DNA of 64,000 nt, from contig JAZSEC010000024.1 of NCBI GenBank assembly GCA_045531485.1, positions 3,666 to 67,665 on the forward strand, in the 5' to 3' direction. This document shows positions 1 through 64,000 of the stretch, piece after piece. Position 1 is the first letter of the stretch, and each line of letters begins with the position of its first letter. Below the pieces are notes generated by a model. The model saw only the letters and a program-made list of their open reading frames with translations, was not told the DNA's origin and searched no databases. Made by a program: the position numbers and the translations under genes. This DNA is from Eubacteriales bacterium. GTDB taxonomy: Bacteria > Bacillota > Clostridia > Oscillospirales > CAG-272.

Positions 1-1
1 A

Positions 2-82
2 TCCGCTCCCCTCTTCATCGTGTTCCTCTTCTTCCGTAAGTACATTATGAAGGGCGTTTCCAGATCCGGTATCAAGGGTTAA
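2..82 (+). CDS. 3' end of a carbohydrate-type ABC transporter permease (partial, runs off the window start)
   Basis: Frame 2 reads ...PLFIVFLFFRKYIMKGVSRSGIKG, stop TAA at 80-82. A hydrophobic last helix plus a basic tail ending in KG is typical of MalG/LplC-type permeases. A solute-binding lipoprotein gene follows 58 nt later. Confidence 0.55.
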   Translation, partial: SAPLFIVFLFFRKYIMKGVSRSGIKG

Positions 83-140
83 TTAATCTCGTTTTAATGA
101 CGAAAGTCTTAAAAATAAACAAAAAAGGAAGGACAAACCA

Positions 141-1544
141 ATGAAAAAGCATCTTTTGGCACTTCTCGTTCTCGTTACTATGCTCGTAAACATTTTCGCA
201 ATGTCGAGCTGTAACCTTCTCCCCGGCAACGGAGGTGGTGAGGGCGGCGAAGAAGAAGGTAAGATCAACATTACCTTCTACCACACCATGGGCGAAAACC
301 TCAGAACTGTTCTTAACTACTACATTGAGGACTTCGAGGCTCTCTTCCCCAACATCAACGTAATTCATGAGCAGGTTGGTAGCTACGACGACGTTCGTGA
401 CACCATTTCCACCGAGCTCACCGTTGGTGCACAGCCTAACATCGCTTACTGCTATCCCGACCACGTTGCTCTTTACAACGTTGCAATGGCTGTAACCGTT
501 CTTGACGACTACATCGACTTCGAGGGCTCCTACACCTTCGCAGACGGCGTTACCGTAGAGAACGTTGGCCTTACCCCTGCACAGAAGGACGACTTCATCC
601 AGGGTTACTACAACGAGGGTAGACAGTTCGGTGACGGCAAGATGTACTCTCTCCCCCTCTCCAAGTCTACCGAGGTTCTTTACTACAACAAGACCTTCTT
701 CGACAAGGAAGGACTCACTCCTCCCACCACCTGGGAAGAGATGGAAGAGGTTTGTGCATACATTAAGAACAAGTACCCCGATTCTACTCCTCTTGGATAC
801 GACTCCGAGGCTAACTGGTTCATCACTATGTGCGAGCAGCTTGGCACACCCTACACCTCCGCAACCGGCGAACACTTCCTCTTCGACAATCCTGCTAACC
901 ATGCATTTGTTAAGGACTTCAGAGAGTGGTTCGTTAAGGGCTACGTAACTACCCAGGATATCCTTGGCGGTTACACCTCCGATATCTTCAAGACCCAGAA
1001 GTCTTACATGTCCATCGGTTCTTCCGCAGGTGCAAAGCACCAGTCTCCCGATGACGGTTCCTTCGAGGTAGGTATCGTTCCCATTCCTCAGGTTAACGCT
1101 GAGAACGGTAAGGTTATTTCCCAGGGTCCCTCTCTCTGCATCCTTGAGAACACTAACCAGGATGAGGTTATGGCTTCTTGGCTCTTCGTTAAGTTCCTTA
1201 CCACCAACGTTGGCTTCCAGGCTGAGTTCTCCGAGGCTTCCGGTTACGTTCCCGTAATCAAGTCCGTTGCATCCGACCCCGATTACATGGAGTTCCTTGA
1301 CAGTGCAAACGGCTACGAGGACGGTATCGCAGCTTACTCTGCAAGAGTATGTCTTGAGCAGGAATCCTACTACTACACCTCTCCTGCATTCAACGGTTCT
1401 TCTACCGCTCGTGACCAGGTAGGTGCTCTTCTCCAGAAGTGCTTCGCTATCAGTGCTAACGACGACGCCGGCGTGGATGCGGCTATCAAGGCAGCATTCA
1501 AGGATGCGGTTGACGAATGTAAGTATCAGGTAGGCGGAAACTAA
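141..1544 (+). CDS. ABC transporter extracellular solute-binding lipoprotein (family 1 / CUT1-like), ligand unknown
   Basis: 467-aa ORF with RBS AAGGAAGGA upstream. Signal peptide and lipobox AMSSC, then a G/E-rich linker GNGGGEGGEEEG. Size and layout fit family-1 SBPs, and it directly follows a permease gene. Confidence 0.85.
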   Translation: MKKHLLALLVLVTMLVNIFAMSSCNLLPGNGGGEGGEEEGKINITFYHTMGENLRTVLNYYIEDFEALFPNINVIHEQVGSYDDVRDTISTELTVGAQPNIAYCYPDHVALYNVAMAVTVLDDYIDFEGSYTFADGVTVENVGLTPAQKDDFIQGYYNEGRQFGDGKMYSLPLSKSTEVLYYNKTFFDKEGLTPPTTWEEMEEVCAYIKNKYPDSTPLGYDSEANWFITMCEQLGTPYTSATGEHFLFDNPANHAFVKDFREWFVKGYVTTQDILGGYTSDIFKTQKSYMSIGSSAGAKHQSPDDGSFEVGIVPIPQVNAENGKVISQGPSLCILENTNQDEVMASWLFVKFLTTNVGFQAEFSEASGYVPVIKSVASDPDYMEFLDSANGYEDGIAAYSARVCLEQESYYYTSPAFNGSSTARDQVGALLQKCFAISANDDAGVDAAIKAAFKDAVDECKYQVGGN

Positions 1545-1593
1545 TCTTTCTAAAATCTATCAATAGGTAGAGAAAATCTATTAAGAAAGTAGA

Positions 1594-2928
1594 TTGAAAC
1601 GAATGAAGCAGCTTAATAAATTATTAGCTTTGCTTCTCCTCGTATGTACCCTTATCTCCAGCCTTGTCGCTTGTGATTTCGGCAAGGGTGGAGATGAGCT
1701 TACCGACTTCGTAAGCCAGGTTAAGCTCGATATGAACTCCGAGACCCTCAAGCAAGAGGTTACGGTTAAGGCGTACATAGACGGAGACACCACGCACTTC
1801 TACGTTCCCACGTCTGTAAGTAAGACCGGAATACTTAAGGCAAGATATCTTGCTATTAACACCCCCGAGTCTACCGGTAAGATCGAGGAATACGGTAAGA
1901 AGGCGTCCAATTTCACAAAAACCAAGCTGAAGGAAGCCGAGAAAATCATCGTTGAGTCCGACGATGGTAAGTGGAACGTTGACTCCACCGGCGACAGATA
2001 TCTCGTATGGGTATGGTACAAGCCCGTTGGCGGCGATGAGTACAGAAACCTTAATCTCGAGATCCTTCAGGAGGGCCTTGCAATAGCATCCAACTCCAGC
2101 CAGAACCGTTACGGTACATACTGCGTTGCTGCTATCGATCAGGCAAGATCCCACAAGCTTAACTGCCACTCGGATGTTCCGGACCCCGATTATTACTACG
2201 GCGAGGCAATTGAGCTTACAATCAGCGAGCTTCGTGGAAACATCGAGAGCTACGAAGGTGCTAAGGTTGCATTCAACGGTATCGTTACCGAGAAATACAA
2301 CAACGGCGTATACGTTGAGGCTTATGATGATGAAACGGGCATGTATAACGGAATGTACGTTTACTACGGCTTCAACCTTTCGGGTGCAGGCATCAGAATC
2401 CTCTCCGTAGGTAACGAGGTTCGTATCGTTGGTACCGTATCCTACTACGAAACCGGCGATTCCTGGCAGGTGTCAGGCCTCCAGTACCGCTCCAGAGTTG
2501 AGGATGATCCCGACAACATCCAGAAGCTTAGTGAAGGTAACACTCCCTCCTATCTCCCCACCACCGCAGAGCAGTTCACCTCTAAGGTAAACCGCGTTGT
2601 TATCGAGGATGGCGAGGAGGTTCTCAAGGAATTCGATTATGCAAAGCTTTGTCTTGCTACATCGATCTCCATGAACGGACTCCAGGTAGTAAGAACCTAT
2701 ACTACCGACAACGAGGAAAGCTCCTCGAACGGTGCTATCACCATTACCTGTAAGGTTGGCGATATCACAATTGACGTACGTACGACCGTACTCAGAGATG
2801 CAGACGGTAACGTTGTTACAGAAGATCTCTTCAAGGGAAAGACCATCGACGTTAAGGGCGTTATTGACTGCTTCCAGGGAACATACCAGATCAAGGTGTT
2901 CTCACTTGAAGATATTGTTATTCACTAA
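1594..2928 (+). CDS. Secreted thermonuclease (staphylococcal nuclease, SNase family) lipoprotein with a C-terminal OB-fold module
   Basis: Lipobox LVAC. SNase signatures YIDGDTTHF (DGDT at 1780-1791) and ARYLAINTPES...EYGKKASNFTK...GDRYLVWVW...NLEILQEGLA run parallel to S. aureus nuclease (DGDT, VDTPE, YGPEAS, GRGLAYIY, LVRQGLA). The C-terminal AKVAFNGIVTEKYNNGVYVEA...VRIVGTVSYYETG looks like an OB fold. The start could be TTG 1594 or ATG 1603. Confidence 0.85.
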   Translation: MKRMKQLNKLLALLLLVCTLISSLVACDFGKGGDELTDFVSQVKLDMNSETLKQEVTVKAYIDGDTTHFYVPTSVSKTGILKARYLAINTPESTGKIEEYGKKASNFTKTKLKEAEKIIVESDDGKWNVDSTGDRYLVWVWYKPVGGDEYRNLNLEILQEGLAIASNSSQNRYGTYCVAAIDQARSHKLNCHSDVPDPDYYYGEAIELTISELRGNIESYEGAKVAFNGIVTEKYNNGVYVEAYDDETGMYNGMYVYYGFNLSGAGIRILSVGNEVRIVGTVSYYETGDSWQVSGLQYRSRVEDDPDNIQKLSEGNTPSYLPTTAEQFTSKVNRVVIEDGEEVLKEFDYAKLCLATSISMNGLQVVRTYTTDNEESSSNGAITITCKVGDITIDVRTTVLRDADGNVVTEDLFKGKTIDVKGVIDCFQGTYQIKVFSLEDIVIH

Positions 2929-2973
2929 ATGATTAAACCAAAATTATATTTTTTTAATAAAGAAGGAGCAATC

Positions 2974-5448
2974 ATGAAAAAAATCTTATCTTTAATTCTC
3001 ATCGCTGTTCTCTGCCTTGGTATTTTCACCGGCTGTGAACTCCTCAACAAGATTCCCGGCCTCGGCGGCAACGGCGACAATGGCGACAATGGCGAAAACA
3101 TTGAGTACAACCTCCCCAAGGCTGCTGAGTACATCAGCACTCTCTACAGAGGCAACCCCAATGAGGACGGCCTTGTTATCACTCAGAGCGACTTTACCGT
3201 AGTAGGTCAGTGCAGAATTAAGGCTGTTCCCTACACCGTAAACTGGTCTGTTGATAACGAGCTTGTTAAGGTAACCAAGGGCGAGGACGGCAACTGGACT
3301 GTTGACGTTACCTCCGATTCCGAGGTTGCTTACGACTACAAGCTTACCGCTACCATCATCGCAGGTGACAACACCAGCACCGAGGTAGTATTCAACTTCC
3401 ACGTTAACGCTTACGTTCTCTCCTCCTTCGAGGAGTACATGGCAGCAGGTCAGGATGACGTTGTTACCATTGAGGGTGTTGTTGTTGGTATCAACGCAAA
3501 GAGCCTTGGTAACTCCAGAAACCACCTCTTCCTTGCAGACCAGAACGTTGTTGGCGGTTACTACATTTATCAGATGGATGCTGACCCCATCGAGTCCGGC
3601 ATCAAGCTTGGTATGACCGTATCCGTTACCGGTCCCGTTTCTCCCTACTCCGGCATGCAGGAGATCAAGGGCGGTGTTGCTACCATCATCGACGAGACCA
3701 TCAAGGATCCCTTCGTTCCTGTTGACATCACCGAGGCTTTCAAGAACGGTGATTCTCTCAAGAACTACGTAGGTCTTCCCGTAACCATTAAGGGCGTTAC
3801 CATCGGCAGCCAGGATCTTGCAACCTCCAGCAGCCAGTACCTCTACTTCGAGCTTAACGGTGTTAAGTCTTATGTAAGAACCTACATCACCGACTTCCCC
3901 ACCGGCCTTGAGATCGTAGTTAACGAGGACACCACTGTTACCAGTGCTGACAAGACCGCTATCGACGAGGCTCACGCAGCTAAGTTCGGTTGGACTGCTA
4001 ACGCTACCGGTATTCTTGTTCTTTACAACAGTGCTCCCTATCTCATTCCTATGGACACCAACTGCTTCGAGTATCTCGAGTTCGTTGAGAAGACTGCTGA
4101 CGAGAAGATCGCAGCTGAGCTTGACGGTCTTACCTTCGAGAGCACCTTCACCTCCGATACAGTTGTAGATCTTCTTCTTGCAGGTAAGAACTACTCTGAC
4201 GTAGCTATTTCCTGGGCTTCCGATAACGATGCAATCGCTATCGCAGACGGCAAGGCTACTATCGTTGTTCCCGAGAAGGGCGTTACTGTAAAGCTTACCG
4301 CTACCCTTACCTGCGGCGACAAGTCCGCTACTAAGGAGTTCGAGGTTAAGGTTTCCAAGTCCCTCACCGCTATTCCTGAAATCATCGAGATCGCTAACGG
4401 TCTTGAAAATAAGGGTCCCACCACTGAGGCAATGTACCTTGTAGCAGGTGTTGTTACCGAGATCAAGAATGAGAAGTACGGTAACCTCTACATCACCGAC
4501 TCTCTTGGCAACAAGCTCTACGTTTACGGTCTCTATGACGCAGCTGGCAACAGATATGACGCTATGGAGAACAAGCCCGCAGTTGGCGACTACCTCGTAG
4601 TTCTCTCCGTTGTTGGTCTCTACAACGAGCCCCAGCTTAAGAACGCTGTAATCGATACTCACATCACCGCTACCTCTATCGAGGATGCAAACGCTGCAGG
4701 TAATGCACTTGAGAACAAGGGCGATCCTTCTGCAGAGAAGTATCTTGTTTCCGGTGAGATCACCGAGATCAAGAGCGACAAGTATGGTAACATGTACCTC
4801 AAGGATGCAGCTGGCAACACTATCTACGTATACGGCCTCTACAGCGATGACGGTGCTATCAGATACGACGGTATGGAGGTTAAGCCCGCAGTTGGCGATA
4901 CCGTTACCGTACTCGGCGTTCTCAGCAACTACAACGGTGCACAGGTTAAGAATGCTTGGCTCGTTGCTCACACCGTAAAGGCTACCGATACTCCCGTTGA
5001 GCCCGAGACTCCCGTTGAGCCTGAGACTCCCGTTGTTACCGACGGCAAGTATGTTTTCGGCAACTACACCGCAGGCGAGCAGTATGCTACCGAGACTCAC
5101 AAGCTTAGCGACAACGTATCCCTTGCTATCTCCGACTGTCACCTCACCTCTCAGCTCAGAATTTACTTCAGCGAAGTTAACAACTACAACCCCAACGGCC
5201 GTAAGGGCGTTGCCGTTTTCACTCTTTCCTCCGCTGCTACTAAGTTCGTTGTAAGTGCAGGCGAGAAGACCGGTAAGATCGCAGTTTTCGGTTCCACCGA
5301 TGGCGAGAACTGGACCGCACTTACTACTCTTGAGCCCACCAAAGAGTACACCGAGTATGAGGTTGCTCTTGGCGACGGTGCGTACACCTATCTCAAGCTT
5401 GAGGCAGTTGATGCACAGGCTAGAGTTGATTACGTAATCATCAAGTAA
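2974..5448 (+). CDS. Large surface lipoprotein with three OB-fold-like modules and an uncharacterised C-terminal beta domain
   Basis: RBS AAGGAG 6 nt before ATG 2974; the track start at 2929 lacks an RBS. Lipobox FTGC then the linker GGNGDNGDNGEN. OB-like modules sit at 3454-3678, 4432-4653 and 4738-4962; the last two share KYGN(L/M)Y..D..GN..YVYG...KPAVGD.V.V...V..YN...Q.KNA. A PVEPET linker follows, then a C-terminal domain ending ARVDYVIIK. Confidence 0.75.
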   Translation: MKKILSLILIAVLCLGIFTGCELLNKIPGLGGNGDNGDNGENIEYNLPKAAEYISTLYRGNPNEDGLVITQSDFTVVGQCRIKAVPYTVNWSVDNELVKVTKGEDGNWTVDVTSDSEVAYDYKLTATIIAGDNTSTEVVFNFHVNAYVLSSFEEYMAAGQDDVVTIEGVVVGINAKSLGNSRNHLFLADQNVVGGYYIYQMDADPIESGIKLGMTVSVTGPVSPYSGMQEIKGGVATIIDETIKDPFVPVDITEAFKNGDSLKNYVGLPVTIKGVTIGSQDLATSSSQYLYFELNGVKSYVRTYITDFPTGLEIVVNEDTTVTSADKTAIDEAHAAKFGWTANATGILVLYNSAPYLIPMDTNCFEYLEFVEKTADEKIAAELDGLTFESTFTSDTVVDLLLAGKNYSDVAISWASDNDAIAIADGKATIVVPEKGVTVKLTATLTCGDKSATKEFEVKVSKSLTAIPEIIEIANGLENKGPTTEAMYLVAGVVTEIKNEKYGNLYITDSLGNKLYVYGLYDAAGNRYDAMENKPAVGDYLVVLSVVGLYNEPQLKNAVIDTHITATSIEDANAAGNALENKGDPSAEKYLVSGEITEIKSDKYGNMYLKDAAGNTIYVYGLYSDDGAIRYDGMEVKPAVGDTVTVLGVLSNYNGAQVKNAWLVAHTVKATDTPVEPETPVEPETPVVTDGKYVFGNYTAGEQYATETHKLSDNVSLAISDCHLTSQLRIYFSEVNNYNPNGRKGVAVFTLSSAATKFVVSAGEKTGKIAVFGSTDGENWTALTTLEPTKEYTEYEVALGDGAYTYLKLEAVDAQARVDYVIIK
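3064..3099 (+). repeat. Post-lipobox linker repeat (GGNGDNGDNGEN)
   Basis: ggcgacaat is repeated in frame immediately after the lipobox. Confidence 0.8.
4990..5034 (+). repeat. 18-bp coding repeat (TPVEPE) x2.5
   Basis: actcccgttgagcccgag / actcccgttgagcctgag / actcccgtt. Confidence 0.85.
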
Positions 5449-5470
5449 TCTTTAAAACTCAATATTTTAA

Positions 5471-5500
5471 GAGCCACACCTTCGGGTGTGGCTCTTTTTT
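5471..5500 (+). terminator. Rho-independent terminator
   Basis: gagccacacc-ttcg-ggtgtggctc followed by tttttt. Confidence 0.85.
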
Positions 5501-5573
5501 CGCTTGTTTGCTTCGACCTTACTGACGCTCGCTTTAAAGTATATTTAATAATTACATTAATTAATAAAAAGAC

Positions 5574-5603
5574 TTGATTTCTATTTACTTAGTATGATAT
5601 AAT
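5574..5603 (+). promoter_or_regulatory. Sigma-70-type promoter for the 5663 lipoprotein gene
   Basis: TTGATT, 18 nt, then TGATATAAT (TG-extended -10), about 60 nt upstream of the start. Confidence 0.55.
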
Positions 5604-5662
5604 TATTAGAGTGAGAAACTATTTTAATTTAATACAAAAATTTAATACAAAGGAGACTCAAA

Positions 5663-8434
5663 ATGAAAAGAATCATTTGTCTTATCCTCGCGATGGTGCT
5701 CTGCCTTGCAGTGTTCACCGGCTGTGAGCAGATCGAAGGCATCCTTGGCAACCTCGGTATCGGCGGCAGCACTACCGACGAGGGCGTTGACAAGGCTCAC
5801 ACCTATCTGTCCGAAATGTATAAGGACCTTAGTGGCTCTCATGCAAAGGACTTTGACGTTGTGGCTCAGGTTGTTATCGGCGGTGTTAAGTACCCCGTAG
5901 CATGGACTGCTGACAGCGACAAGGTTACTATCAGAGAAAGCGTTAAGACCGGCTACTACACCGTAGACGTTCCCGACGACAATGCGGAGGAATTCAGCTT
6001 TACTCTTACCGCAACCATCTCCTCTACCTCCAGCAAGGCAACCAAGGACAAGACCTTTACTATCAAGGTTCCCGCGGCTACTGCTGAGGACGTTCTCTCC
6101 ATTCCCGCAGCTCTCGAGCTCGGTAAGGCACAGGCAAACAGCTCCTACACTACCGAAAAGTACTACGTAACAGGTAAGGTTACCAGCATCACCAACGAAA
6201 TGTACGGCAACCTTTACATCGCAGACGAGGACGGCAACGAGATCCTTGTTTACGGTACGTACGATGCTACCGGTAAGGTAAGATTCGATAAGATGGCTAC
6301 CAAGCCTGCAGTTGGTGACACCGTTACCTTCTACAGCGTTGTTGGTAACTATAACGGTACTCCCCAGCTCAAGAACGGCTGGCTCGTAGCTATTAACGGC
6401 GAGGAGCTTGGCGGTGGCAGCCAGGGCGGAGACAATGGCAACGGTGGCAACACCAGCGGCGTTCTTCTCGATATGATGGGCTCTACCAACGTTGAGAGCT
6501 ACTCTGCAACCCAGCTTATCTACTCCGCAAACGGCATCACTCTTACCAACGATAAGAACAGCTCCAGCACCGACTGCTATAACAACACCAGCAGCTATGC
6601 TGCAAGATTCTATGCAGGTTCTACCATTAAGATCGAGTACAAGGGAATGACCAAGATCGTTCTTACTCTCGATGATTATTCTCCCGACGGAACCAAGACC
6701 TATCTTGCAGGCTTCGACGGTATGAGCGTTGAGGGTGCGACCATCGTTCGTAACCACGACGTAGTTACCATTTACTTCGCAGCAGCTACCGACGTATTCC
6801 AGTCTGCAGCACTCGGCTCTCAGGTCAGAGTTGAACAGATCGAGGTATTCACCGGTGCGGTTGAGACTCCTCCTGCAGATGATGAAAACCAGGGCGGAGG
6901 CGAGGCTAACTATGATGCTCCCGTAGCAAATCAGGCATACAAGCTTTACCTCGTTCAGGGTAACGAAAACAAGACCTACTACTTCGCAGGTACTATGGAT
7001 GCAGATAAGGGTACATACCTTGCAACCACCGTGGACTACGCTGCATCTGTTGACATCTTCTTCGAGACCGTTTCGGGTGGATATCACATCTACTTCATGA
7101 ACGGTAACGACAAGACCTACATCAACGCAGCTGCTTATCTTAAGGATAACGGCTATGCAGGCTGCCACTTCGAGCTTGGCTCCGAGCCCATCTGCGTATG
7201 GACCTACAACACCACCTACGGCATCATCGAGGTTTATGATGAGATCGAGGGCAAGTCTGATACCTTCTTCGCAGGTACCTACGGCTCATACAACACCATC
7301 TCCCTCTCCGGTGCGTACTACAAGGATCAGATTTCCTCCGGCACTCAGTTCCCTGCAAGAATCGTTATTTCCGACGGCAAGGCTCCCGAGCAGGGCGGCA
7401 ACCAGGGCGGCAACGACTCCGGTAACCAGGGCGGCAATGACTCCGGTAACCAGGGCGGCAATGACTCTGCAAGCGGCTACGTTAATGCAACCGTGCTTGA
7501 CGAAAACACCCTTTACCTCCTCGGAGGTAAGAACAAGGCGGGTGCTATCTACTTCAAGGGCACTCTTACCGGCGGCCGTATCGACGCTGATGCAAATGCA
7601 TCCGGTGCGGTAGGCGTTAAGCTTGAGGCTACCGAGGTAGCAGGCGAGTATTACATCTACTTCGAAAGCAACGGAACAAGAACCTATATCGGTGCTAATT
7701 CCGCTGCAACCGAGAACAAGACCTCTCAGTTCCTTCTTGCTACCGAGAAGGGTGAGGATTACGTATGGATTATCGACGTTGATGCACAGACCATCGTGGC
7801 AAAGGCATTCTCCGGCAGATTTATCGCTACCAACGTGACCTCCGAGTACAATAACTTCAGCACCTACTCCACCTCCAATCTTGGCAAGGCTGAGTATGCA
7901 GGTGCATGGCTTCTCGTTCCCGGCGAGGGTGGCAGCACCACTCCCGAGACTCCTGAGAATCCCGAAACTCCCGAGAATCCCGAGAATCCTGAAACTCCCG
8001 AGAATCCCGAAACTCCCGAAACTCCCGTTGACCCCGTTCCCTCCGGATCGGTAGAGATCTCCTTCTCCGACGTAGCAAACAGAGTAAGCTTCGAAGCCTC
8101 CGAGCAGGTTTGGGAGCAGAACGGTATCAAGGTTATCAACGAGAAGGCAGGCAGCACCTCTAACGTTGCTGACTACTCCAACCCTGCAAGATTCTACAAG
8201 AACTCCAACCTTACCGTTGAGTACGCAGGCATGATCAAAATCGACTTCGTATGCGATACCCCCAGTTATGCAAACGCACTCGTAGCGGCAATCGCAGAGA
8301 CCGACGGTGTTAGCGTAAGCTCTGACGGTGCGGTTGTTACCGTTACCTTCAGCGAGGCTGTTTCCAGCTTCACCATCTCCGCTCTTTCCGGCGGTCAGGT
8401 TCGTATGGACGGCATCACCGTATACACCAAGTAA
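5663..8434 (+). CDS. Large surface lipoprotein, paralogue of 2974-5448 (one OB-like module, duplicated unknown domains)
   Basis: RBS AAGGAG; lipobox FTGC. The OB-like module at 6158-6385 (KYYVTGKVTSITNEMYGNLYIADEDGNEILVYG...KPAVGDTVTFYSVVGNYNGTPQLKNGWL) closely matches the modules of the upstream gene. It has an internal duplication of an approximately 150-aa domain (about 6940-7370 and 7510-7920). It also has two copies of a domain containing ARFY...(I/V)EY.GM.KI and ending QVR...I.V(F/Y)T (about 6460-6850 and 8040-8431). Confidence 0.75.
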   Translation: MKRIICLILAMVLCLAVFTGCEQIEGILGNLGIGGSTTDEGVDKAHTYLSEMYKDLSGSHAKDFDVVAQVVIGGVKYPVAWTADSDKVTIRESVKTGYYTVDVPDDNAEEFSFTLTATISSTSSKATKDKTFTIKVPAATAEDVLSIPAALELGKAQANSSYTTEKYYVTGKVTSITNEMYGNLYIADEDGNEILVYGTYDATGKVRFDKMATKPAVGDTVTFYSVVGNYNGTPQLKNGWLVAINGEELGGGSQGGDNGNGGNTSGVLLDMMGSTNVESYSATQLIYSANGITLTNDKNSSSTDCYNNTSSYAARFYAGSTIKIEYKGMTKIVLTLDDYSPDGTKTYLAGFDGMSVEGATIVRNHDVVTIYFAAATDVFQSAALGSQVRVEQIEVFTGAVETPPADDENQGGGEANYDAPVANQAYKLYLVQGNENKTYYFAGTMDADKGTYLATTVDYAASVDIFFETVSGGYHIYFMNGNDKTYINAAAYLKDNGYAGCHFELGSEPICVWTYNTTYGIIEVYDEIEGKSDTFFAGTYGSYNTISLSGAYYKDQISSGTQFPARIVISDGKAPEQGGNQGGNDSGNQGGNDSGNQGGNDSASGYVNATVLDENTLYLLGGKNKAGAIYFKGTLTGGRIDADANASGAVGVKLEATEVAGEYYIYFESNGTRTYIGANSAATENKTSQFLLATEKGEDYVWIIDVDAQTIVAKAFSGRFIATNVTSEYNNFSTYSTSNLGKAEYAGAWLLVPGEGGSTTPETPENPETPENPENPETPENPETPETPVDPVPSGSVEISFSDVANRVSFEASEQVWEQNGIKVINEKAGSTSNVADYSNPARFYKNSNLTVEYAGMIKIDFVCDTPSYANALVAAIAETDGVSVSSDGAVVTVTFSEAVSSFTISALSGGQVRMDGITVYTK
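7397..7468 (+). repeat. 24-bp coding repeat x3 (GNQGGNDS)
   Basis: Three near-identical 24-bp units of the form ggcaaccagggcggcaacgactcc. Confidence 0.9.
7943..8026 (+). repeat. Pro-Glu-(Thr/Asn) coding repeat (PETPENPETPENPENPETPENPETPETP)
   Basis: Repeated cccgagact / cccgagaat 9-bp units. Confidence 0.9.
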
Positions 8435-8450
8435 TTTCTTTACTAAATAA

Positions 8451-8483
8451 AAACCGCATCCCTCGGGGTGCGGTTTTCTTTTT
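8451..8483 (+). terminator. Rho-independent terminator
   Basis: aaccgcatccc / ggggtgcggtt stem followed by a T-run. Confidence 0.8.
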
Positions 8484-8513
8484 GCTTTTCGCTTCTATAT
8501 TTTGTAAAAGCAC

Positions 8514-8542
8514 TTGATTATGTGCGTAATAAATGATATAAT
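8514..8542 (+). promoter_or_regulatory. Sigma-70-type promoter for the RNase lipoprotein gene
   Basis: TTGATT, 17 nt, then TGATATAAT. Confidence 0.55.
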
Positions 8543-8577
8543 GCTATTGTAGAAATTTGCGTCTGCGAGGAAAACGA

Positions 8578-9891
8578 ATGAAAAATCTGACTAGAATATT
8601 GGCGGCGTTGCTGCTTGTATTTGTATTAATATTCAATACCGTATCCTGCGATCTGATAAAGGATTACGTAAGCGGTAATCTCGGCGGAAATCAGGATAAC
8701 AACGACACCTCGGATCTTGCCTTTTATTTTGACGAGGCAACCACCGTTAAGATCGAGGTTGGAGAAAGCAAAGAGCTTAAGCTTGTCAAGGACGAGGCTC
8801 TTACGGGCGAGGTTATCTGGACAAGCAGTAACAGCTGTGCGGCGGTAGAAAACGGTGTGGTTACCGGTATATCCGTAGGCAAGGCTGTTATCAAGGCGGA
8901 GCTTGGAAGCAAATACGACAGACTTATCGTAGACGTCAAAGCAAAAAGCGGCTCCGACAGCGATGGCGAGGAGGATGACGGACGTGGAGATACCGTTATC
9001 GTTCCCGGCACCGAGGATCCCGTTACCTCCGACCCCTACGTCAACGTTGATAAAGAGGAGTTCTACGCAAATTACACCCCTGCAAAGAGCTATATGGATT
9101 CCTATTACAGAAGCCAACATAATCTTATGTCTGGTAGCATCAACGAGCAGGACCAGGAGCCCTCTGTATCGGATTTCAGGCCTACGTATAGCGGAAAATA
9201 CGTCAGAAACAATCTTTACCTCTTCTCTGAGGACGGAAATACATATTACGTGGTTGACTGCTACGGTGAGGTTGCCTTTGAGATCTATAAGGGTGGTGCC
9301 TACGTAGTTCTTGAGGAGGTTGCGGCATACGTATTTGCCTTTGGCGAGCCTCCTGCAAACCATTCGGATTCTAAGAAAACCAAGCCCTCCCAGAGTGAGT
9401 GGGGCATTTACCTCAGGGTAAATAACACCAAATTCAGCGGTGATACCTCAAAATATCCATACGAGCCTGTGCTTCCCCGCATTTCCGGCTGTGGCGGAGA
9501 TCTTACCTACTATGAAATGGATATTGGAACGACCGGTACAGACTGTGACCCGGGCTATGCTGTCCGTCCCTACAACAACGGTAGCTCAATAACCAGAGGT
9601 GCGGCAAGAATCGTCTATTCCTGCAAGGACAGAAATGGCAATAAAATCATTGACCTTGACGAAAGATACGTGTTCTACACCTATAATCACTATAACGATT
9701 TCCAGGAATACCTGAACTACCTCGGTGGATGGGGTGAGATGTTTGGCAACGTTACCGGTGGCGGAACGCTGTCCAGCAAGACGCACTATAATCCTACCCC
9801 CTACGTTGCCGTTCATTTCGGCAGCCTGAAGGAGATATCCTCTAGGGCGATACTCTATTGCTACCTTCCTAAAAAGGAGTATGCGGCATAA
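8578..9891 (+). CDS. Secreted lipoprotein: Big_2 (bacterial Ig-like) domain plus a barnase / RNase Sa-family (microbial N1/T1-type) ribonuclease domain
   Basis: RBS GAGGAAAA before ATG 8578; lipobox NTVSC. The Big_2-like segment is VKIEVGESKELKL...IWTSSNSCAAVENGVVTGISVGKAVIKAEL. The RNase domain (about 9304-9711) has LEEVAAYVFAFGEPPANH (barnase FDGVADYLQTYHKLPDNY) and TYYEMDI (barnase WREADI, catalytic Glu). It also has TRGAARIVYS (FRNSDRILYS, two Arg) and FYTYNHYNDF (YKTTDHYQTF, catalytic His). Confidence 0.75.
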   Translation: MKNLTRILAALLLVFVLIFNTVSCDLIKDYVSGNLGGNQDNNDTSDLAFYFDEATTVKIEVGESKELKLVKDEALTGEVIWTSSNSCAAVENGVVTGISVGKAVIKAELGSKYDRLIVDVKAKSGSDSDGEEDDGRGDTVIVPGTEDPVTSDPYVNVDKEEFYANYTPAKSYMDSYYRSQHNLMSGSINEQDQEPSVSDFRPTYSGKYVRNNLYLFSEDGNTYYVVDCYGEVAFEIYKGGAYVVLEEVAAYVFAFGEPPANHSDSKKTKPSQSEWGIYLRVNNTKFSGDTSKYPYEPVLPRISGCGGDLTYYEMDIGTTGTDCDPGYAVRPYNNGSSITRGAARIVYSCKDRNGNKIIDLDERYVFYTYNHYNDFQEYLNYLGGWGEMFGNVTGGGTLSSKTHYNPTPYVAVHFGSLKEISSRAILYCYLPKKEYAA

Positions 9892-9914
9892 TTCTTTCAC
9901 AGGTTTTATAAAAC

Positions 9915-9950
9915 AAAAAAGACGAAAATCGCTTGATTTTCGTCTTTTTT
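9915..9950. terminator. Bidirectional terminator between the convergent RNase and surE genes
   Basis: aaaaaa-gacgaaaatc-gctt-gattttcgtc-tttttt. Confidence 0.85.
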
Positions 9951-9968
9951 CTTTCTTTTTGTAATGTT

Positions 9969-10697
9969 TTATTTACAAATTTCCTTAATTTTTTCAAATG
10001 CCACGAAGTTCGTGCGGTTGTGAACAAGAGGAGTTATGGACACAAATCCATCTCTTACGCTATCGGTATCAAGCTCGTCGTCACCCTCGTTTTCCATTAT
10101 GATATGACCGCCCTGCTCCCACATATCATCACCGAGATACTTATACTCGTCGTGGAAGTATACGCCGCCCTGCTTGGTCACTCTGATCTCACCGTGAGCG
10201 TCAGGCAGATTTACGTTATAAAGCATATTTTCTTCAAGGAGGTGGTTATCCATAATGAAATTATAAGCCTTATCAAGATGAGCACGTGCACCGTCAAGAG
10301 TAGTGGGCTCGGTGGAAAAGGCAATGCCGGGTATACCAAGTCTGCCGCCCTCGAAAATTGCACCTGCAGTTCCCGAATAAACGATATCCTTACCCAGATT
10401 AAAGCCACGGTTAATGCCCGAAAGAATAAGGTCGAACTGACCCTTCATGCCAAGAACGGCATATCTGATACAGTCGGCGGGTGTGGAGTCCATAGAATAG
10501 GCGGTAACGCCCTCCATAAGATCAACCTTCTTTATCTCTATGGGTCTGGTGAAGTCGATGGCGTGGCTCTTGCCGCTCTGCTCCACCTTAGGTGCTACGA
10601 CGGTAACCTCACCCTTTGTTTTAGCCCACTCTGCCAAAAACGCTATTCCCTCGGCAAAAATGCCGTCGTCGTTGGTTATAAGTATTCTCATAGCCAC
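9969..10697 (-). CDS. surE: 5'/3'-nucleotidase SurE
   Basis: The N-terminus MRILITNDDGIFAEGI...VTVVAPKVEQSGKSHA matches the SurE hallmark (ILxSNDDG ... VVAP...SG). 242 aa. Its start overlaps the stop of the upstream DHH gene by 10 nt. Confidence 0.9.
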   Translation of the reverse strand: MAMRILITNDDGIFAEGIAFLAEWAKTKGEVTVVAPKVEQSGKSHAIDFTRPIEIKKVDLMEGVTAYSMDSTPADCIRYAVLGMKGQFDLILSGINRGFNLGKDIVYSGTAGAIFEGGRLGIPGIAFSTEPTTLDGARAHLDKAYNFIMDNHLLEENMLYNVNLPDAHGEIRVTKQGGVYFHDEYKYLGDDMWEQGGHIIMENEGDDELDTDSVRDGFVSITPLVHNRTNFVAFEKIKEICK

Positions 10698-11668
10698 CCC
10701 TTGTTATTTTCCTTATATTCCTTAAGTCTTGCATCTGCATCTGCAATAAGGCTTTCCATTTCCTCTACCGAATATACGGTTGCACCTGCGGCACACGCGT
10801 GGCCGCCTCCGCGATACTTTTCACCGATGGAGTTGATGGTTACGAATCTGGAACGAAGGCGAACTCTGATGCTGCCGTCGTCATTGTCGATAAATGCAAG
10901 CCAGATAAGGCTGTTCTTGATGGAATCCATAAGAGAAACCGAAGCACTGGCATCCTCCTGAGAAAGACCAAATCTCTCCTGCATCTCCTTTGTAACGTGG
11001 AGATATGCAACGCCGTTCTCGGTGATCTTCATCTCACCGTAGGCGTAGGCCTCAAACTTATAAACGTGGAAGTCCTTCATATAGAGATTTGCATACATCT
11101 TATCGGTGTCTATACCGATATCAAGAAGCATACCTGCAAGACGCATTGTGTCGCCCGACACATCTCTGAATCTGAAGCGGCCGGAGTCGGTAACCATACC
11201 GCAATAAATGTAGGTAGCCGCCTCGCTGTCGATCTTAAGCTCATCCTTGAAGGTGGCGTAGAAGTCTGCGATCATCTCGCAGGCGGAGGAACGCTCCTCC
11301 TCAACCCACATAGGCTCGCCATAGGGGGCGATATTGATATGATGGTCGATCTTGATAAGCTCACGGCAAAGGGCGAATTTCTGATTCGAGATCCTTTCCT
11401 TTGTACCGGTGTCAATAACGATGCCCAGTGCATCGGCGTAAAGCTCGTCTGCAATAGGTGCATCCTCATCACCGAGGAAGGACATATATTCTGCAAAATC
11501 GGCATTCTGAAGAAGGATCTCCTTCTCGGGATAGGTAAGCTTCAGTATTCTCTGAAGTCCCTTGGTAGAGCCGGTAGCATCACCGTCGGGTCTTTTGTGA
11601 CGGAAGATGATGATTCTGTTATATTCCTTGATTTTATCAAGTATCTGCTTTTTAACCTCGTAATTCAT
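10688..11668 (-). CDS. nrnA: DHH/DHHA1 phosphoesterase, NrnA-like nanoRNase / pAp phosphatase
   Basis: Motifs FRHKRPDGDATGS, VIDTG, IDHHIN (DHH) and GGGHACAAGA (DHHA1 GGGH). 326 aa. Confidence 0.85.
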   Translation of the reverse strand: MNYEVKKQILDKIKEYNRIIIFRHKRPDGDATGSTKGLQRILKLTYPEKEILLQNADFAEYMSFLGDEDAPIADELYADALGIVIDTGTKERISNQKFALCRELIKIDHHINIAPYGEPMWVEEERSSACEMIADFYATFKDELKIDSEAATYIYCGMVTDSGRFRFRDVSGDTMRLAGMLLDIGIDTDKMYANLYMKDFHVYKFEAYAYGEMKITENGVAYLHVTKEMQERFGLSQEDASASVSLMDSIKNSLIWLAFIDNDDGSIRVRLRSRFVTINSIGEKYRGGGHACAAGATVYSVEEMESLIADADARLKEYKENNKGWL

Positions 11669-11669
11669 T

Positions 11670-12608
11670 TTACGCCTCCTCTGTCTGTGCGATAAGGTCG
11701 GCGAGAAGCATCATAGCCTCCTCGCGATTTTTTAGAGTAGCACCGCTGGCCTTCTGATGTCCGCCACCGCCGTACTTTACTGCTATGGGATTGATGTTAT
11801 GGGTGTTGGAACGGATCTCGCAGAGAACTCCGTCGTCGGTTTCGGTGAAGTTGACCCAGTTTTCGATGCCGCGGATCTCACCCATTACGTTTACCATACC
11901 GCGTGAGATGGTGAAGTTATCGGCACCGTAGCTCTTAGCCTCCTCCTTGTCGGTATAGATGTAGGCTACCTTGGGAGAGGCAAGCTGTATTTTAAGGGTG
12001 AATTTTGCTCTGAGCTGAATGAAGAAAAGCTCGTCGGCATAGAGATTTCTGTAAATTGTGGAGGTGTCGAACTTACGCTCCATAAGGAAGGATGCAACGC
12101 GGAAGGTTTCGGCACTGGTGGAGTCGTATCTGAAGCGGCCGGAATCGGTGATCATACCGGTGTAAAGCGTCTTGGCACAGATGGGAGAAACGGTAAAGCC
12201 GCCATCCTTAAGCATAGCCGCAACAAGACCTGCACAGCTCTCATAGGAGGTAGCGGTGATCTCCTCGTCGCAGATCTTCTCTACGAAGAGATGGTGATCC
12301 ATTCTGGCGGTCGCCTCAGCGAGAGTGTATCTGTCGTCCGAGATAAGCGATTTTGCCGAGGTGTCAAGAACGATAGCAAGAGCACCCTTGTAAAGCTCGT
12401 CACCGATAACGTCCATAGGCTGAGTGAGCATAAATTCATAGCGGGGGGTCATATCGCCAACCGCGTAAACCTCTTTTTCGGGATAGGTATCCTTGATTGC
12501 ATGTAAAAGACCAAGCTGGCTGCCAAGGGCATCTCCATCGGGATTTTTATGACGGTGAATGATGATTCTGTCATACTTTTTAATTAAAGCAAGTATTTTT
12601 TCAAACAT
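11670..12608 (-). CDS. nrnA: DHH/DHHA1 phosphoesterase, second NrnA-like paralogue
   Basis: Motifs HRHKNPDGDALGS, VLDTS, MDHHLF and GGGHQKASGA. Start taken at the ATG (12608) preceded by GAAAGGA rather than the track start at 12647. Confidence 0.85.
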   Translation of the reverse strand: MFEKILALIKKYDRIIIHRHKNPDGDALGSQLGLLHAIKDTYPEKEVYAVGDMTPRYEFMLTQPMDVIGDELYKGALAIVLDTSAKSLISDDRYTLAEATARMDHHLFVEKICDEEITATSYESCAGLVAAMLKDGGFTVSPICAKTLYTGMITDSGRFRYDSTSAETFRVASFLMERKFDTSTIYRNLYADELFFIQLRAKFTLKIQLASPKVAYIYTDKEEAKSYGADNFTISRGMVNVMGEIRGIENWVNFTETDDGVLCEIRSNTHNINPIAVKYGGGGHQKASGATLKNREEAMMLLADLIAQTEEA

Positions 12609-12657
12609 ATTTAGTCCTTTCAGGGCCACATTTACCCAGTTTATCATTAACTAAAAT

Positions 12658-12686
12658 ATTATATCATAAAACGACAAAAAATGCAA
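12658..12686 (-). promoter_or_regulatory. Sigma-70-type promoter for the nrnA-nrnA-surE unit
   Basis: The minus strand reads TTGCAT, 17 nt, then TGATATAAT. Confidence 0.5.
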
Positions 12687-12896
12687 CGGATATTTTTAAG
12701 GATTACTTTTTTATTGCTTTTACAAGGTAAAATTTACGGTAATTTTTCTATTAAAACCGCTTCTGCAGACTAAAAAAGCGGATCAAACGGACGACCTGTA
12801 TGAATAAAGGAAAATATCGCTTTTGGTGTGTCAATTTTTTATCTATGTTTTTGTCTAGTTTTCACAAACTTATATTTAATTATTATATAAGACGTG

Positions 12897-12925
12897 TTGA
12901 CTTTAATATTTTTCAATGTTAAAAT
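12897..12925 (+). promoter_or_regulatory. Sigma-70-type promoter for malQ-pulA
   Basis: TTGACT, 17 nt, then TAAAAT. It leaves an approximately 100-nt leader. Confidence 0.55.
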
Positions 12926-13029
12926 AAAATGAGACCGAATGGTCAGGCGAGAGTCATACCTTTGATTCATTCTCCTTACTCTCCCCCTTCGGCATACGTC
13001 GCTTCGCGGCGGAAAGGAAAATACTCATT

Positions 13030-14544
13030 ATGATCGACCTTAAAAAGAATTTCGGTTTTCGTCACAAGAGTGGAATCCTCCTTCCCATAAGCTCTCTTCC
13101 CTCGGCTTACGGAATAGGCTCCTTTGGCAAGAGTGCATACGACTTTGTGGATTTCCTGGCGGAAACTAAAACAAAATGCTGGCAGGTTTTACCCCTTAAC
13201 CCCACCTCCTACGGTGATAGCCCATATCAGTCCCCTGCAGCCGTGGCGGGCAACCCCTATTTTATCGACCTTGACATTCTCGCCAAGGCGGGTCTGCTTA
13301 CCAAGGATGAGCTTAAGGAGAACAGACACGACACCGTAAGAGTTGATTACGGCTGGCTCTTCAACACCAGATACACTCTGCTCAGAAAGGCCTATGCAAG
13401 ATTCCTTGAAAAAGGCGGAAGCAAGACCGCAGCATATAAAAAATACGTAAAGAACAACGCTCACTGGCTTCCCGACTACTCTCTGTTCATGGCACTTAAG
13501 GTGCATTACAACCACGCGGTATGGACAGGATGGGCTGAGGAGCACAGAAACGTTAAGCTGGCGAGAGAACACCGTGCGGAATTCGAGGCTGAGTGCGGAT
13601 TCTGGGAGTGGATCCAGTACGAATTCAGCTCTCAGTGGCAGAATCTGCTTGCCTATGCTCACAGCAAGGGCATTATGATCATCGGCGATATGCCTATTTA
13701 CGTTGCACACGACAGTATGGACGTATGGCAGGCACCCGAACAGTTCCTCCTTGACGAGAACTACAATCCCACCGTCGTTGCCGGCTGTCCCCCCGATGGC
13801 TTCTCTCCCGACGGTCAGCTTTGGGGCAACCCCATCTACAACTGGACGCTTATGGAAACCGACGGCTTCTCCTGGTGGCAGAAGAGAGTTCGTGAGAGCT
13901 TCAAGATCTACGATATTCTCCGTATCGACCACTTCAGAGGCTTTGCGGGATATTATAACATTCCCTACGGCGATACCACCGCAAGACGCGGCAAGTGGGA
14001 CAGTGCTCCCGGTATCGCACTCTTCAGAACCATCGCAAGAAGCTTCCCCAAGGCAAAGATCATTGCCGAGGACCTGGGCTTTATTACTCCCGACGTGCGT
14101 GAGCTTCTTGACGACTGTGGCTTCCCCGGTATGAAGATCCTTCAGTTCGCATTCTACGACGAGGATGCAGAGTACCTTCCCAGAGTATATCCCCACTCCA
14201 ACTGCGTTGTTTATTCAGGCTCTCACGATGCTGACTGCACAAAGAGCTGGATAAAGAATCTCTCCGAGGAGTCGGTTAAGGCAAGATTCAAGAGAGAGTG
14301 TCCCTCTCGAAAGGGTCAGAGCCGTACCTACGACGTGATCGAGCTTGCTATGACCAGCCGAGCAAACCTGGCGGTTATTCCTATGCAGGACTATCTCGAG
14401 CTTACCAACGAGGAAGGCAGAATGAACACTCCTGCAGTGGCTGAGGGCAACTGGAACTGGCGTCTTTCCAAGAGATACAGAACCGCATCCCTTACCAAGA
14501 GGATCAAGGAGATGACCGAGCGTAGCGGACGTGCTACCAAGTAA
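13030..14544 (+). CDS. malQ: 4-alpha-glucanotransferase (amylomaltase, GH77)
   Basis: GILLPISSLPSAYGIGSFG, WQVLPLNPTSYGDSPYQS, LRIDHFRGF and IAEDLG are canonical MalQ motifs. 504 aa. Confidence 0.9.
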   Translation: MIDLKKNFGFRHKSGILLPISSLPSAYGIGSFGKSAYDFVDFLAETKTKCWQVLPLNPTSYGDSPYQSPAAVAGNPYFIDLDILAKAGLLTKDELKENRHDTVRVDYGWLFNTRYTLLRKAYARFLEKGGSKTAAYKKYVKNNAHWLPDYSLFMALKVHYNHAVWTGWAEEHRNVKLAREHRAEFEAECGFWEWIQYEFSSQWQNLLAYAHSKGIMIIGDMPIYVAHDSMDVWQAPEQFLLDENYNPTVVAGCPPDGFSPDGQLWGNPIYNWTLMETDGFSWWQKRVRESFKIYDILRIDHFRGFAGYYNIPYGDTTARRGKWDSAPGIALFRTIARSFPKAKIIAEDLGFITPDVRELLDDCGFPGMKILQFAFYDEDAEYLPRVYPHSNCVVYSGSHDADCTKSWIKNLSEESVKARFKRECPSRKGQSRTYDVIELAMTSRANLAVIPMQDYLELTNEEGRMNTPAVAEGNWNWRLSKRYRTASLTKRIKEMTERSGRATK

Positions 14545-14588
14545 TTTTGTGTTTTATTAAAATTTTATATACGAAAGGAAACTTTACT

Positions 14589-17456
14589 ATGAGAAATCGT
14601 GTATTATCTCTCATTCTCGTAGCGATAATGCTTTTCGGCATTTGCGTCAGCACAGCATCCTGTGCACAGCTTGAGGCGTTCGTAGGCTACGAAAACCTGG
14701 GTGAGGATTATATGAACAAGTACTACCCCAACGGTATCGGCGGCGGCGACGGTGACGGCGACGGCGACGGTGATGGCGATGGCGATAGCGGCAACGGCGG
14801 CAGCCAGGGCGGCGGTCAGGGTGGTAACACCGTGGCTAACCAGCACGACCCCGACGTTGTAAGAGAAGAGGGCTGTAACCTTATTACCTTCTTCTGGAAC
14901 AATCCCCTTTGGGTTAAGGATCCCGCTAAGCTTGCACAGTGTGATATCTGGTGCTGGTGGGATGGCGGCGAAGGCGGCGGCCGTATGATGAAGCCCTGTG
15001 CTTACGGTGCAATGCTTACTCTTAACATTCCTAAGGACGTTACCGAGGTTGGTTTCATAGTACGTACCGGCTGTAGCGATCCCGGTGGAACATCCTGGGG
15101 TAATGCTAGTAAGGACTGCGGTCCCGATGACCTTTTCGCTACTATCGAGGGTGAGGATACCTTCATCTATCTTCGTGGCGGTAAGGGTGATGCTAACCAA
15201 TATCATAGCTATGACGGAGGAAAAACTCTTCAAGTGATTCAGAAATTCAATCTTGCGGGCATGACCGATACTAACAAGATCGAGTACATCGTTACTCCCG
15301 CTACTAAGTTTACAAGCCTTGATCAGTTCAAGGTATTTGATGGCGACAGAGAGATCAAGATCTCCGGCGTAAACAGCCTTAACAGAACAAGCACCACCGG
15401 TGTAATTACTGTTGAGGAAACCCTTGATATTACTAAGACATATACCGTTGTACTCGACGGCTTTGAGGATCCCAAGGCGGTAGTTCCCACCGAGATCTTC
15501 GACACCGATGCGTTTGCTAAGGAATATCACTATGACGGCAACGACCTCGGTGCAGTTATCAACGGTAATAATACTACCTTCAAGGTATGGGCTCCCACCG
15601 CTTCTAAGGTTGTGCTTAACCTCTTCAAGAGCGGCCACGAGGGCGAGGCATACAAGACCGTTGATATGGTAAGAGGCAGCAAGGGCGTTTGGTCCTATAC
15701 CGAGGCTTGCGGCCACGGAACCTACTATACCTACACCGTAACCACCGCTGTTGGCACTCAGGAGGCAGTTGACCCCTATGCAAAGGCAGCAGGTCTTAAC
15801 GGTAACCGCGGCATGGTAGTTGATCTTTCTCTCACCGACCCTGAGGGCTGGGCTGAGGATCAGAAGTTCAACACCGGTATCGACAACTACTCCGACGCTA
15901 TCGTATGGGAGATCCACGTAAGAGACTTCTCCAATACTATCGACTTCGGCAGTGACGCGGACAACGAAAAGTATCGCGGCACCTACCTTGCATTCACCAA
16001 GGAGGGTCTTGTAAATCAGTACGGCGTTCCCGTAGGTATCGATTACCTCAAGGCTCTTAACGTTAACTTCGTTCACATTCTTCCTATGTACGACTATGCG
16101 ACCGTTAAGGAAGAGGATCCCAACAGTGGCTTCAACTGGGGCTACGATCCCAAGAACTACAACGTTCCCGAGGGAAGCTATTCCACCGATCCCTACAACG
16201 GTGAGGTAAGAATCAAAGAGCTTAAGCAGATGGTTATGGCTCTTCACGACGCAGGCATCGGCGTAGTTATGGACGTTGTTTATAACCACACCTTCGATAA
16301 GAACGCTTGCTTCAACAGAATCGTTCCTTATTACTACTACAGATATAAGCCCAACGGTGCTAACTCCTCCGGCTCCGGCTGTGGTAACGATACCGCATCC
16401 GAGAGATACATGTTCGGTAAGTTCATGGTAGACTCTACCAGCTACTGGATGGATGAGTACAACCTTGACGGATTCCGTTTCGACCTTATGGGTCTTCACG
16501 ACATTAACACCATGCAGAGAGTAGAGAGTGCAGTTCATAAGCTCAATCCTCAGGCTATCCTTTACGGTGAGGGCTGGACTATGATGCAGAACTCCTATGA
16601 CACCTCTCTCCGAGCTGCTACCCAGGGTAACATCTCCCGTATTCAGCCCACCAACGGCGGTATCGGTGCAGTTGCAGTATTCAACGACATCATCCGTACC
16701 GGTCTTAAGGGCGAGAGCGATGACAAGTCCAAGGGTTACATCAACGGCAAGACCGACGACTATACCAGAAGAAGAGTTCTCTTCGGTGTAAACGGCGGTA
16801 TGGGCTCCGGTGCAGGTGCAAGCTGGAATACTCCCAACGCGATGGTTGTAAACTACATGTCCGCACACGATAACTCTACTCTGTGGGATAAGCTTACAAT
16901 CGCAAACGGCAACAGCTCCAAGAGCACAAGACTTGCTATGAACCGTCTGGGTGCTACTATACTCTTCGTATCCAAGGGTATCGTATTCTTCCAGGCAGGT
17001 GAGGAGATGCTTCGTTCCAAGCCTAACGATAAGTACGAGTACGGCTTCGACCACAACTCCTACAAGTCCTCCGATGAGATCAACAACCTTAAGTGGGACG
17101 TTCTTAAGCCCGGCTCCGACGAGTACAATATGTTCAAGTACTACGCAGGTCTTGGAGATATCAGAAGAAACATCGATATCTTCTCTAACCACAACGTAAG
17201 CTTCACCACATATCCTCACTCGGATAACTCCGGCTTCAGCATCGTTATTGACGACGGAAACGGCGGCAAGGCATACGTTATCGTTAACCCCGATCAGTAC
17301 AAGTCCATCAGCTACACCCTTGACGGCAGCTATGAGCTTATCTGTGACGGCGTTACCGCAGGCACTACAAGCCTCCGTACCTGCAGTGGCTCTATCTCCG
17401 TTCCTCCCTGCTCTGCTTACATTCTTGTAAAGAGCAGCCTTCTTCCCGGTAAATAA
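14589..17456 (+). CDS. pulA: Type I pullulanase (GH13) lipoprotein
   Basis: RBS AAAGGA before ATG 14589; lipobox TASC then a GD/GGQ linker. GH13 regions VVMDVVYNHT, GFRFDLMG, YGEGW and YMSAHDN, plus N-terminal CBM-like modules. Confidence 0.9.
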   Translation: MRNRVLSLILVAIMLFGICVSTASCAQLEAFVGYENLGEDYMNKYYPNGIGGGDGDGDGDGDGDGDSGNGGSQGGGQGGNTVANQHDPDVVREEGCNLITFFWNNPLWVKDPAKLAQCDIWCWWDGGEGGGRMMKPCAYGAMLTLNIPKDVTEVGFIVRTGCSDPGGTSWGNASKDCGPDDLFATIEGEDTFIYLRGGKGDANQYHSYDGGKTLQVIQKFNLAGMTDTNKIEYIVTPATKFTSLDQFKVFDGDREIKISGVNSLNRTSTTGVITVEETLDITKTYTVVLDGFEDPKAVVPTEIFDTDAFAKEYHYDGNDLGAVINGNNTTFKVWAPTASKVVLNLFKSGHEGEAYKTVDMVRGSKGVWSYTEACGHGTYYTYTVTTAVGTQEAVDPYAKAAGLNGNRGMVVDLSLTDPEGWAEDQKFNTGIDNYSDAIVWEIHVRDFSNTIDFGSDADNEKYRGTYLAFTKEGLVNQYGVPVGIDYLKALNVNFVHILPMYDYATVKEEDPNSGFNWGYDPKNYNVPEGSYSTDPYNGEVRIKELKQMVMALHDAGIGVVMDVVYNHTFDKNACFNRIVPYYYYRYKPNGANSSGSGCGNDTASERYMFGKFMVDSTSYWMDEYNLDGFRFDLMGLHDINTMQRVESAVHKLNPQAILYGEGWTMMQNSYDTSLRAATQGNISRIQPTNGGIGAVAVFNDIIRTGLKGESDDKSKGYINGKTDDYTRRRVLFGVNGGMGSGAGASWNTPNAMVVNYMSAHDNSTLWDKLTIANGNSSKSTRLAMNRLGATILFVSKGIVFFQAGEEMLRSKPNDKYEYGFDHNSYKSSDEINNLKWDVLKPGSDEYNMFKYYAGLGDIRRNIDIFSNHNVSFTTYPHSDNSGFSIVIDDGNGGKAYVIVNPDQYKSISYTLDGSYELICDGVTAGTTSLRTCSGSISVPPCSAYILVKSSLLPGK
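14745..14786 (+). repeat. 6-bp coding repeat (Gly-Asp) x7
   Basis: ggcgac ggtgac ggcgac ggcgac ggtgat ggcgat ggcgat, in the pullulanase linker. Confidence 0.9.
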
Positions 17457-17473
17457 TTGAATAATTAAATACC

Positions 17474-17504
17474 AAGGGCGGTCTGACATCAGACCGCCCT
17501 TTTA
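17474..17504 (+). terminator. Rho-independent terminator of pulA
   Basis: gggcggtctg-acat-cagaccgccc-tttt. Confidence 0.85.
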
Positions 17505-17510
17505 AAAACG

Positions 17511-17541
17511 ATTGCCGCCAAAATTAATTGGCGGCAATTTT
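17511..17541 (-). terminator. Terminator of the minus-strand gene run
   Basis: attgccgccaa / ttggcggcaat hairpin with T-runs on both strands. Confidence 0.7.
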
Positions 17542-17551
17542 TATTTAGCTA

Positions 17552-18424
17552 TTAAGAGAAGAAATCAACTACGTCCTTTGCAAGTCTGTCAGGACAGTCA
17601 ACCATAGGAGAATGTCCGCAGTTTTCGTAAGGAAGAAGGGTTGCAAGATCGCCCAGTGCATTGTAATTATCAAGCACCATATAATCGGGAACGACAATGT
17701 CCTTCTCTGCCATAGTAAGAGCTACGGGGCACTTGATGTTCTTGATGCTACCATCACCCTTGCCATAGGGAGTATACTCGTCGGACATATTGAGATTTGC
17801 AAGAGCCCAGTCAAGATCGACAAGGTTTCTCTGCTTGAGAGTCTCGGACATCCAAAGATCGTTCTGCTCTCTGGTAGGCTTATTAACGGTATAGATGGTG
17901 GCATCCCAGATGGAGGTCATCATAGCCGCATCACCCTTAGCAAAGCAGTTGAGTGCGGGAAGAACCTGGATGGGATCGTTCGCCATCTCCTCCTTATTTG
18001 CATAAGGCTCGCCGGTGGACTGATAATTTTCCTTCTTATATACGGGATAACCCTTAAGGCCGGCACCCTCGATGTCGAAGAACTTCTTAACCTTTTCGGG
18101 ATACTTTGCACAAAGCTTAAGGCTTACGCCGCCGCCGTTAGACCAGCCTACGAGATAGTAGCTGTCAATACCGAGAGCCTCGGTGAAGAGGTTAACGTCA
18201 TCAGCAAGCTCCTCAAGGGTGTCAAAGCGGTTGTTGTAGCTGGAATCACCGAAGCCGCGAAGATCAACGGCAATGCATCTGTACTTATCCTTAATGCGAG
18301 TAATAAGGGGCTCGTAGTGGATCGAGGAGGACATATTACCGTGTACCATTACTACAACGGGGCCCTGACCCTCATCAAGATATGCAAGCTCCTCGGAGCC
18401 TATAGATATAAACTTCTTTTCCAT
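17552..18424 (-). CDS. Alpha/beta-fold hydrolase (esterase-type nucleophile elbow)
   Basis: VVVMVHGN oxyanion region, nucleophile elbow GWSNGG (G-x-S-x-G) and a C-terminal NCGHSP His. 290 aa. Confidence 0.8.
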   Translation of the reverse strand: MEKKFISIGSEELAYLDEGQGPVVVMVHGNMSSSIHYEPLITRIKDKYRCIAVDLRGFGDSSYNNRFDTLEELADDVNLFTEALGIDSYYLVGWSNGGGVSLKLCAKYPEKVKKFFDIEGAGLKGYPVYKKENYQSTGEPYANKEEMANDPIQVLPALNCFAKGDAAMMTSIWDATIYTVNKPTREQNDLWMSETLKQRNLVDLDWALANLNMSDEYTPYGKGDGSIKNIKCPVALTMAEKDIVVPDYMVLDNYNALGDLATLLPYENCGHSPMVDCPDRLAKDVVDFFS

Positions 18425-18439
18425 ATCGTTTCTCCAAAA

Positions 18440-19261
18440 TTAAATTTTGATCTGCTCGTCAAGCAGGTTTGTAAAGCCGAGAACGAGAGCGGTAAAGGAT
18501 GCGGGATCCTCATACATGCTGGCGTGTCCCGAGCCATTGATGGTAACGTAGCAGCTGCCCTTGATCTTCTCGTGCAGAAGAATCTGCTCTGTGGGAGGAA
18601 CAAGACCGTCCTCCGAGCAGGAGATGATAAGGGTGGGACAGCTGATCTCGCTGACTCTGTCGGTGTAATCGTAATCACGGGAGCTGTCGGTAAGACGGAT
18701 AAGGCTCTCAAGCACGTCGGGACGGGAGAAATAAGGAATAAGCACTCCCTCTCGTCTATCCATCCACGCCGACTCTCTCTCGTAGAAGCCGGTGGAGTAA
18801 ATTACCGGAATGGTGGTGAGATAATATGCCTCGCCAACGCCGGTCTTAGCCACTGCATTCCAGCCGTCGCCGATCTTACGAAGCCAATCGGACGTACGGG
18901 CACAGGTGTTGGCAAGCACAAGGCTTCTGACTCTGTCAGGACGCTTTACAGCATACTGAATGGCGATCTCACCGCCGTAGGAAATACCCATAATAGTGTA
19001 TTTCTCATAGGGGAGAAGGTCGAGCAACGCCTCCAGGACTCTAACCTGAATGGAATGATCGTAGCTCTCGGTCATTCTCTCGCTCTGTCCCTGATCGAGA
19101 AAGTCTAAGAGAATGGTAACGTTGTTACGTGAAAAATTAGGAACAAAGGATTTCCAGCTGCCACAGGACATCATAATTCCGTTAAGGATTACGAGAGGCT
19201 GTCCGTGATCGCCGTGTACCTCGTAATATACCCTTTTGCCTTCAAAGAGAAATTCAGCCAT
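18440..19261 (-). CDS. Alpha/beta-fold hydrolase
   Basis: LVILNG, nucleophile elbow GISYGG (G-x-S-x-G) and C-terminal GSGHAS. 273 aa. Confidence 0.8.
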   Translation of the reverse strand: MAEFLFEGKRVYYEVHGDHGQPLVILNGIMMSCGSWKSFVPNFSRNNVTILLDFLDQGQSERMTESYDHSIQVRVLEALLDLLPYEKYTIMGISYGGEIAIQYAVKRPDRVRSLVLANTCARTSDWLRKIGDGWNAVAKTGVGEAYYLTTIPVIYSTGFYERESAWMDRREGVLIPYFSRPDVLESLIRLTDSSRDYDYTDRVSEISCPTLIISCSEDGLVPPTEQILLHEKIKGSCYVTINGSGHASMYEDPASFTALVLGFTNLLDEQIKI

Positions 19262-19269
19262 GATGCACC

Positions 19270-20577
19270 TTACTTATTAGCAATAATGCCCAGAGCGAGA
19301 GCCTCTTCTCTAATCTGATCTCTGAACTTGGGATGAGCAATCGAGATAATACGCTCTACACGCTCTGCAATACTGGTACCGCGAAGAGATACGCAGCCGT
19401 ACTCGGTTACAAGGTAGTCAACGTCATTTCTGGAAAGGGATACTGCCGCACCTGCCTTAAGCTGACAAACGATCTTGGAGGTCTCAACTCTCTCGCCGGT
19501 TGCGGGATCCTTAACCATAGCGGTGGAATAAAGAGCGATAATGGAGCGACCGTTTCTGGACTTCTGTGCACCAACGGCGGTGTCTGACTGTCCGCCCGTA
19601 CGCGAGAACTGAACGGAGCCGATAGACTCGGATGCACACTGACCGGTAATATCAACCTCTATGGTAGTGTTGATGGAAACCTGGTTATCGTTCTGCATAA
19701 TGGTATAGGGATCGTTTACGTAGCCACCGTCAAGGATCTCAACTGAGGGGTTGTCGTCGATAAAGTCGTAAAGCTCCTTGGTACCCATAGCGAAGGCAGC
19801 AACCATCTTACCGTTGTTGATCTGCTTGCACTTACCGTTGATAACACCTGCCTTAGCAAGCTGAACCATTCCGGTGGTGAGCATCTCGGTGTGTACGCCA
19901 AGGTTCTTCTTGCCGTAGAGGCTGGCAGCAACGGCGGTGGGAATACCACCGATACCAAGCTGGATGCAGTCACCGTCATTGATCATATCGGCAATAAGCT
20001 TACCGATGGCGAGATCCTTCTCGTTGGGAACGGCGTCAGCGATCTCGGGAATGGGATAGTCGACCTCAACAAGATAATCAACGTCGTTTACGTGAAGCTG
20101 AACGTCACCAAAGGTTCTGGGAGCGTTGGGGTTGATCTCAAGAATAACCGTCTTAGCCTTCTTGATCATCTGCATCTCGTATGTATTGGAAATGGAAAGC
20201 GATACGTAGCCGTGCTTATCGGGCATGGATGCGATACCTACGTAGATATCGGGCTCGCGATAGAAGATCCTCTTCTTTGCCGCAAGGTGAAGGTGGTTGG
20301 GAATGAAGGAAATGTTTCCGTTCTTATGAGCCTTTCTGAGCACGGGGGTGTAGAACCAGCCCTCGGTAGTAAAGCTCTCCTTGTATTCGGGGTTAACGAT
20401 AAATTCGTAAGCACCCATAGGAAGACAGTTGGAAACCATAACTCCCTTAACCTTATCTGCGATGGTGTGCAGATTGGTCATAAACTCTCTGCCCTCTGCC
20501 GAGCCAAGACCGGTTACAATGTAATCACCGCTCTTTACAAGGTCAAGAGCTTCGTTAACAGATACGTACTTTGCCAT
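19270..20577 (-). CDS. Family I acyl-CoA:carboxylate CoA-transferase (4-hydroxybutyrate / butyryl-CoA:acetate CoA-transferase family)
   Basis: Collinear by eye with C. kluyveri Cat2: LQLGIGGIP, LGVHTEM, AKAGVINGK, GTKELYDF, NDNQVSINT..VD..GQ.ASESIG, GGQSD, VDYLVTEYG, IAHPKFR. 435 aa. Confidence 0.85.
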   Translation of the reverse strand: MAKYVSVNEALDLVKSGDYIVTGLGSAEGREFMTNLHTIADKVKGVMVSNCLPMGAYEFIVNPEYKESFTTEGWFYTPVLRKAHKNGNISFIPNHLHLAAKKRIFYREPDIYVGIASMPDKHGYVSLSISNTYEMQMIKKAKTVILEINPNAPRTFGDVQLHVNDVDYLVEVDYPIPEIADAVPNEKDLAIGKLIADMINDGDCIQLGIGGIPTAVAASLYGKKNLGVHTEMLTTGMVQLAKAGVINGKCKQINNGKMVAAFAMGTKELYDFIDDNPSVEILDGGYVNDPYTIMQNDNQVSINTTIEVDITGQCASESIGSVQFSRTGGQSDTAVGAQKSRNGRSIIALYSTAMVKDPATGERVETSKIVCQLKAGAAVSLSRNDVDYLVTEYGCVSLRGTSIAERVERIISIAHPKFRDQIREEALALGIIANK

Positions 20578-20701
20578 AGTTATATCTCCTTTTCTTGAGA
20601 AAATTAATAATTTAAATAATGTATTTTAATTCGCTGTGCGAAATAATAAGCTACGTTAATGAAAAATGAAAGTGAAGTGATAATTAATATAATAATGTAA
20701 T

Positions 20702-20732
20702 TAAAACGAGTCCCGCCCCGCGTAGAGCGGGA
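20702..20732 (-). terminator. Candidate terminator / attenuator between the binding-protein gene and the CoA-transferase gene
   Basis: The minus strand reads tcccgc...gcggga followed by ctcgtttta. The stem is short. Confidence 0.4.
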
Positions 20733-20841
20733 GCCCGTTTACAAGCAGCGGAAAATAAAGTAAAAATTTAAAGGATCATTCTATATCCTTTCCGCCAACA
20801 AAAGTCATCCTTGTGAGATATGATTTGTTTTTTGGTGGTTG

Positions 20842-20861
20842 CCCCGCCCGTGTGGGCGGGG
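20842..20861. other. Strong all-GC hairpin
   Basis: ccccgccc-gtgt-gggcgggg. The T-run (acttttgtt) lies on the + strand side, although the adjacent gene is on the minus strand. Confidence 0.6.
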
Positions 20862-20905
20862 ACTTTTGTTATTTAAACTGAATTAGTATGTTCTTATACC
20901 GAAAA

Positions 20906-22504
20906 TTACTCAGCGAGAAGCTTTCTGTATTCTTCGATAGAGGTCAGACCGTGAACGGAAAGGCTCGATGCAGAGTGTGCTCTGGTGGAGTCGTAAGCGT
21001 TTACGTCGTAGAACATGGTAAGGCCGAAGGACTGAACGCCACCGCGAAGACCGTTTGCGAAGGAGATCTTGTCAGCCATTGCAACCTGGAATTCCTGGGA
21101 CTCCATAATTGCGATAAGGTTAGCTCTGGAAAGAGCCTTACCGGACTGCTCGAGAGCCTCGAGTGCCTGGCAGAAGAGATCGCCTGCGATGTAGCCTGCA
21201 AGTGCGTAAGCGTCATAGCTCATTGCGAATGCCTTGGTCTTATCCTGGGTAAATACGTAGTCGTAGATGTTGTTAGCTACGGTCCAGTACTCGGGAGAGA
21301 AGCCTGCAACGCCAAGCTCATAGAAGTTACCGCCTTCGTCCTTAGCATATACAAGACCTGCTGCCTTATATGCATTGTAAAGTGCGGAGCTATCATCCTT
21401 ATAAATGTACTCAGTAGAGGTGATGTCAAGCCAAGCCTGAGTGAAGATATTCATGGTAGAGAAGATAGACTCGTATGCGGGAAGCATGGTCTGAGATGCG
21501 GGATCGTTGAATACTGCTGCAGATGCATTGTTATAAGAGGTAAGAACGTTGCAAACGTATGCAGAGTCAGCCATAGTAGTAAGAGCAGTGAGGAAGTCAG
21601 CACCGATTACAGTAAGGATAACGGTGTCACAGCCTGCTGCCTTAAGGTTGTTAACAGCTGCGGTGTAGTCGGAGGTAGAAACGTCCTGATATACGATATT
21701 GGTAAGCTTGGACTCGGAAGCCTCTGCCTTAATACCGGAAAGGAGTGCCTGAGAAGCCTCGTTGGAGTTGGAGATAACGCCAACCTTAGTAGCTGCAAGA
21801 CCACCCTTGTCAGCGGGAGCGAAAGCACGGAGGATAAGCATTCTACCCTCAGTACCGTTAAGAGGCTGAACGGGGAAGATACCCTTGTCGCCGATGGAGG
21901 TAGCATTCTCGTTGAAGAGAACGTTGTTACCTGCTGCAGCGTAGATCATGGGAACCTTTTCATCCTTAAGAGTCTCGATGGTTACGTCTACTGCATAGGA
22001 GCCGAAGTGACCAACGATTGCAAATACCTCATCCTCATAGATGAGAGTGTCAAGCATACTGATGGAGTTGTCGGGAATACCGCCGTCGTCATAGTGCTTA
22101 AGAGCTACCTTCTTGCCGTTGAAGCCGCCAGCCTTGTTGTAAGCTGCGAAGGCTGCCTCAATACCCATGTTGAAGGGGCCACCGATAGCTGCGAGTGCAC
22201 CGGTAGTACCTGCGGTGTTACCTACCCAGATGGTATCGTCGGTGATACCCTTGAGATCGTCGGGAAGATCAACGGGCTCGTCGTTGCCGCCGTCACCGTT
22301 GCCACCCTGCTCACCGTCGTTACCGCCGTCACCGTTGCCACCCTGTTCGCCGTCGTTGCCGCCGTTACCGCCGTCACCGTTACCACCGTCGCCGTTGTCA
22401 CCCTGATCACCGTTATCGGGGAAGAGGAGCGAGCAGCCTACAGTGCTGAAGCAAAGTGCAAATACGAGAAGGAGTGCGAAAAGCTTAAATATAGTTTTTT
22501 TCAT
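20906..22504 (-). CDS. Liv-type (Peripla_BP_6-like) ABC substrate-binding lipoprotein, ligand unknown
   Basis: Lipobox TVGC, then a 46-aa G/N/D/E linker. IWVGNTAGTTGALAAIG...KVALKHYDDGG...FAIVGHFGS resembles branched-chain amino acid / amide-type binding proteins. It is last in a livHMGF-like gene set. Confidence 0.8.
   Translation of the reverse strand: MKKTIFKLFALLLVFALCFSTVGCSLLFPDNGDQGDNGDGGNGDGGNGGNDGEQGGNGDGGNDGEQGGNGDGGNDEPVDLPDDLKGITDDTIWVGNTAGTTGALAAIGGPFNMGIEAAFAAYNKAGGFNGKKVALKHYDDGGIPDNSISMLDTLIYEDEVFAIVGHFGSYAVDVTIETLKDEKVPMIYAAAGNNVLFNENATSIGDKGIFPVQPLNGTEGRMLILRAFAPADKGGLAATKVGVISNSNEASQALLSGIKAEASESKLTNIVYQDVSTSDYTAAVNNLKAAGCDTVILTVIGADFLTALTTMADSAYVCNVLTSYNNASAAVFNDPASQTMLPAYESIFSTMNIFTQAWLDITSTEYIYKDDSSALYNAYKAAGLVYAKDEGGNFYELGVAGFSPEYWTVANNIYDYVFTQDKTKAFAMSYDAYALAGYIAGDLFCQALEALEQSGKALSRANLIAIMESQEFQVAMADKISFANGLRGGVQSFGLTMFYDVNAYDSTRAHSASSLSVHGLTSIEEYRKLLAE
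22280..22417 (-). repeat. G/N/D/E linker containing a 36-bp coding repeat x2 (DGEQGGNGDGGN)
   Basis: Minus-strand translation is DNGDQGDNGDGGNGDGGNGGN then DGEQGGNGDGGN DGEQGGNGDGGN D. Confidence 0.85.
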
Positions 22505-22610
22505 GGTTTTTCTCCTTTGTTTGTATTAACATTTATCATTTCTCACAAATGATGCAAATGTTTCAAGATTTGAGTGGACAAAAGCCCAAGTTAAGCGGGA
22601 TTTTGTCAGA

Positions 22611-22634
22611 ATATGCAAATAATAGTTTGCATAT
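22611..22634. promoter_or_regulatory. Palindrome between livF and the binding-protein gene
   Basis: ATATGCAAA-taatag-TTTGCATAT, a perfect 9-bp inverted repeat whose half-site ends resemble the 33250 palindrome. Confidence 0.3.
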
Positions 22635-22652
22635 TTTACATTTTTCGGTGGA

Positions 22653-23366
22653 TTAACCGCCGAGATACGCCTCCTTAAGGCGTTCGTCATTGATCAGATC
22701 CTCTGCTCTGCCATGCATGCTTATTTTACCAAGCTCAAGCACGTAGGCATAGTCTGCGATCTTAAGAGTAGCAAGAGCGTTCTGCTCTACTATCAGAATG
22801 GTAGTGCCCTCCTCCTTGATCTTAACAAGGGTCTTGAAGATATCCTTGATAAGCAGGGGTGCAAGACCGAGAGAGGGCTCGTCAAGAATAAGAAGCTTCG
22901 GGCTGCCCATAAGTGCTCTGCCTATGGCAAGCATCTGCTGCTCACCGCCGGAGAGAGTGGAGGACTGCTGCTTTGCACGCTCCTTAAGTCTGGGGAAGAG
23001 GGTGTAAACACGCTCAAAATTACGTGCAAGCTCCTCCTTATTCTTGATATTGTAAGCACCGACACGAAGATTTTCCTCAACGGTAAGGCCAACGAGAACG
23101 AATCTACCCTCGGGTGACTGCATTATTCCCTGCTGTGCCACCTTATGTGCAGATTTACCGCCAATGCTGTTGCCGTCGAAGATGATCTCGCCGGATGCGG
23201 GCTTTAAAAGTCCGGAAATAGTCTTAAGAAGCGAGGTCTTGCCGGCACCGTTGGCACCGAGAATAGCCACTATCTGTCCCTTGGGAACAGAGATGTCAAC
23301 GCCCTTAAGAGCTGCAATAGGACCGTAATTAAGCTTCAGATCGGTTGTTTTAAGAAGTTCGCTCAT
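22653..23366 (-). CDS. livF: Branched-chain-amino-acid-type ABC transporter ATP-binding protein LivF
   Basis: Walker A GANGAGKTS, signature LSGGEQQML, Walker B LLILDEPS. 237 aa, typical LivF size. Confidence 0.9.
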   Translation of the reverse strand: MSELLKTTDLKLNYGPIAALKGVDISVPKGQIVAILGANGAGKTSLLKTISGLLKPASGEIIFDGNSIGGKSAHKVAQQGIMQSPEGRFVLVGLTVEENLRVGAYNIKNKEELARNFERVYTLFPRLKERAKQQSSTLSGGEQQMLAIGRALMGSPKLLILDEPSLGLAPLLIKDIFKTLVKIKEEGTTILIVEQNALATLKIADYAYVLELGKISMHGRAEDLINDERLKEAYLGG

Positions 23367-24790
23367 TATTCATCCTCCTCTACACCGAGATAAGCCTCTT
23401 GAACGGCTTTATTGCTCTGAATTTCATCGGTAGTGCCGATAGCCAGCATCTGACCGAAGGATATTGCACATACGGTATCGCAAACCTCCATTACCAGTCC
23501 CATATCGTGCTCGACAAGAAGAATGGTAACACCGAACTCGTCGCGGATCTTACGAATGGTTTCGGTAAGCTCTGCGGTTTCGGAATCGTTAAGACCTGCG
23601 GCAGGCTCATCCATAATGATAAGCCTTGCATCTGCCATAAGTGCACGTGCTATCTCAACCTTCTTAAGAATACCGTAAGGCAGACCGAATGCAAGCCAGC
23701 CGGCATAGGATTCGATGCCCATAAACTTAAGAATAGTCATAGCCTTCTGACGAAGAAGCCTTTCCTCCTTCTTAAGAAGAGGAAGACCAAGTGCGTGGGT
23801 GAAGAAGCCCGAGCGATAGGATCTGGTGCTGGCAACCAGAAGATTTTCAAGAACCGATATCTCCTTAACAAGCTCGATATTCTGGAAGGTACGGCCGATA
23901 CCCTGAAGGATAATGTCGTGTACCTTATATTTTCTGAGATCTACTACCTCGCCGTACTTGTTTTCAAAGTGCATATCGCCGCCGGTAGCGTCATAGAAGC
24001 GTGTGATACAGTTGAACACGGTGGTTTTACCTGCACCGTTAGGGCCGATAAGACCGAAGATCTCGCCCTTCTTTACGTCAAAGGTAAGATCGTCAACAGC
24101 CTTAAGGCCGCCGAAGTACATCTTAAGTCCCTTAACCGAAAGAATAACGTCATCGGGAAGCTGATGCTTTACCTTCTGCTTAGATCTGAGGATCTCGATG
24201 CTCTCGCTGATAGAATCCATCTTAGCCTGAAGCCTTTTCTGCTGAGATGAAACCGTAGCCGAGTATTTTGCATCAAGAGAAGCCTCAAAGTCCTTATACT
24301 TAGCCTCAAGAGCCTGACGCTGCTGCTCGTAAGCCGAAGAATCGCTGGAGGAATGACCTGCTACGAAGGCATCTCTCTTAGCGAGAAGCTTCTTTACGTA
24401 AGCCGCACGGCTATCGAGAATAGCCTGATTATCAGTCTTAAGAGTTTCGAGTGCCGCCGACCAATCCTTGCCCGCCTTGATAGCCTTGAAGATGGCCTTG
24501 GCAGCCTTATGATTTGCGGCACGGTGAGAGAGATACTTCTTTACGTCATATTTCTGAAGCTTCTCGCCCATAACTCCGTCGGCGTATTCGGTCTTGTCAC
24601 AGGCCGTAAAGGCAGCCGAGCGAAGCTTTTTATTTGCCTTGTAGACAAATTTGTTAAGCTGGTGCTGTTTTTTCTCTTCGTACTTGCCGGGAATTGCATC
24701 ATACTCCGTCTTAGTCCAGTCCAGGCTCTGACGAAGCTTTACTGCACGGGCGGCGGTAGCGGGAAGAATATTATCCAAGATCCTTGCCAT
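23366..24790 (-). CDS. livG: LivG-type ABC ATP-binding protein with an approximately 213-aa N-terminal charged helical extension
   Basis: The C-terminal 260 aa are LivG-like ([33 protein letters not shown]). The N-terminal 213 aa (24152-24790) lie in the same uninterrupted frame. The ATG at 24790 has a GGGAGG RBS 7 nt upstream and overlaps the livM stop by 20 nt. Confidence 0.85.
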
Positions 24791-25865
24791 ATCGTGCCTC
24801 CCTTATCTTTAAACGAAGTTTCTTAACCTTAACGCGAAGCTCTGTGAGAAGCTGTGCAAGACCGCCGGGATAGAACATTACAATAAGAATAACGATCGCA
24901 CCCAGAACAATATAGATGATCTCGGGGTTCTTCTCAAAGAAGGGGATTCGGTTAAGGATAGCAGTCTGCATTCCGAACATTACGAACGTACCGAATATTG
25001 CACCCCAGATGGACTTATATCCACCGATGATAACGGCTGCAAGAATATTCAGCGACGTGATAAGTGCATAGGTACCCGTTCCCTCGCTGGCTCTTACGGA
25101 GGTCTTGATGATCATGATCATTACGCCCGAGAGTGCAGCGTACATAGTACAGATAACGAATGCCATAAGTCTGTATTTCATAAGGCTGATGCCCATGGCC
25201 TGAGCAGCGGCGGTAGAGTTCTTCATCGCAAGCATCGCTCTGCCGGTGGGGCTGTTGATTATGTTATGCGTTATTATCATAACGACAACGAGAGCAGTGG
25301 ATACGATCAGCATCATGTGCCATCTGGTGATCTGCAGGCCGTTTAAAATAGTGAACTTATTGGGAATTCTTATATTATCCTCAAGTGCCATGTAGGCGTA
25401 TCTGAGGATCTCGGACAGACCGAGAGTAAGAATTACAAGATAGATACCCTCTATACGAAGCGAGATAAAGCCGACTATAACACCGATTACGGCCGCAACG
25501 ACCAGTGCTACTACGATAGCGATCCAGAATCTCATGCCGGATTTATGCATAATGTAGTAAACCGCATAGGTGCCTATACCCATAAAGCCGCCGGTGCCGA
25601 GAGAGGCAAGTCCGGAGTAGCCCATAAGCAGACAGAAGCCTATGGATGCTATAGAATAAGCAAATACAAGAACGTAAGGGGTAACGTAGGAGATGGGAAT
25701 GATCTTAGTAACAACCGCATCGCCTACAAGCCATGCTAAAAGCAGGAAAATAATAAAATGTGTTTTGGGATTGGCAAGGAATTTGCGTATGCTGTCAAAG
25801 GTCTTAGTTTCCTTTTTCGCAGTCTTACCAAGAAGGGAGTAGCGTTCTTCTAAAAATCTATTCAT
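24771..25865 (-). CDS. livM: Liv-type ABC permease LivM
   Basis: Polytopic membrane protein of 364 aa. GYSGLASLGTGGFMGIGTY is typical of LivM. Sits between the livH-like and livG-like genes. Confidence 0.85.
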   Translation of the reverse strand: MNRFLEERYSLLGKTAKKETKTFDSIRKFLANPKTHFIIFLLLAWLVGDAVVTKIIPISYVTPYVLVFAYSIASIGFCLLMGYSGLASLGTGGFMGIGTYAVYYIMHKSGMRFWIAIVVALVVAAVIGVIVGFISLRIEGIYLVILTLGLSEILRYAYMALEDNIRIPNKFTILNGLQITRWHMMLIVSTALVVVMIITHNIINSPTGRAMLAMKNSTAAAQAMGISLMKYRLMAFVICTMYAALSGVMIMIIKTSVRASEGTGTYALITSLNILAAVIIGGYKSIWGAIFGTFVMFGMQTAILNRIPFFEKNPEIIYIVLGAIVILIVMFYPGGLAQLLTELRVKVKKLRLKIREARYGKDLG

Positions 25866-25870
25866 ACGTC

Positions 25871-26788
25871 TTACACCTTCTTTTCTATTTTTTTGCCGAA
25901 GATACCCTGCGGCTTGAAGAAAATGATAACCAATGCAATAGCATAAACAATTACCATCGACCAGTTGGAGAGCTTCATCTCACCCATTGGGTCAACAAAG
26001 CTAAGACCGTAAATAACGAGGTTATTCGCCAGGGGAATAAGAAGTCCGACGATTACGGGACCGTGGAAGGTTCCGAAGCCGCCAAGAATACCCGCAACGA
26101 AGGCAAGAACCTGGAAATCAGTCATAAAGTACACGCCGATAGTGCCTCCGGTGGAAGCGTTGATGGTAGCGGCAAGTGCACCGAGTGCACCGGCAAGGCC
26201 CCAGGAAATAGCGGTAATTACATGTGTGTTGATTCCCATCATACCCGCAACGTACTCGTTGGATGCGGTTGCTCTTACCGCAAGACCCCATTTACTGAAT
26301 CTTAAAAGAACGAATATAACCGCAATAACCACCGCGGTGATGCCCATACAGAGAAGTGCATTTCTGGTGATGGTTACAGGCTCGCCTCCAACCTCAAAGT
26401 TGAGGTTGCCTTCAATAAACTTAGGAATTGCGAGATTAGGCGTTGTGAATATCATCGGAGTTACGTTAACGACGATCTGAATAAGTCCCATGGTGATTAT
26501 CTGCTTACCAAGAGCGTTTACGTAACGTCCGCGTCTGAATATTCCCACGTCAACCGCGGTCGCGATAGCCATGGACAGTATCATACCGATAGGAAGAGCA
26601 ATCCAGATTGGATAGCCCTGTGCCAGCATGGCGTTCGCAACAACGTATGCACCGAATGCAGAGATAACACCCTGTGCAAAGTTAGTGGTAAAGGACGTCT
26701 TGAATATCATGGTGATAGCAAGAGTAACCAAACCGGTAACACACATTTTAGGTATTGAACTTAATAATGTGTTGAGTAAATGTGCCAT
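25871..26788 (-). CDS. livH: Liv-type ABC permease LivH
   Basis: Polytopic membrane protein of 305 aa. NFAQGVISAFGAYV is typical of LivH. Confidence 0.85.
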   Translation of the reverse strand: MAHLLNTLLSSIPKMCVTGLVTLAITMIFKTSFTTNFAQGVISAFGAYVVANAMLAQGYPIWIALPIGMILSMAIATAVDVGIFRRGRYVNALGKQIITMGLIQIVVNVTPMIFTTPNLAIPKFIEGNLNFEVGGEPVTITRNALLCMGITAVVIAVIFVLLRFSKWGLAVRATASNEYVAGMMGINTHVITAISWGLAGALGALAATINASTGGTIGVYFMTDFQVLAFVAGILGGFGTFHGPVIVGLLIPLANNLVIYGLSFVDPMGEMKLSNWSMVIVYAIALVIIFFKPQGIFGKKIEKKV

Positions 26789-26791
26789 AAA

Positions 26792-27808
26792 TTATCCCCA
26801 CTTAATGATGTTGGCAGCCCAGGTATAGCCAATTCCGGCAGCGATCATACATACGGTGCTGCCCTCCTTAACCTTACCCTGCTTCAGAGCAAGCTCAAGA
26901 GAGAGGATCTGGTCGATCTGACCAATGTGACCGTAGTCCTCAAGATAGATGGACTGGTCCTCGGTAAGACCGAGATCTGCGAGCATTGCCTTATGGCCGG
27001 AACGCTTAATGTGAAGTATGTCGAGGTAGTCAATGTCGGAGCGGGTCATACCGGACTTACGGAGTGCCTCGTCAATGCAGTGATACCAGTTAGGCATGGA
27101 AACTGTATTAAGAAGGCCCTTCATCTTAGGAGAATCCATAAGACGAAGCATACCGAACTCCTTGTAATTTTCGGGAGTAACGGGCTCAAGAATGCCGCCT
27201 ACCTTAGATCCGCAGGTGTGAACAACCGAGCCGTCGGACATAAGGTGAGTGCCAAGGAGGAGGTTCTTGCCGTAATTTTTCTTAAGAAGAACGGCACCGC
27301 CGCCTGCACCCAGGTTGAACATGAAGGATACGCCGCTGTCGGTGTAATCGATAAAGTCGCAGTTACGGTAACCGCCACATACGAGAACGGTATTAACCTC
27401 CTCGTCAGCGATAAGGATATCCTTAGCAAGCTTCATAGCGGAAACACAGGTGCAGCAACGGTTCTGAACGTCAATGCCCCATGCATTCTTTGCACCGATT
27501 CTGTCCTGAACGTAGCATGCAGAGGTGGTGAGAGGATATTCCTTCCACTCCTCGGTGATGCAGAGAATTACGTCGATCTCAAGTGGATCAACGCCGCAGT
27601 TCTCAAGACACTTAAGTGCTGCGAGAGCACCCATCTCCTGAGTACCGTCACAGGGATCGGCAGAGGGAATGAACTTCTGATTGATACCAAGCTTAGCTCT
27701 TACAGCATCCTCGCTCCATACGCCGCCGGTAGCATCAGAGATCTCCTTTGCAGTCATTATTTTTTTAGGAAGGTATGTACCAATACCTACTATTCCTACG
27801 TTTACCAT
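26792..27808 (-). CDS. Thiolase-fold condensing enzyme, KAS III (FabH) / HMG-CoA-synthase-like, substrate unknown
   Basis: Start at ATG 27808 (RBS AAAGGA). The N-terminus VGIVGIGTYLPKK is typical of FabH/HMGCS-type enzymes. Candidate nucleophile Cys in DVQNRCCTCVSAM, Gly-rich LGAGGGAVLL, and C-terminal GHIGQ. Confidence 0.7.
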   Translation of the reverse strand: MVNVGIVGIGTYLPKKIMTAKEISDATGGVWSEDAVRAKLGINQKFIPSADPCDGTQEMGALAALKCLENCGVDPLEIDVILCITEEWKEYPLTTSACYVQDRIGAKNAWGIDVQNRCCTCVSAMKLAKDILIADEEVNTVLVCGGYRNCDFIDYTDSGVSFMFNLGAGGGAVLLKKNYGKNLLLGTHLMSDGSVVHTCGSKVGGILEPVTPENYKEFGMLRLMDSPKMKGLLNTVSMPNWYHCIDEALRKSGMTRSDIDYLDILHIKRSGHKAMLADLGLTEDQSIYLEDYGHIGQIDQILSLELALKQGKVKEGSTVCMIAAGIGYTWAANIIKWG

Positions 27809-27871
27809 AATAATTTTTCCTTTCTTTTGCAAACTTTTATTTGCATTTTAGGTGTTTTTGGCTATTTTGTA

Positions 27872-28591
27872 TTAGAGTCTCATGCCGCCGTTTACGGAAA
27901 GAACGTGGCCGGTTACGTAAGATGCATCGTCGGATGCAAGGAAGAGAGCCGCCTTAGCGATCTCCTCGGGCTGACCAAGTCTGCCGAGCATGGTAAGACC
28001 TGCGAACTTCTTAAGAAGATCCTCGGGAACGGTCTTCATCATATCGGTCATGATATAGCCGGGAGCAATAGCGTTTACTCTTACGGGAACGCCCTTTCTT
28101 GCAAACTCCTTAGCCCAGGTCTTGGTAAGACCGATAACGCCTGCCTTAGATGCAGCGTAGTTAGCCTGACCGATGTTGCCGTACTCACCAACTACGGAAG
28201 AAATGTTGATGATGCTGCCGCCGCCGATCTCCTCCATGAAGGGACCTACGTATCTGGTAAGATTGAATACACCCTTAAGGTTGATGTCGATAACCAGATC
28301 CCACTGGTCGTCGGTCATCTTTCTGGTCATAGAGTCACGGGTGATACCTGCGTTGTTAACGAGGATATCGATTCTACCGTACTTTTCCTTTGCATACTCG
28401 AAGAGAGCCTTACAAGCCTCACCGTCTGTAACGTTAAGCTGATAATACTCAACACCCTCACACTCATAGGAAAGGGGAGCCATATCTACTGCGATAACCT
28501 TAGCACCCTCTCTTGCGAAGGTCTGAGCCATCTCGCCGCCAAGACCCTTAGCAGCACCGGTAACAATTGCAATTTTATCCTGTAATCTCAT
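27872..28591 (-). CDS. Short-chain dehydrogenase/reductase, FabG / PhaB-like 3-oxoacyl (acetoacetyl) reductase
   Basis: Start at ATG 28591 (RBS GAAAGAAGG); the track start at 28717 overlaps the thiolase gene. TGAAKGLG cofactor motif, NNAGITRD, catalytic S...YAASK and PGYIMTDM are classical FabG signatures. Confidence 0.85.
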   Translation of the reverse strand: MRLQDKIAIVTGAAKGLGGEMAQTFAREGAKVIAVDMAPLSYECEGVEYYQLNVTDGEACKALFEYAKEKYGRIDILVNNAGITRDSMTRKMTDDQWDLVIDINLKGVFNLTRYVGPFMEEIGGGSIINISSVVGEYGNIGQANYAASKAGVIGLTKTWAKEFARKGVPVRVNAIAPGYIMTDMMKTVPEDLLKKFAGLTMLGRLGQPEEIAKAALFLASDDASYVTGHVLSVNGGMRL

Positions 28592-28625
28592 TATTAAATA
28601 CCTTCTTTCTGTAATTTGGAATTGA

Positions 28626-29831
28626 TCAAATATTCTTGATGATAACTGCAGTACCCATACCGCCGCCGATGCAAAGAGATGCAAGACCATAGGTCTTACC
28701 GCTTCTCTTAAGCTCATGAGCGAGGGTTACGAGAATTCTGTTTCCGCTTGCACCAACGGGATGTCCAAGTGCGATAGCACCGCCGTTTACATTGCAGCGT
28801 GCAAGGATGTCCTCGCGGCTCTCACCGTGCTCCTCGGAAAGAAGCTTTACGACGCCGAGAGACTGAGCAGCGAACGCCTCGTTAAGCTCGAGAAGCTCGA
28901 TCTGCTGTAATTTCATACCTGCGTTCTTAAGTGCGTTTCTAACCGCGGGAACGGGACCAAGACCCATTACGTCGGGCTCTACGCCGCCCTGACCGATACC
29001 GATGATCTCAGCCATGGGAGTAAGGCCGTACTTCTCAACTGCAGCCTCGGATGCGAGAATAACGAAGGAGGCACCGTCGTTAATACCGGATGCGTTACCT
29101 GCGGTAACAGAGCCGTCGGGCTTGAATGCGGGACGAAGGGTACCAAGCTTCTCAAGGGTGGTGGTGCGGTTGATGTATTCATCAGCCTCGAAAACGAATT
29201 CCTTTCTACCCTGCTTTACGGTAAGGGGAACGATCTCGTCTACGAACTTACCTGCGTCCTGAGCCGCGATAGCCTTCTTCTGAGAATTGATAGCAAACTC
29301 GTCCTGCTCCTGACGGGTGAGGCCGAATCTTTCAACGATATTCTCAGCAGTAATACCCATGTGAAGACCGCTGTATGCGTCGGTAAGGGAGTCGTAGATC
29401 ATGTGGTCGATCATCTTCATATCGCCCATCTTTGCACCCCATCTGGTCTTACCGGGAACAAGATAAGGAGCACCGCTCATAACCTCGGTACCGCCTGCTG
29501 CAACGAGATCTGCAGCCCCTGCCTTGATGGAAAGAACGCCGTTCATAACAGCCTTCATACCACTGCCGCACACCATATTAAGGGAGTATGCAGGAATTTC
29601 GATGGGAACACCTGCTCCGATGGCAACCTGACGGCCGGGGCCCTGCTTTACACCTGCGGGAAGCACGTTACCTACGATAACCTCGTCAAGCCATGCGGGC
29701 TCAACCTTTGCCTCCGCCAGTGCAGCCTTAAGCACCTGTGCACCGAGATAGGTGGGGGAAAGATCCTTGAGAGAGCCAAGCATCGATCCGATAGCACTAC
29801 GCTTTGCACTTACTAAATATACCTTGTTCAA
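28626..29831 (-). CDS. thlA: Acetyl-CoA C-acetyltransferase (biosynthetic-type thiolase)
   Basis: NMVCGSGMKAV (active-site Cys), NVNGGAIALGHPVGASG and CIGGGMGTA. 401 aa. Confidence 0.9.
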   Translation of the reverse strand: MNKVYLVSAKRSAIGSMLGSLKDLSPTYLGAQVLKAALAEAKVEPAWLDEVIVGNVLPAGVKQGPGRQVAIGAGVPIEIPAYSLNMVCGSGMKAVMNGVLSIKAGAADLVAAGGTEVMSGAPYLVPGKTRWGAKMGDMKMIDHMIYDSLTDAYSGLHMGITAENIVERFGLTRQEQDEFAINSQKKAIAAQDAGKFVDEIVPLTVKQGRKEFVFEADEYINRTTTLEKLGTLRPAFKPDGSVTAGNASGINDGASFVILASEAAVEKYGLTPMAEIIGIGQGGVEPDVMGLGPVPAVRNALKNAGMKLQQIELLELNEAFAAQSLGVVKLLSEEHGESREDILARCNVNGGAIALGHPVGASGNRILVTLAHELKRSGKTYGLASLCIGGGMGTAVIIKNI

Positions 29832-29867
29832 TAGTTATTCTCCTTTACGTTTATTTTTTATATCAAA

Positions 29868-30833
29868 TTAAAGAAGCTTATTGAGCTGCTTCATAACCGC
29901 GGTAGCATCAGAAACGATACCGAGGTTAGCAACCTTGAAGATAGGAGCGTTCTTATCGGTATTGATAGCCACGATAAACTCGGACTCCTCCATACCTGCA
30001 AGATGCTGAATAGCTCCGCTGATACCGAAGGCAAGATATGCCTGGGGACGAACGGTCTTACCGGTCTGACCAACCTGGCAAGCATGCTCCATAACGCCTG
30101 CGTCAACGAGAGCACGGGAGGAAGCTACAGAGCCACCGAGATTAAGAGCAAGCTCTCTTGCGGGAGCAATATCCTTAACACCACGGCCGCAGGATACGAG
30201 AATCTTAGCATTCTCGATCTGACCGCAGGTCTGGCACTCGCTAACCTCTTCAAGAACGGTTACAACAAACTTAGACTCATCCCAAGCAATATTCTCCTCA
30301 ACTACAACGCCCTGGCGGGAATCGTCGCGATCAAGCTTCTTCATAACACCGGGACGAACGGTAGACATCTGAGGACGGTGATCGGGACAGATGATGGTAG
30401 CAAACAGGTTGCCGCCGAATGCGGGACGAGTCATGAAGAGGTTGCCCTCCTCGTCCATCTCAAGCTTGGTGCAGTCTGCAGTAAGACCGGTCTTGAGTCT
30501 TGCGGAAAGTCTGGGAGCAAGGTCACGGCCGATGCTGGTAGCACCGAAGAGGATTACAGAGGGGGTATACTCTCTTGCAAGCTGAGTAACCGCCTGTGTA
30601 TAGGGCTCGGTAACGAATGCAGCGAGTCTTTCATCGTCAACAACGTGAACCTCGTCTGCACCGTATGCAATAAGATCCTGAGCCTTAGACTTTACGTTAT
30701 GTCCAAGGAGGATAGCACCGACCTTTTCGCCGGTTTTCTCAGCAAGCTCACGTGCGATGCCGAGAAGCTCAAGAGCAACGTTCTGAAGCTCACCGTCACG
30801 CTGCTCGCAGAATACCCAAATATTCTTAGCCAT
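29868..30833 (-). CDS. etfA: Electron transfer flavoprotein alpha subunit
   Basis: IWVFCEQRDG..., SIGRDLAPRLSARL, ISGAIQHLAGM; the typical clostridial EtfA partnered with Bcd. Confidence 0.9.
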   Translation of the reverse strand: MAKNIWVFCEQRDGELQNVALELLGIARELAEKTGEKVGAILLGHNVKSKAQDLIAYGADEVHVVDDERLAAFVTEPYTQAVTQLAREYTPSVILFGATSIGRDLAPRLSARLKTGLTADCTKLEMDEEGNLFMTRPAFGGNLFATIICPDHRPQMSTVRPGVMKKLDRDDSRQGVVVEENIAWDESKFVVTVLEEVSECQTCGQIENAKILVSCGRGVKDIAPARELALNLGGSVASSRALVDAGVMEHACQVGQTGKTVRPQAYLAFGISGAIQHLAGMEESEFIVAINTDKNAPIFKVANLGIVSDATAVMKQLNKLL

Positions 30834-30847
30834 CTTTCTCTACCTCC

Positions 30848-31633
30848 TTATATGAGATGACGCTGCTTAAGTGCATCAACGATTGCCTTAGCGGCACTCT
30901 CGGGATCAAGCTCGAGAGTTTCGATAGTCTTATCAAACTGCTTGGTAGCAGTGGATTTTACCTTTGTGGGAGATCCCTTAAGACCGATAGCGGTGGGATC
31001 AACCTCGATGTCGTTGAAGGTGATGATGCCGATCTCCTTCTCGTCCTGAGCGATAATGTCCCAAACGTTCATATATCTGGGCTTATCAAGGGTGGAGAGA
31101 ATGGTGATAAGGCACTGACCCTTAACCTCGAGGGTCTGGTATCTGTCCTCAAACTGACGCTTTACGATCAGTGCACCACGCTCTGCATCATAGTCGATAG
31201 CAGCAGCATAGGTGATCTGAGGAATACCGAGATGCTCGGAGATCTGAGGACCTACCTGAGCGGTGTCGCCGTCGATAGCCTGTCTGCCGCAGAATACGAT
31301 ATCTGCACCAAGCTTCCTGATAGCAGCGGCGATAATGGTAGAGGTTGCGAGAGTATCACTACCTGCAAACGCTCTGTCGGAAAGAAGGAATGCCTCGTCG
31401 GCACCCATAGCGAGAGCCTCGCGAAGAGCCTTCTCTGCCTGCATGGGACCCATGGTGATAACGGTTACGGTAGCACCGCACTTTTCCTTAAGCTGAAGAG
31501 CAGCCTCGATCGCAGTCTTGTCGTCGGGGTTGATAATGCTGGGAACACCGTCACGCTTAAGGGTATTGGTGATGGGATCGATCTTGATTTCGGTGGTGTT
31601 AGGCACCTGCTTTATACAAACTATAATTTTCAT
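30848..31633 (-). CDS. etfB: Electron transfer flavoprotein beta subunit
   Basis: The MKIIVCIKQVPNTTEIKIDP N-terminus is characteristic of EtfB. 261 aa. Confidence 0.9.
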   Translation of the reverse strand: MKIIVCIKQVPNTTEIKIDPITNTLKRDGVPSIINPDDKTAIEAALQLKEKCGATVTVITMGPMQAEKALREALAMGADEAFLLSDRAFAGSDTLATSTIIAAAIRKLGADIVFCGRQAIDGDTAQVGPQISEHLGIPQITYAAAIDYDAERGALIVKRQFEDRYQTLEVKGQCLITILSTLDKPRYMNVWDIIAQDEKEIGIITFNDIEVDPTAIGLKGSPTKVKSTATKQFDKTIETLELDPESAAKAIVDALKQRHLI

Positions 31634-31645
31634 ATTCTACTTGCC

Positions 31646-32782
31646 TCACTTTCTAAGGAGTGCACCGGAGATAACCATTCTCTGAACCTCAGAGGTACCC
31701 TCGTAGATCTCGGTTATCTTCGCGTCTCTCATCATTCTCTCAACGGGATACTCACGGGTATATCCGTAGCCGCCGTGGAGCTGAACGCACTTTGTAGTAA
31801 CCGCCATTGCGGTCTCTGCTGCGAAGAGCTTAGCCTGAGCAGCGTTTACCGAAAGGGTGGGAAGCTTGTTCTGCTTAGCATCACAAGCAATATACACGAG
31901 AGCCTTTGCCGCAGCGATTCTGGTAGCAAGGTCAGCAAGAACGAACTGGGTGTTCTGGAACTGGCTGATAGCTCTGTTAAACTGCTTTCTGGACTTAACG
32001 TATCCAAGGGTTGCATCGAGAGCACCCTCAGCAATACCGAGAGCCTGAGCAGCGATACCGATACGGCCACCGTCAAGAGTCTTCATTGCGATCTTGAAGC
32101 CGTCGCCACGCTTGCCAAGAAGGTTTTCCTTAGGAACCTTAACGTTCTCAAAAATAAGCTCGCAGGTAGAGGAGCCGCGGATACCCATCTTCTTCTCCTT
32201 CTTACCTACGGAGAAGCCCTCGAAGCCCGACTCAACGATAAACGCGGACATTTCAGGACCCTTGGGACCCTTACCGGTGATAGCAATAATTATGTAGGTG
32301 GAGGCATAGCCTGCGTTGGTGATGAAGATCTTGCTTCCGTTAAGAAGGTAGTGATCCTCCATCTCGACAGCGGTGGTCTGCTGGTTAGCCGCGTCGGTAC
32401 CTGCGTTAGGCTCGGTAAGACCGAATGCACCGAGCTTTCTGCCGCTTGCAAGGTCGGGAAGATACTTTCTTCTCTGCTCCTCGTTTCCGTACTCAAGAAT
32501 GGGAGCAACGCAGAGCGACATGTGTGCGGAAAGAATAACACCGGTAGTGCCGCAAGCCTTGGAAAGCTCCTCAACTGCCGAAATGTACATACGGTAGTTG
32601 CCGCCTGCACCGCCGTACTCCTTGGGAACGATAATACCCATAAGACCGAGCTTTGCCATCTTCTCTACGGTCTCAGCGGGGAAACGCTCCAGCTCGTCAA
32701 CCTCCTGAGCAAGAGGCTTAACCTCGTTCTCAGCGAAGTCCTTGATCATCTGCTCAAACAGAATAGACTTGAAATCTGCCAT
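31646..32782 (-). CDS. bcd: Short-chain acyl-CoA dehydrogenase (butyryl-CoA dehydrogenase type)
   Basis: ACAD motifs GLTEPNAGTD, GGYGYTREYPVERMMRDAKITEIYEGTSEVQ. 378 aa, immediately upstream of etfBA. Confidence 0.9.
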   Translation of the reverse strand: MADFKSILFEQMIKDFAENEVKPLAQEVDELERFPAETVEKMAKLGLMGIIVPKEYGGAGGNYRMYISAVEELSKACGTTGVILSAHMSLCVAPILEYGNEEQRRKYLPDLASGRKLGAFGLTEPNAGTDAANQQTTAVEMEDHYLLNGSKIFITNAGYASTYIIIAITGKGPKGPEMSAFIVESGFEGFSVGKKEKKMGIRGSSTCELIFENVKVPKENLLGKRGDGFKIAMKTLDGGRIGIAAQALGIAEGALDATLGYVKSRKQFNRAISQFQNTQFVLADLATRIAAAKALVYIACDAKQNKLPTLSVNAAQAKLFAAETAMAVTTKCVQLHGGYGYTREYPVERMMRDAKITEIYEGTSEVQRMVISGALLRK

Positions 32783-32825
32783 TTTTCTATTTCTCCTTTG
32801 CCTTTTGGCAATTAATAATTAGCAA

Positions 32826-33227
32826 TTAAAACTTAACGGTTGCAACACCGGTGATAACTGCCTTACCGTCCTGATTTACACAGGTGGTGTTAAGCTTTAC
32901 AATGTGCTTATCCTCACGGATCTCAGCGATCTCACACTCTGCGGTGATGGTATCGCCAAGGAATACGGGAGCGGTAAATCTGAGCTCCTGACCAAGATAG
33001 ATAGTGCCCGGGCCGGGAAGCTTGTTAGCGAGAACCGCGGAAATAAGGCCGGAAGTGAGAATGCCGTGTACGATTCTTCTTCCGAAGATGGTAGTCTTAG
33101 CATATTCCTCATCAAGATGGATGGGGTTGGTGTCAAGGCTAACCTCTGCAAACGCTCTGAGATCTGCGTCAGTGAAGGTCTTCTGTACGGACGCCTTCTG
33201 TCCTACGTAAAGTTCGTTGAATGTCAT
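32826..33227 (-). CDS. MaoC-like (R)-specific enoyl-CoA hydratase (PhaJ type)
   Basis: A 133-aa single hot-dog. DTNPIHLDEEYAKTTIFGRRIVHGIL matches the MaoC dehydratase hydratase-2 motif. Confidence 0.85.
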   Translation of the reverse strand: MTFNELYVGQKASVQKTFTDADLRAFAEVSLDTNPIHLDEEYAKTTIFGRRIVHGILTSGLISAVLANKLPGPGTIYLGQELRFTAPVFLGDTITAECEIAEIREDKHIVKLNTTCVNQDGKAVITGVATVKF

Positions 33228-33249
33228 TTTATTTTCCTCCGTTTATAAA

Positions 33250-33268
33250 ATATGAATATTGTTCATAT
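33250..33268. promoter_or_regulatory. Candidate operator palindrome just downstream of the acyl-CoA operon promoter
   Basis: ATATGAA-tattg-TTCATAT, a perfect 7-bp inverted repeat between the -10 box and the RBS. A TetR gene lies divergent. Confidence 0.4.
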
Positions 33269-33281
33269 TTTTTACATCTTA

Positions 33282-33310
33282 ATTATATCATTTTTACATG
33301 TATTTGTCAA
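33282..33310 (-). promoter_or_regulatory. Consensus promoter of the acyl-CoA / Liv gene run
   Basis: The minus strand reads TTGACA, 17 nt, then TATAAT, a perfect consensus. Confidence 0.7.
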
Positions 33311-33380
33311 TATCTTCTATGTAAATCTTTTTAAAAATAAAAAATTTGGTCACTTTAGCCAAAAATTTCGACATAACCTA

Positions 33381-33409
33381 TTGCAAAAGGACTCAAAAAA
33401 TGTTATAAT
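33381..33409 (+). promoter_or_regulatory. Promoter for the tetR / Cys-repeat lipoprotein unit
   Basis: TTGCAA, 17 nt, then TATAAT. Confidence 0.6.
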
Positions 33410-33441
33410 GAATAGAAATTTTTTGTTGATATGAGGTAAAT

Positions 33442-34053
33442 ATGACGAATAATATACTTGATGTCAAGGGAATCAACCTTCCCAAAACCAAGCTTGGACA
33501 AACGAAGATGGAAAAGCTGCTGACTGCATCAGAGGAGCTTTTTGCCAAAAACGGATTTTACGGCACCTCCATTTCCGACATTTGCAAGCACGCAGGTACA
33601 GCGGTCGGCACCTTCTACATATATTTTGAAACAAAGACCGACGTCTACAAATATCTGATGGAAACCTATAAGAAGGCCATAAAGGACCGCCTTGCAGAGA
33701 GCATCAGGGACTGCGACACAAGATATGAAAGAGAGCGTGCTGGTATAAAGTGCTTTATAAAGTACGCCGTATCCACACCTAACGTATACAACATTATCTG
33801 GGGCAGCCTTTCCATCGACAGAAAGCTGTTCGTCGACTACTACGAATCCTTCGCTGCCAGCTACTCCAGAGCACTTAAAAAGGACGGAGCGGAGGTCACG
33901 GCTGAGGATACCGAGTCGGTGGCATATATGCTGATGGGTATTTCCAACTTCCTGGGTCTTAAGGCTATATTCACAAGCATGAGTGACGAGGAGATAGACG
34001 AAATGGTTGACCGTACCGTTATGCCCGCCCTGGTAAGAGGGGTAATAAAATAA
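33442..34053 (+). CDS. TetR/AcrR family transcriptional regulator
   Basis: N-terminal HTH LLTASEELFAKNGFYGTSISDICKHAGTAVGTFYIYFETK. Divergent from the acyl-CoA operon. Confidence 0.85.
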   Translation: MTNNILDVKGINLPKTKLGQTKMEKLLTASEELFAKNGFYGTSISDICKHAGTAVGTFYIYFETKTDVYKYLMETYKKAIKDRLAESIRDCDTRYERERAGIKCFIKYAVSTPNVYNIIWGSLSIDRKLFVDYYESFAASYSRALKKDGAEVTAEDTESVAYMLMGISNFLGLKAIFTSMSDEEIDEMVDRTVMPALVRGVIK

Positions 34054-34073
34054 TCCATTACGGAGAGTCTTAA

Positions 34074-34991
34074 ATGAAGCAGATCAAACTCATTTTATCT
34101 ATTGTTCTGGCATTAGTGCTGACGGTGCCGCTTGCCTCCTGCGTAGGCAACGGTAATCAGCAGGGCGGAGGTAATTCCAGCTGCTTTGACCTGAACGGCG
34201 ACCACCGATGCGATATATGCCAGGCACTGGTAAGCCAATGCATCGACGAGGACCACGACCACTTCTGTGAAATATGCAAAAGGACTGCTACAACCTGCCC
34301 TTTGGACGAAAATCGCGACCACGTATGCGACATTTGTGAACTTTATATGGGAAATTGCTATGATCACGACGACACTCACGTATGTGATTATTGCGGTCTG
34401 CCGATGGTAGACTGTCAGGATATGGACGAGGATCATATCTGCGATTTCTGTAACCTTAAGCTTAGCGAATGTGCCGACACGGACACCAATCATTTGTGTG
34501 ATCTGTGTGGAAAAAGGCTTAGCAAATGTGCTGACAAGGAGTTGCTTGACCATATATGCGACTACTGTGGCATCACCCTGTCAGAATGCTATGACAAAAA
34601 CAAGGATCACGCCTGCGAATATTGTAGCAGAACTCTGTCCGTATGCGAAGATAAAAACGACGATCACCTCTGTGACGTATGCAAACGCAGCCTATCCGAA
34701 TGCAGAGATGTCAATAACGATTATTTCTGCGATCTGTGCGGCGATAAATATCCCGTGATCATTATAACCGCCGAGGATGATTGCCTTGTCAACGGCAAGG
34801 AAATCGAGAAAATATATCTCTTCGGATCCTTTTCCGATGTACTTTTCTCTTATGCCGGAAAGGACGGCAGAATGGTTGATTACTGGATAGTTTACGACGA
34901 GGCAGGAAATGAATTTGCCCGCGTATCTAACGGAGAATTTTATTATCTCGACACCCCCGGAAAATACACGGTTTCACCCGTTTTTAAGTAA
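34074..34991 (+). CDS. Lipoprotein made of ten tandem 19-20-aa Cys/Asp/His repeats plus an approximately 77-aa C-terminal beta-rich domain; no family recognised
   Basis: RBS GGAGAG; lipobox LASC and linker GNGNQQGGGNSS. Then 10 units of C-x-D-x3-4-(D/N)-H-x-C-(D/E)-x-C-x6-7, with 30 Cys in 192 aa. Confidence 0.8.
   Translation: MKQIKLILSIVLALVLTVPLASCVGNGNQQGGGNSSCFDLNGDHRCDICQALVSQCIDEDHDHFCEICKRTATTCPLDENRDHVCDICELYMGNCYDHDDTHVCDYCGLPMVDCQDMDEDHICDFCNLKLSECADTDTNHLCDLCGKRLSKCADKELLDHICDYCGITLSECYDKNKDHACEYCSRTLSVCEDKNDDHLCDVCKRSLSECRDVNNDYFCDLCGDKYPVIIITAEDDCLVNGKEIEKIYLFGSFSDVLFSYAGKDGRMVDYWIVYDEAGNEFARVSNGEFYYLDTPGKYTVSPVFK
34182..34757 (+). repeat. Ten in-frame 57/60-bp coding repeats (Cys-Asp-His units)
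   Basis: The units are CFDLNGDHRCDICQALVSQ, CIDEDHDHFCEICKRTATT, CPLDENRDHVCDICELYMGN, CYDHDDTHVCDYCGLPMVD and CQDMDEDHICDFCNLKLSE. The remaining five are CADTDTNHLCDLCGKRLSK, CADKELLDHICDYCGITLSE, CYDKNKDHACEYCSRTLSV, CEDKNDDHLCDVCKRSLSE and CRDVNNDYFCDLCGDKYPV. The nucleotide sequences are diverged while the C/D/H positions are kept. Confidence 0.9.
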
Positions 34992-35054
34992 ATTTGACAA
35001 TTATAGTTTACATATTGAATATATTAACGCTATATTTGGAGTACTGATTATAAA

Positions 35055-36041
35055 ATGGATTCTTTGATTTTTGCATTCAATTCGGTGTCACCGATCATAT
35101 TTACCGTGGCGGTTGGATACCTGTTAAAAAGGATCGGACTTATGACGCCCGATTTCTCAAAAAAGGCCAACAAGCTGGTATTCAGAGTGTTTTTACCCGT
35201 TATGCTCTTTCTTAACGTTTACGGCATTGAGAGCGTGTCGCTGGTAAGCCCGGGATACGTTTTATACTCGGTTATTGCCCTGCTTATCATCTTTGCCCTT
35301 GCAATACCCACGGTAATTCTGCTCAGTAAGAAAAGAGAGTGCCGCGGTGCTTTGCTCCAAGGTGTGTTCCGTTCAAACTACGCTCTCATCGGCATCCCTC
35401 TCGCCTCCTCGCTGTTTCCCGGTGAGGGTGCTGCGGTTGCCACGCTTCTGTCGGCGTTTATGGTTCCCGCCTTCAATATTCTGGCGGTAATCGGTCTTTC
35501 GATCTTTAATAATGAAGGAAAAAAGCCGGATTTCAAGAAGGTTCTACTTGGAATAGTGAAAAATCCTCTTATTATCGGTATTGTGTCAGGACTCGTTGCT
35601 CTGCTTATCCGCGAGGGCTTAGTTGCTATGGAGGTTTCCTTCAGGATTTCACAATTCCCTGCGATATGGAACACAATGAAGAATCTCTCCTCTATCGCAA
35701 CTCCCCTTGCCCTTCTGGTTCTGGGTGCTCAGTTTGAATTCTCTGCTATTCCCCATCTTAAGCGTGAGATTATTTCGGGAGTTATTCTCAGAAGCGTTAT
35801 CGTACCTCTGTTGGGTATCGGAATAGCCTTCCTCGCCTTCAGAAACGAATTCAGCGGTGCGGAATTTGCAGCATTGGTTGCCGTTTTCTGTACACCGGTA
35901 GCCGTTTCCAGCGTTCCTATGGCACAGGAGATGGGTGCCGACGCCGAGCTTGCAGGTCAGCTTGTGGTATTCACGACCGTCAGCTCCGCCTTCACTGTAT
36001 TTTTAGCCTCCTTCCTGCTCAGGCTGGCGGGCATCTTCTAA
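35055..36041 (+). CDS. AEC (auxin efflux carrier) family membrane transporter
   Basis: A 328-aa polytopic protein. The N-terminus SVSPIIFTVAVGYLLKRIGLM...KLVFRVFLPVMLF is typical of the AEC / membrane transport protein family. Confidence 0.8.
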   Translation: MDSLIFAFNSVSPIIFTVAVGYLLKRIGLMTPDFSKKANKLVFRVFLPVMLFLNVYGIESVSLVSPGYVLYSVIALLIIFALAIPTVILLSKKRECRGALLQGVFRSNYALIGIPLASSLFPGEGAAVATLLSAFMVPAFNILAVIGLSIFNNEGKKPDFKKVLLGIVKNPLIIGIVSGLVALLIREGLVAMEVSFRISQFPAIWNTMKNLSSIATPLALLVLGAQFEFSAIPHLKREIISGVILRSVIVPLLGIGIAFLAFRNEFSGAEFAALVAVFCTPVAVSSVPMAQEMGADAELAGQLVVFTTVSSAFTVFLASFLLRLAGIF

Positions 36042-36045
36042 GATT

Positions 36046-36076
36046 AAAAACGATCGGGTCATCCCGGTCGTTTTTT
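36046..36076 (+). terminator. Rho-independent terminator after the AEC transporter gene
   Basis: aaaaacgatcggg-tcat-cccggtcg-tttttt. Confidence 0.8.
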
Positions 36077-36337
36077 GTTTTTTGCTTACATATTATATTT
36101 ATATCCTAATAGCCCGCGTTCTTTGTACGACACGGCTTTGCCGTTAAAAGAACCCCTTGGTAATTATGCACAAAAACCTTTTGTTTTTTTGTATGTCAAA
36201 GGTCAATTTTTACTTAAAAATATCAAAAATTTCAAGAAGAAAAATAATGTCCGTCAAAAAAATTAAGGCGAGTATTTTAGGCGTGATGTAAAATAGGTAA
36301 AAATTAAAATAGAAAAAATGGCCTTTTTAAAGATAAG

Positions 36338-36946
36338 ATGAACAATATTACATTCAAGCAATATCGAAATATTGACCTTTTTCTGTTCGGTGTAATGCTT
36401 GCGATATCCGAGGCGGTAACCACCGTTGCCACCAACAAATGGTTCTTCGCACAGCCAATTGCCATATCCACCACCTTTATCTTTATATGCATTGTAATGA
36501 TGCGGTGGAGCGGATTTGCGGCAATACACGCCTGCCTTGGCGGATTGGTTTTCTGCATTGCATCAGGAGCAGAGCTGCATCAATACATTATTTATATAAT
36601 AGGTAACTGTCTTGCCCTTGTGGCAATGCTGTGGTTTAAGCCTATCCCGAAGGAGAACATCCGACGTAAGCCATCAAGGCTGATACTCTTCACCGTCAGT
36701 GCCTATCTGCTTATGCAGGTCGGCAGATGGCTGGTTTCACTGGCCTTTGGCGGAGATCTTACGGCACTGCTGGTATACATTACCACCGACGTTATCACAC
36801 TGCTGTTTGCGGTAGTGATCATGCTGCTTATGAGAAACGTTGACGGTATGATAGAGGATCAGAAGTCATATCTTTTCCGCCTTCAGCGAGAGAAGGAGGA
36901 AAGCTCCCGTCCCGTTCCCGCCGTAGATTACGGCGAGGAAGAATAA
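36338..36946 (+). CDS. Hypothetical polytopic membrane protein (5-6 TM, acidic C-terminal tail)
   Basis: 202-aa ORF with sense-like codon usage and a weak RBS. Hydrophobic segments throughout; a loose resemblance to ECF S-components only. Confidence 0.5.
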   Translation: MNNITFKQYRNIDLFLFGVMLAISEAVTTVATNKWFFAQPIAISTTFIFICIVMMRWSGFAAIHACLGGLVFCIASGAELHQYIIYIIGNCLALVAMLWFKPIPKENIRRKPSRLILFTVSAYLLMQVGRWLVSLAFGGDLTALLVYITTDVITLLFAVVIMLLMRNVDGMIEDQKSYLFRLQREKEESSRPVPAVDYGEEE

Positions 36947-36985
36947 AAACCAAATCTGAATGATTAACAACGGAGGAATTCGTTT

Positions 36986-38047
36986 ATGAAAAAAATTGCA
37001 TCTGATTACCTTGTTTACGACGAGACCAAAGGTAAGTATTGTGAGGACCCTGAGCAGGCGGTCAGAGATGACGTTGAAAAGCATCACTGGCTGAACGTTG
37101 CCAGAACGGTGCTGAAGGATTGGCGTCTGTATCTGATGCTTGTTCCCATGCTTCTGGTATTCCTGTTCTGGAGATACTTCCCCATGTACGAGCTTCTCGG
37201 AGCATTCAAGGTTAACGACCGTACCCTTGACGTAGCAGACCAGCTGTACGCCGGCTTTGCCCACTTCCAGGAGCTGTTCTCCGGAGTTGGCTCTAAGTCC
37301 CTCGATTTCTGGAGAGCGTTCAGAAACACCTTCCTTCTCTCCTTCTACGGACTTTGCTTCGGCTTCCCGATGCCTATCATCATCGCCCTGTTCTTCAACG
37401 AGATCAAGTCGAACGTTGCACGAAGCATCTATCAGGTTGCTACATATCTTCCCAAGTTCATGTCTACGGTTGTTATGACCTCTCTTATCACGATGCTGGT
37501 AAGAAGAGCATCTCCCCTTATCGGTATGGAGATGGGTGTTATTTCTCAGCTGCTGGTTTCGATAGGAGCTATCACCCCTGAGGTTGGTAGTGCCGGTCTT
37601 CTGTATCAGCCTGAGTTCTTCCGTGCGATCTATCAGATAAGCGGTATATGGGAAACGGCAGGCTACGACTCGATCGTATTCTTCGCCGCGGTAATCGCGA
37701 TCTCGCCTACAAGCTATGAGGCGGCACAGATCGACGGTGCAGGCAAGATGGCACAGATGAGATACGTTGTTCTCCCCTCCATTCTTTCCACCATCGTTAT
37801 CATGCTTATCACCCGTATCGGCTCGCTTCTTAACGTTGGATACGAGAAGGTTCTTCTTCTCTCCAGAGAAGAGGTGTACGTAACCGCAGAGGTTGTTTCC
37901 ACCTACGCTCAGAGATACGGTATTGAGTCCACCAAGGGTGTAAGCATTGCATCGGCGGCGGAGATGCTTAATAACGTTGTTGGTATGCTTCTGGTTATCG
38001 GTGCAAACACCATAGCACGTAAGGCATCCGACGTTTCACTTTACTAA
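36986..38047 (+). CDS. Sugar ABC transporter permease, LplB-like (long N-terminal type)
   Basis: RBS GGAGG. KDWRLYLMLVPMLLVFLFWRYFPMY... plus an EAA-like region (YEAAQIDGAGKMAQMRYVVLP). Confidence 0.85.
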   Translation: MKKIASDYLVYDETKGKYCEDPEQAVRDDVEKHHWLNVARTVLKDWRLYLMLVPMLLVFLFWRYFPMYELLGAFKVNDRTLDVADQLYAGFAHFQELFSGVGSKSLDFWRAFRNTFLLSFYGLCFGFPMPIIIALFFNEIKSNVARSIYQVATYLPKFMSTVVMTSLITMLVRRASPLIGMEMGVISQLLVSIGAITPEVGSAGLLYQPEFFRAIYQISGIWETAGYDSIVFFAAVIAISPTSYEAAQIDGAGKMAQMRYVVLPSILSTIVIMLITRIGSLLNVGYEKVLLLSREEVYVTAEVVSTYAQRYGIESTKGVSIASAAEMLNNVVGMLLVIGANTIARKASDVSLY

Positions 38048-38070
38048 TTAAGAAAGGTTTGGACTAAGGC

Positions 38071-38964
38071 ATGAAAAGAAAATTAGAAATATCCGAACTT
38101 ATCTTTAAGATACTCAGCTATCTCTTCCTTACAGTGTTCGCTATCTGCTGTATCTACCCCTTCCTGTATGCTATATCGGCTGCAATAAGTGGCAGAGAGG
38201 CAGTTGAGTACGGTAGGATCATTCTCTTCCCCAAGGACGTTCAGTTCGGTGCGTTCAAGTTCATGTTCTCCAATAACATGTTCTGGAACTCCTACACCAA
38301 CACCCTGTTCGTTACCTTCTACGGTACACTCTGGGCTATGTTCGTTGCGATCCTCGGTGCTTACGCTCTTTCCAAGAAAAGACTGCTCTTCCGTAAGGGC
38401 TTTAACTTCTTCCTCGTATTCACCATGTGGTTCTCCGCAGGTGTCGTTCCTCAGTATCTGAATTACCTTGATACTCAGAAGGTATTTAAGGATTTCCTGG
38501 GAATTGCCGATGACAAGTGGCTTATCGTTATTGCCATGGGTATGGCGGCGATGAATATTATCCTTCTCCGTAACGCCTTCGAGGGTGTTCCCGCCGAGAT
38601 CGAGGAGGCCGCAATCGTTGACGGTGCTACCGAGCTTCAGGTTCTTACTCAGGTTTATCTTCCTATGAGTAAATCCACTCTTGCAACCGTTGCACTCTTC
38701 TTCGCTATCTCCCGTTGGAACGGTTACTACTGGGCACGTCAGATGATCCAGAACGAGAACGAGCATCCCCTTCAGGTATTTATCAAGATCCAGCTCGATA
38801 AGGTGCAGGAGTTTAACATGGACGGTGGTTGGAACAAGGCGTACGCTGCCGACTCTGAGATCTACGCACTTATCGTTTGCTCCATCATTCCCATCCTTGT
38901 TATTTACCCCTTCATTCAGAAGTACTTTGCTAAGGGTGTAAATATGGGTGGCGTTAAGGAATAA
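38071..38964 (+). CDS. Sugar ABC transporter permease, LplC-like
   Basis: 6-TM layout. EAA loop EIEEAAIVDGATELQVLTQVYLPMS; C-terminus FAKGVNMGGVKE. Confidence 0.85.
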   Translation: MKRKLEISELIFKILSYLFLTVFAICCIYPFLYAISAAISGREAVEYGRIILFPKDVQFGAFKFMFSNNMFWNSYTNTLFVTFYGTLWAMFVAILGAYALSKKRLLFRKGFNFFLVFTMWFSAGVVPQYLNYLDTQKVFKDFLGIADDKWLIVIAMGMAAMNIILLRNAFEGVPAEIEEAAIVDGATELQVLTQVYLPMSKSTLATVALFFAISRWNGYYWARQMIQNENEHPLQVFIKIQLDKVQEFNMDGGWNKAYAADSEIYALIVCSIIPILVIYPFIQKYFAKGVNMGGVKE

Positions 38965-39050
38965 TATACTATTCTACTTATTACTTTATTTAAGATTATT
39001 ATGCACTGGTCGTGCTGATAATAAAAATTTTTATTAGGAGGAATCCAAAA

Positions 39051-41363
39051 ATGACCAAAACTAGAATCATCGCGTTACTCCTTGTTCTTGTTATGACAAT
39101 GAGCTTCGCACTCACCAGCTGTGGTCTCTTCACTCCCGACGTTCCCGATGAAGGCGGAAATGGCGACGGCGGCGAAAATGAAAAGCCCGACGACGGTGAA
39201 AATGAAAAGCCCGACGACGGCGAAAATGAAAAGCCCGATGACGGCGAAGACGAAAAGCCTGAGGAAGACCTCACCTTTAAGCTTCCCTATGCTGAAGGCA
39301 CTACCCTTCGTATGGCTGCTGGTTACCAGAAGTCCAACACTAAGATCACCTTTGACGCTGATACCGTAGCTTCCTACGGCGAGGACGGTATTATCACCCT
39401 TGCTGACGGCAAGAGCTACCGTGCAGGCGACCTCAAGCCCACCTGGGTAGAGGTTCAGAACGTTCTCAAGGTTAACTTCGAGGATAAGTTCACCGGTGCA
39501 GGCAGTGCAGAGAAGGAATTCAACGTTTGGAAGGAAAAGCTCAATGAGGTTGATATGGTTTCCGGTTCCGCTTCCGTTCTTACCGAGGCAGGTACTGCAG
39601 GCGACCTTGTTAACATCGCTGACTACCTTGACGACATGCCTAACTTCAAGAAGTATCTTGAACAGAACCCCATCGTTCGTCTTTCCATCTCCAGCCCTGA
39701 TGAGAACGGCGAGCTTGGTGCAATCTACTTCTCTCCCTACTTCGACGGCGTTAACGACATCGAGCGTATGCCTCTTATGAGAGTTGACTGGGTTGCTAAG
39801 CTTCTTGACGGCGAGGGCGACTTCACCGCAGATAAGTCTCACAACCTTGCAGCAGCAGTTTACACTCCCTACATGCCTACCTCCGGTAAGGTATCCGTAG
39901 ACGTTGTTAAGCTTGATGCTACCGGCACTGAGACCGTTACTAAGGATTACGACGCAGCAGGCAACATCATCGACGTTATGAACAAAGCTCTTGCAAAGGG
40001 CAACGTTTCCGGCGTTGAGGCTGTTAACATGCTTCGTGACTACATCGACGTAGCATACGGCGGTTACTACGGCACCACTCGTTCCAACCTCTTCGTAGGT
40101 CAGAACGCTGCTTGGGACGCAGACGAGCTTGTAGCTCTTCTTCGTTGCGTAGTTGCTAACCCCTGGACTCTTAACGGCACTGATAACGTTGAGGGTCTCT
40201 TCTCCAGAGAAGATAACAACAACCAGAGAAGAGTTGACGTATTCCGCTTCACCGGTACCCTCTTCGGCGTACGTGGTCTTGAGTCCAGACAGGATTACCT
40301 CTACGTAGGTTCTGACGGTCTCCTTCACGACGCTCGTCAGGAAGAGAGCACTTACGTTGCACTCGAGAGAGTTAACGCAATGGTACAGGAAGGCCTTGTT
40401 TCCTCTTCCTTCGTAAACGGTGAGGAAACCAACACTGCCAAGATGCTTCAGAACGACCTTGGCTTCATGCACTACGACTACAACCAGACCCAGACCATTA
40501 ACAACGAAACCGTTCTTAACAAGGATGCTGATGGCAACCCTGTTGATCTCGGCGAGAAGTACATGGCAGTTATGATCCCCGTTGCTCGTTGGTTCGACGG
40601 TACCAATGCTAACGGCGTATACATGAGATTTACTGAGTCCTGGAGATCTGTTAAGACCGACGGTTGGGCAATCTCCAAGGCAGGTGTAGGCAACGATACC
40701 AACAAGCTCCACGCAGCTCTTGCTCTTATCGACTACGCTTACTCCGAGAAGGGTCAGATCCTTATGTCCTACGGTCCTGATGCTTTCATTAAGACCAATG
40801 CAGACGGTTCTTACGTAACCTTCGACTTCAACGGCAAGCAGATGCCCGTTATCGCAGACGCTACTTACACCGAGCTCTGGGATAAGGCAGGCGGTAACTA
40901 CACCAACTACGCTCGTTACTTCCTTGGTTCTACTCTTTCCTTCGTAAAGAGCCAGGCCTTCGAGTATCAGTGCACTCACGAGGTTGGTAAGGAAGGTGCA
41001 GGTAACATTTCCAACGCTATTAAGTACGGAACTATCAAGCACCCCGAGCTTGCAATCACTGATAACCCCTGGTACTCCATCGTTCCCACTACTCTTCCCA
41101 CTACTCAGGAAGCGAACGATGCTATCGCAGGTCTCACCGAGCTTTCCTCTAACGGTAAGTTCTCTCAGTCCAAGGGCAAGACTAACCTCCTCCTTGACAT
41201 TATCGTTGGCGGTTACAAGGGTGAAGGCATCGACTCCCGTGACGCTCTCCTTAACACTGTTTCCGCTAAGGCAAGTGAAGGCGGCTGGGGCGGTTCCATC
41301 TACCTCCTCTACAAGCAGGAAGCATACGATGCTCTTCTTGAGTACTATGCAAGCATCAGATAA
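39051..41363 (+). CDS. Large (approximately 770 aa) extracellular solute-binding lipoprotein, LplA-like
   Basis: RBS AGGAGG before ATG 39051; lipobox LTSC, then a GENEKPDD x4 linker. Its position after the two permeases and its size fit the LplA-type oligosaccharide-binding proteins of Firmicutes. Confidence 0.8.
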   Translation: MTKTRIIALLLVLVMTMSFALTSCGLFTPDVPDEGGNGDGGENEKPDDGENEKPDDGENEKPDDGEDEKPEEDLTFKLPYAEGTTLRMAAGYQKSNTKITFDADTVASYGEDGIITLADGKSYRAGDLKPTWVEVQNVLKVNFEDKFTGAGSAEKEFNVWKEKLNEVDMVSGSASVLTEAGTAGDLVNIADYLDDMPNFKKYLEQNPIVRLSISSPDENGELGAIYFSPYFDGVNDIERMPLMRVDWVAKLLDGEGDFTADKSHNLAAAVYTPYMPTSGKVSVDVVKLDATGTETVTKDYDAAGNIIDVMNKALAKGNVSGVEAVNMLRDYIDVAYGGYYGTTRSNLFVGQNAAWDADELVALLRCVVANPWTLNGTDNVEGLFSREDNNNQRRVDVFRFTGTLFGVRGLESRQDYLYVGSDGLLHDARQEESTYVALERVNAMVQEGLVSSSFVNGEETNTAKMLQNDLGFMHYDYNQTQTINNETVLNKDADGNPVDLGEKYMAVMIPVARWFDGTNANGVYMRFTESWRSVKTDGWAISKAGVGNDTNKLHAALALIDYAYSEKGQILMSYGPDAFIKTNADGSYVTFDFNGKQMPVIADATYTELWDKAGGNYTNYARYFLGSTLSFVKSQAFEYQCTHEVGKEGAGNISNAIKYGTIKHPELAITDNPWYSIVPTTLPTTQEANDAIAGLTELSSNGKFSQSKGKTNLLLDIIVGGYKGEGIDSRDALLNTVSAKASEGGWGGSIYLLYKQEAYDALLEYYASIR
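39171..39260 (+). repeat. 24-bp coding repeat x3.75 (GENEKPDD)
   Basis: ggcgaaaatgaaaagcccgacgac units with synonymous differences only, except in the last unit. Confidence 0.9.
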
Positions 41364-41400
41364 TTTAAGTTTTTAACTTAATTACATAGCAAAAACCTAA

Positions 41401-41430
41401 ACGGCAGGGGAGCCTAGCTCCCCTCGCCGT
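41401..41430. other. GC-rich hairpin after the large SBP gene (possible mRNA stabiliser / partial terminator)
   Basis: acggcaggggagc-cta-gctcccctcgccgt. There is no T-run on the + side; an A-run upstream corresponds to a T-run on the minus side. Confidence 0.5.
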
Positions 41431-41553
41431 AACAAAAAGCAATACCCTATTCCTCTATTTTCAGTCAATTCTATTTTAAAAAGCAATTTCTGCCTGTTGC
41501 CGGCATTCAGGGCAACGAAAATCACTGCCTAAATGGCAGAACGGAGACAGACT

Positions 41554-42135
41554 ATGTACAGAAAGCAAATGATTCTCCAGCGTATAACAAGCTTCCTTCT
41601 TCTGGCGGCAGCCGTGCTTGTTTTCGTTTATTCTCTCGGCATTATGACCGACCTTTATAATGGATTATATGAGATTTCCAGCTTTAAGGAATCCAACCGA
41701 AACTACGTTGAGGGTGCATCCATCTACCGTGAGATCCAGCCCTTTAACCAAAATCTTACCACAGCGGGAATAATCCTTATTCTCTCCGCTGTATCTCTCT
41801 TCCTGTTCAGAGCACACGACAGGAGAAAATATTACATAGGCAACTACATTACGATTGGTTTGAACGCCGTTCTGAACGTTGGTGTTTCAGTCTGGGCACT
41901 TATCAACGTATTTGCATATAAAGCACAGTTCCTTAAGATCGACTTTGAAAAGCTGAAGCAGGTTGCATACGACCGTGATATCTACTATACCGAATCTACC
42001 TTCTGGTTTGATATCAGCCTGGCTGTATTTATTCCCCTGATGGTAATAACCGTTCTCAGCATTGTCAACCTCGTATTTAAGGTATGGCTCATGAAGTCTG
42101 AACGTAAGCTTTTAGAAGAAGGAAAGGAGGCGTAA
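41554..42135 (+). CDS. Hypothetical 4-TM membrane protein (member 1 of a local family)
   Basis: ORF inside the + strand operon; GGAG 8 nt before ATG 41554 (track start 41533 is also possible). Predicted topology by eye is TM-loop-TM-TM-loop-TM with a short basic TM2-TM3 turn (FRAHDRRKYY). Confidence 0.6.
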   Translation: MYRKQMILQRITSFLLLAAAVLVFVYSLGIMTDLYNGLYEISSFKESNRNYVEGASIYREIQPFNQNLTTAGIILILSAVSLFLFRAHDRRKYYIGNYITIGLNAVLNVGVSVWALINVFAYKAQFLKIDFEKLKQVAYDRDIYYTESTFWFDISLAVFIPLMVITVLSIVNLVFKVWLMKSERKLLEEGKEA

Positions 42136-42139
42136 GACT

Positions 42140-42643
42140 ATGGCTAAAGACGTAAATCTTACAAAGGACGTATCCGTAATCAAAAAGGACAGAATGCGTT
42201 TCACAAAGAACACCCTGTCCAGCACGCTTTGCTACGTTGCGATTCTCTTTAACGTTCTTTATTTCGCCAATATTTATTCCACCGACGTGGGTAGCTATTA
42301 CTACACCATTAAAATCGGTGCATCGGTTATTTATAACCTTCTCTTCCTGCTCTTTACCTTCCTCTGCTCTGAGGGTGTAAAAAACTACAGCAAGGGATAC
42401 TCTATCTTCCTCCTTATTATAGGAGCTATGCAGATAGTTCGTATATTTGATATTCCTATGACTGCTCACAATACCGTTATTTCTCTTAACAAGGTTGAGG
42501 TTGCGGTAATGGACGACAAGCAGTTCATTCTTCTCGTAGTTTATCTTGTAGTTTCCGCGGCATGCTGCATCGCAGCCGGAATCGTAGGTCTTATCAGAAC
42601 CTTAACGCTTGAGAAATACAAGGCAGAGACCGGCTTAAGCTAA
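42140..42643 (+). CDS. Hypothetical 4-TM membrane protein (member 2)
   Basis: Strong RBS AAGGAGG; starts 4 nt after the previous stop. Same TM-loop-TM-TM-loop-TM layout, with turn SEGVKNYSKGY. Confidence 0.6.
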   Translation: MAKDVNLTKDVSVIKKDRMRFTKNTLSSTLCYVAILFNVLYFANIYSTDVGSYYYTIKIGASVIYNLLFLLFTFLCSEGVKNYSKGYSIFLLIIGAMQIVRIFDIPMTAHNTVISLNKVEVAVMDDKQFILLVVYLVVSAACCIAAGIVGLIRTLTLEKYKAETGLS

Positions 42644-42693
42644 GCCGTGGTTATTGGTTCAAAGCTATAAAGTCTAAAGGAAAGGCATAAGAT

Positions 42694-43755
42694 ATGGCTT
42701 CTTTAAGTTTACAAAATCTGAATAAAATATATGATAATAACGTTCAGGCGGTTTTCGACTTTAATCTGGACGTTAAGGACGGCGAGCTTATCGTTCTCGT
42801 AGGTCCCTCGGGATGCGGTAAATCCACCACCCTTCGTATGGTAGCAGGACTTGAGGATATTTCCTCCGGTACTCTTATCATCGACGGCAAGGACGTGACC
42901 CAGGTTCCCCCCAAGGACAGAGATATCGCGATGGTATTCCAGAACTACGCACTCTACGCTCACATGACCGTGTATGAGAACATGGCATTCTCTCTCAATC
43001 TTCTTCACGAGGATCCCAACGTTATTCACGAAAAGGTTATGGCGGCGGCAGAGATTCTCGGCCTCACCGATCAGCTTAATAAAAAGCCCAAGCAGCTCTC
43101 CGGCGGTCAGCGTCAGCGTGTTGCCATGGGACGTGCAATAGTTCGTACACCTAAGGTATTCCTCTTTGACGAGCCCCTCTCTAACCTTGATGCAAAGCTC
43201 CGCGGTGCTACAAGACGAGAGATACTTCTCCTTCATAAAAGACTTGGTGCGACCATGCTCTACGTTACCCACGATCAGACCGAGGCTCTGACTCTGGCAG
43301 ACAGAATCGTATGTATGTCCATGGGCTACGTTCAGCAGGTTGGTACTCCCCTTGAGCTTTACGATACTCCTGCCAACGTTTTCGTTGCAAGCTTTATCGG
43401 TCTTCCTCCCATGAACTTCTTCAACGCGACGGTATCCGGCAGCAGCCTTCTTATTGACGGCGACATCAGGATCCCCCTCAGCGACGAGGAGACCGCACGT
43501 CTTGCACGCTATGACGGTATGGAAATTACTCTCGGAGTAAGACCCGAGAACGTTGTTAAGGGTGACGCGGCGACCATTAAGGTCAACAACTGCGAGAACC
43601 TTGGTCAGACAACCCTCATCCACGGTCACTTAAACGGTCACAAGATAACCGCTAAGTTCCGTGAGTGGTGCAGCTACGGTTACGGTGAAACGGTTTCAAT
43701 ATCCTTTGACCGTATGCACTTCTTCGACAAGACGACCACCCAGGCTATCAGATAA
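42694..43755 (+). CDS. MsmK/MsmX/UgpC-type sugar ABC transporter ATP-binding protein
   Basis: GPSGCGKSTTLRM, LSGGQRQRVAMGRA, FLFDEPLSNLDA, VTHDQTEA and a C-terminal TOBE-like regulatory domain. 353 aa. Confidence 0.9.
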   Translation: MASLSLQNLNKIYDNNVQAVFDFNLDVKDGELIVLVGPSGCGKSTTLRMVAGLEDISSGTLIIDGKDVTQVPPKDRDIAMVFQNYALYAHMTVYENMAFSLNLLHEDPNVIHEKVMAAAEILGLTDQLNKKPKQLSGGQRQRVAMGRAIVRTPKVFLFDEPLSNLDAKLRGATRREILLLHKRLGATMLYVTHDQTEALTLADRIVCMSMGYVQQVGTPLELYDTPANVFVASFIGLPPMNFFNATVSGSSLLIDGDIRIPLSDEETARLARYDGMEITLGVRPENVVKGDAATIKVNNCENLGQTTLIHGHLNGHKITAKFREWCSYGYGETVSISFDRMHFFDKTTTQAIR

Positions 43756-43799
43756 CCTTTAACTTCCATACGGGATTAAATCGATAAGGAATTAATGAT

Positions 43800-44384
43800 A
43801 TGAAAGAAAAAAAATCTAAAAGTATATTCTCCGGACTCGGTGCATGGTTTAAGGAAAGAGTGCGTAGATTCTTCGTTGCTTTAAAGAAGAACCCTCAGGC
43901 AATTCCCCTTATCGCTCTGTGTATCACCTTCCTCGAATATTCGCTTAACCTGACCAACATTTCTAACACCACCGCGAAGATACAAGGCTCGAACATGGGT
44001 CTGTGTGCATTTGCTACTATGCTGTTTTTGATACTGTCATTCGTATGCATGCTCAACGCATTCCCCAAGCGTAAAAAGCCCAACATTGCTATGATGATCC
44101 TTATGATCGTCCTTTACGGTGTAGTCATCTTCGCCAACGTTACATATCTTCAGTGCATTAACGAGGCTCTCAGCACCTCGGGCAGCACCATCGACAGCGT
44201 TGCTAAGGTATATATTTACAGTGCCTACAGCACCGTTTCGGTTAATATTGTTCTTGTTATCGTTACTATCGTCTGCGTTATTCTTGAGCCCCTCTTCGCG
44301 AAGCTCTTCAAGAAGATCAACACCTCCATTGAAATCGAGGGTAGCGGTAATATCGAAAGCATTGATATCACTGACGAGGATTAA
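43800..44384 (+). CDS. Hypothetical 4-TM membrane protein (member 3)
   Basis: RBS AAGGA. Same 4-TM layout, with basic turn NAFPKRKKPN and an acidic C-terminal tail. Confidence 0.6.
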   Translation: MKEKKSKSIFSGLGAWFKERVRRFFVALKKNPQAIPLIALCITFLEYSLNLTNISNTTAKIQGSNMGLCAFATMLFLILSFVCMLNAFPKRKKPNIAMMILMIVLYGVVIFANVTYLQCINEALSTSGSTIDSVAKVYIYSAYSTVSVNIVLVIVTIVCVILEPLFAKLFKKINTSIEIEGSGNIESIDITDED

Positions 44385-44393
44385 TTATTCGCA

Positions 44394-45032
44394 ATGTCAG
44401 ACAAACGCAAAAACAATCAGAATCGGGATTCCGACAAGCTTGGCGGATATGAGCTTAAGACCGATGCGGTAAACAGGCTTCTTAACGCCGACAAAAAGGC
44501 TGATCCCAAATCCAAGGTCGATCCCGGCAAGCAATATCGCTCCAAGGGATTTCTCGACAGGATCCCATCGCCCATCAAGGCTTTATTCATAAAGTTTTGG
44601 TTCAGCGGTGCCGTATGCTTCTTCATCTATTGGGGTCTCGGAATGTATATCTGGGACACTCTTGATATGATAGTAGTCTTAGGCGTGGTTATGGGCATGG
44701 TAACCGACATTCTTGTAAACAATGCTTTCCGCTTCTTTGAGGTAACACCGGGCAGCAACAGTAAATGGATGATGTTCCCGAAGAAAAAGTTCTGGACCTT
44801 CTTCACCAATATCATCTACGGATTTATTATCGTTTTGCTCGTCGCATGGATTTATAGCGGTACTAACGTTCTTCTTAATCATATAAACGGCAGCGAGGAA
44901 CAGATCTATCTTGGCGTTGAGCCTGTTCTGTTCGGCATTCTCTACGTTGCTGTTGATATGCTGTTTATCGGCATGAAGAACCTTGTTATTAAGATCATCA
45001 CTGATGCTAAAGCAAAGGTAAGCTCTAAGTAA
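44394..45032 (+). CDS. Hypothetical 4-TM membrane protein with an approximately 60-aa basic N-terminal tail
   Basis: 212-aa ORF starting 9 nt after the previous gene. Four hydrophobic segments; no recognisable family. Confidence 0.55.
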   Translation: MSDKRKNNQNRDSDKLGGYELKTDAVNRLLNADKKADPKSKVDPGKQYRSKGFLDRIPSPIKALFIKFWFSGAVCFFIYWGLGMYIWDTLDMIVVLGVVMGMVTDILVNNAFRFFEVTPGSNSKWMMFPKKKFWTFFTNIIYGFIIVLLVAWIYSGTNVLLNHINGSEEQIYLGVEPVLFGILYVAVDMLFIGMKNLVIKIITDAKAKVSSK

Positions 45033-45033
45033 A

Positions 45034-46578
45034 ATGATTAAAACATTATTTATTTCATCAACCTCGGCCTGCTTTGAATGGCAAAATGACTATCCATACT
45101 ACAACAATAAAGAATATAAAATATTCCTGAACGGCAAGCAGGTTTTTGTTGGAAATACTAACGTTTTTTCCCTCTTTGATCTGCTTCCCGGTACAAAATA
45201 CAGCATTACGTCCCCCAACTTTGGCGGCAAGGTGGAGTTTCGCACCAAGAGTGAGAGTGCGGCTATAAGCGTTCGCGACTTTGGTGCCGTTGGTGACGGA
45301 AAAACCGATGATACGGTTGCAGTGCAGACCGCCATTAACTGTCTGCCTAAGGATGGAAGACTTTATTTCCCCAAGGGAACCTATCTCGTTGCTCCTCTCT
45401 GTCTTAAGAATCACATCACTCTTGATATTCCCGAGGGCTCGTGTATTCTTGGCTCGGCAGACAGAAGCCGTTATCCCGTAATTCCCGGCACGACCGTCGA
45501 CGTTGTGAGTGGCGAGGAGCATTTCTTCGGCACCTGGGAGGGTAATGCGGTTCCTATGCATCAGGCTCTTATCTTTGCCGAGCATGCTGAGGATATTACC
45601 ATCGTGGGCAGAGGTATGATAAACGGCAACGCTCCCGAGGCGGGCTGGTGGATCAACGTTAAGGATCAGAAGGTTGGACGTCCCAGACTGATGTTCTTCA
45701 ATCGCTGTGAGGGTATTCGCGTTCACGGTATTCACGCCTGCAATGCGGCATCCTGGCAGATGCATCCTTACTTCTCAAAGGAGATCGACTTCCTTGATAT
45801 GTTTATCTCCGCACCCAAGGATAGCCCCAACACCGACGCCATCGACCCCGAGGCATGTGACAGAGTGGATATCATAGGCTGTCGCTTCAGCGTTGGTGAC
45901 GACTGTATCGCTGTAAAATCGGGTAAAATTGACATTGGCAGAAGGTTCAAGACCCCCGCCAACAGATACACGATTCGCAACTGCCTTATGGAATTCGGTC
46001 ACGGTGCAGTTACTCTCGGCAGCGAGATGGCAGGCGGCGTTACCAATCTTACCGTAAACCGTTGCGTTTTCAGACAGACCGACAGAGGTCTGCGTATTAA
46101 ATCCCGTCGTGGACGCGGCAAGGACGCGATCATTGACGGCGTAGTATTTGAAAATATAAGAATGGAGGGTGTTCTTACCCCCATTGTAATGAATATGTGG
46201 TATAACTGCTGTGACCCTGACAGAAACAGCGAGTACGTCTGGTCAAGAAAGGCTCTGCCCGTTGACGACAGGACTCCCTATCTCGGCAGCTTTACCTTCA
46301 GCAATATGATCTGCCACGACTGTGAGGCGGCTGCCTGCTATTGCGACGGTCTGCCCGAGCAGCCTATCGAGGAGATCACTCTCGAGAACATCGACTTCAC
46401 CTTCTCCGAGAATGCACGTCCCTCAAAGCCCGCTATGCGTGAGTTTATGGAGGACTTCTGCCGCGTGGGAATGTATTTTGACAACGTTAAGCGTCTTAAT
46501 ATCGAAAACGTTACTATCAGCGGCGTTATAGGTGACGAGCTTATCACAAGCAACATCGGAGAGCTGGTTAAAAAATAA
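45034..46578 (+). CDS. GH28 exo-polygalacturonase-type pectinase (cytoplasmic, N-terminal FN3-like domain)
   Basis: RDFGAVGDGKTDDTVAVQTAIN, NTDAIDP, GDDCIAVKSG, GHGAVTLGSE and RGLRIKS are GH28 beta-helix signatures. No signal peptide. Confidence 0.85.
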   Translation: MIKTLFISSTSACFEWQNDYPYYNNKEYKIFLNGKQVFVGNTNVFSLFDLLPGTKYSITSPNFGGKVEFRTKSESAAISVRDFGAVGDGKTDDTVAVQTAINCLPKDGRLYFPKGTYLVAPLCLKNHITLDIPEGSCILGSADRSRYPVIPGTTVDVVSGEEHFFGTWEGNAVPMHQALIFAEHAEDITIVGRGMINGNAPEAGWWINVKDQKVGRPRLMFFNRCEGIRVHGIHACNAASWQMHPYFSKEIDFLDMFISAPKDSPNTDAIDPEACDRVDIIGCRFSVGDDCIAVKSGKIDIGRRFKTPANRYTIRNCLMEFGHGAVTLGSEMAGGVTNLTVNRCVFRQTDRGLRIKSRRGRGKDAIIDGVVFENIRMEGVLTPIVMNMWYNCCDPDRNSEYVWSRKALPVDDRTPYLGSFTFSNMICHDCEAAACYCDGLPEQPIEEITLENIDFTFSENARPSKPAMREFMEDFCRVGMYFDNVKRLNIENVTISGVIGDELITSNIGELVKK

Positions 46579-46596
46579 AAAACTGAGGTTACATCT

Positions 46597-47742
46597 ATGG
46601 CGGGTACAAACGCATACCTAAACATTGACAGATACATAGACCGTCTTATTACCGAGTCGACTCCGGATCTTCCTATATGGAATATTGAGAGCATCAGACA
46701 GGGTAAGAAGCCCCATTGGAACTATATCGACGGCTGTATGATCACCTCTCTTTTACAAATGAACGAGATTACCGGCGAGGATAAGTACTTCAGCTTTGCC
46801 GAGAGCTTTATCGACTACTACGTATCCGAGGACGGATCAATTCTCGGCTATGACGTGGAAAAGTATAATCTCGACGATCTTAACGAGGGTCGTGTGCTAT
46901 TCGAGCTTTATCGCAGGACGGGCAAGGAAAAATACCGTCTGGCTATTGAAAAGCAGAAGGCTCAGCTTGACGGACAGCCGAGAACCAACACCGGCAACTT
47001 CTGGCACAAGCTGATCTATCCCAACCAGATCTGGCTTGACGGCATATATATGGCTCAGGTTTTCAGCACACTTTATTCTAAGGAATACGGTGGCAAGGAC
47101 TACTCCGATATGCTCTCTCAGATCAAAAATGTAAACAAATATATGCAAGATAAGACCACCGGACTCTATTACCACGGTCTTGATTGCTCAAAATCTATAT
47201 TCTGGGCTGATAAGGAAAGCGGCCTGTCGAGGAATTTCTGGCTTAGATCTATCGGTTGGTTTACCGTGGCTATGGTGGACATTATCGAGATTATCGACGA
47301 CGGTGAAGCGAGAAAAGAGCTGACCCGGATATTCTCCGAGCTTATATCCTCCATTACCGCATTCCGCGACGAGTCCGGACTCTACTGGCAGGTGGTTGAT
47401 AAGCCCGGCAAGGATGGCAACTACCTTGAAACCAGCGGCTCCAGCATGATCGCCTATGCTCAGCTTAAGGGTGCACGCCTAGGTGTGCTTGATCCCTCCT
47501 ACGCAAAGCTTGGTAAGGCTACCTTCGACGGTATCTGCGACAGATACCTGACCGTAAGCGAGTCGGGTGAGCTTAATCTTGGCGGTATATGCTTGGTTGC
47601 GGGACTTGGCCCCGAGAACAACACCCGTCGCGATGGCTCCTATGAGTATTATATCTCCGAGCCTATCGTAGAGAACGATGCCAAGGGCGTTGCTCCCTTC
47701 GTGCTGTGCTATACGGAGATTCTCAGAGCAAGAGGAAACTAA
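46597..47742 (+). CDS. GH105 unsaturated rhamnogalacturonyl / glucuronyl hydrolase (YteR/YesR-like)
   Basis: WNYIDGCMITSLL, NFWHKLIYPNQIWLDGIYMA, RNFWLRSIGW and ETSGSSM match the GH88/GH105 alpha6/alpha6 barrel family. Confidence 0.85.
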   Translation: MAGTNAYLNIDRYIDRLITESTPDLPIWNIESIRQGKKPHWNYIDGCMITSLLQMNEITGEDKYFSFAESFIDYYVSEDGSILGYDVEKYNLDDLNEGRVLFELYRRTGKEKYRLAIEKQKAQLDGQPRTNTGNFWHKLIYPNQIWLDGIYMAQVFSTLYSKEYGGKDYSDMLSQIKNVNKYMQDKTTGLYYHGLDCSKSIFWADKESGLSRNFWLRSIGWFTVAMVDIIEIIDDGEARKELTRIFSELISSITAFRDESGLYWQVVDKPGKDGNYLETSGSSMIAYAQLKGARLGVLDPSYAKLGKATFDGICDRYLTVSESGELNLGGICLVAGLGPENNTRRDGSYEYYISEPIVENDAKGVAPFVLCYTEILRARGN

Positions 47743-47743
47743 A

Positions 47744-48604
47744 ATGAAGCTTATGATTCGTGCCCACGACCTCGGCGTAAAGGGCGAGGTGGCTGTTGCA
47801 AGGGCTCTTAATGACAGAGGGCTTGACGGCGTACAGCTTGTGGTCTATAAATGCACCGACGACGTAAAATACGAGCAGGGCTCTATAACCAAGGCTCGTG
47901 CGGCAGAGATCGGTGATGCTATCAGAAAAGAGGGTGCAGAGATCCCGCTGATCGGAGCATATTTCAACTGTGTTCATCCGAATACCGAGAAGATCGATCG
48001 CGGAATTGCCGTATTCAAGGATTATCTCGACGTAGCCGAGAGCATTGGCTGTGAAACCGTGGGATCTGAAACCGGATCCTATAACGGCGATCCTTGGATA
48101 TATCATCCAATGAATCACTCGGACGAGGCTCTTGACCGAGTGGTGAGTACCTTCACTGCCCTTGCCGACTATGCAGCCGAGCGAGGCAGATATATCGGTA
48201 TGGAGGGTGCCTTCGGTCACGTGTGTCATACACCCGAAAGGCTGCTTGAGGCGGTAAGACGCATTGGCAGAAGCAATATACGCATCATATTCGACCTTTA
48301 CAACTATCTTGACATTTCCAACGTAGACTCAGCTTATGATATTCTCGACCGTGGCCTTGAGCTTTTCGGCAAGGATATTCTACTCTTCCACGTTAAGGAT
48401 TTCGTAATTGCAGACGGCAAGCTGAAGCAATGCGGAGTCGGACGCGGAGTGCTTGATTACGATAGAATTTTAAGAAAAATATACCTTAAAAATCCCGATG
48501 CCATCCTCGTGCTTGAGGGTACAACGGGTGAGGATATCGATTACGCAGTATCCTTCCTCCGCACAAAAATCAACGAAATCAGTCAACCTGAAAGGAATGG
48601 TTAA
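47744..48604 (+). CDS. Sugar phosphate isomerase/epimerase (xylose-isomerase-like TIM barrel)
   Basis: Start at ATG 47744 (RBS AGAGGA), 1 nt after the GH105 stop. The pattern ...ETVGSETG...IGMEGAFGH...IIFDLYN...FHVKD fits the AP_endonuc_2 family metal ligands. Confidence 0.7.
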   Translation: MKLMIRAHDLGVKGEVAVARALNDRGLDGVQLVVYKCTDDVKYEQGSITKARAAEIGDAIRKEGAEIPLIGAYFNCVHPNTEKIDRGIAVFKDYLDVAESIGCETVGSETGSYNGDPWIYHPMNHSDEALDRVVSTFTALADYAAERGRYIGMEGAFGHVCHTPERLLEAVRRIGRSNIRIIFDLYNYLDISNVDSAYDILDRGLELFGKDILLFHVKDFVIADGKLKQCGVGRGVLDYDRILRKIYLKNPDAILVLEGTTGEDIDYAVSFLRTKINEISQPERNG

Positions 48605-48606
48605 AC

Positions 48607-49695
48607 ATGGCATATCTTTCACTTAAAGGAATCAACAAAATTTATCCCAACGGATTCCACGCCGTTCACGATTTCAATCTTGAGATCGAGCAGGGCGAGT
48701 TTATCTGCTTGGTAGGTCCCTCGGGCTGCGGAAAGTCCACTACTCTGCGTATGATCGCAGGTCTTGAGAACATCAGTAAGGGTGATTTCCTTATTGACGG
48801 TGTCCGTGCAAACGAAAAGGGACCCAGAGAGCGTGAAATAGCGATGGTATTCCAGAGCTATGCTCTTTATCCCCATATGTCTGTTTATGACAACCTTGCC
48901 TTCGGCCTTACTCTTCAGGGCGTTGACGATGAGGTTATCGAGGAGAAGGTAAATAATATTGCGAAGATCCTCGGCCTTACCGACTATCTTGACAGAAAGC
49001 CGAGAGCTCTTTCCGGCGGTCAGCGTCAGCGTGTTGCCGTAGGACGTGCTATTATTCGTAAGGTTGGTATCTTCCTTATGGACGAACCTCTCTCTAACCT
49101 TGATGCAAAGCAAAGAGTTACCATGAGATCCGAGATCACCGATATTCACCGTAAGGTTGGCTCTACCACCATCTACGTAACCCACGACCAGACCGAGGCT
49201 ATGACCATGGCTGACAGAATCGTGGTTATGAAGGACGGCTACATCCAGCAGGTAGGTACTCCCTACGAGCTTTACTTCAATCCCGTAAATATGTTCGTTG
49301 CAGGCTTTATTGGCGAGCCTCCCATGAACTTTGTTAATTCCACCGTACAGAACGGACAGATCAGCGTGCTTGGCTCCGACATTCATCTCTCTCATATTAT
49401 CTCCGACGAAACCGTGAGAGCTTATGAGGGCAAGACCGTTGCTCTTGGCTTCCGTCCCGAGGGTATTCTTCTCGGCAAGCAGGAGAACTCCTACGTATTC
49501 GAGGCTGACGTTGTTCTTACAGAGCTTCTCGGTGATAATACCAACGTATACGTTCAGGTAGGCGAAACCAGCCTTATCCTTAAGGTTGATCCCCATGACA
49601 CCCCCGAGCTTGACACAAGGATCACCTTCTCCGTTCCCTATGCTAACGCATATCTCTTCGACGGTGAGAGCGAATTCGTTATTCAGAAAAAGTAA
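48607..49695 (+). CDS. Second MsmK/MsmX-type sugar ABC transporter ATP-binding protein
   Basis: GPSGCGKSTTLRM, LSGGQRQRVAVGRA, FLMDEPLSNLDA, VTHDQTEA. A paralogue of 42694-43755. Confidence 0.9.
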   Translation: MAYLSLKGINKIYPNGFHAVHDFNLEIEQGEFICLVGPSGCGKSTTLRMIAGLENISKGDFLIDGVRANEKGPREREIAMVFQSYALYPHMSVYDNLAFGLTLQGVDDEVIEEKVNNIAKILGLTDYLDRKPRALSGGQRQRVAVGRAIIRKVGIFLMDEPLSNLDAKQRVTMRSEITDIHRKVGSTTIYVTHDQTEAMTMADRIVVMKDGYIQQVGTPYELYFNPVNMFVAGFIGEPPMNFVNSTVQNGQISVLGSDIHLSHIISDETVRAYEGKTVALGFRPEGILLGKQENSYVFEADVVLTELLGDNTNVYVQVGETSLILKVDPHDTPELDTRITFSVPYANAYLFDGESEFVIQKK

Positions 49696-49706
49696 TTTTA
49701 ATAAAG

Positions 49707-49745
49707 CAAAAAGGAGTACGAAAAACGTACTCCTTTTGTTTTTTG
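49707..49745. terminator. Bidirectional terminator between convergent operons
   Basis: aaaaa-ggagtacg-aaaaa-cgtactcc-ttttgtttttt. Confidence 0.85.
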
Positions 49746-49757
49746 TATATGGTGGGT

Positions 49758-50540
49758 TTATTTTTTATATTCGTAAAGCTTATAAAGCTTCTTTGACATT
49801 TTACCTGCGTAAAGACCGCGGAAAACCGATCTTTCCATACCAGAAAGCTCGTTAATGAGTCGATCGGGCGTCATTTCCCTCTCGCAGACGAGGTCGATTC
49901 CGCATTTTTCTAAGGCAAGTGGGTCATCAAATCCGTAAACCTTCGTTACTCCAACGTCGTTTATGGGATTTTTTATTTTCGACGCTCTGGCGGCAAAGGT
50001 GGTATAGCAATCCATCAGAAGCGAGATTCTGTCAAATCTTTCTGAGAGTCTACCGATAAGCGAGGACAGCTCCTCGGGCGAAAGATACATGCTGACGCCC
50101 TCCATAACTATAATGGCACTTCGATTATCTCCAAGGCCATATAGCCAGTCGTCGTTGCGGATATCACAGCCGATCATTTTATATAGCTCGGTTTCGTTGA
50201 AATAAAGCCGCCTTTCCTCTATAACCTCGGGAAAATCCAGATCAAACCACTCCGATCCGCCTACACCGACACGCTGTACTCTGCTGTCAAGGCCGCAGCC
50301 CAGGTGAAGAATGACGCTATCGCCCTTCTCCGCTATTTTTTCCCGAACCCAATCGTCGAACACGCGGGATCTCATTCCCATATAGTAAGCAAGCCACTTA
50401 GAAGCCGATTTGCCCTTCAGAGTAAAGCCTGATCTTGCCCAGACGTCCTCTGCCATTTTATCATTAAGTATTATTCCCCTTCTGCTGACGAGTGCCTTGC
50501 CAAAGAGAGGAATATATAGCGTTTTATTTACTTCCGTCAT
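49758..50540 (-). CDS. Class I SAM-dependent methyltransferase, LCMT / TcmP-like
   Basis: Start at ATG 50540, 1 nt after the upstream GH4 stop. TLYIPL...R, VILHLGCGLDSR and IVMEGVSMYL resemble the leucine carboxyl methyltransferase family. Confidence 0.6.
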   Translation of the reverse strand: MTEVNKTLYIPLFGKALVSRRGIILNDKMAEDVWARSGFTLKGKSASKWLAYYMGMRSRVFDDWVREKIAEKGDSVILHLGCGLDSRVQRVGVGGSEWFDLDFPEVIEERRLYFNETELYKMIGCDIRNDDWLYGLGDNRSAIIVMEGVSMYLSPEELSSLIGRLSERFDRISLLMDCYTTFAARASKIKNPINDVGVTKVYGFDDPLALEKCGIDLVCEREMTPDRLINELSGMERSVFRGLYAGKMSKKLYKLYEYKK

Positions 50541-50541
50541 A

Positions 50542-51921
50542 TTACTTAAAATAATCACCGAGATATTCCTTGGTATTCTCAACCATCTCATCAAAGAGTG
50601 CCTTGGCAGAGGGAATATCAATATTCACAAGCGGATCGTTTACGAATGCCTTAAATGCCAGATCAAGATTTCTTTCCCTTGTGGCACGTGCCATAATAGA
50701 CTGGGCGTCTGCCACCCTGGCAACGAGCTGCCATACTCCCTCGGGAATCCGACCTGCAAAGACGGGCGTTACCGAATTGTCGCGGAAGGCGGCGTTGGTT
50801 TCTACGACCACGCCGAGAGGAAGGTTGGGGATCTGACCCTCGTTAGGGATGTTTACGTTTGTGGTATAGTCGCAAAGTCCCAGCAGAGCACGGATCTGTC
50901 TTACGCCGTCCTCACCGGTTTCCTGAATGCTGACGGCCTCCTCGCCACTGCAAAGACGCTCACTTCTGGCAAGTCTTTGTACCAGATCATCCTTTCTGTA
51001 GCTTACGGGAGTACGGAGGAAGCCCCAGGACTTAACCTGCTCGTCATCCTTAAGATACCAGCTGCCCTCGCAGAACTCGGCAAGATGTCTATCACCTGCC
51101 GCGGCAATAACGCCGTATCTCCTATAAAGATCGAACTTTACTCGGTGGGCACAGGCAAAGAAGGAATCGGGATCAGCCTTCTCCAGTCCCTTATCGTAAT
51201 GCCTGTCAACAAAATCGGCATAAATCGCGTTAACGTCAAGATCACGGTATCTTGCATCGGTTATCCAGGTGAAGTGGTTAACGCCTACAACGTTTACCTT
51301 AACTGCCTTATGGTCGGCAACCTCCTCGCCAGTCGCCTCTGCTATCGCCTTAGCGATCACCTTCTGCGTTCCGAACACCTCGTGACAGCAGCCAAACGCC
51401 TTGATGCCGGGGAAGGTGTCGTAAAGAGCTCTGATGCAAAGTGCCATGGGGTTGGTGTAATTAATGACCCAGGCATTCGGACAATACTGCTCTATCGCCT
51501 TGGCAATAACCTCCATCATAGGAACGGTACGGAGGGCACGAATGATTCCACCGGGGCCGGTAGTATCGCCAACAGGCTGATAAATACCGTATTTTTCGGG
51601 TGTGTGAACGTCGCTCTCCATCTCGTCAAAGGTGGCGGGAAGAATTGAAATAATTACAAAATCAGCACCCGTCAGAGCCTCGCCAATGGTTTTTCTTGCA
51701 TGGTAGCTCCATTTTGATACAGCACCCTCGGCAAAATTAAACTTATTACCGATTATCTCATTATGTAAAGCGGCCTCGTAATCAATATCGTAAAGATCGA
51801 CCTGACCGCTAAGATCGCCCGCAACGGCAAGATCGCTCATAAGCTTCCACGCCCATCCGCGAGAGCCTCCGCCAATGTATGCGATCTTTAAATTTTCAAC
51901 GCCTCTGTCGGTATAGTTCAT
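50542..51921 (-). CDS. GH4 NAD/Mn-dependent glycosidase (LplD alpha-galacturonidase-like)
   Basis: Start at ATG 51921 (RBS GGAGG). The N-terminal Rossmann KIAYIGGGSRGW, NYTNPM and GCCHEV are GH4 signatures. Confidence 0.85.
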   Translation of the reverse strand: MNYTDRGVENLKIAYIGGGSRGWAWKLMSDLAVAGDLSGQVDLYDIDYEAALHNEIIGNKFNFAEGAVSKWSYHARKTIGEALTGADFVIISILPATFDEMESDVHTPEKYGIYQPVGDTTGPGGIIRALRTVPMMEVIAKAIEQYCPNAWVINYTNPMALCIRALYDTFPGIKAFGCCHEVFGTQKVIAKAIAEATGEEVADHKAVKVNVVGVNHFTWITDARYRDLDVNAIYADFVDRHYDKGLEKADPDSFFACAHRVKFDLYRRYGVIAAAGDRHLAEFCEGSWYLKDDEQVKSWGFLRTPVSYRKDDLVQRLARSERLCSGEEAVSIQETGEDGVRQIRALLGLCDYTTNVNIPNEGQIPNLPLGVVVETNAAFRDNSVTPVFAGRIPEGVWQLVARVADAQSIMARATRERNLDLAFKAFVNDPLVNIDIPSAKALFDEMVENTKEYLGDYFK

Positions 51922-52082
51922 ATCCGAGACCTCCAAAAATTGTTTTTTAACCCTCTTATAACATTATTATATATCAATAAAACATTGGTCGCCTTAAAAA
52001 TTATAGCATTTTTGCTTAAATTCCTTGATTTTTTTGATATTTTGTGATAAACTATAAATATCTTGATGAAGGACTTATTTTT

Positions 52083-52877
52083 ATGGAACAGAAAATCAGC
52101 GGAAAAATCGAAAACTATTATTTCAGCAAGGCTATTGATCGCCGTTACAGTGAGTCGACCCAGCACTATCATCCTCACTACGAGATCTACTATATGAAGG
52201 ACGGCTGCTGCCGATATTTCATAGACGACAGATCCTTTGACGTTGAGGCGGGTGACGTTATCTTTATTCCCAAGGGAATTATTCACCGTACCAACTACAC
52301 CACCGCATCTCACAGCCGTCTGCTGATCAACTTTACCGAGGAGTTTATTCCCGAAAACATGCTTGACCGCCTTATGGAATCAAGATACCTCTATCGTTCA
52401 AGGGAAATAGCCAAGAGCATTGAGGAGCTGTTTAATAAGATCGAGCATGAATACACTCATCCCGACGAGTATACCAAGGCTCTGCTTCGCTGTCATACGG
52501 CAGAGATGTTCTATCTTATAGTGCGTCATCCCGGCAGCCTTGAGGAAGCGACTACGGGCAACGAGCTTGTCGACAGCATAGTGAAATACATAAAGTATAA
52601 TTATATGAGCGATATAAAGCTTTCTGGCGTGGCAAAGATGAAATCGGTAAGCCCCGAGCATCTGTCCAGAACCTTTAAGTCCTGCACCGGATTCGGATTT
52701 AACGAGTACGTTACCCTTCTCCGACTTCGCAAGGCGGAAGAGATGATCAAGTGCGAGCCTGACAAGACCATCAGCGAGATAGCCTTTGAATGCGGCTTCA
52801 ATGACGGAAACTATTTCTCCTATAAATTCAAAAAAATGTACGGCATCTCTCCTATCAAGGCGAGAAACGAAAAATAA
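52083..52877 (+). CDS. AraC family transcriptional regulator (cupin N-domain + HTH)
   Basis: RBS GAAGGA before ATG 52083. C-terminal ISEIAFECGFNDGNYFSYKFKKMYGISP. Divergent from the GH4 gene. Confidence 0.85.
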   Translation: MEQKISGKIENYYFSKAIDRRYSESTQHYHPHYEIYYMKDGCCRYFIDDRSFDVEAGDVIFIPKGIIHRTNYTTASHSRLLINFTEEFIPENMLDRLMESRYLYRSREIAKSIEELFNKIEHEYTHPDEYTKALLRCHTAEMFYLIVRHPGSLEEATTGNELVDSIVKYIKYNYMSDIKLSGVAKMKSVSPEHLSRTFKSCTGFGFNEYVTLLRLRKAEEMIKCEPDKTISEIAFECGFNDGNYFSYKFKKMYGISPIKARNEK

Positions 52878-52893
52878 TATTGTTTGTTGTTTA

Positions 52894-52927
52894 AAAAGCG
52901 GCTTTGTTATATAAAGGCCGCTTTTTG
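52894..52927. terminator. Bidirectional terminator between araC and metH
   Basis: aaaaagcggcttt...aaaggccgcttttt. Confidence 0.75.
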
Positions 52928-52934
52928 TTATCTT

Positions 52935-55292
52935 TTATTTACATTTTTCTAAAAATTTCACCGCATCAAGTGCATCCTTGCCGTAGAAATCTGCACCGAT
53001 CTTTTCTGCATACTCCTCTGTAAGAACAGCACCGCCAACCATGATCCTTACGTTCGGTGCCTCCCTTCTGACCAATGCCACCGTATCCTCCATAGCCGAG
53101 AGAGTGGTGGTCATAAGTGCACTAAGACCCAGCACGTCAGCCTTATAGCTTATGACAGCCTCAAGGATCCTCTCGGGTGGAACGTCCTTGCCAAGATCGA
53201 CAACCCGATAGCCGTAGTTTTCAAGAATAAGCTTGACAATATTCTTACCTATATCGTGAATATCACCCTTTACGGTTGCAAGAGCGACGGTAAGCATTGA
53301 GTTTTTCTGCTCCTTTGGCATTCTTCTCTTGATCACCTCGAAGGCCTCACCTGCAGCCTCGGCACTCATAAGAAGACCGGGAAGGTATATGCGTTTTTTT
53401 TCAAATCCTTCACCGACGGTGTCAAGTGCGGGGATAATATCGCTGTTGATAATATCCATAGCCGCCTTTTCCTTTAAAAGCTCCTCCGCCAGAGTAGATG
53501 CCTGAGTCTTAAGTCCCTTTATTATTGCGGTCTTAAGATCTATCACGCCCTCGGTAGCCGTTGGCTTCTGCTCGGTTACGGTCGAAATATAGCCTTCAAA
53601 ATTATTATCTAATCCGCAAAGAGCAAGATAAGTGCCAAAGGCTTCCATAACTCTCTCCGAGTAGGGATTGACTATGGCGGCGGAAAGTCCGTTCGACATA
53701 GCCATAGTAAGATAGGAGGCGTTTATACGGTCGCGATCGGGCAGACCGAAGGAAACGTTTGAAATACCGAGAGACGTGTGACATCCAAGCTGCTCGGTAA
53801 TGATTTTAACGGCACGTATGGTTTCTTTTGCCGCATTCTGATCCGCACTGACCGCCATGGCAAGTGGATCGAATACTATGTTTTTCTTATCGATTCCATA
53901 TTTTTTCGCCTCGGCAAGAATCCTGCGTGCTATTTCCACCCTGCCCTCAGAGGTGGCAGGAATACCGTTTTCATCAAGGGTGAGGGCGATTACTACACCG
54001 CCGTATTTTCTTGCCAGAGGAAGAACAGCCGCCAGGCTATCTGCCTTGCCGTTTACGGAATTTATAATTGCCTTACCGTTATATCTTCTAAGAGCTGATT
54101 CAAGAGCCCTGGGATCTGCACTGTCTATTTGAAGCGGAAGTGTACAGACCTCCTGAATGCGACAGACGGCATCGGTAAGTGCCGAAGGCTCATCTATTCC
54201 GGGAATGCCAAGATTAACGTCAAGAGCCATAGCTCCCGCCTCCTCCTGACCGATGGCCTCCTTAAGAATATGCTCTACTCTGCCCTCCTTGACCGCCTCT
54301 CTGAATTTCGGCTTGCCGGTGGGGTTGATCCTCTCACCAATGATCAGGGGAGCATCGCCAAAGGCTACCGCATGGGTGTAGGATGATGCAAGAGTGCTGC
54401 TTTTCTTAACAATGGGAAGAGGTGTGATATCAGCCACCGCCTCCGCAAGACTACGTATATACTCGGGCGTAGTTCCGCAGCAGCCACCTACCGCACGGGC
54501 ACCCCTTTTCACCAGTGAAGCAACGCTATTTGCAAAGTCGCGTGCAGAAAGATCGTATACGGTATGGCCTTTTTCTGCCCTGGGCATACCAGCGTTAGGC
54601 TTTACGATTATGGGAAGCGAGGAGAATTCAAGATATTTTTCCACCACGGAAGAGAGCTTCTGCGGCCCGAAGGAGCAGTTGACACCAATGGCGTCAGCAC
54701 CCATGCCCTCAAGAAGTGCTATCATAGCAAGCGGGTCTGCACCCGTCATCAGCTTACCGTCCTCACCGTAGGCGTTGGACACGAAAACAGGCAGGGATGA
54801 GCCCTCCTTTGCGGCTAAAAGTGCCGCCTTGGTTTCATAGCAATCCGACATTGTTTCTATAAATATAAGATCCACGCCGTATTTTACGCCCAGTCTTACC
54901 GTTTCGGCAAAAACCCTCACCGCATCCTCAAAATCTAGATCTCCAAGGGGCTTCAGCATTCGGCCGGTAGGACCTATGTCAAGTGCGATCCACTTTTTCT
55001 GCTTACCGTGACTGCGTTTTTTCGCCTCCTTGGCATTAGACACCGCCGAGGCAACGATTTTTTCTAGCTCCTCTGCGGAAAATTTCAAAATATTTGCACC
55101 AAAGGTGTTAGTGGAAATGATATTACTGCCACAGTTAAGATATTCCTCGTGTATACTCGTGACAAGCTCGGGATGAGTGATATTCCAGCTCTCAGGCATA
55201 ACGCCCGAGGGGAGCCCTGCCATCTGCAGCATAGTTCCCATTCCACCGTCGAGTATAACTGTATTTTTCTTTATAAACTCGGTAATTTTCAC
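52935..55292 (-). CDS. metH: Cobalamin-dependent methionine synthase (Hcy-binding, pterin-binding and B12-binding modules; no fused activation domain)
   Basis: ILDGGMGTMLQ, GGCCGTTPEYI, the pterin-binding region, and the B12 motif GDIHDIGKN (DxHxxG) with SALMTTT. The start is probably GTG 55292 (GAGG 8 nt upstream); GTG 55301 is also possible. Confidence 0.85.
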   Translation of the reverse strand: MKITEFIKKNTVILDGGMGTMLQMAGLPSGVMPESWNITHPELVTSIHEEYLNCGSNIISTNTFGANILKFSAEELEKIVASAVSNAKEAKKRSHGKQKKWIALDIGPTGRMLKPLGDLDFEDAVRVFAETVRLGVKYGVDLIFIETMSDCYETKAALLAAKEGSSLPVFVSNAYGEDGKLMTGADPLAMIALLEGMGADAIGVNCSFGPQKLSSVVEKYLEFSSLPIIVKPNAGMPRAEKGHTVYDLSARDFANSVASLVKRGARAVGGCCGTTPEYIRSLAEAVADITPLPIVKKSSTLASSYTHAVAFGDAPLIIGERINPTGKPKFREAVKEGRVEHILKEAIGQEEAGAMALDVNLGIPGIDEPSALTDAVCRIQEVCTLPLQIDSADPRALESALRRYNGKAIINSVNGKADSLAAVLPLARKYGGVVIALTLDENGIPATSEGRVEIARRILAEAKKYGIDKKNIVFDPLAMAVSADQNAAKETIRAVKIITEQLGCHTSLGISNVSFGLPDRDRINASYLTMAMSNGLSAAIVNPYSERVMEAFGTYLALCGLDNNFEGYISTVTEQKPTATEGVIDLKTAIIKGLKTQASTLAEELLKEKAAMDIINSDIIPALDTVGEGFEKKRIYLPGLLMSAEAAGEAFEVIKRRMPKEQKNSMLTVALATVKGDIHDIGKNIVKLILENYGYRVVDLGKDVPPERILEAVISYKADVLGLSALMTTTLSAMEDTVALVRREAPNVRIMVGGAVLTEEYAEKIGADFYGKDALDAVKFLEKCK

Positions 55293-55315
55293 TCTAAACA
55301 CCTCAAAAGTAATCG

Positions 55316-55921
55316 TTACTTTACATTTTTAATGCCAATAATGGCTGTAACCGACTTTGTCGGAGTCATAAACAGATCCAGTCCAAGACCGACTCCTACC
55401 TGCTTTGTCGGGTCAAGGACAGAGAAGATCTCCCTCTGAAGCTCAAGGGACAGATCACCGTAGCCGGGACTGAATCTCGGACGAAGCACTCTACCCTTAT
55501 CTGCCTCCTCGGCCGAAAGCTCCTGACAGAAACAGTCGAGCAGTGCCTCTACCCTCTCGCTGCCCAAAGCCTGCATTACTACTGCTCGCGATGGAGAGAT
55601 GAGAGAATACCTTCTTATCAGTCTGTCAATTCCGGCACCGACGGTGGCACACGCAAGGACTATTTCATCACACCCATCAAGGCATACGCCAAGCGAGTGG
55701 GAGCTTACGGTCGCAAACCCAAGGTCGACCAGATCGCCCCTGACGGACGCGGGAAATCTCATATAGCAGAGTCTATAGGTAAGGCAGCCCTCTGCCTCGG
55801 CAATACAGCCGTCTATCAGCTCCTCTATTCCTCGGTCGTCCTTAGCACCGAGATATCTTATGATCTCTTTTTTATTGATCCTTGGGGGATCATAGCTTTT
55901 TACATAGACCTTTTTTTCCAT
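55316..55921 (-). CDS. Stand-alone methionine synthase activation (SAM-binding) domain protein
   Basis: Approximately 200 aa, located between metF and metH. RPRFSPGYGD and the overall layout resemble the MetH C-terminal reactivation domain, as seen split out in Clostridia. Its 5' end overlaps the metF 3' end. Confidence 0.7.
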   Translation of the reverse strand: MEKKVYVKSYDPPRINKKEIIRYLGAKDDRGIEELIDGCIAEAEGCLTYRLCYMRFPASVRGDLVDLGFATVSSHSLGVCLDGCDEIVLACATVGAGIDRLIRRYSLISPSRAVVMQALGSERVEALLDCFCQELSAEEADKGRVLRPRFSPGYGDLSLELQREIFSVLDPTKQVGVGLGLDLFMTPTKSVTAIIGIKNVK

Positions 55922-56792
55922 TGTACTCAAGTAATCCCGACATATAATTGTATATTTCTGCTGCCACGTCGGGCTTATTCATAGAATAAATATGTACGTT
56001 CTTAAATCCGTTCTGGAACAGGATAGCCGTCTGCTCTATGGCATAATTTATACCCGCCTGCCTCATCGATTCGGGATCCGAGCCGTATTTATCGATCATA
56101 TCGGTAAATCTCTTCGGCAGATGACAGCCCGAAAGCTTAACCACCCTATCTACCTGGGATACCGAGGTGATGGGCATTATACCCGGGAAAATATATGCAG
56201 GCTCAATTCCCGCCCTGGCGGCTCTCGAAACGAAATCAAAGAACAGATCGTCGTCAAAATACATCTGCGTGGTGAGGAAATCAAGTCCCGCATCTACCTT
56301 TTCCTTAAGATGAAGGATATCCTCCTCAAGACTTCCGCTCTCCGGATGTCCCTCTGGATAGCAGGCACCGCCAATGCAGAAATCCCCAGCCTCACGAAGC
56401 TCGCGGACAAGCTGGATCGCGTATTTATAATCCCTGGGCATATCCTCCATTCCCTCGGGAATATCACCGCGAAGTGCCATGACGTTAACGATACCCGCCG
56501 CCTTCATATCAGCGATCCTCTGCCTTACGGTTTCCTTAGTGGAGGAAACGCAGGTGAGATGAGCCAGGGTGGCAACGCCGTACTTTTCCTGGATATTTTT
56601 CGCAATATCAAGGGTATACCTGCTTGTTCCGCCGCCCGCACCGTAGGTAACGCTCATAAAGGATGGCGAGAGAGAGGCGATCCTTTCGGTCGCCTCTCTT
56701 ACACTGTCAAAGGAGGATGAGCTTTTCGGAGGAAAAACCTCGAAGGAAAGCGAGTATCCTCTTCGATTAAATATTTGGGATATTTTTTTCAT
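55890..56792 (-). CDS. metF: 5,10-methylenetetrahydrofolate reductase
   Basis: SFEVFPPK, SVTYGAGG, LAHLTC, ALRGD and GGACYPEGHPE are MetF signatures. 300 aa. Confidence 0.9.
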   Translation of the reverse strand: MKKISQIFNRRGYSLSFEVFPPKSSSSFDSVREATERIASLSPSFMSVTYGAGGGTSRYTLDIAKNIQEKYGVATLAHLTCVSSTKETVRQRIADMKAAGIVNVMALRGDIPEGMEDMPRDYKYAIQLVRELREAGDFCIGGACYPEGHPESGSLEEDILHLKEKVDAGLDFLTTQMYFDDDLFFDFVSRAARAGIEPAYIFPGIMPITSVSQVDRVVKLSGCHLPKRFTDMIDKYGSDPESMRQAGINYAIEQTAILFQNGFKNVHIYSMNKPDVAAEIYNYMSGLLEYNGKKGLCKKL

Positions 56793-56793
56793 A

Positions 56794-57150
56794 TCAGGTA
56801 TTGGAGGTTGCTACTACGTTAGCACCCGTACCGCAAACGTTCTCGATAATGATGTCGCCGATCTTAACGTTGTCCTCAGCGAGAGCAGAGTTGATCTCTG
56901 CCATAACGTCGAACATTCTTCCCTTAGGAATAGTGGTGTCGGTCTTAACCGAAACCACCGCACCCGACTTACATCTTACGGTGGAGGTAACCGTTCTCTT
57001 AGGGTTGGTGCATTCGTCGTTTGCGTAGGCAACACCCCTCTTACAGAAGTTGCCCTCTACGTTAACGGGAGCACCGCTATCGTCAAGAGTAACCTTCATC
57101 TGACAGCCGCGGGGACAAACTATACAGGTTAAAAGCCTTTCCTTTGCCAT
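56794..57150 (-). CDS. DUF1667 domain protein (third subunit of clostridial glpA-like trios)
   Basis: 118 aa with CIVCPRGCQMKV...GNFCKRG. The stop lies 1 nt before the metF start. Confidence 0.8.
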   Translation of the reverse strand: MAKERLLTCIVCPRGCQMKVTLDDSGAPVNVEGNFCKRGVAYANDECTNPKRTVTSTVRCKSGAVVSVKTDTTIPKGRMFDVMAEINSALAEDNVKIGDIIIENVCGTGANVVATSNT

Positions 57151-57163
57151 ATCTGTGTCCTCC

Positions 57164-58405
57164 TTACATCTCGATTCCGAAGGAAAGCTCTCCTCCGGAA
57201 AGCGAAGAAATAATATCCTTCGTCAGCTCGACCTTCTCCATCTCTGCGGGAGCAAGACGCTGCTTTTTCTTAGAAATAATAACTCTGTCGCCATCACGCA
57301 CAACTATCTTGGCGTCGCGGTATACGTCCGCAACTCTGAAGTAAACGGAGGTATCGGCAACCTCGGTAAGCCTCTGGGGAACGGTATAACGAACTCTGCC
57401 GTCGGTCTTAAGGCTGACGGAGATCTCCTTTTTGCTGTTACCCATAATATATTTTGCCGCCGCCTTACCTGCGATGGCAGATTCCTCGGACACGTAGTCA
57501 ACCAGATCGTGAACGTGAAGCACGTTTCCGCAGGCAAAGATGCCCTCGATCTCGGTTTCCCTCTCGCCGTTTACCGCAGCACCGCCCGTCACTCTGTCAA
57601 GAGTAATGCCTGCACCCTTGGTAAGCTCGTTCTCGGGAATAAGGCCGCAGGAGAGAAGCAGTGTGTCGCAGGGAATGTATTCCTCGCTCTCCTTGATGGG
57701 ACGGCGATTCTCGTCAACTCTGGCGATGGTAACGCCCTCAAGTCGATCCTTACCGTGAATATTAACTACGGTGTGGCTGAGTCTTAAGGGAATGTTAAAG
57801 TCGTTAAGGCACTGCTCGATATTTCTGGCAAGACCGCCCGAGTAGGGCATAAGCTCGCAAACCGACTTTACCTCTGCACCCTCAAGGGTCATACGGCGTG
57901 CCATAATAAGACCGATATCGCCCGAGCCGAGAATAACTACCTTCTTGCCGGGCATATAGCCCTTCATATTAACGAACTTCTGTGCCGTACCCGCTGTATA
58001 AATACCTGCAGGACGGGTACCTGAAATATTAAGTGCACCCTTAGGTCTTTCGCGGCATCCCATAGCAAGAATTACCGCACCCGCCTCAATGGTGAAGATA
58101 CCGTTCTCACGGTTCATGGCGGTGATAACTCTGTCGGGTGAAACCTCAATAACCATAGTATCGAGCATATAGGGAATGCCAAGCTCTCTTACCATTTTTT
58201 CATATCTGAATGCATATTCGGGACCGGTAAGCTCCTCGCCGAAGCGATGCAGACCGAAGCCGTTGTGAATACACTGTCTTAAAATACCGCCGAGAGCATT
58301 ATCTCTCTCGAGGATAAGAATATCTCTGACGCCCTCCTCATAAGCCGCTACCGCAGCCGCCATGCCTGCAGGGCCGCCACCAATTATAACTAATTCTTTC
58401 TTCAT
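57164..58405 (-). CDS. FAD/NAD(P)-binding pyridine nucleotide-disulfide-type oxidoreductase
   Basis: VIIGGGPAGMAAA dinucleotide fold, a second Rossmann VVILGSGDIG, and ACGNV. 413 aa. Confidence 0.8.
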   Translation of the reverse strand: MKKELVIIGGGPAGMAAAVAAYEEGVRDILILERDNALGGILRQCIHNGFGLHRFGEELTGPEYAFRYEKMVRELGIPYMLDTMVIEVSPDRVITAMNRENGIFTIEAGAVILAMGCRERPKGALNISGTRPAGIYTAGTAQKFVNMKGYMPGKKVVILGSGDIGLIMARRMTLEGAEVKSVCELMPYSGGLARNIEQCLNDFNIPLRLSHTVVNIHGKDRLEGVTIARVDENRRPIKESEEYIPCDTLLLSCGLIPENELTKGAGITLDRVTGGAAVNGERETEIEGIFACGNVLHVHDLVDYVSEESAIAGKAAAKYIMGNSKKEISVSLKTDGRVRYTVPQRLTEVADTSVYFRVADVYRDAKIVVRDGDRVIISKKKQRLAPAEMEKVELTKDIISSLSGGELSFGIEM

Positions 58406-58416
58406 CTTTTTCCCCT

Positions 58417-59841
58417 TTACTTCGTCTTACCGAAATTGATGTAGGAATTGCCGCCGAACTTTGTAACAGCGGTATAATCAACGCCCATCTCACTTGCCAG
58501 AAGCTCGATGATGTAGGGCGTGCAGAAGCCACCCTGACATCTACCCATAGAGGCTCTGGTTCTACGCTTGATTCCGTCTACGTCGGTGGGACGGGGATTA
58601 GTGCGGATTGCATCAAGGATCTCACCCTCGGTGACCGTTTCACATCTGCAGATAACGTGTGCGTACTCGGGACGCTCCTTAATAAGTGCGTTCTTTTCCT
58701 CAACCGAAAGGGAGGAGAAGAAATGCATAGGACGTCTTGTGCCATTGAAGTCGGCTCTTGCGTCCGCCTTATATCCTGCGTCGACGATAAGCGACACAAC
58801 GTACTCCGCAATAGCGGGAGCAGAGGAAAGTCCGGGGCTCTCAATACCGCCGCAGTTAACGAAGTAGGGCTTCGGGATTCCGATAATAAAATCACCTGTG
58901 CTGCCTGTCGCACGAAGGCCGGTGAAGGATGTGATAACCTTGCTGAAATCTATGCCTGCCACCTGAGCCGATGCAAGCGATCTTACCTTAGCAAGACCCT
59001 CGGCGGTGGTTCTGGTATCGGTCTTATCGTCGATATCCTCAGCTGTGGGGCCGACCAGCAGATTGCCGTCAACGGTGGGAGTTACGAGAACGCCCTTACC
59101 CATCTTGGAGGGACAGCGGAATACGGTGTGTGTGATATGACCGCCAACCTCACGGTCAAGGAGCATATATTCTCCTCTTCTGGGACGAACGGTAAAGGAG
59201 GGCTCGTCCACCATGGCGGATATCTCATCGGAGTAAAGGCCGGCACAGTTGATGACCCATTTTGCATCAATCGATCCTACGTCGGAGAAAAGTCTGTAGC
59301 CGCCCTCAATATTTTCAATTTTCTTAACCTCAAAGCAGGTCTTAAGGGTAGCACCGTTGTCCATAGCGTTACCGACGGACGCCATACAAAGCTCATAGGG
59401 ACAGACGATAGCACCCGTGGGAGCGTAAAGTGCAACGGTAACCTCACTGCCGATGTTAGGCTCCAGCTTCAGAATCTCATCGCGGTGGATAACCCTGACT
59501 CCGTCAACGCCGTTGGTCTTACCTCTCTCGCAGAGCTCCATAAGAGTTTTTTCATCCTCCTCGTTGAAGCCAACGACCAGCGAGCCATTATTCTTATACT
59601 TAACTCCAAGCTCACGGCAGACCTGTGCCATCATCTTAGAGCCGCGAACGTTCATTCTCGCCTTAAGGCTGCCAATCGCAGCGTCATATCCTGCGTGAAC
59701 GATGGCACTGTTTGCTCTGGTGGCACCGAGAGCAACGTCGCTGCCCTTCTCAAGAATACAAACGCTGTCTGTATATTTGGTAAGCTCTCTGGCTACCATA
59801 CCTCCAACAACGCCTGCACCGATTACTGCAAATTCAAACAT
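58417..59841 (-). CDS. FAD-dependent dehydrogenase, anaerobic glycerol-3-phosphate dehydrogenase (GlpA)-like with a BFD-type [2Fe-2S] domain
   Basis: FAVIGAGVVGG, and a C-terminal ICRCETVTEGEI...RASMGRCQGGFC. 474 aa. Confidence 0.8.
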   Translation of the reverse strand: MFEFAVIGAGVVGGMVARELTKYTDSVCILEKGSDVALGATRANSAIVHAGYDAAIGSLKARMNVRGSKMMAQVCRELGVKYKNNGSLVVGFNEEDEKTLMELCERGKTNGVDGVRVIHRDEILKLEPNIGSEVTVALYAPTGAIVCPYELCMASVGNAMDNGATLKTCFEVKKIENIEGGYRLFSDVGSIDAKWVINCAGLYSDEISAMVDEPSFTVRPRRGEYMLLDREVGGHITHTVFRCPSKMGKGVLVTPTVDGNLLVGPTAEDIDDKTDTRTTAEGLAKVRSLASAQVAGIDFSKVITSFTGLRATGSTGDFIIGIPKPYFVNCGGIESPGLSSAPAIAEYVVSLIVDAGYKADARADFNGTRRPMHFFSSLSVEEKNALIKERPEYAHVICRCETVTEGEILDAIRTNPRPTDVDGIKRRTRASMGRCQGGFCTPYIIELLASEMGVDYTAVTKFGGNSYINFGKTK

Positions 59842-59869
59842 GTTTTTATCTCCGTTTTCACTGATTTGC

Positions 59870-59898
59870 TTGACTTATTTATAGTTTATCAGTATAAT
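59870..59898 (+). promoter_or_regulatory. Promoter for the M16 peptidase gene
   Basis: TTGACT, 17 nt, then TATAAT. Confidence 0.6.
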
Positions 59899-59956
59899 TA
59901 TAATATAAAAATAAACCCATGTCAACGATAAACGCAAAAGATTTGGAGAGAAAATA

Positions 59957-62833
59957 ATGACAAATATAGAAAAATACGGTTTTAAGCAAATAAGAAGAAG
60001 AGAGCTTGAGGAAATCGGTGCGGTGCTGTACCAGCTTATACACGAGAAGAGCGGTGCGGATCTTGTATACCTTGACAGAGATGACGAGAACAAAACCTTC
60101 TCAATAGGCTTCCCTACCCCTCCCGAAAACGATACGGGCGTATTTCATATAATCGAGCATTCGGTGCTTTGCGGCTCGGCAAAATATCCATTGAACGATC
60201 CGTTTGCAGAGCTGCTTAAGGGCTCGCTTAACACCTTTCTTAACGCGGTGACCTACGAGGACAGAACGGTATATCCCGTATCCTCAAGATGCGAGAAGGA
60301 CTTTCTTAACCTGGTAGACGTATATATGGACGCGGTATTTTCACCCAATATGCTGGAAAATCCCAGTATATTCAGGCAGGAGGGCTGGCATTACGAATAC
60401 GATGCCGAGGCAAGCGAGCTGTCGCTGAACGGCGTGGTTTACAACGAGATGAAGGGTGCCTATTCCTCTCCCGACGAGCTTGGTGGCATAGCACTTAACC
60501 GTGCACTTTACGGTGGAACGGCATACTGTCGCGATTCGGGCGGAGATCCTCTGCATATTCCCGAGCTTAGCTACGAGCAGTTCAAGGCGACCCACCAAAA
60601 ATACTATCATCCCTCAAGTGCCAGAATAGTGCTTGACGGACGGATGGATCTTGAAAAGGTTTTGCCTCTTCTTGACGCACATTTATCAAAATTCGACAGA
60701 CGTGAGGCCGTTTTTCTTACCGGACGGAGCGAAAAGAAAATTTGTGAGCCACAAACTATTGGCTATGAGATCTCCGAAAACGAGGATGAAAAGGGTAAGG
60801 CAAGAGTGCTTTACGGCTACGTATACTCCGACCATTCGGACAAGGAAGCACACCTGGCGGTATCGGTGCTGGCAGATATTCTCTGCGGCTCCAACGCCTC
60901 GGTGCTTAAGAAGGCACTGTTAGATCGCGGTCTTGCCAAGGACGTGGCTATGTACGCCATAAAGTCAAGAGAGCAGACGGTGGTTATTGAGATCAGAGAT
61001 GCCGATGAGGAAAGACTTGACGAGATCGACGAGGTAATAAATCAGGTTATCCTTTCGCTTAAGAGGGATGGAATTGATAAAAAAATCATAGAATCCACCC
61101 TTAACAGCATAGAATTCAGACTGCGTGAGAGAGATTTCGGCTCATTCCCCACGGGAGTAGCCTTCGCTATGTCTATGTACGCCGTATGGATGTACGGCGA
61201 GAATCCTGAAGAGGCACTGCTGCTTAATGACACCATTACCTCGGTGAGAAGCAAGCTTTCGGGAGATTATTTCGAGGATACCCTGGTAAAGATGACCCTG
61301 GATAACCCCCATAAAGCCAAGATAATTATGCTGCCCGACAAGACCCTCGGAAGAAGGAACGCCGAGGAGGAGAGGAAAAAGCTTAATGAGCTGTTGGGCT
61401 CCATGACAAAGGAAGACATCAAGAGGATAGAGGACGAGGAGGAGGCTCTCAGAGAATGGCAGCAGGCCGAGCCCACCGAGGAGCAGATGGCGTGCTTACC
61501 CACCCTTAGCATCAGCGATATTCCTCAAAAAGTATCCAGACCCACCGCCTTGGTAAGCGAGGTGAATGGGGTCAAAATCCTTACTTGTCCTGTCAAAACG
61601 AACGGTATTGTTTACATTTCGCTGTTTTTCGAGGCGTCGGACCTGGCAAAAGAGGATCTGCTGAAGCTGTCAATGCTGTCATCTGCCCTGCTGAATTTCC
61701 CCACGGAAAGCTATGATGCACTGTCGCTGCAGAACGACATAAAGGCAAATCTCGGCAGTCTGTTCAGCTCCTTTGTGGTTGCTAACAAGGACGGTGTCGC
61801 AACACCCTATCTGAAGATCGGCTCCAGTGCCCTGATCAGTCGCTCGGAGGATATGCTGAGACTGTTACGAGAGGTCGTTATCACCTCGAAAATCGAGCTG
61901 GAGGGCGAGATCAAAAACCTGCTGTCCCAGGCTAAAGCTCATATTGAAGATATGATGCTGGCATCCGGCGAGGCGATTGCCCTCTCCCGCGTTGAAGCAA
62001 GCTTAAGCGAGTCGGGATCTATGTCCGAGTACCTTTCCGGCTACGAGGCATACAGTAGGATATGTCAGCTTTGCAAGGATGACGAGAGCATCTCATCGCT
62101 TACGAAGGATATAGCAGAGCTTCTCCACAGGCTCGCCGACAGACGCCGACTTACCGTTACGGTTACCGGTGACGTTGACGAAGAATTTATTTCAAGGCTT
62201 ACCGAGGCATTCCCCATCGGTGAAGGAGAGATCAGGAGAGCCACCACACCTCTTTGTGCCGACAGAAGCGAATTTCTACAGATTCCCTCTAAGGTAGCCT
62301 ACGCAGTTGCGGGAGGCAAGGATGCCGAGATAGGCGAAAGACTGGGTCTTATGCGAGTTGTACGCTCTATACTCTCCTACGAATATCTGTGGAACACCGT
62401 AAGAGTTCAGGGAGGAGCATACGGCACCGGATTTATTCCGAGGAAGGATGGCAGCCTTTCCTTCTATTCCTACAGAGATCCCTCTCCTGCACGCTCGCTC
62501 GCGGCATATTCGGCAAGCACCGAGTATCTGAGAGCTATGGCCGAGAGTGGCGAGGATATCACCAAGTTTATAATCGGTGCCATCGGCGAATACGACAGCA
62601 TTATTACCCCAAGAACCGCATCGCTTATCTGTGCTAACGACTACCTTAACGGCTGGTCGGGCGAGATGGAGGCTAAGGTTCGTGGCGAGATGCTCAGGGT
62701 GACGGCAAGCGATCTTAACCTTGCGGCCGATATAATCGACAGAGTCCTCTCAGATCGAAGCATAGCCGTAGTCGGAGGCGAGGAGCATCTCGATAAATTT
62801 GACGAGAAGCCAAGCCGTATCATTAAAATATAA
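59957..62833 (+). CDS. M16 family zinc metallopeptidase (PreP / insulinase-like, approximately 960 aa)
   Basis: Inverted zinc motif HIIEHSVLCGS (HxxEH). Size and four-domain layout fit the M16C presequence-protease-like enzymes. Confidence 0.85.
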   Translation: MTNIEKYGFKQIRRRELEEIGAVLYQLIHEKSGADLVYLDRDDENKTFSIGFPTPPENDTGVFHIIEHSVLCGSAKYPLNDPFAELLKGSLNTFLNAVTYEDRTVYPVSSRCEKDFLNLVDVYMDAVFSPNMLENPSIFRQEGWHYEYDAEASELSLNGVVYNEMKGAYSSPDELGGIALNRALYGGTAYCRDSGGDPLHIPELSYEQFKATHQKYYHPSSARIVLDGRMDLEKVLPLLDAHLSKFDRREAVFLTGRSEKKICEPQTIGYEISENEDEKGKARVLYGYVYSDHSDKEAHLAVSVLADILCGSNASVLKKALLDRGLAKDVAMYAIKSREQTVVIEIRDADEERLDEIDEVINQVILSLKRDGIDKKIIESTLNSIEFRLRERDFGSFPTGVAFAMSMYAVWMYGENPEEALLLNDTITSVRSKLSGDYFEDTLVKMTLDNPHKAKIIMLPDKTLGRRNAEEERKKLNELLGSMTKEDIKRIEDEEEALREWQQAEPTEEQMACLPTLSISDIPQKVSRPTALVSEVNGVKILTCPVKTNGIVYISLFFEASDLAKEDLLKLSMLSSALLNFPTESYDALSLQNDIKANLGSLFSSFVVANKDGVATPYLKIGSSALISRSEDMLRLLREVVITSKIELEGEIKNLLSQAKAHIEDMMLASGEAIALSRVEASLSESGSMSEYLSGYEAYSRICQLCKDDESISSLTKDIAELLHRLADRRRLTVTVTGDVDEEFISRLTEAFPIGEGEIRRATTPLCADRSEFLQIPSKVAYAVAGGKDAEIGERLGLMRVVRSILSYEYLWNTVRVQGGAYGTGFIPRKDGSLSFYSYRDPSPARSLAAYSASTEYLRAMAESGEDITKFIIGAIGEYDSIITPRTASLICANDYLNGWSGEMEAKVRGEMLRVTASDLNLAADIIDRVLSDRSIAVVGGEEHLDKFDEKPSRIIKI

Positions 62834-62843
62834 TAAAACAAAC

Positions 62844-62876
62844 AAAAAAGCGGTTGGGAAATCCCAACCGCTTTAA
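62844..62876. terminator. Bidirectional terminator
   Basis: aaaaaa-gcggttggg-aaat-cccaaccgc-ttt. Confidence 0.8.
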
Positions 62877-62886
62877 ATATTCATCA

Positions 62887-63216
62887 TTATTTCGCGTTAA
62901 GCTCTATGTAGTTGTCATGCTCCTGCCACTCATGAGAGAAGAAGTTAGTGAAAACGACCTTAACGATCTCAAATCTGAATCCGATAGAGTCCTCGAAGAG
63001 AATCTCTTCACTCTCGGTGGTATAATAATATTCGCCGCTGTCCTCGGGAACGGTGAGATCCGAAAATACAGTCGCATTCTCTATGCGGTAAACCTCGTGG
63101 CCGCCCTTCTTGAAAACAAGATCAACGTTACCCACCGCGGCATAAATAACAAGTATGATAACAACCGCCAGAATTGCACTGATTATACCCGCGTTACGGG
63201 AAGCTCTATCCTTCAT
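62887..63216 (-). CDS. Small N-terminally anchored hypothetical protein
   Basis: RBS AAAGGA before ATG 63216. One TM (IISAILAVVIILVIYAAV) followed by an approximately 80-aa acidic ectodomain. Confidence 0.5.
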   Translation of the reverse strand: MKDRASRNAGIISAILAVVIILVIYAAVGNVDLVFKKGGHEVYRIENATVFSDLTVPEDSGEYYYTTESEEILFEDSIGFRFEIVKVVFTNFFSHEWQEHDNYIELNAK

Positions 63217-63347
63217 AATAATTATCCTTTCAGACAAATAAATACTTTTCTAAGTTAATTATATCACCATAAAGAAAAAAAGTCAATATATAAATAATTA
63301 TAAATTCCCCGCCCGATTAAATTAAGGCAAAGAATTGATTTTAAAGG

Positions 63348-63376
63348 TTGACTTTTTTAGTGAAATATTGTATAAT
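63348..63376 (+). promoter_or_regulatory. Promoter for pflB
   Basis: TTGACT, 17 nt, then TATAAT, about 75 nt upstream of the start. Confidence 0.6.
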
Positions 63377-63453
63377 GTTTTGTCAAAAGAATTGTTTGCC
63401 TTATTTTGTGGCAAGCTTAACTATAAAAAGACTTTTTGAAAGGAAGAAAAAAA

Positions 63454-64000
63454 TGGCTTATAATTATGAAGCATGGTCGGGATTTGAGGCAGGCACATGG
63501 GTTAAGGAAATAAACGTGCGTAGCTTTATCCGACACAATTACACACCCTACGACGGAGACGAGGCATTCCTCGAGGGAGCAACAAAGGACACACTTTCAC
63601 TCTGGGATCAGGTAATGGAGCTTACCAGGCAGGAGAGAGAAAAGGGCGGCGTGCTGGATATGGACACCAGCATTATCTCTACCATCACCTCTCACGGCCC
63701 CGGTTATCTTAACAAGGATATTGAGAAGATCGTCGGCTTCCAGACCGACAAGCCCTTCAAGCGTGCACTTATGCCCTATGGCGGTATCCGTATGGCAGAG
63801 AAGGCATGTGCGGACAACGGCTATACCATTGATCCTCAGGTAAAGGAGTTCTTTACGACTCACAGAAAGACCCACAACTCCGGCGTTTTTGATGCATACA
63901 CACCCGAAATGAAGGCGTGCAGAAGTGCTCATATCATCACCGGTCTGCCCGACGCATACGGACGTGGCAGAATTATCGGCGACTACAGAAGAGTTGCACT
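63454..64000 (+). CDS. pflB: Pyruvate formate-lyase, 5' part (runs off the window end; not in the ORF track because no stop is reached)
   Basis: RBS AAAGGAAG. The translation MAYNYEAWSGFEAGTWVKEINVRSFIRHNYTPYDGDEAFLEGATKDT...GLPDAYGRGRIIGDYRRVA is collinear with the E. coli PflB N-terminus. Confidence 0.9.

Follow-up and report, generated by a model that had tools for sequence, protein, structure and literature searches.

Short metal-binding mini-domains and tandem-repeat stalks of surface proteins are both known kinds of module. Zinc knuckles, zinc ribbons and rubredoxins hold the metal with four Cys or His ligands around a CxxCG turn, and in the retroviral CCHC knuckle (PF00098) the ligands are spaced C-x2-C-x4-H-x4-C. 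Thrombospondin type-3 repeats (TSP_3, PF02412) are extracellular tandem Asp-rich loops that form a calcium-dependent wire almost free of regular structure, with disulfide-bonded Cys and no His ligand, and metallothioneins and SmtA-type stores are Cys/His-rich chains with many metal ions each. All metal-binding Dx[DN]xDG loops surveyed in PMC3123361 carry Gly at position 6. Among Gram-positive surface proteins, rod-like stalks of repeats are found in the Periscope Proteins (SasG G5-E, Rib, SHIRT), which are defined by highly identical tandem repeats whose copy number varies between close strains (PMC9704523). The repeat family reported here is undescribed, and no account of it was found in the literature on cysteine-rich Clostridia repeats and zinc stalks.

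The repeat was noticed in a putative lipoprotein encoded in the window, which is the whole 64,000-nt stretch of DNA that was analysed (Table 1). The gene lies in a putative operon whose first gene is tetR, the stop codon of tetR being 20 nt upstream and the gene of an AEC-family transporter following, as the preliminary description had stated. Apart from the hairpin after the AEC gene, no terminator of comparable strength was found in the scan from tetR to the end of the AEC gene. Upstream of tetR, an inverted repeat at 33244-33274 is a candidate binding site of the TetR protein. The TetR protein showed a sub-threshold likeness to FadR and RefZ-type TetR regulators, and the AEC protein matched the auxin efflux carrier model TIGR00946 with an E value of 1.2e-16, which is below the cut-off of that model. 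A divergent operon beside these three genes encodes acyl-CoA enzymes, and no metal-homeostasis gene is present in the putative operon itself. The window contains no tRNA genes.

Table 1. Positions of the features of the locus in the window and residue numbers in the lipoprotein, with the putative ligand sets.
Feature	Residues	Position (nt)	Strand	Basis or remark
Promoter-like site TTGCAA-17-TATAAT with TG, 5' of tetR		33381..33409	+	Consensus match only, 10/12
tetR, TetR-family regulator	203 aa	33442..34053	+	PF00440 TetR_N, E 2.5e-13
Ribosome-binding site GGAGAG		34062-34067	+	ATG 6 nt further on; read from sequence
Lipoprotein ORF	305 aa	34074..34991	+	ATG start
Signal peptide and lipobox L-A-S-C	1-23	34074..34142	+	Sequence
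Flexible G/N/Q-rich linker VGNGNQQGGGNSS	24-36 (13 aa)	34143..34181	+	Sequence
Ten-unit array	37-228	34182..34757	+	Motif parse and shuffle test
Unit 1, start	37	34182	+	
Unit 2, start	56	34239	+	
Unit 3, start	75	34296	+	
Unit 4, start	95	34356	+	
Unit 5, start	114	34413	+	
Unit 6, start	133	34470	+	
Unit 7, start	152	34527	+	
Unit 8, start	172	34587	+	
Unit 9, start	191	34644	+	
Unit 10, start	210	34701	+	
C-terminal all-beta head domain (predicted)	229-305 (77 aa)	34758..34988	+	AlphaFold2
AEC-family (Mem_trans) transporter gene	328 aa	35055..36041	+	PF03547, E 2.4e-18
Intrinsic-terminator-like hairpin, 13-bp stem and T-run		36046..36085	+	Terminator scan; closes the tetR-lipoprotein-AEC unit
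Proposed site 1	C37/C46/C49			Without His partner
Proposed site 2	H44+C56/C65/C68			
Proposed site 3	H63+C75/C85/C88			
Proposed site 4	H83+C95/C104/C107			
Proposed site 5	H102+C114/C123/C126			
Proposed site 6	H121+C133/C142/C145			
Proposed site 7	H140+C152/C162/C165			
Proposed site 8	H160+C172/C181/C184			
Proposed site 9	H179+C191/C200/C203			
Proposed site 10	H198+C210/C219/C222			

The N-terminus of the lipoprotein, MKQIKLILSIVLALVLTVPLASC, ends in the L-A-S-C lipobox, where MKQIKLILSIVLALVLTVPLAS-C23 agrees with the pattern [LVI][ASTVI][GAS]C and Cys23 is the predicted lipidated residue. A lipobox-like xxSC or xxGC is retained by the orthologues P0001, P0002, P0003, P0043 and P0045. 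After the linker, for which the AlphaFold2 pLDDT is below 50, the regular-expression parse found exactly ten units with the consensus C-x-D-x-[DN]-x-[DN]-H-x-C-D-x-C-(G)-x-x-L-S-x and the periods 19, 19, 20, 19, 19, 19, 20, 19 and 19, which bears out the layout of lipobox, short linker and ten 19-20-aa units first reported. Residues 37-222 contain 30 Cys, and the pattern His is present in nine of the ten units, only unit 10 having Tyr217 instead, both as first counted; the repeat region contains 11 His in all rather than nine, since H61 and H98 lie outside the pattern. The pattern had also been called invariant, and the ten motif units stand, except that unit 3 has its Asp at +3 (C-P-L-D) instead of +2 and that the residue preceding His in unit 4 is Thr instead of Asp or Asn. 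When the mature protein was shuffled 20,000 times with its composition preserved, no shuffle contained the motif more than once, which excludes a chance origin of the ten-unit array.

At the DNA level the units are well diverged, as previously noted, with a mean pairwise nucleotide identity of 52% (range 42-63%), both codons in use in each of the Cys, Asp and His columns, and only 1.9 copies reported by Tandem Repeats Finder. No further copies of the repeat were found elsewhere in the window. The orthologues, which are 43-51% identical overall, retain all Cys and His columns of units 5-10, as scored where all five aligned sequences have coverage, while repeat positions that are not Cys, His or Asp in the window protein are only 27% identical among them. 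The suggestion that selection acts on the Cys/Asp/His columns is supported, and the Cys and His columns, whose loss in orthologues would have counted against the idea, are kept. Copy number is nearly fixed at 9-10 units that match unit by unit, and the 20-aa units 3 and 7 occupy identical positions in all orthologues, which speaks for an ancient, stable array. The Tyr or Phe of unit 10 is retained in 10 of 11 orthologues. The gene neighbours are conserved as well, tetR being upstream of the lipoprotein gene in all orthologue contigs of sufficient length and the AEC gene downstream in L003, L004, L005, L011 and L013. As synteny in close relatives extends over the whole region, this linkage is weak evidence for a shared function.

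Within the locus, the lipoprotein gene evolves much faster than any other (43-48% orthologue identity versus 91-98% for the flanking enzyme genes), with dS saturated between orthologues. Such fast divergence amid a conserved neighbourhood marks the lipoprotein as an exposed surface component, possibly one under diversifying pressure.

A word-index homologue search with a three-unit profile returned one fragment, and the family was visible only by an exhaustive profile search covering 1.84 billion representative proteins, which matched 929 protein clusters at E<=1e-3; of these, 539 reached E<=1e-10 and 205 reached E<=1e-30. The matches are mostly extracytoplasmic proteins of 1,000-6,000 aa, such as a 2,943-aa protein from a Clostridia MAG and a 1,976-aa protein with about 66 units from a Eubacteriales MAG, and the arrays range from 3 to more than 60 units. 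The three source genomes that were identified are uncultured Clostridia or Eubacteriales, one of them from a cow sample and the rest from other metagenomes. In the giant relative at L002, the array DNA has a 57-nt unit in 54.8 copies of 77% identity and a higher-order period of 285 nt. BspA-type LRR, Flg_new, Metallophos and GLUG modules are among the extracellular companions of the repeat in the carrier proteins.

The arrays are preferentially placed next to the membrane anchor. Of 35 arrays, 17 have their end no more than 60 aa from a C-terminal TM+KR anchor (2.5 expected at random) and all 35 no more than 208 aa away, and 24 of 58 begin no more than 60 aa from the signal peptide (6.0 expected), all 24 with a lipobox-like motif. 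Among the 58 proteins that have an N-terminal signal but lack a C-terminal anchor, 34 carry the array far from the signal; many family sequences are metagenomic fragments, and anchors may therefore be missed.

The view that the repeat was unrecognised held up in the profile searches. Pfam and NCBIfam scans that covered the whole protein, the array, the C-terminal domain and ten relatives assigned the repeat to no family (best Pfam E value for the repeat 0.17, non-significant). Neither the single protein nor the profiles A3 and A4 had a significant match among PDB sequences (best profile E 0.013), and the Foldseek comparison of the repeat with PDB folds was equally negative (E>=1.9). The non-significant echoes in sequence or fold were zinc fingers, Rpb12, eS27 and rubredoxin, and relatives with the His variant graze the zf-BED and zf-C2H2 models. 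A faint PF27309 (MJ0753_N) label on the fragment P0024 is absent from true family members and was rejected as spurious.

In a logo of 1,299 units, Cys accounted for 81% and His for 18% of position 1, and the other conserved positions were D3 (89%), D/N5 (85%), D/N7 (91%), H8 (91%, rising to 98% in internal units), D11 (91%) and G14 (66%). The 157 units without the acidic loop, for example H-E-A-A-E-G-K-H-T-C-D-Y-C, retain H/H/C/C, whereas D11 drops from 95% to 44% in such units (odds ratio 26, p 2e-56). By these statistics two residue sets are separable, namely a putative metal tetrad [C/H]1/H8/C10/C13 and the acidic set D3, D/N5, D/N7 and D11. The interchange of Cys and His at position 1 favours a metal ligand over a disulfide, and the covariation of D11 with D3, D5 and D7, together with their 1-3-5-9 spacing, gives some support to a resemblance to calcium loops.

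The likely partner of H8 was indicated by the array ends. Among 2,070 units, H8 was coupled to Cys or His at position 1 of the next unit (odds ratio 42, p 5e-93) and not to Cys1 of its own unit (odds ratio 0.9, p = 1), which suggests interlocked Cys3His sites. Array-final units had H8 in 147 of 159 cases (92%) when a Cys or His followed, but in only 41 of 146 (28%) when none followed, position 8 of final units being G, Y, N or F. Gly at this position was confined to array-final units (42/146), which then often read D-x-D-x-D-G. In 23 of 59 first units an additional His or Cys was present two residues before Cys1, as if standing in for the absent upstream His. The Cys3His set that the preliminary description had assigned to each single unit is consistent with the Cys/His exchange and with the Asp-less units as far as a four-ligand site is concerned, but the His appears to pair with Cys1 of the next unit; an intra-unit site fails to explain the loss of His in final units and the N-terminal H-x-C caps. 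A contiguous H-x-C-x2-C-x6-C module fits the coupling of His with the next Cys and the tighter spacing from C13 to C1, but it was also rejected because it gives no role to the final CxxC or to the first Cys1, which 91% of first units carry. Cys-Asp thioethers of the ranthipeptide-like, radical-SAM type were considered as well and set aside, no radical-SAM/SPASM gene being present in the operon or among its neighbours.

In structure prediction, residues 95-171 modelled by AlphaFold2 with an 82-row repeat alignment reached a pLDDT of 88.7 and a pTM of 0.64 without helices, this confident model depending on an alignment made from the repeats themselves, and the full-length model with five orthologue sequences as input gave a pLDDT of about 35-45 for the array. 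DSSP assigned one beta-bridge per unit in the model of residues 95-171, from the residue before C10 to the third residue after C13. Such a bridge across the CxxC is, in the model, a knuckle hairpin, and the pTM suggests that the geometry between predicted units is defined. For the C-terminal head domain beta strands were predicted with a pLDDT of about 56-82, and the Foldseek matches were weak and non-significant, consisting of small Ig-like sandwiches with SpyCatcher/CnaB2 at E 0.017. No sequence match to this domain was found in Pfam or the PDB, and the idea of a divergent InlB B-repeat was dropped, as no Pfam hit supports it. In P0111 and P0148 the same head domain likewise lies downstream of repeat arrays.

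From these results we infer a membrane-anchored protein in which the linker is followed by a rod of ten putative metal-knuckle units and by a 77-aa beta-sandwich head, and we regard such a metal-stabilised stalk as the probable, though by no means certain, nature of the lipoprotein. Each unit would form a CxxC(G) knuckle hairpin, and a tetrahedral metal, most likely Zn(II), would be held by Cys1, Cys10 and Cys13 together with His8 of the preceding unit (Table 1), an assignment whose sole source is the covariation at array ends. The shared ligands would staple successive units together. No unit follows unit 10, which leaves Tyr217 spare, and because the first unit lacks both an upstream His and an H-x-C cap, one site would consist of Cys3 alone. 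The acidic set would probably bind Ca(II) or else cap the loop between two sites; the Ca(II) reading is weakened by His standing where metal-binding Dx[DN]xDG loops have Gly. The array would thus be structural, keeping the head domain away from the membrane and substituting for disulfide-stabilised modules in a reducing habitat, and the family as a whole would serve as a membrane-proximal stalk or spacer of extracytoplasmic proteins. Of the buffer, metallochaperone and stalk options first put forward, the evidence favours the structural stalk for the C-terminal domain. The stalk role leaves the tie of the lipoprotein gene to the TetR regulator and the AEC transporter without explanation.

Compared with zinc knuckles, ribbons and rubredoxin, the repeat likewise has, in the model, a beta-bridge spanning a CxxCG turn, and it shares with knuckles and ribbons four putative Cys/His ligands with Cys/His interchange at one position. 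It differs in being extracytoplasmic, bacterial and tandem with a fixed 19-residue period, in adding the conserved Asp/Asn set, and in its ligand order C-x6-H-x-C-x2-C (H-x-C-x2-C-x6-C across units), in which the His apparently serves the next unit and which departs from the PF00098 spacing; the window protein had no significant match to zinc-finger families in Pfam or structures in the PDB. Compared with the Dx[DN]xDG loop, D3, D/N5, D/N7 and D11 correspond to positions 1, 3, 5 and 9 and covary, but loop position 6 is His in 98% of internal units, with Gly often in final units, in place of the constant Gly of the survey in PMC3123361, and loop position 8 is Cys and not Ile, Leu or Val. With the Periscope Proteins the family shares tandem arrays between an anchor and functional domains and a copy number that is variable across proteins, but the fold is different, has 19 aa instead of 70-130 aa and is presumably metal-dependent. 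The high identity of Periscope repeats is absent from the lipoprotein, whose units are only 52% identical in DNA and nearly fixed in number.

Among the other explanations, a repeat that is itself the working surface, binding a cell-wall, glycan or host ligand as an adhesin or associating with itself in a metal-dependent way like the Zn-dependent G5-E repeats of SasG/Aap, would suit the fastest-evolving gene of the locus as an exposed interaction surface, and adhesin-type modules such as BspA LRR do occur among the carriers. However, the positions between the ligands are almost unconstrained next to the fully kept Cys and His columns, which leaves little room for a conserved binding surface, the copy number varies from 3 to more than 60, and the arrays lie closest to the membrane and not at the distal tip, making such a role unlikely. 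Hardly better placed is a metal buffer, store or metallochaperone, in which ten surface sites would reversibly bind Zn, Cu, Cd or Fe for protection or for supply to a transporter. A ligand density as high as 30 Cys and nine pattern His in 192 residues, the surface tethering and the putative operon with a regulator and a transporter speak for it. Four protein ligands at fixed spacing are typical of structural and not of exchangeable metal sites, and sites of this kind are what the units would offer. The repeat builds 929 clusters of large multidomain surface proteins in which it preferentially adjoins the anchor, which indicates a structural role. The regulator is of the TetR type, closest to acyl-CoA/FadR-type members and not to ArsR/SmtB, MerR or Zur, the AEC-family transporter is no metal transporter, and acyl-CoA enzymes occupy the divergent operon. 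Like metallothioneins, the chain is rich in Cys and His and would probably take up many metal ions, but in contrast to them the repeat has isolated putative four-ligand sites with only the regular C-x8/9-C-x2-C-x6-C spacing, no CC or CxC clusters, an architectural context within multidomain proteins and no metallothionein or other family match in Pfam or NCBIfam. The Zn/Fe/Cu/Cd buffer or metallochaperone that had been entertained earlier is thus disfavoured by the large membrane-proximal family and by the operon, and we hold it to be distinctly improbable.

A calcium-only wire of the TSP3 kind, with Ca(II) bound by Asp and the Cys in disulfides, accounts for the covarying D-x-[DN]-x-[DN]...D on calcium-loop positions 1-3-5-9, for the final units reading D-x-D-x-D-G and for an AlphaFold2 model almost without regular secondary structure, and Ca(II) dependence of the repeat is probable. 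The resemblance to thrombospondin type-3 repeats noted in the preliminary description gains some support to this extent, but no TSP_3 hit was found at E<=1 for the protein or at E<=10 for its array and the 60-plus-unit array of L002. The number of three Cys per unit is odd, His replaces Cys at position 1 in 18% of units, Asp-less units retain H/H/C/C and His8 is 98% conserved in internal units, whereas TSP3 has no His ligand. Moreover, L001 and L002 are Clostridia or Eubacteriales MAGs, and stable extracellular disulfides would be unlikely if their habitat is reducing. We therefore give the calcium-only wire very little weight. Least credible of all is an electron relay across the cell envelope through rubredoxin-like iron centres with Cys3His ligands. 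The CxxCG knuckles are common to rubredoxins, rubredoxin and zinc ribbons are among the only fold hits, none of them significant, and the centres would line up outward from the membrane; yet no Foldseek match was better than E 1.9, none of the ten CxxC knuckles has His next, so that the c-type haem motif CXXCH is absent, no respiratory or electron-transfer partner is encoded in the operon, and one centre per 19 extended residues is probably too far apart for efficient tunnelling.

The wider proposal, which we put forward tentatively and hold to be somewhat less likely than not, is that the metal-stabilised stalk represents a new extracellular fold class, a self-interlocking Zn(Cys3His) chain with Ca-type Asp loops, that is, a metal-zippered rod by which anaerobic Firmicutes would replace disulfide-rich modules. 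If the stalk reading is true, the domain databases would do well to add a family for this unannotated 19-residue module, which occurs in at least 929 clusters, many of its carriers being the largest surface proteins of uncultured Clostridia. An array adjoining a lipobox or a C-terminal anchor could then be annotated as a stalk, which would aid the parsing of giant hypothetical proteins, and the repeat would offer protein engineering a compact, genetically extensible, metal-dependent rod. It would also show how strict anaerobes make rigid extracellular spacers without disulfides, and, if the rod is indeed metal-zippered, its stiffness would vary with ambient Zn and Ca, and so would the distance to which hundreds of surface proteins from gut and rumen extend.

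The lipoprotein comprises a signal peptide ending in the lipobox L-A-S-C23, a linker (VGNGNQQGGGNSS), ten units of the pattern C-x-D-x-[DN]-x-[DN]-H-x-C-D-x-C with first residues at 37, 56, 75, 95, 114, 133, 152, 172, 191 and 210 (periods 19, 19, 20, 19, 19, 19, 20, 19, 19), and a 77-aa tail (residues 229-305). Residues 37-222 contain 30 Cys, and the pattern-position His is present in nine of the ten units, with Tyr217 in unit 10. The ten-unit pattern reported in the preliminary description was borne out by this parse and by 20,000 composition-preserving shuffles, in none of which the motif occurred more than once. The nucleotide-level divergence reported there was also found: mean pairwise nucleotide identity between units was 52%, with mixed synonymous codons for Cys, Asp and His. 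Tandem Repeats Finder recovered 1.9 copies only. The units are old, and their number and order, including the 20-aa units 3 and 7, were kept among the orthologues.

A word-index search with the lipoprotein returned nine relatives only. When 1.84 billion representatives were searched exhaustively with a profile, 929 proteins matched at E<=1e-3, of which 539 reached E<=1e-10 and 205 reached E<=1e-30; most were of 1,000-6,000 aa. Among the genome matches, a Clostridia MAG from a cow sample encodes a protein of 2,943 aa and an Eubacteriales MAG (contig L002) one of 1,976 aa; knuckle counts gave 41 and 66 units, respectively. In the carriers, the array is combined with BspA-type LRR, Flg_new, metallophosphoesterase or GLUG modules. 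No Pfam-A or NCBIfam model matched the repeat in the lipoprotein or in the carriers, even those with 40-60 units, and no description of the motif was found in the literature. An H-x-H-x-D-H-like motif (THIHSDHIGG) in the C-terminal part of the L002 protein suggests a stalk-held enzyme of metallo-beta-lactamase fold. A longer Cys/His module often stands before or after the array (related proteins P0006, P0008, P0009, P0025 and P0026, and contig L001), with sequences such as H-x-W-x-E-C-x-C-G... or ...A-T-C-x(n)-C-x2-C-G...H. This module, possibly a larger relative of the 19-aa unit, likewise has no Pfam model.

Residue conservation was displayed for 1,299 units of exact 19-residue spacing from 147 proteins. 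Position 1 was C (81%) or H (18%), position 3 D (89%), position 5 D (45%) or N (40%), position 7 D (71%) or N (20%), position 8 H (91%), position 11 D (91%), position 14 G (66%) and position 18 S or T (76%); positions 12 and 17 were hydrophobic, and C10 and C13 served as the anchor by which units were extracted. All four Cys/His positions were retained in 157 units lacking the acidic loop (consensus H-E-A-A-x-G-x-H-x-C-x-Y-C), in which D11 fell from 95% to 44% (odds ratio 26, p 2e-56), indicating that D3, D/N5, D/N7 and D11 behave as a single unit of selection apart from the [C/H]-H-C-C tetrad. Judged from the sequences, the tetrad and the acidic set can thus be separated as two functional sets. 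The Cys/His exchange at position 1 and the three Cys per unit argue for metal ligation over disulfides.

To assign His to Cys, array ends were used as natural experiments. Among 2,070 units, the presence of His8 was strongly tied to that of a Cys/His as first residue of the following unit (odds ratio 42, p 5e-93), and no association was found with Cys1 of its own unit (odds ratio 0.9, p = 1). Array-final units followed by Cys/His had His8 in 147 of 159 cases; those without had it in 41 of 146, the substitutes being mostly G, Y, N, D and F. Tyr217 in unit 10 follows this rule, and its site is Tyr or Phe in 10 of 11 orthologues. At the other end, an additional His or Cys precedes Cys1 by two residues in 23 of 59 array-first units (H-x-C or C-x-H caps) and looks like a stand-in for the absent upstream His. 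We infer from this covariation that site i would consist of Cys1, Cys10 and Cys13 of unit i and His8 of unit i-1, an assignment that would account for both array ends and would place all 30 Cys and the nine pattern His of the lipoprotein in ten sites, the first being Cys3 only. The second-best reading, a contiguous H-x-C-x2-C-x6-C module, gains from the C13-to-C1 spacer being six residues in 90%, compared with 77% for the C1-to-H8 loop, but it gives no role to the first Cys1 or to the last CxxC.

Run with five orthologues, AlphaFold2 gave no confident model of the array (pLDDT ~35-45) and beta strands in the C-terminal domain (pLDDT ~56-82). With an 82-row alignment of four-unit family segments, residues 95-171 were modelled at mean pLDDT 88.7 and pTM 0.64, without helices and with a single isolated beta-bridge in each unit, which joins the residue preceding C10 to the third one past C13; in the model this bridge is the CxxC knuckle hairpin. 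The head domain (residues 229-305) had no Pfam or PDB sequence match, and Foldseek gave weak matches to small Ig-like sandwiches only (SpyCatcher/CnaB2, E 0.017). The same head follows repeat arrays in the related proteins P0111 and P0148. These two proteins also contain short-period unit variants of ~15 aa (L-C-x-D-G-x-D-x-x-H-x-C-D-x-C-G, 4-residue spacer), and lipoproteins with such variants end in or contain the head.

The acidic residues D3, D/N5, D/N7 and D11 correspond to positions 1, 3, 5 and 9 of the Dx[DN]xDG/EF-hand loop, and array-final units often read D-x-D-x-D-G. Internal units, however, have His at the position where every surveyed metal-binding Dx[DN]xDG loop has Gly (PMC3123361), and Ca(II) binding by the acidic set is therefore plausible but unproven. 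Membership of the thrombospondin type-3 repeats, whose calcium-binding loops the preliminary description had compared with the unit, was not supported by sequence comparison, as no TSP_3 match to the array was obtained at E<=10.

Features of the lipoprotein locus in the window and of the giant relative on L002
Feature	Position	Strand	Remarks
Inverted repeat TATAAAATATGAA-N5-TTCATATTTTTTA	33244-33274		92% complementary; divergent intergenic region
Perfect promoter consensus TTGACA-17-TATAAT	33310..33282	-	
Promoter-like site	33381-33409		5' of tetR
TetR-family gene	33442..34053		PF00440, E 2.5e-13; stop 20 nt before lipoprotein start
Ribosome-binding site GGAGAG			6 nt 5' of lipoprotein ATG
Lipoprotein ORF	34074..34991	+	305 aa
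AEC/Mem_trans transporter gene	35055..36041		PF03547, E 2.4e-18; 63 nt 3' of lipoprotein gene
Strong terminator (sole one)	36046-36085		3' of AEC gene
202-aa multi-pass membrane protein	36338-36946	+	no Pfam match
Two ABC permease genes	36986-38964		
783-aa ORF	39012-41363	+	no Pfam match at E<=1e-5
1,976-aa lipoprotein-like protein	L002 5566-11496		Eubacteriales MAG

The promoter-like site before tetR and the sole strong terminator after the AEC gene suggest that tetR, the lipoprotein gene and the AEC gene form one transcription unit. Transcribed divergently are genes for MaoC dehydratase, acyl-CoA dehydrogenase, ETF beta and alpha, thiolase and a short-chain dehydrogenase. The inverted repeat, between the maoC start and the minus-strand promoter, is a candidate TetR operator over this acyl-CoA operon. 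Gene order was identical on all orthologue contigs long enough to show it, and since the entire region is syntenic in close relatives, the tetR-lipoprotein-AEC linkage alone says little on function.

Amino-acid identity to the orthologue contigs was 95-98% for thiolase, ETF beta, acyl-CoA dehydrogenase and MaoC, 82-91% for ETF alpha, 75-85% for TetR, 64-80% for AEC and 43-48% for the lipoprotein. Synonymous divergence likewise rose from the acyl-CoA operon, with dS of 0.55-0.75, to tetR, with 1.6, and reached saturation in the genes for the lipoprotein and AEC. The segment from tetR to the 202-aa protein gene (33442-36946) was far more diverged than its flanks against L013, L004, L007, L003 and L011 (43-85% versus 91-98% amino-acid identity), its closest relatives. 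The segment could be an old allelic lineage, a patch of recombination or a surface cassette under diversifying selection. The gene for the 202-aa protein comes after the AEC gene and has an equivalent place in L003 and L013 (61-78% identity where found). The 783-aa ORF lies directly 3' of the ABC permease genes and has 76% identity in L013, where the gene call is 725 aa.

In carriers with a C-terminal TM plus Lys/Arg anchor, the array ended within 60 aa of the anchor in 17 of 35 (2.5 expected at random) and within 208 aa in all 35. Where an N-terminal signal was present without such an anchor, the array started within 60 aa of the signal in 24 of 58 (6.0 expected), and all 24 had a lipobox-like motif. 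The array is thus usually the membrane-proximal element in either orientation, indicating a stalk position, as known for rod-like surface-protein repeats (PMC9704523). The lipoprotein falls outside the definition of Periscope Proteins, which have highly identical repeats, its units being diverged with number and order conserved; the giant L002 protein is closer, its 57-nt unit being repeated 54.8 times at 77% identity and five units making up a higher-order period of 285 nt.

Sequence statistics largely support the earlier proposal of an unrecognised extracytoplasmic repeat that binds metal, and a role as metal buffer or chaperone is unsupported, no pointer to metal homeostasis being found in the tetR-lipoprotein-AEC operon. 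The best explanation of the repeat is a stalk module stabilised by metal, with successive units probably interlocked through their Cys3His sites and with an accessory Asp cluster of calcium-loop spacing. The large family to which it belongs is undescribed, and its kind, that of metal mini-domains and surface-protein stalks, is already known.
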